Below are positions 1 to 27,393 of a stretch of DNA of 27,393 bases, piece after piece. Below the pieces are notes generated by a model, which saw nothing but the letters and a program-made list of their open reading frames with translations, had not been told where the DNA came from and made no database searches. Source of the stretch: Octopus sinensis (Eukaryota); contig NW_021833394.1 in NCBI RefSeq assembly GCF_006345805.1, positions 1 through 27,393 of the forward strand. Direction: 5' to 3'. Numbering within the stretch: position 1 is the first letter of the stretch; the number at the start of each line of letters is the position of its first letter. Position numbers and translations under genes: made by a program.

Positions 1-360
1 TGTCATTCCAAGTTTATACCGGATATGTGCAAGGACGAATGTATATAAATTTATGAGTTTGCAGAGTGATTTTCTTACGCATACACTCGCATAAACACTT
101 CCAATCACACACACATACGCATACTCAAACGCATACATATATTAAAATTACAATGCTGTAGTTTTTCGTGAAATAAAAACGAGCTTGTCACGAGAGTACT
201 CTAATTTGCAACAAACAAACCGAAATAAACGCATTTAAATATGTATGTTGTCATATGTACAATAGGCAACAACAAAATCTTTATTGGTAAACATTAAAAA
301 GAATCAAAATAGCTTCAAGAATTATATAAAATATTCCGTCTGTTTACTTCGCTCGTCACG

Positions 361-388
361 TGGCTGTGTGGTAAGAAGGTTGCTTCCC
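361..388 (+). mobile_element. Truncated 5' head of SINE family A
   Basis: TGGCTGTGTGGTAAGAAGGTTGCTTCCC matches the head of the full family-A copies (e.g. 3175-3574), then stops abruptly. Confidence 0.6.
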
Positions 389-981
389 GCGCATGCGTTG
401 TTGTCAGTATTGTTCGTACCACTGAAAGAAGTAGCTACGCTGGTGTACAGCTGGTGAAATATTGATTAAAAAAGCTCAACTGTAAGGTAAGACTTTTGTT
501 TTTTGGGTCCAGTGGGGGTTTGTTGTTTACTGTAATTATTTTTGTACAAACAAGAAGTCCTCACTGGATTCTGAACTCTGGTCTGCCTGCAGTTGTGCAA
601 AATTGGTTCACGTTAAGTGAATAGTTTTTCTCAATTAATTGTGAGAATTGTTGTTTTGGGGGCGTATCTCGCCTCAAGAAATTTGATGACTTTAAATGAA
701 TATTTTTCTTTTCAAATAATTCAGAGAATTCTCCGAAGATAGAATAACTTCTTTACCAAATTTTGTGGAAGTTGTGTTCCAGTAGCGGCGTTCCGGGTTC
801 GAATTTGATAACAAAGTAGGCCTGGATTACCTAATGCCCAGAATTTTTGCTTGTTGTGTTTTTTGAACTGTGACTGTTTTCTTTCCTTCTTCTATCTTTA
901 TTGTTGTGACTTTCTTTTGATCTATTTTTTTCACTTCTTTCTTTGAATTTATTTTGAAATTTTTATTACAAAAAAGAAAAC

Positions 982-1735
982 ATGGCAAAGAAAAAGAACA
1001 ATGTTTTGGAGTGGGAAATTGTCCCACCCAAACAGTGAATGAAAGACTTTGAAGAGAAGACGGTGGTGTTGAGAACCTACGCCAAGTCCTTCGACACCAT
1101 CACCCTATTTCAAAAGACTGTTATTGAAAGGGTGTTGGCAGAGTATCTGCCAACTATTAAATTTATCTCCAGGGGAGTCAAATATGCAAAGGTGTGTTTG
1201 CTATTTGACACCCTCCTCCGGTCACGGAGGAAACGCACGCTCCCTCAGTTGAGAAGAAAAAGGAGGAAGAGGAAGAGAAACGGGACATTGCCGGCAGTCA
1301 GTGACATAGTAACGGAATGTCCCGGAACCTCGTCGGTAGGGCTTGTGCCACCAGCAGGAGAAGAGACACCGTCGGTGGGAATTGTGCCGCCGACGGTAGA
1401 AGTGACTACCTCGTCTCTGGAGGAAGACGAATTATTGGTCTTCTTCTACAGAGGCGGAGAGGTGGAGAAGGTGTTGGAAAAGCACCATAAGGGAGTACCT
1501 TTAGCCTGCACACGGGATCCCGAATGACCTCCGTAGATAGCTGTGGAGGTCATAACGTTGCTCGTGTTGCGTAAGTTGGAGGGACTCAATGAGGAATATC
1601 GCTTGTGGTTGGGTGACGCCGACATGGCACCCGCTTTGTGCTTGATTGAGGCGTAGGTATGGCGGAGTACGGGGTCACAAGCGATGTTGGACAGGAATAT
1701 GAATAAGAGGTTGAAAAGCCTCAGTGTTATTGAAA
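982..1735 (+). pseudogene. Degenerate ORF, possibly ORF1/gag-like region of a non-LTR retroelement
   Basis: ATG at 982 is in frame with the 1039-1527 ORF (MAKKKNNVLEWEIVPPKQ*MKDFEEK...). The frame continues past 1527 with isolated stops (DPE*PP*IAVEVITLLVLRKLEGLNEEYRLWLG...). It is GC-richer than its flanks and has a basic RRKRRKRKR stretch and a 39-bp internal repeat. No domain recognised; the family assignment is inference. Confidence 0.4.
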
Positions 1736-1737
1736 GT

Positions 1738-2083
1738 TCCATGTACTTCTCGAGATTTTTGCTCCGACAATTATTGGTACAACTGCTACCTTTTTCATCG
1801 ACCACAACTACTTAACTTCCCAAGCTAACCTGTCATATCTCTCAGCTTTTCTTTCTTCCTTATTGCATACCTTGTTGTCAGCTGGACATGCTATATCTAT
1901 GATCCAGCATAGTTTGTTTTCTTTCTCAATTAAGACTATGCCTCGCTTCCTATCCTCTGTATCATGGTGGCACTGAATAATAAAATCTCATAGGATCTTT
2001 ACATTTCTATTTTCGACAATGCCTTCAGGTTTATGGTCGTACCAGCTTTTTGCTCCGTCAAGTCCAAACTTGTTCCAACGTGT
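1738..2083 (-). pseudogene. R4/Dong-clade non-LTR retrotransposon fragment, C-terminal restriction-like endonuclease (RLE) domain
   Basis: Minus-strand translation KFGLDGAKSWYDHKPEGIVENRNVKIL*DFIIQCHHDTEDRKRGIVLIEKENKLCWIIDIACPADNKVCNKEERKAERYDRLAWEVK*LWSMKKVAVVPIIVGA, then after a frameshift KNLEKYME. This follows the WYxHxP..KILWD..(R)PDIV..IIDIAxPxD..K..KY..L..VVPIxVGA RLE pattern. It has two nonsense codons, and the catalytic PD is decayed to RG. Confidence 0.85.
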
Positions 2084-2086
2084 CTA

Positions 2087-2106
2087 ATTATTATTATTAT
2101 TATTAA

Positions 2107-2151
<45 letters not shown>

Positions 2152-2210
2152 TGTTGTTGTTGTTGTTGTTATTATTATTGTCATTATTATTATTATTATT
2201 ATTATTATCA
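2087..2210. repeat. (ATT)n/(GTT)n trinucleotide microsatellite
   Basis: Directly visible; explains poly-I/V ORFs 1999-2211 and 2033-2218. Confidence 0.95.
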
Positions 2211-2284
2211 TTTCATGATTCCGAGGATTGATAAGGTCAGAACGTAACGTTTATAAGTGAATGAGAGCATGTCCCCTTCCGTGA

Positions 2285-2463
2285 ATGGGATGTTGGTCTG
2301 TTGCAGAGCGAACGTCCCAGTTATTGCTTAAACCCATTTTCAGCTGAGTAGACTGGAGCAACATGAAATGAAGTGTTTTGTTCAAGAACACATCAGTCCG
2401 ATTTGGGAATCGAAATCATGACCACGCTGCTGTGAGCACAACACCCTAAACCAATAGGCCACA
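2285..2463 (-). mobile_element. tRNA-derived SINE family B (CORE-like central segment)
   Basis: The minus strand reads GTGGCCTATTGGTTTAGGGTGTTG (A-box-like)...GATTTCGATTCCC (B-box-like)...GTGTTCTTGAACAAAACACTTCATTTCATGTTGCTCCAGTCTACTCAGCTG. Related heads occur at 9143 and 13698. Confidence 0.7.
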
Positions 2464-2606
2464 CACAGCACTGGTATTACTAGACGTAGATACATTGTGT
2501 TTGATAAAACAAAATAAAATAAAATGCTATGGAATGTCTTTTAGCATAGGATTGATCGATCAGAACCGAATAACGACCACTACGATCACAAACATCACCA
2601 CCAACG

Positions 2607-2629
2607 CTACTACTACAACAACAACAACA

Positions 2630-2681
<52 letters not shown>

Positions 2682-2690
2682 TACCACTAC
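2607..2690. repeat. (ACT)n/(ACA)n microsatellite
   Basis: Directly visible; explains poly-T/V ORFs. Confidence 0.95.
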
Positions 2691-2991
2691 TGGCACATAC
2701 GAATGAAAATGTTTGGTGTCGTGTGATCGTAGTTTTGAAATAGAGCGTTAATCTAAAACTGATGCTACGAAAATAATGTTGTTTCATCTCTTGATTTTAA
2801 GAGGTATGGAATTTATGATACAATCAATTATCTATTGCTGTGATATTATAATTAAGGCTGTAACAGCCATGTTGATGTCATAACAAATTACAAGCTACCT
2901 TTAATCTTTTGTTGTCTTACAGTTACCAGGTTACAATATAGTGATAATAAAAAAAACAATATTAAAATTGCATAATACAATTTAATTTTAG

Positions 2992-3125
2992 CGTTTTTTC
3001 TTTGGCAACTACAGGAAGGTAACTCTGGATATGTTTCGTTATTAGTTGACCTCCTCAGCGCTGCATGGAATTTACGTAGTGACGAGAGGATTATCAAGTC
3101 TATGTTAAATAATATTTACCCGCAG
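2992..3125 (+). CDS. Candidate internal coding exon, unidentified protein
   Basis: TTTTAG|CG...CCGCAG|GTGTAT brackets an open frame FFLWQLQEGNSGYVSLLVDLLSAAWNLRSDERIIKSMLNNIYPQ in a GC-richer, non-repetitive island. The donor is weak and no homolog was recognised. Confidence 0.25.
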
Positions 3126-3174
3126 GTGTATATTAAAAACTGGAAATATTTAATCAATAGATTCCTCTCACCCG

Positions 3175-3574
3175 AGGTGTAGTAGTGGCTGTGTGGTAAG
3201 TAGCTTGCTTACCAACCACATGGATCCGGGTTCAGTCCCACTGTTTGGCACCTTGGGCAAGTGTCTTCTACGATAGCCTCGGTGAGACAAAAGCCTTGTG
3301 AGTGGATTTGGTAGACGGAAACTGAAAGGAGTCCGCCGTATAAATGTATATATATGTATGTATGTGTGTGTGTGTGTGTGTGTGTGCGTTTGTCTCCCCA
3401 ACATCGCTTGACAACCGATGTTGGTGTGTTTACGTCCCCGTAACTTAGCGGTTCGGCAAAAGGGACCGATAGAATAAGTACTAGGCTTACAAGGAATAAG
3501 TCTTGGGGTCGATTTGCTCGACTACTGGTGGTGCTCCAGCATGGCCACAGTCGGAAACAAGTAAAAGATAAAAG
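3175..3574 (+). mobile_element. SINE family A, full length, internal (TA)/(TG) microsatellite
   Basis: A-box-like TGGCTGTGTGG, B-box-like GGGTTCAGTCCC, CORE-like GCACCTTGGGCAAGTGTCTTCT, internal microsatellite, 3' CCAGCATGGCCACAGTC..AAACAAGTAAAAGA tail. Many sister copies lie in this window. Confidence 0.9.
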
Positions 3575-3622
3575 ACACACTTAAGAAATATTTTATGCAG
3601 AGAGCGTCAAATAAACTAATTA

Positions 3623-4020
3623 AGGGCAGACATGGCTGTGCGGTTAAGCAGCTTGCTTTGTAACCATGTGGTTTCTAGCTCAGTTCCCCAGCACGAGACC
3701 TTGGGCGTCTTCTATTATATACTTTGTGATTGAGCTTGGCAGGTGGAAACTGTGTGGAAGCCTACGTATGCATATATATATATATACATATATGTGTGTG
3801 TGTACGTATGTATGTATGCATGCATTTATGCGTGTGTGTATGTGTGTGTCAATGGGTATGTAATTGTGTTTGTATTTTTTCCTCACACCATCATCTGACA
3901 ACTGGTGTTAGCTTGTTCCCGTTCCCATAACATGCTTTTCGATAAAAGTTACAGACGGAATAAATAAACCCATGCAGGCAGTGCCACAACATGGTCGCAG
4001 TCCAATGATTGAAGCGAGTA
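3623..4020 (+). mobile_element. SINE family A, older diverged copy
   Basis: Same order of modules (TGGCTGTGCGGTTAAG..., GGAAACTGTGTGGAAGCC, microsatellite, CAACATGGTCGCAGTCCAATGATTGAA) with many substitutions. Confidence 0.7.
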
Positions 4021-4591
4021 TAATATTATGCTTTCCATTTGGTAGGATTGGAAGGCTTTTATCTCTTACGATCTTCTGCTCATGGGCAAAACCATCAATT
4101 CTTGTGTGTACTGCGACGAGCTAAAATCTGGCAGGTCACAGACAAATTCAACGCAGCGATCCACCAGAAGTTTCTAGTACTTTCTAATCGTAAAAGCATT
4201 GCCTTCCATCACGTCAATGCCAGACCCCGCACACTTCTTTGCAGACACGACAAAAGTTATTGGGACCTGGCTGGGAAGTTTTATCCCACCTTCTAAATTT
4301 GCCTGATTTTGCACCTTCAGGTTTCTACCTTTTTCAGGCTCTTTAAAATTCATTGAATAGACAAAGCTTCAAGTCTGATGAGGATGTAAAAATTCACCTG
4401 GAAGCGATTTTCGCCAGAAAAGACAGGAAAGTTTTTGAGCAGGACGTAAAGCATCTGTCCACAAGATGGCCGAATATACTGAAACGAAACGGTAATTATA
4501 TCATTTATTGTATAAATTACTTTGTGCATAAAACTGTGTCTTGTTTTCACTATATAAAAAACAAACTAAACGGATGTTTGGTTAAACCCAG
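4021..4591 (+). mobile_element. mariner (Tc1/mariner, DD34D-type) transposon relic: 3' part of transposase plus right end
   Basis: Frameshifted translation IW*DWKAFISYDLLLMGKTINSCVYCDEL..DKFNAAIHQK..NRKSIAFHHVNARP..LQTRQKLL..GWEVLSH..PDFAPSGFYLFQAL*NSLNRQSFKSDEDVKIHLEAIFARKDRKVFEQDVKHLSTRWPNILKRNGNYII matches mariner motifs (HHDNARP, WEVLxHPPYSPDLAPSD). It ends ..AAACCCAG followed by TA. Confidence 0.9.
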
Positions 4592-5431
4592 TATGTATGT
4601 GTTGTTATGCATTTATGTATGTATATATACATATACATTTAAATGCAAGTGTATGTATGAATGTATGTTATAGATGCATGTACGTATGTTAAAGAGAATA
4701 TTTAATAACTGTCAACACAGCCAAGAAAGCGGGAGGAAAACGAAAAACCCAGCAATCTCGTACTCTTAAATTCCATCAGGATATGTCAAATGGATCGCGC
4801 GAGGTGAAGGGGCGTCTTCCTGAAATTCTCTGTTTTTCTTTCTTTTTTCTTTATATTTAATCACATCGTTTAGTTTCGCTTGTTGTTTTTCTTCTTTTTC
4901 TTTCATTCGTTTTTCCAATAAACTCCTTTTTCGTTTGCGTATTTCTTTCTCATTTCTCTCTTGTTTCTTTTCCTTATCTGTCACCCCACCATTTTCGTCA
5001 CTTTTTATATATTGTTATTTTTATTTCGTTCAGTTAATTGTTTACCCCCACCCCCAACCCCACCTACAGGCACCATTGTTTTACGCGCTCCCGCCGCCTT
5101 TGGTAATTTCGTTTCCCTTTGTTTCTCTGTCACTCGCAATATTCACAGCCTCCATACAAACACAGAAGCACAAACCCAGTCACAAACACGCATCTTTCCT
5201 TTTCTATTTCTCTGACTCTATTTTTTTTTATTAATCTGTCAATGATCTGCTGAACCTATTCATATAACGTCATCGTCACAGATTCATAACCATTCCCAGA
5301 CAACCAGTCAATATTTTCTGGCCAAATCCGAAGACAAGTTATTTATAGGAAATTTATGTTGGAAATATATTAAAAAAAAATCAACCTTGTCTTGTCCTAG
5401 AGAATGGACTATCATAAAATATATAAGTATT

Positions 5432-5845
5432 AAGGCGCCTGTGGTAAGTAGCTTGCTAACCAACCACATGGTTCCGGGTTCAGTCCCGCTGCGTGGCATC
5501 TTGGGCAAGTGTCTTCTGCTATAGCCCCGGGCCGACCAATGCCTTGTGAGTGGATTTGGTAGACGGAAATTGAAAGAAGCCCGTCGTATATATGTATATA
5601 TATATGTGTATGTGTGTGTATTTGTGTGTCTGTGTTTGTCCCCCTAGCATTGCTTGACAACCGATGCTGGTGTGTTTATGTCCCCGTTACTTAGCGGTTC
5701 GGCAAAAGAGTCCGATAGAATAAGTACTGGGCTTACAAAAGAATAAGTCCCGGGGTCGAGTTGCTCGATTAAAGGTGGTGCTCCAGCATGGCTCCAGTCA
5801 AATGACTGAAACAAGTAAAATAGTAAAATAGAAAAATAGTAAATA
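5432..5845 (+). mobile_element. SINE family A, near full length
   Basis: High identity to 3175-3574 and 18956-19360; (GTAAAATA)n-type tail. Confidence 0.9.
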
Positions 5846-5849
5846 TTGG

Positions 5850-6005
5850 ACAAAATGCGTAGCGGCATTTCTTCTGACTTATTACGTCCCTGGTTCAAAT
5901 CCAGGCGAGGTCCACCTTGCCTTTCATTCTTTTGAGCTCAGTAAAATAATTACCGATCGACTAGCACCTCACTGCACAAAATCTTCAGGCCTTGCACATA
6001 CAAGA
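5850..6005 (+). mobile_element. SINE family C, 5'-truncated diverged copy
   Basis: AAATGCGTAGCGGCATTTC...GGTTCAAATCC..GAGGTCCACCTTGCCTTTCATTC matches family C (27141-27373). Confidence 0.7.
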
Positions 6006-6776
6006 AAATGAATATGTACGTGTGATTTAAAAACATTTCACTGAAGGAGGACAAAAGAACAAACGAAGAAATTACGCACAAGACATGGACATACTCATCC
6101 CTCATCAATTATCATTCAAATATCATTAAAATTTCGATCCTTGAATGAAAATATTGTACATTTTGATGGCATTAACAGCAAAACGTGAGCGAACGTGAAG
6201 GAGGGTGATGAAAACTAACAAAAGTGTGAAAATAAGGCAGGATTTAATGGAAAACGACACATGTAGATGGTGCCTATATGAATAATATAGATACAAATAA
6301 AGGACTTGGAGCTATGAGACAGTATTAAGACAAGGCATGTGTAAAAGTAACGCTAATGAAAAATGTGTCCCACAGGACATGAAAAGGGAAAGGAAGATAG
6401 AAAGAAAGATGGAAGGATAGAAGGTATAGAAAGAAAGATATAAAAGAAAGATGAAAAATAAGGCGAACCGGGGGTTAAGGTAGATGCTAAGGTAAGATAT
6501 ATGTATATATAATGAATAGTGTAATAAATAAAATATATGCATACATACAAACATATATGTACGTACTGACATCTGCATGTATATATACATGCATATATAA
6601 ATATATATACGTACAGGACACCACAAAAAGAAGTAAAATTCAACAGAAACGAAAACGGAAAAACCATTTTGTTACAACAGAAGGATTGAGACGTGGAACA
6701 GGACGAAAACGAAAACAGGAGAAACATTATGTACAACAGAAAAACGAGGTACAGGACATGGTACACAAGGAAAAAT

Positions 6777-6820
6777 CCCCTTCATCGGCTGTCACTAGCA
6801 GACATAGCGTTTTTCGAAGG
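6777..6820 (-). ncRNA. Degenerate, circularly permuted (type II-like) hammerhead motif
   Basis: Minus strand CCUUC GAAA AACGC UA UGUC-UGCUAGU-GACA G CCGAUGA A GGGG. It has a U4>C change, minimal stem III and an extra G. Confidence 0.3.
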
Positions 6821-7045
6821 CAAGACAGTTCGTTTGAATTTTCGATTTTTCGAATTTTCACTTCGTTCCATCTCTTTCCTCCCAGTTTGTTTTATATATA
6901 ATGAATGTCGCTTGCGGGTGGGATACTTTACAGCTGGTTGTGTTGCATCCATCAGTGTAGACTGCACTCAACGGGCGTCTTATTTTAAATAAGATACTTC
7001 GCTAAATACACTCGGTGTACTTTTAATCATATAAAAGCCCAAATA

Positions 7046-7082
<37 letters not shown>

Positions 7083-7274
7083 AACTCATATTTACAGAAA
7101 ACAAAAGACGAATACCGGTTGTTGTAACAACAAGCAAATGTATTATTTCAATCACAAGGCAGTGGTTGGCCCATGCCTTGCGCGTGATCTTTTCTTTTGT
7201 CACCCTTCAGTGAAATGGAAAATTCTTTTACACTTCGATCCTGCATTCTTCGACAGGAAAGGTTAAAGGAAAAA

Positions 7275-7410
7275 ACGGGCTCCCATATACTTTCCATCTT
7301 CCAAATTCAATCACAAGGCACTGGTTGGCCCGGGGTTTGCCAAAGGTGTCACGCAATAGGAATGAACTGAAAGCCAGGTGGCTGCGCAGTGAACTTCTAA
7401 AAGACATAAA
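7275..7410 (-). mobile_element. SINE family A, old 5' half (short duplicate at 7148-7175)
   Basis: ACTTTCCATCTTCCAAATTCAATCACAAGGCACTGGTTGGCCCGGGG...CCAAAGGTGTCACGCAATAGG is the reverse complement of the family A 5' half. Confidence 0.65.
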
Positions 7411-7554
7411 CATATGATGCATATAAATAGATGAAAAAAAATCGTTTTAAAATTTAAATTTAAAAAATGGCTGAAAGAAGGAAACAGTAATCAGAGAGGA
7501 GAAATCCAACGAAAAGGGAGGGAACTGAGGTAATGAAGGTGTCGAGGAATGATC

Positions 7555-7967
7555 TCTTTCTCTTTTTACTCTTTTCTTGTTTCAGTCATTTGAGTGTGGC
7601 CATGCTGGAGCACCGCCAGTAGTCGAGCAAATAGACCCCAGGACTTATTCTTTGTAAGCCCAGTACTTATTCTATCGGTCTCTTTTACCGAACCGCTAAG
7701 TTACGGGGACGTAAACACACCAGCATCGATTTTCAAGCGATGTTGGGGGGACAAACACAGACACACAAACATATACACATACATGCATATATATACATAG
7801 ATACGACGTACTTCTTTCAGTTTCCTTCTACCAAATCCACTCACAAGGCTTTGGTCGGCCCGTGGCTATAGTAGAAGAAACTTGCCCAAGGTGCCACGTA
7901 GTGTGACCGAACCCGGAACCATGTGGTCGGTAAGCAAGCTACTTACCACACAGCCACTCCTGCACCT
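7555..7967 (-). mobile_element. SINE family A, full length
   Basis: Reverse complement of family A from tail to head (..ACCACACAGCCACTCCTGCACCT). Confidence 0.9.
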
Positions 7968-8510
7968 AATTAAACTTCCCTACCCTAATTAAAGCTATAA
8001 GAAGGGAGTGCCTTGTTTCTAGGGAACCGTGTAAACAAATAATTGTGAAATAAAGGAAAAGAAGGTGTGAGTGTCATAAGAGAGACAAATGTGAAGGTAG
8101 TGGGTGAAGTATAAAAACTGCCACCGTTGTCTACGTTTGTTTTTATCTTGGGTAAATGTCGGACAGTTAACACGGTAAATTTAATTTACAATTTAAATGA
8201 ACAAATTAGATTCGTAACTAAGCCATAATATCCTGGAGGTTTGGTTTTACATAATTAAGTCATAAATATATATTTAGGTACTAATGGAGTTATATTAATG
8301 TTTAATGATTATTCATATTAGAAAAATAAGTAGTTATGTCGTAAACTTTAAAAAAAGCTAAAAAAGTCGATTTCACTGAGCATAAATATTATATAAGCTG
8401 TCAAAATATATTTTGAGTTTAGAATATTTTAAAAAAATACTGTTAATTCAATTGTGGAAATGATTGACAGAATGAAACTAACGTTGGAAATGTTCAAAAG
8501 ATCCGTATTC

Positions 8511-8737
8511 TTTTATTCTCTTATTATTTTAGTCTTTTATTTGGTTCAGTCATTTGACTGCAGCCATACTGGAGCACCAGCATTAGTCGAGAAAATTGGC
8601 CCCAGGACTTATTCCTTGTAAGCGTAGTACTTATTCTATCGGTATCCTTTGCCGAACCGCTAAGTTACGGGGACGTAAACACACCAGCATCGGTTGTCAA
8701 GCGAAGGTGGGGGACAAACCCAGACACACAGACACAA

Positions 8738-8781
<44 letters not shown>

Positions 8782-8950
8782 TTATATACGACAAGCTTCT
8801 TTCAGTTTCCATCTACCAAAACCACTCACAAGGCTTTGGTCGGCCTGAAGCTATAGTAGAAGACACTAGCCCAAGGTGCCATAGAGTGGGACTGAACCCG
8901 GAACTATGTGGTTGGTAAGTAAGCTTCTTACCACACAGCCACCTCTGCGA
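8511..8950 (-). mobile_element. SINE family A, full length
   Basis: As above, with an internal (CA)n/(TA)n tract. Confidence 0.9.
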
Positions 8951-9142
8951 CTGTAGTGAAAATAAATACCAAATTTAAGATAAATTCTAGGGCCGATCTT
9001 ATTCAAGGCGATGTCTCAGCACGGCTGCAGTCCAATTACTGAAACAAGAACAAACATAAAAGCAACGAATACACACACATACACACACACATGCATTTAT
9101 ATTTATGTATAATGTATGTATGTGTATGTGTGTGTGTGAGGA

Positions 9143-9360
9143 TGTACGGCCCTGTGGTTAGTGTGTTGCATTTATGAACGCGAGATCGTAATTTCAATTC
9201 CCGGAGACAGTACGTTGTGTCATTTCAACCTCTTCTACGATCACTTCGACATCTGACGTGTGGCACGCCGTGTACCTGTACAGGCAACGTCGATTTGCTG
9301 GAAGAAGAGAGTTAATGTGCGGCATAAACATTTGATCCTTTTAAACAAATCATCTGTGCA
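9143..9360 (+). mobile_element. SINE family B-like diverged copy
   Basis: Head GGCCCTGTGGTTAGTGTGTTGCA..GATCGTAATTTCAATTCCCGG resembles the head of 2285-2463; the 3' extent is uncertain. Confidence 0.5.
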
Positions 9361-9492
9361 AATGTGTAAGCCTTTTTCTTTGTTCAATTTCGCAAACGCA
9401 CGTGTTATGAGCCGTTATTTTATGTGACATGAAAAATTGTTGATCATTTGTCGAGTAGAGAATTCTTTTAAAAACTGATGTATTTATTGCAA

Positions 9493-9581
9493 GACACTGA
9501 GGAGGTGATTTGCTTGATTCCATAATGTTTCCACTGCAGTTATGTAATTATTTCGGCATTTTGTCGAAACGCGTGTATGTC
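9493..9581 (+). ncRNA. Type I hammerhead ribozyme motif with extended stem II
   Basis: GACA CUGAGGA [G..62 nt..C] GAA AC GCGU GU A / UGUC. Intact CUGANGA and GAAA, GUA cleavage triplet, 4-bp stem I, 2-bp stem III containing palindromic ACGCGU. Confidence 0.6.
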
Positions 9582-9880
9582 CGGTGAAGCTTCGAAAAAC
9601 ATACCTGTTTTCTGAGTATTATTTTTTTCTATTATTTGTATCCTATTCCGTTCTCTAACCTAATCGGATTTCGATGTCCCACGGCATACTATACTGGAAT
9701 AGAATGTGGAACTCACTACTGAGCCCCATTCGATTGCGCATCGCACGTCTATATTCCCTCGTATACACACATACACACACACACACTCACATATGTATAT
9801 ATATATGCATAATAGTATCTTGGTTTTCGAACAACTCTGACCACGAATAAATCGTGCTTTATATATATGTATGTATATAT

Positions 9881-9928
9881 ATACATACATAATACATACA
9901 TACATACATACATACATACATACATACA

Positions 9929-9957
<29 letters not shown>
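9881..9957. repeat. (TACA)n microsatellite
   Basis: Directly visible. Confidence 0.95.
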
Positions 9958-9962
<5 letters not shown>

Positions 9963-9963
<1 letters not shown>

Positions 9964-10612
9964 CTTTATATAAATAAAACTGAGAATGTGTGTGTGTCTG
10001 TCTCTCTGTGTTTTTCCCTAAAACTTGAGAACTACAAACCAATTTCATTCAAATTTTACACATGCCTTACTTAGGGTCCATGTAGTTTCATGGGCAAAAA
10101 AAATGTTCAACTTCTTGCCTAGAGCGAGCCCATAGCAATATCGTATCTTCTCGACTATTTCAGTATTACGTGTTAAAAGTGAAACAAAAACATTTCTCTA
10201 TTTTATGTCAGATACTTTCACTTTAACAATAAAAATAATAATTACAATTGAATTATGTGTAGTAAGTAATAATTAAAATGAAACTAAAGTATAATATAAT
10301 CGTAACATAAAAAAAGTAAAAATAGCAATTGGTATAAATTGCATCAATGAATTGAACTTGAATAAGTGGTTTCACATGAATGGGAATAAATTTAAAATAA
10401 AATTAGCGTGCAGAAATGGAATAGTCCTACAATTCCAGTCTGTTATATATTTTCAGTATTGTTATCACTAGCGATATCAAGATATAACTTTGTATTTTGT
10501 ATTTTATGTGTAGATGTATATATATATAGATGTACATGTAATATGTACACATATATACACATATATACATGCACTAGCACTATGACTGGGCGAAGACGAG
10601 TCATAATGCTAG
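9963..10612 (+). mobile_element. Non-autonomous Helitron-like element
   Basis: A|TCTTTATATAAATAAAA 5' end followed by (TG)/(TC) simple repeats and AACTACAAACCAATTTCATTCAAATTTTACAC. The 3' end has the hairpin TATGACT-GGGCGAAGACG-AGTCATA then CTAG|T. It is inserted between A and T with no TSD. Confidence 0.65.
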
Positions 10613-10694
10613 TATATATATATATATGTATATAATGGTATAGGTATCTATAAAGCATGATTTATTCGTTATCAGAGACGTTCGTAAACCGAGG

Positions 10695-10851
10695 TACTAC
10701 TGTATATGTGTATAAAAATACATATGTACATATGTATATACATACATATGTGTATAAATATACATATGTACATATGTATATACATACATATATAATGTAT
10801 ATACACACATATATATACATATATACATGTATACATATATATTATATATAT

Positions 10852-10895
<44 letters not shown>

Positions 10896-11015
10896 TATAT
10901 ATATTATATATATGTATGTGTGTGTGTGTGTGTGTGTGTATTTATACACATACATGTATTTGTGTATGGGTGTGTCAATACGTATGTATTCCTATGATAT
11001 ATATATATATATATG
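10695..11015. repeat. Compound (TA)/(TG)/(TACA) simple-repeat tract
   Basis: Directly visible; source of Y/I/H/T-rich ORFs. Confidence 0.9.
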
Positions 11016-11827
11016 AATACCTGATCTCCAATTCCCTTTCATTTATTGACATTGACCCATAGAGTCATATCTAAATCTCACATACGCTTCGTGAGAACAT
11101 TCATTCAGTTTGCTGCCGGCAAATCGAGTGTGCAAAACCATTTCCGTACAGAGTTAGAGACAATACATATATATAAAAAAAACAACAAAAAAACCAAAAA
11201 ACCTTCCCTTGAGCACATACAAATTATCATCTACAAACCGATCTTGCAAAGAAAGCATTGGTTTCTATAATAACGTTAGAATTTTAGTGTCCGATTTAGG
11301 TGTACAAATATTTCTCTGCTTCTGAATATTTCTTTTATCAAAGTGAAATCCCACGCAATTTATCGATAACTGACTTTCTCGAAATTGTTAATAAATAAAT
11401 AAAAAATAGTAAAACGGTATCTATTTCTCAGTGACAGTATAAATCGATAGAGATCAGGTATCACTGATATCATTGTATAAAAAAGATTTCCCAACTGCGC
11501 TGACAGAGTTGGGTTGTAAAGTTTGGTTAGGAACCAAGTTTTTGCTGGTGTGATGTGAATGCATCGTTGCAGAGAGAAATATTCCCTTTTGGTTAACTAA
11601 ACATTGAGCGGAATTTGATAAATCAAAACTGTGCGGAAACGCATGCAAACGTAAATATGTAAGCAAGCAAGCATGCATGCATGCATACAAACCAACAAAC
11701 AATTCGGTTCTTTTTAACGGTTGAACTCAAAGTAGAAAAACTATAAATAATGGGACCAAATTTTGGCACAACGCCAGCAAGTTCAGGTTAGGGGATAAGT
11801 CGGTTACAGTGACCGTAGTGCTCATCT

Positions 11828-11868
<41 letters not shown>

Positions 11869-11878
11869 TATATATACA

Positions 11879-12050
11879 CAGTAATCCCTCGACATATTGC
11901 GGTTCACATATCGTTGTTTACTATTTGAGCTTACATCGATTTCTCTGTGGTGTTGTTTTGCATTTATAATAAGATAAATATATACAAAAAATATATAGTA
12001 CAGTACTGTTTCTACTTCTCCGATTTTCACCCATCGCTGAGGAATTACTG
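11879..12050. mobile_element. Tigger/pogo-like MITE or internal-deletion derivative
   Basis: Termini CAGTAATCCCTC...GAGGAATTACTG (11/12 inverted match), embedded in TA repeats; no clean TA TSD. Confidence 0.5.
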
Positions 12051-12058
12051 TGTGTTTA

Positions 12059-12059
<1 letters not shown>

Positions 12060-12097
<38 letters not shown>

Positions 12098-12150
12098 GAA
12101 TCGTATATATATATCTATATATATATATATATATATATATTATATGATGC

Positions 12151-12205
<55 letters not shown>

Positions 12206-12303
12206 GAATGCGTATATATATATATAATATATATATTATATATATATTATTATGATATATATATATATATATATATATGAATATATATATTGTATATATA
12301 TGA

Positions 12304-12350
<47 letters not shown>

Positions 12351-12390
12351 TATATATATGTTACTACGTTGTATGTGTATGTATATATAT
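12060..12390. repeat. (TA)n tract with periodic TTATATGA(A)TGCG interruptions
   Basis: Directly visible. Confidence 0.9.
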
Positions 12391-12391
12391 A

Positions 12392-12600
12392 AGGCAGCGA
12401 GATGGCAGAATCGTTAGCACGCCGGGAGACATACTTAGCGCTATTTCGTCTTCCGTTACGTTCTGAGTTCAAATTCCGCCGAGGTCGACTTTGTCTTTCA
12501 TCCATTCGGGGTCTATTAAATAAGTACCAGTTACGCGTGATCGATTAATCACTTGTCTGTCCTTGTTGGTCCCCTTTATGCTTAGCCCCCTGTGGGAAAT
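12392..12600 (+). mobile_element. SINE family C (tRNA-derived)
   Basis: AGGCAGCGAGATGGCAGAATCGTTAGCACGCCGGG..TTCTGAGTTCAAATTCCGCCGAGGTCGACTTTGTCTTTCATCC..; high identity to 27141-27373. Confidence 0.9.
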
Positions 12601-12686
12601 ATATATATCTATATATATATATTATATATATATATATATATATAAATATATTATATATATATAATAATATATATCATTAAATATAG

Positions 12687-12725
12687 GATAAAATCTTTAT
12701 AAGAATTTATCACGTCGTCAGCGTG
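12687..12725 (-). ncRNA. Hammerhead-like relic ('beta' type), GAAA box damaged
   Basis: Minus strand CACG CUGACGA CGU GAUAA AUUC UUAU--AAA GAUUUUAUC; homologous to 18059-18103. Confidence 0.35.
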
Positions 12726-12772
12726 AAAACCATATAAAGGAAACTTTATAATTATTCCCTTTAAATAATTTA

Positions 12773-13180
12773 TTATATTAAAGGCATTTCTACACGTAAA
12801 TACCTCACCCTATGAGGGACTCTTAATGTCAAAACAAGCATAATAAATATACATTGTACCGACAGCGAGGGAATGCAACTAGGAAATCGTCTCTTAAAAA
12901 TAGATTCAACATATCAGACGGACACTATTAGGTGTTCGTCTGGTACGTTGAATTTTGTTCATTTTTATGTATCTTGATTGTGACTGCAATGACGATTGGA
13001 AAGTGGATTATGTACACAAACAATGAAATCATATGATTTGCGGCTAAATCTGTTTTGAAGAGACGATTTCCAAGATGCATTCTCTCGCTATCAGTACACT
13101 GTATATTCATTATGGTAGTTTTGACTTTAAGAGACCCTCATAGCGTGAGGCATTTACGTGTTGTAATGCCCTGAATATAA
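12773..13180. mobile_element. Fold-back element: 134-bp inverted arms (12773-12906 / 13047-13180)
   Basis: Hand alignment gives an ungapped match with 19 mismatches in 134 bp (about 86%). The spacer holds a 22-bp hairpin and a decayed HHR. Confidence 0.9.
12984..13043 (+). ncRNA. Decayed type I hammerhead motif in spacer of fold-back element
   Basis: CUGCA AUGACGA UUG..CAA U GAA AUCA UA UGAU U / UGCGG. It has a 5-bp stem I and palindromic stem III; C3>A, and the cleavage triplet is AUU. Confidence 0.5.
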
Positions 13181-13204
13181 TTTAATATAATATAATATAA
13201 TGTA

Positions 13205-13234
<30 letters not shown>

Positions 13235-13236
<2 letters not shown>

Positions 13237-13390
13237 CGACTGGCTTCCACACAGTTTCCATTTACCAGATTCACTCATAAGGGATGGGTCGACCTGAAGC
13301 TATAGTTGAAGAAACTTACCCAGGTGCTGCGTAGTGGAACTGATCCCGAGACCATGTAGTTGTTAATCGAACTTTTTAACCACATGGTTG
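13235..13390 (-). mobile_element. SINE family A, old 5' half
   Basis: GACTGGCTTCCACACAGTTTCC..ACCAGATTCACTCATAAGG..CCCAGGTGCTGCGTAGTGGAACTGA..AACCACATGG. Confidence 0.75.
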
Positions 13391-13697
13391 AGTAGAGATT
13401 TCTTTTAAAAATCATTTTCCAAGAAAAAAAAATGTATGACTAAAATTTTATTTAACGTTCTAGAATTTATTCTTTACGCACTTTTATGAAATGCTATTTG
13501 AATTCTCTTCTGAATTGCTTAGATTTAAAAAAAAAATTTTGAATTAATCAAAATTCCTGTCCGAAATGGAGATTGCCAGCATCTTTGTACATCAATATAT
13601 CTAAAACAGAGTGAATTAATATGGTTATGGTTTGGTATGCTATGACCCAAGGGAACCCGAGTATCCAGTATATTAATCCACGAAGTCACTGAGAAGA

Positions 13698-13900
13698 CGC
13701 GTGCCTTAGTGGTTAGGGTGAGACGGCGGAATTTTTAGCACGCCGGACAAAATGCTTAGCGGCATTTCGTCTGCCTTTCTGTTCTGAGTTCAAATTCTGC
13801 CGATCAAACAGGTTCCCACCAAATATCAGGGTCAATGTAATCGACTCCCACCTCCTCCCAAAGTTCAGGCCTTGTGCCTATAGTAGAAAGGATTATTATA
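13698..13900 (+). mobile_element. Family B head (13698-13720) fused to family C variant lacking the central GGTCGAC..CATCC domain (13721-13900)
   Basis: GCGTGCCTTAGTGGTTAGGGTG is immediately followed by ..TTAGCACGCCGGACAAAATGCTTAGCGGCATTTCG..TTCAAATTCTGCCG|ATCAAACAGG. Confidence 0.7.
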
Positions 13901-13911
13901 CCTGTGTTTGT

Positions 13912-14092
13912 AAGGCTGCGAGCTGGAAGAATCTTTGGCACACCGAGCAGAAGGTCCGGCTTTATGTTCTGAGCTCAAATTCTGCCGAGGTTGACTTTCT
14001 CTTTCATCCATTCGTGGTCGATAAAACAAGTGCCTATCAAGTTCTCCCTCCCACGAAAAACTGCTGGCTCTGTATCAAAATTGGAAATCAGT
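13912..14092 (+). mobile_element. SINE family C, diverged
   Basis: AAGGCTGCGAGCTGGAAGAATC..TTCTGAGCTCAAATTCTGCCGAGGTTGACTTTCTCTTTCATCC. Confidence 0.75.
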
Positions 14093-14124
14093 ATTTACTT
14101 TCATTTCAGGTACTCTTAGTTTAG

Positions 14125-14315
14125 TTTAGAAGAAAAAATATATTTTCAAATAAATACTTGAGTGTTGAAAAAAGCCCACCAAGACCTGTAAACAAAACAG
14201 TTTTAGAATTGAATACAAAAACATATGAATACAATTCAAAGACATACAAAGAAAATTTCAAGTACATATACAAATCTATGCACACACAAAACGTTATAAG
14301 TTGGACTCCTAGAGA
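14125..14315 (+). CDS. Candidate coding exon, unidentified
   Basis: Open frame FRRKNIFSNKYLSVEKSPPRPVNKTVLELNTKTYEYNSKTYKENFKYIYKSMHTQNVISWTPR ends at GA|GTATGT. The only usable acceptors are TTTAG at 14124 or 14129; the stronger TTTCAG at 14109 leads into stops. Confidence 0.2.
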
Positions 14316-14542
14316 GTATGTTAGTTTTAAAATGGTTCGTTATGTATAAAGCTTTTTAAACTGGACAATGGAACATTTCAAGAAAATATCTAATGATTTG
14401 TCGAGGAGAAAAAAAATGGGTTATATTTCGTATATATGAAGTATGGTGTATTGATTGAAATAACACAAGTAGGTAACAGTTATTGGAAATTATAGTTCGA
14501 GTTGTTATGACTTACTTATAGAAGTGAAAGAAATATGTATGC

Positions 14543-14705
14543 AGGTATGGCTGCGCGGTTAAGAAACTCGCTCTGCAGTCACGGAGCTTCGGGTTCAGTA
14601 CTAATGCGAGGCACTTTGGATAAGCATCTTCTACCGTAGCTTTTGACAGAGCAATGCTTTCGGAATGAATTTGCTTGACGCAAACTGTGAGAAAGTCGTC
14701 GTACA
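14543..14705 (+). mobile_element. SINE family A, old 5' half
   Basis: ATGGCTGCGCGGTTAAGAAAC..CGGGTTCAGT..GGCACTTTGGATAAGCATCTTCT. Confidence 0.7.
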
Positions 14706-14823
14706 CACACACACAAATACATACAAAGTATGGTGATTTAGTTCACAGGTGATCTAAACAATTAGTTATGCTAGGTAAGTGCTTTAACGGATTACTGGGG
14801 CAGATTTCTGTTGCAGCGGATAT

Positions 14824-15119
14824 ATAATTCTTAAAGAAGACAACAAATGTTAAGGCAAGACAAACATCTCAAGTCATATGCATTATTATTATTGGAAAAA
14901 ATTCAACGTCTTACATCTGTTTCTGGGATAACCCAGAGCAAGGGATATCCCGTCATCGGAGACAAATAGGGAAAATGGGAAGGGTATAGATTACAGAATA
15001 TCCCATACTCTGGGATATCCCAGAAGCAGGTGTAAGACTTTGATTTTTTTCCAATAATGATAATATATGACTTGAGATGTTTGCCTTGCTTTAACGTTTG
15101 CTATGCTCTTTAGCATTAT
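14824..15119. mobile_element. Fold-back element: about 105-bp core inverted arms (14844-14948 / 14998-15100), 49-bp spacer
   Basis: CAAACATCTCAAGTCATAT..TTGGAAAAAA..GTCTTACA..TTCTGGGATA on the left is mirrored on the right; the outer 20 bp match loosely. Confidence 0.9.
14908..14963 (-). ncRNA. Type I hammerhead motif spanning spacer and left arm
   Basis: GUCU CCGAUGA C GGGAUA-UCCC-UUGCUCU-GGGU-UAUCCC A GAA AC AGAU GU A / AGAC. All three stems pair; deviations are U4>C and C.A at the base of stem II. Confidence 0.7.
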
Positions 15120-15151
15120 GTATATATATTATATATACATTATACATACAT

Positions 15152-15273
<122 letters not shown>

Positions 15274-15274
15274 T

Positions 15275-15490
15275 GTGTATGTGTATGTTCTCCTTCAACT
15301 ACTTGACAGCTGGTGTTAGTTTGTTAATATATCAATCTCTTAGCAGTTTTGTAAAAAAAAACAGTCAGAACAAACATCAGGATTAAAAAAATAAGTACTT
15401 GTGTCATTTTCTTCGGTTAAACCTTCAAAGATAGTGCTATAGCATGGCCATAGCCCAATGACATAGACATGTTAATAAAACAAAAGTAAG
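15275..15490 (+). mobile_element. SINE family A, old 3' half
   Basis: CTTGACAGCTGGTGTTAG..AAAAAATAAGTAC..GTGCTATAGCATGGCCATAGCCCAATGAC. Confidence 0.6.
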
Positions 15491-15609
15491 GACGGTATAG
15501 GTTCGTTTTGCTCAGGATTTAGACCTGATTGGAATTCTTCTGTAGTTCCTTGTTTGGAGTCAATGGAATAAATGCCAGCATCATGCTAAGATGAAGAAGA
15601 AACTTACCC

Positions 15610-15745
15610 AGATGCCGAGCTTAGCGGCATTTCGTCGGCCTTTATGTTCTGAGTTCAAATTCCGCCGTTCAAACAGGTACCTACCAAATACCAGGGTCGA
15701 TGTAATTGACACCCTCCTCTTCTCCCGAAGTTCAGCCCTTCACGC
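15610..15745 (+). mobile_element. SINE family C variant lacking central domain
   Basis: GCTTAGCGGCATTTCGTCGG..TTCAAATTCCGCCG|TTCAAACAGG; same junction as 13721-13900. Confidence 0.7.
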
Positions 15746-17707
15746 AAACAAAGATTGTATACTAGGTTGATAGTCAAAATTGAGGATGCGAGATGAATAG
15801 TGGTGGTCACCATTGGCAACAGTTAACCAACAGCAGCGTATTGGGTTTCTGAAAGGCGCGGATGAGTGTAAGATCTAGATTCCTTGTTTTTTTCTGGAAG
15901 GGAGAATGAAATGAAGAGAGACAGAGAGAGAGAGAGATGGGGGGGGAGAGGTAGTGAGTAGAAGATAAAGAGTGAGAAGTAGGGAGAAAAAAAAAAACGA
16001 GAATAAGAGTTTGTCGCCTTGGTCGAATGTGTTCGTGACCTGTTTGCAATTTGTTTTATTAACAATGAAGTAAAAAAAAAATTAACCGAGAATCTCAAAC
16101 GTTTTATAAATTCTCATGGTGAGAACATTAGCAGCAACATTTTTTCTTTGCGCAATGAACGACACCTGACCTAAAATCTGCGTCGACATGTTGCGGCAAT
16201 GCGATGCAGAAACACAGCCTATTTTCCTCTAAAGTTTGTTTCGATATACAAATCAATAATATATGCCGTCTGTTGATGTACGTGCAGTAACTTGGATTCC
16301 AAATATATCGATTAAAAGTTTCCATTCAGTCATCTTCGGAATGAACCAAGAAACGAACTCACCAATAACTTTAAGGCAAACAACTCGGTATAGGCCTGAT
16401 GATGCTAATTGTCGGTCGCCTGATATAGCGTATACCAGCTCGAGGAATCTAGGAATATACTGTAGTGGTACTTCTAAGTTTGAACACGACAGGGCGATAT
16501 CTTAAATCTAACTAATTTATTCAGGAATTCAAACAAACTCATAGCAGCTTGATGCTCTTGCACATTGGCTGGATGCTCTCGCTGCTCCTAAAATTGGGTA
16601 TTATTTCGAAGTCTCTCCACAGCAAGACTCAAATTATTTAGAGACACAATAAACGGACCATTTAGGAAGGGCATCTGTCTGATTTGAGTGCGTTGTTTGA
16701 ATTTCGTAATGGTTATTATTATTGGATATATCACATTACAGGAATATATTGACAACAATACTGATTTCAACATGATAATAGCGATTTGGTATTCTCTTGG
16801 CTCGTAAAAAGAAAAAAACATTCCTTCAAAATAAAAAAAAAAGCGAACTAATTCATGCTATCTATGACATTAATAAGATGTATGGCATTGTAGCTTCCGT
16901 TTGAAATTAAGGAGAAGTGAACTATGCCAAGCTTTGAAAACTGTAGGTGGATAAGAACGGTGGTCTCTAGACGGGTTTCTTATCTATTCGACTAGCTGTC
17001 ATTTTGATTAAATTACTAGCATAGATATCAAGAAGAAAAATGAGAGTGCACCAAGGTACAGAAATAAATCAGCTAAAAAAACTACCGAAGTTTTAGACAT
17101 TATTTCAAAATATGGAGCTGTGTATCATAGACCTGACTTTATATTGACATTTATGCGGACGCTGTAACACACAGGGGTCCGGTTTTACTGTTCTTGTTTC
17201 CTATATTTGTCAAGTTCGCTTGTTTTGTTTTCTTTTTTGTCTGCTTGTGTTTCTGTTTCCTCTAAATTTATAATAGTCCTCTCTATGAATGCGTACCTAT
17301 AAGTATGTATCGATATGTATGTACGCTTTATGGCATACGCAAAATCGGTATAAGATCGAACATTTATTGTCTCACGAGAGAAAAGAGGTTCTGTGTTCGT
17401 GTATTCGCTCTATATTGGTGCGGCATCATTTCAGTTTTTCTTCTTTTCATATAAATTTGTTTTAATTCTTAGTGCTACAGGTGCACACTTTCCTTTATTT
17501 ACCTGTTGGCAATAATAATAATAAAATCATTGTGTATAGTGCTCAGGTGCACTACAACTCATCAAAGGTGCATGTACAGTACATGTACAAAGGTCAGGAA
17601 AGTGAACAGTGTATGAGTCATGATATAGACGTATGTATGCATATGGAGGGGGGTATCAGGCGTAGTGTTGGCGAATTTCAAGAAGCATGGAGATTTTAAA
17701 AGAGACA

Positions 17708-17740
<33 letters not shown>

Positions 17741-17967
17741 ATAGATAATTATTATTAAAATAATTTTTTTGCTAGTTTATTTTGTCTCTTTGTCTTCTCT
17801 CCTGTTGCAGTATGAATATGTAATGTGTTTTTATAGAGTCACGTTTAGACTGCTATACCCTAAGTTATAATTTTAATAATAATTATTACCTTTGAAGGTT
17901 TTTATTCCCACGGCTGGCCACCTGATAAGATCGGTATTTAAATAACGGTATTTAAATATATATATAT

Positions 17968-18014
<47 letters not shown>

Positions 18015-18058
18015 ATATAATTTGTGTGTGTGTGTGCGTGTATATACAACTAATGTAG

Positions 18059-18103
18059 GATAAAATTTTTTTCGAAAAAGAATTTTATCAATGGTCAGCA
18101 TTC
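18059..18103 (-). ncRNA. Hammerhead-like relic ('beta' type)
   Basis: GAAUG CUGACCA UU GAUAAA AUUC UUUUUC GAAA AAAAUUUUAUC. It has G8>C and no proper stem I. Confidence 0.35.
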
Positions 18104-18264
18104 AAAAAATACCTTTAAAGGTTAAATTTATAAATAACATATAAAATAAGGGCAGATGAAAAATTCTAATGCCAAATATGCCGAAAAAGACAAAATTGTC
18201 AATAACCATTATAATTTAAGCGTCTCGAAGCAAGCCGATAGAAGTTTCTAAAAAAAATCCGTTA

Positions 18265-18325
18265 TTACCGTATTGGTCCTAATTTCGGGGTTAATTCATA
18301 AGAATTTTCCCCTCCTCAGCGATAA
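18265..18325 (-). ncRNA. Canonical type I hammerhead ribozyme
   Basis: UUAUCG CUGAGGA GGGG-AAAAUUC-UUAU-GAAUUAA-CCCC GAA AUU AGGACC AAU A / CGGUAA. Complete core, 6-bp stem I, G-C-closed stem II, 3-bp stem III, AUA triplet; predicted cut between 18271 and 18270. Confidence 0.85.
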
Positions 18326-18407
18326 ATACGTAAGACATAAATGAAATACTTACTCATACCCATGGAAAAAGCAAGCACTAAGTCCTGAGCATACCTAAGT
18401 ACAGACC

Positions 18408-18439
<32 letters not shown>

Positions 18440-18771
18440 ATAAGGGTTGAAAATTTAGAGAAATTTTGATACCGGTGGCCACCACGCGTAATAGAGTGAA
18501 TTGACAATATATTTTCATATAAAATAGTGTACAAACAATTTGCGTATTGAGACACAAAAGAGGTGACCTTTAACAGGACACCTTACATGCTGGAAAGGGC
18601 AGTTAAAGCTCCTAAATTTTCTACTCTTATTTTTACAGTAAAAATTTTCGTAGTTTCGAAGCCCTTTAGTATGCAGTTTTTTTTAAAAATTTTTATTTGC
18701 AGCCGAATGTAACTGCGCCTGCGCAGTGAATTTGTAAATTATAATATATAAGTATGTAGCGTGTGTATATC

Positions 18772-18932
18772 TTTTAACTTTAACCTTTTACTTGTTTCCG
18801 TGATAAGACTGCGGTCATACTGGGGCATCGCCTTGGAAAATTTTTAATCGAACGAATCGACCCAAGGCTTATTTTGTTATGTCATTTTTGCTGAACCGCT
18901 AAGTTACGGCGACGTAAAAGCACTAACACCCG
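18772..18932 (-). mobile_element. SINE family A, 3' half
   Basis: TTTTACTTGTTTCC..GACTGCGGTCATACTGGGGCATCGCC..GAACCGCTAAGTTACGG. Confidence 0.75.
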
Positions 18933-18955
18933 TTATATATATGTATATATATATA

Positions 18956-19360
18956 TTACTCTTTTACTCTTTTACTTGTTTCAGTCATTTGACTGCGGCC
19001 ATGCTGGAGCCCCACCTTTAGTGGAGCAAATCGCTCCCAGGACTTATTCTTTGTAAGCCTAGTACTTATTCTATCGGTCTCTTTTGCCGAACCGCTAAGT
19101 GACGGGGACGTAAACACACCACCATCGGTTGTCAAGCGACGTTGGAGGGACAAACACAGACACACAAACTCACACACACATATATATATATATACATATA
19201 TACGACGGGCTTCTTTCAGTTTCCGTCTACCAAATCCACTCACAAGGCTTTGGTCGGCCCGAGGCTATAGTAGAAGACACTTGCCCAAGGTGCCACGCAG
19301 TGGGACTGAACCCGGAACCATATGGTTGGTTAGCAAGCTACTTACCACACAGCTACTCCT
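18956..19360 (-). mobile_element. SINE family A, full length, low divergence
   Basis: Near-consensus, with an (ACTCTTTT)n tail on the + strand. Confidence 0.92.
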
Positions 19361-19907
19361 CTCATTCTCTTAATATGAATATATATATATATATATATAT
19401 ACATGCACATATACATAATATATACATACACAAACACACGCACACACACACACAGAGGCGCACACACAGACATCCGTGAATTTATATGAGAGAAACTCTC
19501 AAAGCGTATTGCGCAGTATTCGGCGTTTTAATGACATGCCCACGTTAAGTAGGATATAAAGATTGCCATTCGGTATTAAAGCTAATTCTGTTTCTAACAC
19601 ACACACACGCGCGCTTGTTCGTGTGTGAGCGTGTATAAATACATATTTTTACATATACATATCAATACATCTAACAAATCTCCTTATTTAGATGTGAAGT
19701 TAATTAAAAACAATAAAAAGGCTATGATGGAGTTTAACAACAGAACTGAAAAAGAAACTGTTTTCAAAACTATTACTTAGCTAACATATTTTATCGTGTG
19801 ATTCTAACATTTAATTAGAATTTATAGGCTTTTTTTCAGCGCATGTGCGAAATTTTACGACTGTGAAATGGTGTGTATGCATGATTTAGCATCGCTAGAT
19901 TCCAAAA

Positions 19908-20016
<109 letters not shown>

Positions 20017-20125
20017 CCTTCCTTTTCCTTTTTTTCCATTTTCTTTTTCCATCTTCGAAAAGAAAAGCTCTACATTTGTATTTATCCCCTCTGTATTCAG
20101 CCTGTATGACCTTTAAAGAAAGTTA

Positions 20126-20126
<1 letters not shown>

Positions 20127-20176
<50 letters not shown>

Positions 20177-20349
20177 TATATATATATATATATCTTTCTC
20201 CCCATCTCCCTCTCTCTGTCTATCTAACTATCTACTTGCCTGCCAGTCTGACTATCTGGTTGTCTGATTGCCTACCTCTGTGTATCTGTGTGTGTCTCTT
20301 TCTCTCACTTCTCTCTTTCTCCCTCTCTGTTCATAAATATTATATAAAG

Positions 20350-20406
<57 letters not shown>

Positions 20407-20532
20407 TATAAATACACATATATATAATATTTTTATTTTAAATATATATTCTATATATATACTTTCATATACTTATGTGTAATATTTAATGAATAATGTA
20501 TATCTGTGTCTGTCTATCAATCTATCTATCTC

Positions 20533-20594
<62 letters not shown>

Positions 20595-20595
20595 A

Positions 20596-20645
<50 letters not shown>

Positions 20646-20682
20646 TATATGTATATATATATTATACATATATATATAATAT

Positions 20683-20715
<33 letters not shown>
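20127..20715. repeat. Compound (TC)n/(TA)n/(TATC)n tracts
   Basis: Directly visible. Confidence 0.9.
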
Positions 20716-20716
<1 letters not shown>

Positions 20717-21069
20717 GTATGGATTTCATCTGATGCTATTGGCGTTAAAGACATAGAGAAAAGAACGAAAGAAAGCTTTGATAGGCGTTACTGACATTCT
20801 CTGAACTTTCAATTAGCAGGCTGCGTTGCTGGATAAATACGAACATAAACACATAAGTGAATAAAAATTGATTCAGCTTCAAGGAATTCATACCCAACGA
20901 TGTAGATGCACTTAAAAATACCTTTGATTTAATTTAAATGATCTTCTTCAATGAATGATTGTTGCTTGTTTAAAGTTTTCTCACTGTAATACCGTAATAA
21001 AAGGCCAATTATATATATATACTTATCATTATAATTGCACTCATTTGAGAGTACGTATGTATTTCTGAA

Positions 21070-21073
21070 TATA

Positions 21074-21131
<58 letters not shown>

Positions 21132-21419
21132 GTGTGTATGTATGTATATATATGCATGTGTAATGTGAACGTATGTATATGTATATATATAGTATATATA
21201 TATATATTTATATATTTATATGTATATATTTATATCAATACATTTATATTTTATATTTATTATATATATATAATTATATATATATATATATATATATATA
21301 GTTGTGTATATATATGCATATATATGTATGTATATATATGTATATATGTGTATATCTGTGTATATATGTGGACATATATGTATATGTGTGCGCATGCATA
21401 TGCATATATATATACATGG

Positions 21420-21453
<34 letters not shown>

Positions 21454-21588
21454 GTGTGCATATACATTTATATGTGTATATATATAATGTGCATAAATAT
21501 GTGTGTGTTATAAATATAAGTGAATATATATCTATATAGATATATAAGACATACATAATACATACATACAAACATATATATACATATA

Positions 21589-21648
<60 letters not shown>

Positions 21649-21654
21649 CATACA

Positions 21655-21700
<46 letters not shown>
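21070..21700. repeat. Long compound (TA)/(TG)/(TACA) tract
   Basis: Directly visible; explains the stack of overlapping YI-rich ORFs. Confidence 0.92.
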
Positions 21701-21703
<3 letters not shown>

Positions 21704-22189
21704 AATGTGAATATATACTTTTTGTACATGAATCGAAGACTGTTATTAGGTGATAGATTTAAATTTAATTGATAGAAAAATATCTCAATCGTAGCAGGAA
21801 ATGTATTAAAACGTATGCCCACGTGAAGCGTTGGATGTGCGTGTTTCGGGCGGGGGAGGGGGAGAGAAAGTGAGAGTGAGAATGTGTGTGTGGGAGTGTG
21901 TGTGTTTGTGTCGATGCATTTGTGGCTGTGAAGAATTTGCACGTTTATACGCTGCAAACACTACTCACACGGCACACAAAGTCTCTCACACATATGCACA
22001 GCCAAACACAAACGCATACATATACACATGAGATGCGGAGGCCGCGTGTGTGTAAGTGAGTGTATGCCTAGGGCATGTGGTGTCACAGGGGGTATGAGTG
22101 AAGTGAACTTATCTCTACATTAGCTTATAACACACACGCGTATATATTCTATGTTCCATTTATATACATTTATAAACACACGTGGCTGT

Positions 22190-22280
22190 GTGGTTCGCGA
22201 AGAGAGACCGATAGAATAAGTACTAGCCTCATAGACATTAAGTCCTGGGTTCGAATGACTGAAACAAATAAAAGAATACA
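22190..22280 (+). mobile_element. SINE family A with large internal deletions
   Basis: Head CGTGGCTGTGTGGTT is joined directly to CGCGAAGAGAGACCGATAGAATAAGTACT..AATGACTGAAACAAATAAAAG. Confidence 0.75.
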
Positions 22281-22291
22281 TATATATACAT

Positions 22292-22678
22292 ACTCTCTTT
22301 ACTCTTTTACTTGTTTCATTCATTTGACTGCGGCCATGCTGGAGCACCGCCTTTTAATCGAGCAAATCGACTCCGGGACTTATTCTTTTGTAAGCCCAGT
22401 ACTTCTTCTATCGCTAAGTAACGGGGACATAAACACACCATCATCGGTTGTCAAGCAATGCTAGGGGGACAAACACAGACACACAAACACACGCACGCAT
22501 ATATATATGTACATATATACGACGGGCTTCTTTCCGTCTACCAAATCCACTCACAAGGCTTTGGTCGGCCTGAGGCTATAGTAGAAGACACTTGCCCAAG
22601 GTGCCACGCAGTGGTACTGAACCCGGAACCATGTGGTTGGTAAACAAGCTACTTACCACACAGCCACTCCTGCGCCTA
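22292..22678 (-). mobile_element. SINE family A, full length
   Basis: Near-consensus, ending ..CCACACAGCCACTCCTGCGCCT. Confidence 0.92.
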
Positions 22679-23824
22679 TACATTTATATATATATATATA
22701 TATAAATGTATAGCTACATGTGTGTGCGTTTGTGTGTGTGCGTGTGTCCTGCAATATAAGCTGATATGCCAAGCATTTAAGGGCTACTGAAGAGAGCGCA
22801 AGTGAAGTGAGCAAGCCACCAAGCGCCTCTCATCGAGAAGAGTACTGTTGCTGTGAGAACCACAACCTTGAATGCTATTAATTTTGTTTTTCCTAACGTT
22901 ATTTAATTTTGTAAATAGACTGTCTGGTATGTTTATTTTAATGTCATATCAATGTATACAATGAGTTTCTTTGCCCTACGTGTAGGGAAGACACTCGGGA
23001 AGAAATGGAAACAAAGTTGAATAAAAACACAAACAGCAATAAAATAAAATGAAATACATGAAAAAGAAAAACAGAAATCTTTAGAGACTGACCAACAGAG
23101 TAAAGCATAAAATAAGAGTTGAAAAAATCTCGAGAGTAATTAATAGCATGGCATCAGCAAATGTAGTCGCAGTCACGCTACACTTTAAAATGGAAGAGAA
23201 CAAGTAAAATGCGTTTATTACAACATACAGTGAAGTCTCTTAATTTACACGACTTCAAAACGAGGCGCTAAAAACTTCACAGAGATGACAGAGACTGAAG
23301 ATGTAAGCTACGTACTCACTATTTCTATGAACAGTTTTGGTCGACTCGTTCATCAGACAGAAAAAGAGATTAAAGACAACGAAAACTATATAGAACTGAA
23401 AGCGACAGAAAAACCAGGTGTGAATAATTTGTGAGTAATAAATGTTTTCGTTGATCTTTTTAGAGGTCAGTTTGTTTCCGAACAGATCTCACAGGAAGTA
23501 TTTACGAATGAATGTATGCAAGCATATATGGATGAGTAAATATTTGTTTATATCCGGCAGAGAGTCGTGTTGGAATTGGAATTTAAAGAGAATAACACGG
23601 TAATAAACGGATTTTGAAGATGTATCATTATCCATTATTCTTCATAACGTCTCCATTAGACACTCTGTATGCTGTATAAAATGCAATGAAGCGAATTCAG
23701 GATTTACTTGTCGAGGGAATAGCATTTAATTTTTCATCTCAAACATTCGATGTGGTTGGCCAGATCGGGATTATATCACAGTGCTAATAAGGTACTTGCC
23801 TGGATTCCAATCCCCCTTCTCTCT

Positions 23825-23825
23825 G

Positions 23826-23912
<87 letters not shown>
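23825..23912. repeat. (TA)n(TG)n microsatellite
   Basis: Directly visible. Confidence 0.95.
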
Positions 23913-23915
<3 letters not shown>

Positions 23916-24039
23916 TATAGATAAATATTAGGGTATTATTCGATATTGCAAAATCGAATTAATAACCAATGAAAAGAAATCTACCTTCGTTCCTAAAAGT
24001 ATACCAAGCAGAAACCAAAAGCATTGCCTAAATGAATTA

Positions 24040-24875
24040 CACCAGGCAACAAAACGTTTGCTACTATTAGACGAAATGGCGCTCACGGGTAATTTGGGGA
24101 TGCTGATTCCAAATCTGCAATCATTTTTGCCGTTGCAGGTCACGTTTTTGCGCTATCATTGTTATACTGCTATCAAAATTACAATAATGTGAAAATTCAT
24201 GACAAATAAAATGAATGTGATGTTAAGCATAAATTACCGTTATTTGAAATAAGAACAATAACAACTAGATGGACAAGTCGCTCTAAAACCAATAAAACAC
24301 AAAACGAAAAGTGTAAAGTGAATATTATTAATTTTATGTTTTTCAAAAATAGCTTTGGCGTCTTCTTTTTCGCTTATGTTGCACGTCCGTTTCTCGTTTT
24401 AAAAAAAACAGTGGTAGCCCCTCAGTATATTTGGTGTAAGTCTGCCACTGCAGTGGCTTTCGAACTCTTGGATTTCTTGATAAAATTGTTCACCATGCTC
24501 ATCGCTTACATCACCCATATTGGGTGGAAAAAAGTCAAGTTGAGAGGAGAGAAAATGAATTTTTAGAGACATTCTTGCCCCAAGTTGCTTATAATCATTC
24601 AAAAAGCCATTCACAATTGCAACGTAGTTAGAAGATGTTTCTTTTCTTCAACAATGTTTTACAAGAGAAACAAACTTTTCCCCAGCGGTTTTCTCTACGA
24701 CTTTGTCAAGATTATCAATTGGTTGGAAAATATGATGCTCTGAATAACTAAAAAATCTACACGTGCTGTCTGAAAACTGATGTCAGATTCGGATTCAGCT
24801 CCCTAAAATTACCCTAAATCAGCTGAAAAAGTTTAAATAGCATGATATATATATTTTTCTTTATTTTGCCCGATG
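24040..24875 (-). mobile_element. Internally deleted Chapaev3-like (CMC) DNA transposon with transposase C-terminal remnant
   Basis: Minus-strand LGARMSLKIHFLSSQLDFFPPNMGDVSDEHGEQFYQEI (24399-24614) matches the MSLKIHFLHSHLDFFP.NLG.VSDE.GERFHQDI motif. Ends are TTA|CACCAGGCAACAAAA...TTTTGCCCGATG|TTA (3-bp TSD), with subterminal inverted repeats near 24087-24127 and 24775-24815. The superfamily name is from memory. Confidence 0.75.
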
Positions 24876-24964
24876 TTATTGTTTCTCTTCGACTTCTCCA
24901 AACTCTCATGCTAAATCGCAGCAATAATATCAAAGCTTTAAGAAAACTCCAACCAGGGTAACAT

Positions 24965-25478
24965 CACACAGGGTATGGCCTGGTCAGCCTGTAATGACAT
25001 GCATAAGATCTGGTCATCAAATCTAAGTAGAAACTTCAAACTTGAAATCTTCAAAGCCACAGTCGAACCAATTCTACTATATGGCTCAGAAACCTGGACG
25101 TTATCAAAGAAGCTTGAGAGGCGGTTGGATGGAACCTACACTCGCCTCCTTATGAGAGCTCAAAATCTCTCGTGGAAGCGCCATCCAACCAAAATGCAAA
25201 TATATGGGAAACTACCATCTGTGTCATCTCTTGTGAAAGGTAGAGAGTCTAGTTTGCTGGACATTGTTGTAGAGCTCAAAAAGAAGTAATTTCCTCTTCT
25301 CTCTCTGGAAGCCATCTTCTTGCAATACAGAGGGCGCACACTCCTACCCTGATGTAATCTCCAGGGATACAGGCATCCAGCAACAGGACCTCCGTAATAC
25401 CATGATGGACCGTGAAGTCTGGCGTAGCATGGTAAATTCCATTGTCTCGACCACGGTCGAACGATGATGATGATGAAC
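24965..25478 (+). mobile_element. RTE-clade LINE, 5'-truncated 3' end with (GAT)n tail
   Basis: GMAWSACNDMHKIWSSNLSRNFKLEIFKATVEPILLYGSETWTLSKKLERRLDGTYTRLLMRAQNLSWK, then frameshifted FAGHC..DREVWRSMV. It ends in a TCGACC-AC-GGTCGA hairpin followed by GATGATGATGATGA. Confidence 0.88.
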
Positions 25479-25555
25479 ATCACACAAACCTGTTGGCGCA
25501 CAGTGACCGATGGGATAAGAACCTGGCATTAAAAAAATAACTGCTGAGGATGATT

Positions 25556-25999
25556 GATAAAATTACTATTTCTACGAGAGATATTCAGCAACAGTACTTT
25601 GTAGTAAAGATTGTTTGCCAACATAACATGGCAGTCCTGGTTTAGGACTAATGTTGCTGTAATTTAGCCCCAGGAGACATCCTCTCAAACTGGCCATACG
25701 GCACGATCTATGTCCTTATATTTTCGAACAAGGGAATGTAGCACCCCCACTCAGCTCAAAACAATACCTATGTATCGTGATTTCCGGGTTATTTCCCCTC
25801 ATCAGCACAGAGGGCTAAAGGTGGGAATGCCAAATTCCCGTTTTGAGCTGTGTGAGGATGCTAGATTCCCTTGTTCGAAAATATAAGGACACAAATGGTA
25901 TCGTATAGCCAGCTGGAGAAGATGTCTCCTGGGGCTAAATTACAGCAACATATGTCTTAAACCAGGACTGTCGTGTCATGTTGGCAAACAATCTTTACT
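25556..25999 (-). mobile_element. 444-bp fold-back element: 160-bp inverted arms (25603-25762 / 25840-25999), 12-bp TSD
   Basis: Ungapped hand alignment gives 19 mismatches in 160 bp (88%). CTGAGGATGATT is directly repeated at 25544-25555 and 26000-26011. Confidence 0.92.
25767..25811 (-). ncRNA. Minimal type I hammerhead ribozyme in the loop of the fold-back element
   Basis: UCUGUG CUGAUGA G GGG AAAUAA CCC G GAA AU CACG AU A / CAUAGG. Intact CUGAUGA and GAAA, 6-bp stem I, short near-palindromic stem III; G.G at the base of stem II. Confidence 0.78.
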
Positions 26000-26877
26000 C
26001 TGAGGATGATTTGTCCGACTAAACTCTTCAAAGTGCTGCTCCAGCATGGCTGCAGTCTATGACTGAAACAAGAATAAATAATCATTGTCTAACAGCTCTA
26101 TAAAGTTTGATAAATACTGTAAGTTTATGTCATTTTATTAATACTAAAATATCGAAAACTGTGCGGAGTTGTGACCGTGCTTTACCAAAGACAAACTTAC
26201 AATCCACTGCATGTCCCCATACAATTCATTTTTATCAATTTGGATATCTGAGTCGTCTTCCTTGCATTTAAAAACCGTTATCGATTCCGTTAATGAATTT
26301 TCTTTTGATTTCGATTATCTAGTTTTACCATCAGAGTGAATTCCACTTTAACTGAGATGAAGTAGAGTATTACTTGTGAAAGAGATCAACTTGTGGCAGT
26401 ACAACGTAAGATGTTAACAATCAATAAGAAATAAACCAGTTAAAGTAAAAATTTTTGTGCATTGCTAACTGAATAAAGAATCACCCAGAATTATCGTAGC
26501 GTAATTCTTCATTCGTTACTTTAACATTTGTCAACTCATTTCAGTCATTTTCTAGACTTGGCATGGCACTTCAGTGCGATTAAGTAGATGAGGTCATTGC
26601 GAATTTACAACTTTTGGTTGTAAGATTTTCGGCATCGTCGCTAAGAAAAGCTCTAAATTTTTGCTGTTAGAGCATTGACTTATGTGAATCACGTTTTATG
26701 AGGTTATTATGAATGTTTTTTAGCTTCGGGTTTATGAGAAATGTAAGAAGTTTCGACTAAATCCGTCACAAATTTCAATAAATAGCATGTTACTGGCATG
26801 TAAGTTTACACGAAATTAGGAACATTAATGTCTATTCCTTTCCTTTTGTTCCCACTGCTTATCCCAGGTAAGCTCAG

Positions 26878-26958
26878 AACGAGGAAATTTATTATGGAAG
26901 CCGTATCATCCGTGACTATCACTCTTTCTTTCAGGCAATTTATCTAAGATTACTGTAA
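26878..26958 (+). CDS. Candidate terminal coding exon, unidentified
   Basis: CTCAG|AAC GAG GAA... reads NEEIYYGSRIIRDYHSFFQAIYLRLL*, downstream of a long pyrimidine tract; alternative splice readings exist. Confidence 0.2.
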   Translation, partial: NEEIYYGSRIIRDYHSFFQAIYLRLL

Positions 26959-27140
26959 CTAATGAGTCGTTTCGTTTGATAATGGCGATTTGGATGATAT
27001 TTGTAGGAGACAGAAATGATTTCCTGGGATGGTTTATTTCTTGGTGGATAATAAAAGGGGAGAAAAAATTCCTGAAAACTTTTTATTTAGTTGCTGAATT
27101 TACTGAAGAAATTATAATGTCGTTGCCATTCTACAAATAC

Positions 27141-27373
27141 CTATTTCTTTACTACCCACAAGGGGCTAAACACAGAGAGGACAAACAAGGACAGACAAAC
27201 GGATTAAGTCGATTCTATCGACCCCAGTGCGTAACTAGTACTTATTCAATCGACCCCGAAAGGATGAAAGGCAAAGTCGACCTCGGCGGAATTTGAACTC
27301 AGAACGTAACGGCAGACGAAATGCCGATAAGCATTTCGCCCGGCGTGCTAACGATTCTGCCAGCTCGCCGCCT
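27141..27373 (-). mobile_element. SINE family C, full length, low divergence
   Basis: The minus strand reads AGGCGGCGAGCTGGCAGAATCGTTAGCACGCCGGGCGAAATGCTT..GAGTTCAAATTCCGCCGAGGTCGACTTTGCCTTTCATCCTTTCGGGGTCGA... Confidence 0.92.
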
Positions 27374-27393
27374 ATAACATTTACATTCTGTAA

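What the first reader, a model, noticed from the sequence alone, without database searches (positions are those of the whole stretch)
25556..25999. 444-bp hairpin element with hammerhead in the loop and a 12-bp target-site duplication
Seen: 160-bp arms (88% identity), a 77-bp spacer containing the HHR, an asymmetric 47-bp extension on one side, and TSD CTGAGGATGATT. Of 13 transition mismatches between the arms, 9 would be G.U pairs on the HHR (minus) strand versus 4 on the plus strand (weak support). Established: long TSDs with asymmetric ends fit target-primed reverse transcription better than cut-and-paste MITEs. This is the clearest example of the proposed fold-back ribozyme element.
Basis: partly seen in the sequence, partly recalled or inferred. 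Interest (0 to 1): 0.85.

Follow-up and report, generated by a model that had tools for sequence, protein, structure and literature searches.

The report
Penelope-type hairpin insert of hammerhead retrozyme
The 444-bp hairpin is a dead, roughly 6%-decayed copy of a 353-nt hammerhead-carrying non-coding repeat (a "retrozyme") that was pasted in by reverse transcription in the head-to-head, one-tailed way typical of Penelope-like retroelements. It is a new family of a known kind, not a new class of fold-back element.

Summary
In detail: 160-nt arms (141/160 complementary), a 77-nt spacer, a 47-nt one-sided extension and an exact 12-bp target-site duplication.

A complete hammerhead core lies on the minus strand, with cleavage predicted at 25773|25772. 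A strict descriptor finds it (0 hits in 200 shuffled windows). No Rfam hammerhead model does.

The host genome (2.7 Gb, probably an octopus) holds on the order of thousands of relatives. All derive from a 353-nt non-coding unit that also occurs as head-to-tail multimers.

- **Insert structure:** each insert has its own 7-15-bp duplication (mostly 12-13) and its own inversion point, often with 2-5 nt of microhomology.
- **End rule:** the outer ends fall at two fixed sites about 55 nt apart. In 41 of 42 head-to-head inserts one arm ends at each site.
- **Match to known biology:** this is the Penelope-like element signature of an inverted 5'-truncated copy plus a "tail". It agrees with in-vitro work showing that a PLE protein nicks and extends both DNA strands from two internal RNA start sites.

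The arm mismatches are private, neutral decay. The G.U bias is not significant (family-wide 189 v 169). The hairpin is therefore a by-product of insertion, not a selected structure.

Retrotransposition is supported; a new "fold-back ribozyme element" class is not. The autonomous partner was not identified.

The parts
25544..25555 (.). Left copy of the 12-bp target-site duplication CTGAGGATGATT. Its last TT could equally be the first bases of the tail.
   Evidence: 7-15-bp duplications flank nearly all complete family members
25556..25843 (-). Long arm: a 5'-truncated sense copy of the 353-nt unit, read on the minus strand. It covers unit positions 273-353 (the stretch upstream of the hammerhead plus the hammerhead), then 1 to about 227. 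It ends at RT start site 2 (..AATTTTATC, consensus ..AATTTTCTAA).
   Evidence: nhmmer with the family HMM; BLAST mapping to the consensus
25556..25602 (-). 'Tail': the stretch between the two alternative 3' ends (unit positions about 173-227), present on this arm only. The consensus holds a 7-bp stem-loop ATCTCAC-GTT-GTGAGAT. This copy has lost 11 bp of it.
   Evidence: alignment of 27 copies; end-point clusters at q~172 and q~227
25767..25811 (-). Hammerhead ribozyme motif, type I architecture. Helix I is 25811-25806 with 25772-25767. CUGAUGA is 25805-25799. Helix II is GGGG-AAAUAA-CCCG. GAAA follows, then the short helix III AUCACGAU (consensus palindrome AUCGCGAU). A17 is 25773, and predicted cleavage is 25773|25772.
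   Evidence: descriptor scan with 0/200 shuffle hits; coordinates checked; consensus cores cofold as a double hammerhead; no Rfam hit
25839..25842 (.). Inversion junction: the 4 nt GTTT shared by the inner ends of both arms (microhomology).
25839..25999 (+). Short arm: a second 5'-truncated sense copy of the same unit, read on the plus strand. It covers unit positions 10 to about 169 and ends at RT start site 1 (..CAATCTTTACT, consensus ..CTTTACTCC(A)), with no tail.
26000..26011 (.). Right copy of the target-site duplication CTGAGGATGATT.

Best explanation
**What it is.** The region is one insertion of a non-autonomous, non-coding retroelement. Its unit is a 353-nt, 40% GC RNA carrying a type-I hammerhead ribozyme. 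This makes it a metazoan 'non-LTR retrozyme' family.

**Inferred life cycle**
1. Multimeric transcripts of tandem copies cleave themselves. Two neighbouring hammerheads pair their palindromic helix III (AUCGCGAU) into a double hammerhead.
2. The monomers are strongly self-paired and probably circularise.
3. The RNA is then copied into the genome in trans by the RT/GIY-YIG protein of a Penelope-like element (PLE). Such elements are abundant and intact in this genome.

**Integration model (partly shown, partly inferred)**
1. The target is cut on both strands about 12 bp apart.
2. Each 3' end primes reverse transcription inside the RNA. One starts at site 1 (unit position about 172) and the other at site 2 (about 227).
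3. Both cDNAs run towards the RNA 5' end and stop at variable points.
4. Their ends are joined through a few bases of microhomology and filled in.

The product is a head-to-head inverted repeat with a copy-specific junction, a roughly 55-nt 'tail' on one side only, and a roughly 12-bp target-site duplication.

**The window copy.** It is such a product: about 0.87 of a unit facing about 0.45 of a unit. It has a single hammerhead, so it cannot release an RNA by double cleavage. Each arm has since drifted 6-8% from the family consensus. The hairpin is a scar of integration, not a maintained structure.
For: **Shown in silico**
- **Family size:** 2871 first-look candidates for the element and 1893 for the tail-to-hammerhead tandem junction.
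- **Unit:** a 353-nt unit with head-to-tail multimers of up to 3.6 units lying within one duplication-flanked insert (L066).
- **Duplications:** own TSDs of 7-15 bp, mostly 12-13, flank nearly all of the 55 mapped inserts.
- **Junctions:** every copy has a different inversion point, and 18 junctions show 2-5 nt of overlap.
- **Ends:** the outer ends cluster at q164-177 and q225-235.
- **End pairing:** 41 of 42 head-to-head inserts pair one end of each kind (p = 2e-11). In the less biased sample it is 16 of 17.
- **Single-arm inserts:** 5'-truncated single-arm inserts with a TSD end at either site, so both sites are genuine start points.
- **Coding capacity:** no ORF above 73 codons; GC is 40.5%.
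- **Hammerhead:** the core is complete in the consensus and passes a descriptor with 0/200 shuffle hits.
- **RNA folds:** the double-hammerhead cofold is -30.9 kcal/mol against 2 x -12.1. The circular monomer folds at -117 kcal/mol, z = -7.6.
- **PLE genes in the genome:** RVT_1 plus a C-terminal GIY-YIG domain, many with open frames of about 781 aa.
- **A second family:** an unrelated hammerhead family in the same window and genome shows the same rule. Its short inverted arms end at q272-278 in 9 of 9 cases, while the long arm runs on.

**From the literature**
- PLE inserts are 5'-truncated and partly tandem. They often carry an inverted 5'-truncated copy and a tail at one end only (PMC8557442).
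- A purified PLE protein cleaves and extends both strands and starts RT at two adjacent internal sites that delimit the tail (PMC11167929).
- Metazoan retrozymes are tandem units of about 170-400 nt with a type-I hammerhead, low GC and long TSDs (PMC7229834).
Against: - No Rfam hammerhead model scores the motif, even at E <= 10. Catalysis is untested. The pair closing helix II would be A.G (G.G in the window copy).
- No autonomous PLE sharing sequence with the unit was found. The 30 PLE 3' halves in hand give no BLAST hit, and nhmmer finds only unrelated neighbouring copies. More genome sequence could not be fetched.
- The tail is 55-58 nt, against the 30-40 nt described for PLEs.
- Both copy samples were picked by similarity to a query, so the distributions of junctions and ends are not an unbiased census.
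- Arm 5' ends show no preference for the ribozyme cleavage site. There is therefore no genomic trace that cleaved RNA was the template.
Confidence: 0.78

Rival explanations
1. The element and enzyme family are the same, but the inverted arm arises differently. A single cDNA primed at site 2 folds back on itself through microhomology and self-primes second-strand synthesis. That synthesis stops about 55 nt short because the RNP still sits on the tail region. Under this reading site 1 is a stop point, not a second start point.
For: Microhomology at the junctions and unpaired loops of variable size fit snap-back equally well. The near-obligate pairing of one end of each kind would follow automatically. 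Some inserts have arms much closer to each other than to the consensus (L002 at 2.9%, L014 at 2.5%).
Against: Single-arm inserts with their own TSD end exactly at site 1 (L071, L079), so site 1 works as a start point on its own. In vitro, a PLE protein extends both strands and uses two start sites (PMC11167929). By eye on the alignment, the subfamily-diagnostic base at q170 differs between the two arms in about 5 of 25 inserts. A pure self-copy would not produce that, although the position lies 2 nt from the arm end.
Confidence: 0.2
2. The unit is a SINE-like passenger of a LINE (RTE, CR1 or Dong-R4 are abundant in octopus genomes). The inverted structure is then L1-style twin priming.
For: TSDs of about 12 bp and 5' truncation also occur with LINE-mediated TPRT. 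A LINE-like RT C-terminal fragment lies directly upstream of the window copy, but that is mere adjacency.
Against: Twin priming joins two non-overlapping parts of one RNA and keeps a single 3' end. Here both arms start in the same 3' region and overlap over about 160 nt. There is no poly(A) or microsatellite 3' tail. Two fixed alternative 3' ends with a one-sided tail are a PLE hallmark, not a LINE one (PMC8557442, PMC11167929).
Confidence: 0.07
3. It is a new class of fold-back ribozyme element. The long hairpin with the hammerhead in its loop is the functional, transposing form and is maintained by selection.
For: The window copy looks that way, and the 27 most similar copies share roughly the same layout. 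The 9 v 4 G.U count leans that way.
Against: - That similarity of layout is an effect of selecting copies by similarity to the query. A second sample has junctions all over the unit, the hammerhead in either, both or neither arm, multi-unit arms and single-arm inserts.
- Arm-to-arm divergence within inserts (8.9%) equals that between inserts (9.5%). All 19 window mismatches are private changes in one arm.
- There is no G.U excess family-wide (189 v 169).
Confidence: 0.04
4. It is a cut-and-paste MITE or Foldback-type DNA transposon.
For: It has long inverted repeats and a flanking direct repeat.
Against: There are no fixed terminal repeats around a distinct core. TSD length varies from 7 to 15 bp. 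The ends are asymmetric. Head-to-tail multimers and 5'-truncated single arms carry TSDs.
Confidence: 0.01

Closest known systems
Insertion architecture of endonuclease-positive Penelope-like elements (Penelope/Poseidon, Neptune, Naiad; in-vitro model PAc from Anolis)
   Same: It shares 5' truncation, partial head-to-tail tandems, an adjacent inverted 5'-truncated copy, a short 'tail' at one end bounded by two alternative reverse-transcription start sites, and variable-length TSDs. It also shares a hammerhead in the repeated part, and T-rich ends of the duplicated target (about 22 of 32 end in T, often ..ATT; read by eye), reminiscent of PAc's ATT preference.
   Different: The unit has no RT/GIY-YIG ORF (353 nt in all). 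The tail is 55-58 nt rather than 30-40. The hammerhead is of the canonical metazoan type (6-bp helix I, short palindromic helix III), not the minimal PLE variant. No homology to an autonomous PLE was found.
Metazoan non-LTR retrozymes (coral, mussel, axolotl; Cervera & de la Pena 2020, PMC7229834; Li et al. 2026 preprint)
   Same: Both are non-coding tandem units of about 170-400 nt with one type-I hammerhead per unit, low GC, long TSDs and a strongly self-paired predicted circular monomer. Both co-occur with many PLEs.
   Different: This family's expression, self-cleavage and circles were not tested. Most copies sampled here are sub-unit head-to-head fragments rather than arrays. The papers read here do not describe the tail or head-to-head signature for retrozymes.
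Dimeric hammerheads of newt satellite 2 and Schistosoma Sm-alpha repeats
   Same: Helix III is too short to be stable in a monomer and is palindromic, so two neighbouring ribozymes can form an active double hammerhead (PMC4209133).
   Different: There is no sequence relationship. Loop 1 is replaced by a long rod closing the rest of the unit. The helix II closing pair is non-canonical.
L1 twin-priming inversions
   Same: Both have two priming events at one staggered break, microhomology at the internal junction and TSDs.
   Different: The arms here overlap and both start in the RNA's 3' region. There is no poly(A), and there are two fixed start sites.
MITEs / Foldback elements
   Same: The only shared features are the look of a single copy: long inverted arms and a flanking direct repeat.
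   Different: Junctions are variable, the ends are asymmetric, TSD length varies, and tandem and single-arm forms exist.

Membership tests
Metazoan non-LTR retrozyme | One type-I hammerhead with a complete catalytic core per unit | tested here: met
   The consensus and the window copy pass a strict descriptor, with 0 hits in 200 shuffled windows. 25 of 75 sampled family sites still pass. Caveats: the pair closing helix II is A.G, and activity was not assayed.
Metazoan non-LTR retrozyme | Short unit (about 150-450 bp) occurring as head-to-tail tandem copies | tested here: met
   The unit is 353 nt. Multimers reach 3.6 units (L066, L072, L089). The tandem junction has 1893 first-look candidates.
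Metazoan non-LTR retrozyme | Non-coding, low GC, no LTR/PBS/PPT, TSDs longer than 4 bp | tested here: met
   GC is 40.5% and the longest stop-free frame is 73 codons. TSDs are 7-15 bp.
Metazoan non-LTR retrozyme | Expressed, self-cleaved, and accumulating as linear and circular monomer RNA | not testable with these tools
   No transcript data were available. Only predicted folds exist.
Hammerhead ribozyme as defined by Rfam covariance models (Hammerhead_1, _3, _II, HH9, HH10) | Score at or above the family's gathering threshold | tested here: not met
   There was no hammerhead hit at gathering score or at E <= 10, in the window copy or in near-consensus copies.
Penelope-like element (autonomous, EN+) | Single ORF with a telomerase-like RT and a GIY-YIG endonuclease | tested here: not met
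   The unit has no ORF. Such ORFs are abundant elsewhere in the genome. The element can only be a non-autonomous dependant, not a PLE proper.
PLE-type insertion signature | 5'-truncated copies, partial tandems, and an inverted 5'-truncated copy joined head to head | tested here: met
PLE-type insertion signature | A 'tail' extension at one end only, delimited by two alternative internal RT start sites | tested here: met
   The ends cluster at q~172 and q~227. 41 of 42 head-to-head inserts have one of each. The length is 55-58 nt, against the published 30-40.
PLE-type insertion signature | Variable-length TSD; AT-rich or microsatellite target preference | tested here: inconclusive
   Variable TSDs are met. 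On target preference, the TSD 3' ends are mostly T and several relatives sit in microsatellites (L021, L047, L057). No statistical test against the genome background was made.
PLE-derived non-autonomous element | Sequence homology of the unit to the pLTR or 5' ORF of an autonomous PLE in the same genome | tested here: inconclusive
   No similarity was found to 30 PLE 3' halves. PLE 5' regions could not be fetched. The public protein set lacks close octopus PLEs.
MITE / Foldback DNA transposon | Fixed terminal inverted repeats and a fixed-length TSD | tested here: not met
   The inversion point differs in every copy, the ends are asymmetric, and TSDs are 7-15 bp.
L1-type twin priming | Two non-overlapping collinear segments of one RNA, with a poly(A) 3' end | tested here: not met
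   The arms overlap over about 160 nt, both start in the same 3' region, and there is no poly(A).

The most novel reading that the evidence does not exclude
These inserts may be a large natural record of the Penelope integration reaction acting on a non-coding ribozyme RNA. The near-obligate pairing of one site-1 end with one site-2 end (41/42; also 9/9 in a second, unrelated hammerhead family) would mean the two DNA strands are primed by one asymmetric RNP, for example a protein dimer holding two start sites about 55 nt apart. Two independent priming events would not give this pairing. It would also be direct structural evidence, not just co-occurrence or homology, that animal retrozymes are mobilised by PLE enzymes. 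The papers read here do not report this signature for retrozymes.
Probability: 0.45. Interest if true: 0.55.

Novelty: new member of a known kind. Interest (0 to 1): 0.4.

Why it matters
- **Annotation:** hairpins of this kind will be mis-called as MITEs, foldback elements or miRNA-like precursors. Rfam miRNA models gave spurious sub-threshold hits here. Recognising them as PLE-type inserts of a 353-nt unit corrects that for thousands of loci in cephalopod genomes.
- **Mechanism:** the family offers many independent integration products with exact start sites, junctions and duplications. PLE mobilisation has only just become tractable in vitro. The one-of-each end rule is a concrete, testable constraint on that mechanism and on the proposed dependence of animal retrozymes on PLEs.
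- **Host biology:** thousands of near-perfect 150-300-bp inverted repeats are potential double-stranded RNA sources in an animal with very active RNA editing. No trace of editing was seen in the copies themselves.

Tried and rejected
- **Rfam scans** of the window, the region and three loci gave no hammerhead hit, only sub-threshold miRNA/snoRNA noise caused by the hairpin.
- **Arm starts at the cleavage site.** Many arms seemed to begin at the ribozyme cleavage site. This was an artefact of aligning to a linear consensus. The junction sequences show the starts scattered around it.
- **RNA editing of the template.** I looked for an excess of A>G over T>C in sense orientation and found none (151 v 140). 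G>A v C>T was 231 v 171 (p = 0.18). CpG decay explains 30% of substitutions.
- **Selection on hairpin pairing.** I tested for G.U over A.C mismatches and for arms more alike than unrelated copies. Both tests were negative.
- **Search for the autonomous partner:**
  - A GIY-YIG search gave 30 PLE loci.
  - blastn and nhmmer of the unit against them found only two divergent retrozyme relatives lying nearby.
  - The public protein collection has no close octopus PLE; the best hit is 60% identical.
  - N-termini of mollusc PLE proteins show no likeness to the 28-codon frame that starts in CUGAUGA.
- **Hammerhead search near PLE genes.** A regex search near the PLE GIY-YIG domains found only a few minimal-type motifs in other families.

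Full report
**1. The observation.**
- The inverted repeat is as described: arms 25603-25762 and 25840-25999, with 141 of 160 bases complementary and 77 nt between them. An exact 12-bp direct repeat, CTGAGGATGATT, abuts both ends.
- The strand folds at -276 kcal/mol, z = -29.8.
- No Rfam family reaches threshold anywhere in the window, and no hammerhead model matches the region even at E <= 10.
- I therefore checked the ribozyme with a strict hand-written descriptor: CUGANGA; helix II of at least 3 bp, with the closing pair allowed to be non-canonical; GAAA; a helix III starting A15.1-U16.1 plus one more pair; H17; and helix I of at least 5 bp.
- The descriptor hits minus strand 25811->25767. 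It gives no hit in 200 block-shuffled copies of the 27-kb window.

**2. The host and the family.**
- The assembly is 2.72 Gb in 13,516 contigs. The window is full of microsatellites and SINE-like repeats. From memory this fits an octopus genome, but I did not test that.
- A search of the genome with the 444-bp element gave 2871 first-look candidates. All 40 that were scored are hairpins 80-86% identical to the query.
- Aligning 27 distinct copies with their flanks changed the picture in three ways:
  - Both outer ends are fixed. The long side begins TTAGAAAATTACTATTTTTAAATCTCAC.. and the short side ends ..CAATCTTTACTMC(A).
  - The one-sided extension is 55-58 nt in the consensus. The window copy has an 11-bp deletion in it.
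  - The centre differs from copy to copy.

**3. The unit.**
- Locus L011 shows the 3' end ..AATTTTCTAA running straight on into the sequence that lies upstream of the hammerhead. The basic unit is therefore circularly permuted, that is, tandem.
- A query across that junction had 1893 first-look candidates at 93-96% identity.
- The unit is 353 nt, 40.5% GC, and has no stop-free frame above 73 codons.
- It occurs as head-to-tail multimers inside single duplication-flanked inserts. L066, for example, reads 35-353, 1-353, 1-353, 1-226.
- The predicted circular monomer is strongly self-paired (-117 kcal/mol, z = -7.6 against mononucleotide shuffles). Helix I of the ribozyme extends into a long rod.
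- Helix III is the 8-nt palindrome AUCGCGAU. Two consensus cores cofold into a textbook double hammerhead (-30.9 kcal/mol against 2 x -12.1). Cervera and de la Pena describe this arrangement as typical of metazoan type-I hammerheads, which work as dimers in tandem transcripts (PMC4209133).
- Unit size, GC content, tandem habit, lack of coding capacity and long TSDs match the metazoan non-LTR retrozymes (PMC7229834).

**4. Anatomy of 55 inserts.**
- **Duplications.** Nearly every complete insert has its own duplication of 7-15 bp, mostly 12-13.
- **Arms.** Most inserts are two copies of the unit placed head to head. Each runs from a fixed 3' end inwards to a variable 5' end.
- **Junctions.** The inner junction differs in every insert. 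In 18 inserts it shows 2-5 nt of overlap, and once 12 nt.
- **Ends.** The outer ends fall in two clusters, unit positions 164-177 (site 1) and 225-235 (site 2).
- **End pairing.** Of 42 head-to-head inserts, 41 have one end of each kind (binomial p = 2e-11 against free combination). In the sample not chosen for likeness to the window copy it is 16 of 17.
- **Single arms.** Single-arm, 5'-truncated inserts with TSDs also exist and end at either site: L071 and L079 at site 1; L072, L074 and L078 at site 2.
- **Target.** The duplicated target usually ends in T, often ..ATT, next to the tail.

**5. What this matches.**
- Craig et al. (PMC8557442) describe Penelope-like element inserts as highly 5'-truncated and partly tandem. 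They often carry an inverted 5'-truncated copy at the 5' side and a 30-40-bp 'tail' at one end only.
- Frangieh et al. (PMC11167929) show that a purified PLE protein cleaves and extends both strands of the target. It starts reverse transcription at two adjacent sites inside the RNA, and the sequence between those sites is the genomic tail.
- The family studied here reproduces that signature point by point, except that its tail is longer.
- PLE genes are abundant in this genome. There are 4846 first-look GIY-YIG candidates and 8518 for an RT fragment. Many have open frames of about 781 codons, with RVT_1 followed by a C-terminal GIY-YIG domain. Published octopus repeat surveys also list Penelope among the recently active families (PMC13282606, PMC8967140).

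**6. The window copy in these terms.**
- On the minus strand a sense copy runs from unit position 273 through the hammerhead to site 2 (25843->25556).
- On the plus strand a second sense copy runs from position 10 to site 1 (25839->25999).
- The two copies share GTTT at the junction.
That is why the hammerhead appears to sit in a loop.

**7. Is the hairpin maintained?** No.
- All 19 arm mismatches in the window copy are private departures of one arm from the family consensus. Six are in the tail arm, eleven in the other, and two positions changed in both.
- Across 37 inserts, the two arms of one insert differ by 8.9% on average and arms of different inserts by 9.5%. Each arm is about 5.7% from the consensus.
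Over 43 inserts the count is 189 v 169 (p = 0.32).
- Substitutions show no sense-strand asymmetry that would indicate editing of the template RNA (A>G 151 v T>C 140). The 12 CpG sites account for 30% of all changes.
- On the calibration in PMC13282606 (Jukes-Cantor 0.065 is about 18 My), the burst would be some 15-20 My old. This is a rough inference.

**8. Generality.**
- The descriptor found a second hammerhead in the window (minus strand 18319->18271), in an unrelated repeat with 2502 first-look candidates. In nine of nine cases visible in the hit table, its short inverted partner arms end at one position (q272-278) while the long arm runs on.
- Two relatives of the main unit, about 65-70% identical, lie near PLE copies (L047, L057). 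They keep several blocks, including a hairpin at q85-99 with two compensatory double changes.

**9. What remains open.**
- Catalysis and expression are untested, and Rfam does not recognise the motif.
- The autonomous partner was not found. The PLE loci in hand are 3' halves of other families, and no more genome sequence could be fetched.
- The data cannot fully separate priming on both strands from snap-back self-priming of one cDNA. Single-arm inserts ending at site 1 and the in-vitro data favour the former.

**10. Verdict.**
- The 'new fold-back ribozyme element' reading is not supported.
- The feature is a new family, in a cephalopod-like genome, of a known kind: a hammerhead retrozyme inserted with the Penelope-type signature.
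- The one-of-each end rule and the retrozyme-PLE link it implies are the parts worth following up.

Noticed in passing
window 18045-18400, minus strand (hammerhead 18319->18271): A second, unrelated hammerhead-bearing repeat: TTATCG CTGAGGA GGGG..CCCC GAAA ..A|CGGTAA. It has 2502 first-look candidates in the genome at 91-94% identity, so it is younger than the main family. Its inverted partner arms end at q272-278 in 9 of 9 cases, which is the same tail rule. It abuts a (CA)n(TA)n microsatellite.
   Followed up: partly
window 24942-25467, plus strand: Stop-free frames (..KATVEPILLYGSETWTLSKKLERRLDGTYTRLL....DREVWRSMVNSIV..) that from memory resemble the C-terminal end of a LINE (RTE/CR1-type) reverse transcriptase. 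Pfam gives only a sub-threshold DUF6451 hit. The retrozyme sits about 75 bp downstream of it.
   Followed up: partly
window 12765-12906 and 13047-13188: Another hairpin: 142-nt arms, 85% complementary, 140-nt spacer, next to an (AT)n tract. It gave no hammerhead descriptor hit. It may be a further head-to-head insert of another family.
   Followed up: no
window 12379-12536 and 27229-27386: Two copies of a 158-nt repeat in inverted orientation, 14.7 kb apart and 88% complementary.
   Followed up: no
window 3168-3575, 5440-5838, 7552-7957, 8516-8942, 18951-19356, 22280-22667: At least six copies, 80-93% alike and on both strands, of a SINE-like repeat of about 400 bp (..GGCCATGCTGGAGCACCGCC.. 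/ ..CAGTTTCCGTCTACCAAATCCACTCACAAGGCTTTGGTCGGCCCGAGGCTATAGTAGAAGACACTTGCCCA..). It is usually bordered by microsatellites.
   Followed up: no
L063 1878-3000: A tandem array with a period of about 165 bp, made only of unit positions 12-172 of the retrozyme (at least 7 copies). It is a satellite-like derivative lacking the hammerhead.
   Followed up: no
L038 2340-2400 (and the same family in L047, L037, L053): The most abundant PLE family (RVT_1 plus a C-terminal GIY-YIG domain, many open frames of about 781 codons) has near its 3' end TTTGATAA-GGTTC..GAACC-GAAACATGTA. This is a minimal hammerhead-like motif with U3/A8 in place of the C3-G8 pair. The insert ends in (AT)n.
   Followed up: no
L039 about 977 (+) and about 2319 (-): An inverted pair of a minimal PLE-type hammerhead (CCTGATGAATGACTGC..GCAGGCACGAAACGATCGTAGT, with the palindromic loop GAUC). 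The pair flanks a decayed GIY-YIG fragment.
   Followed up: no
unit positions 85-99 (window about 25684-25670 on the minus arm); L047, L057: The hairpin GGAGAC-GAU-GUCUCC is kept in two 65-70%-identical relatives as AGAGGC-GGUG-GCCUCU (two compensatory double changes) and GAGGA-GAUG-UCUUC. This suggests a conserved RNA structure, possibly a protein-binding site.
   Followed up: partly
window 25726-25876 and loci L062, L066: Rfam plant and animal miRNA-precursor models give sub-threshold hits (up to 53 bits, E = 2e-8) on these hairpins. They are a likely source of false miRNA annotations.
   Followed up: no
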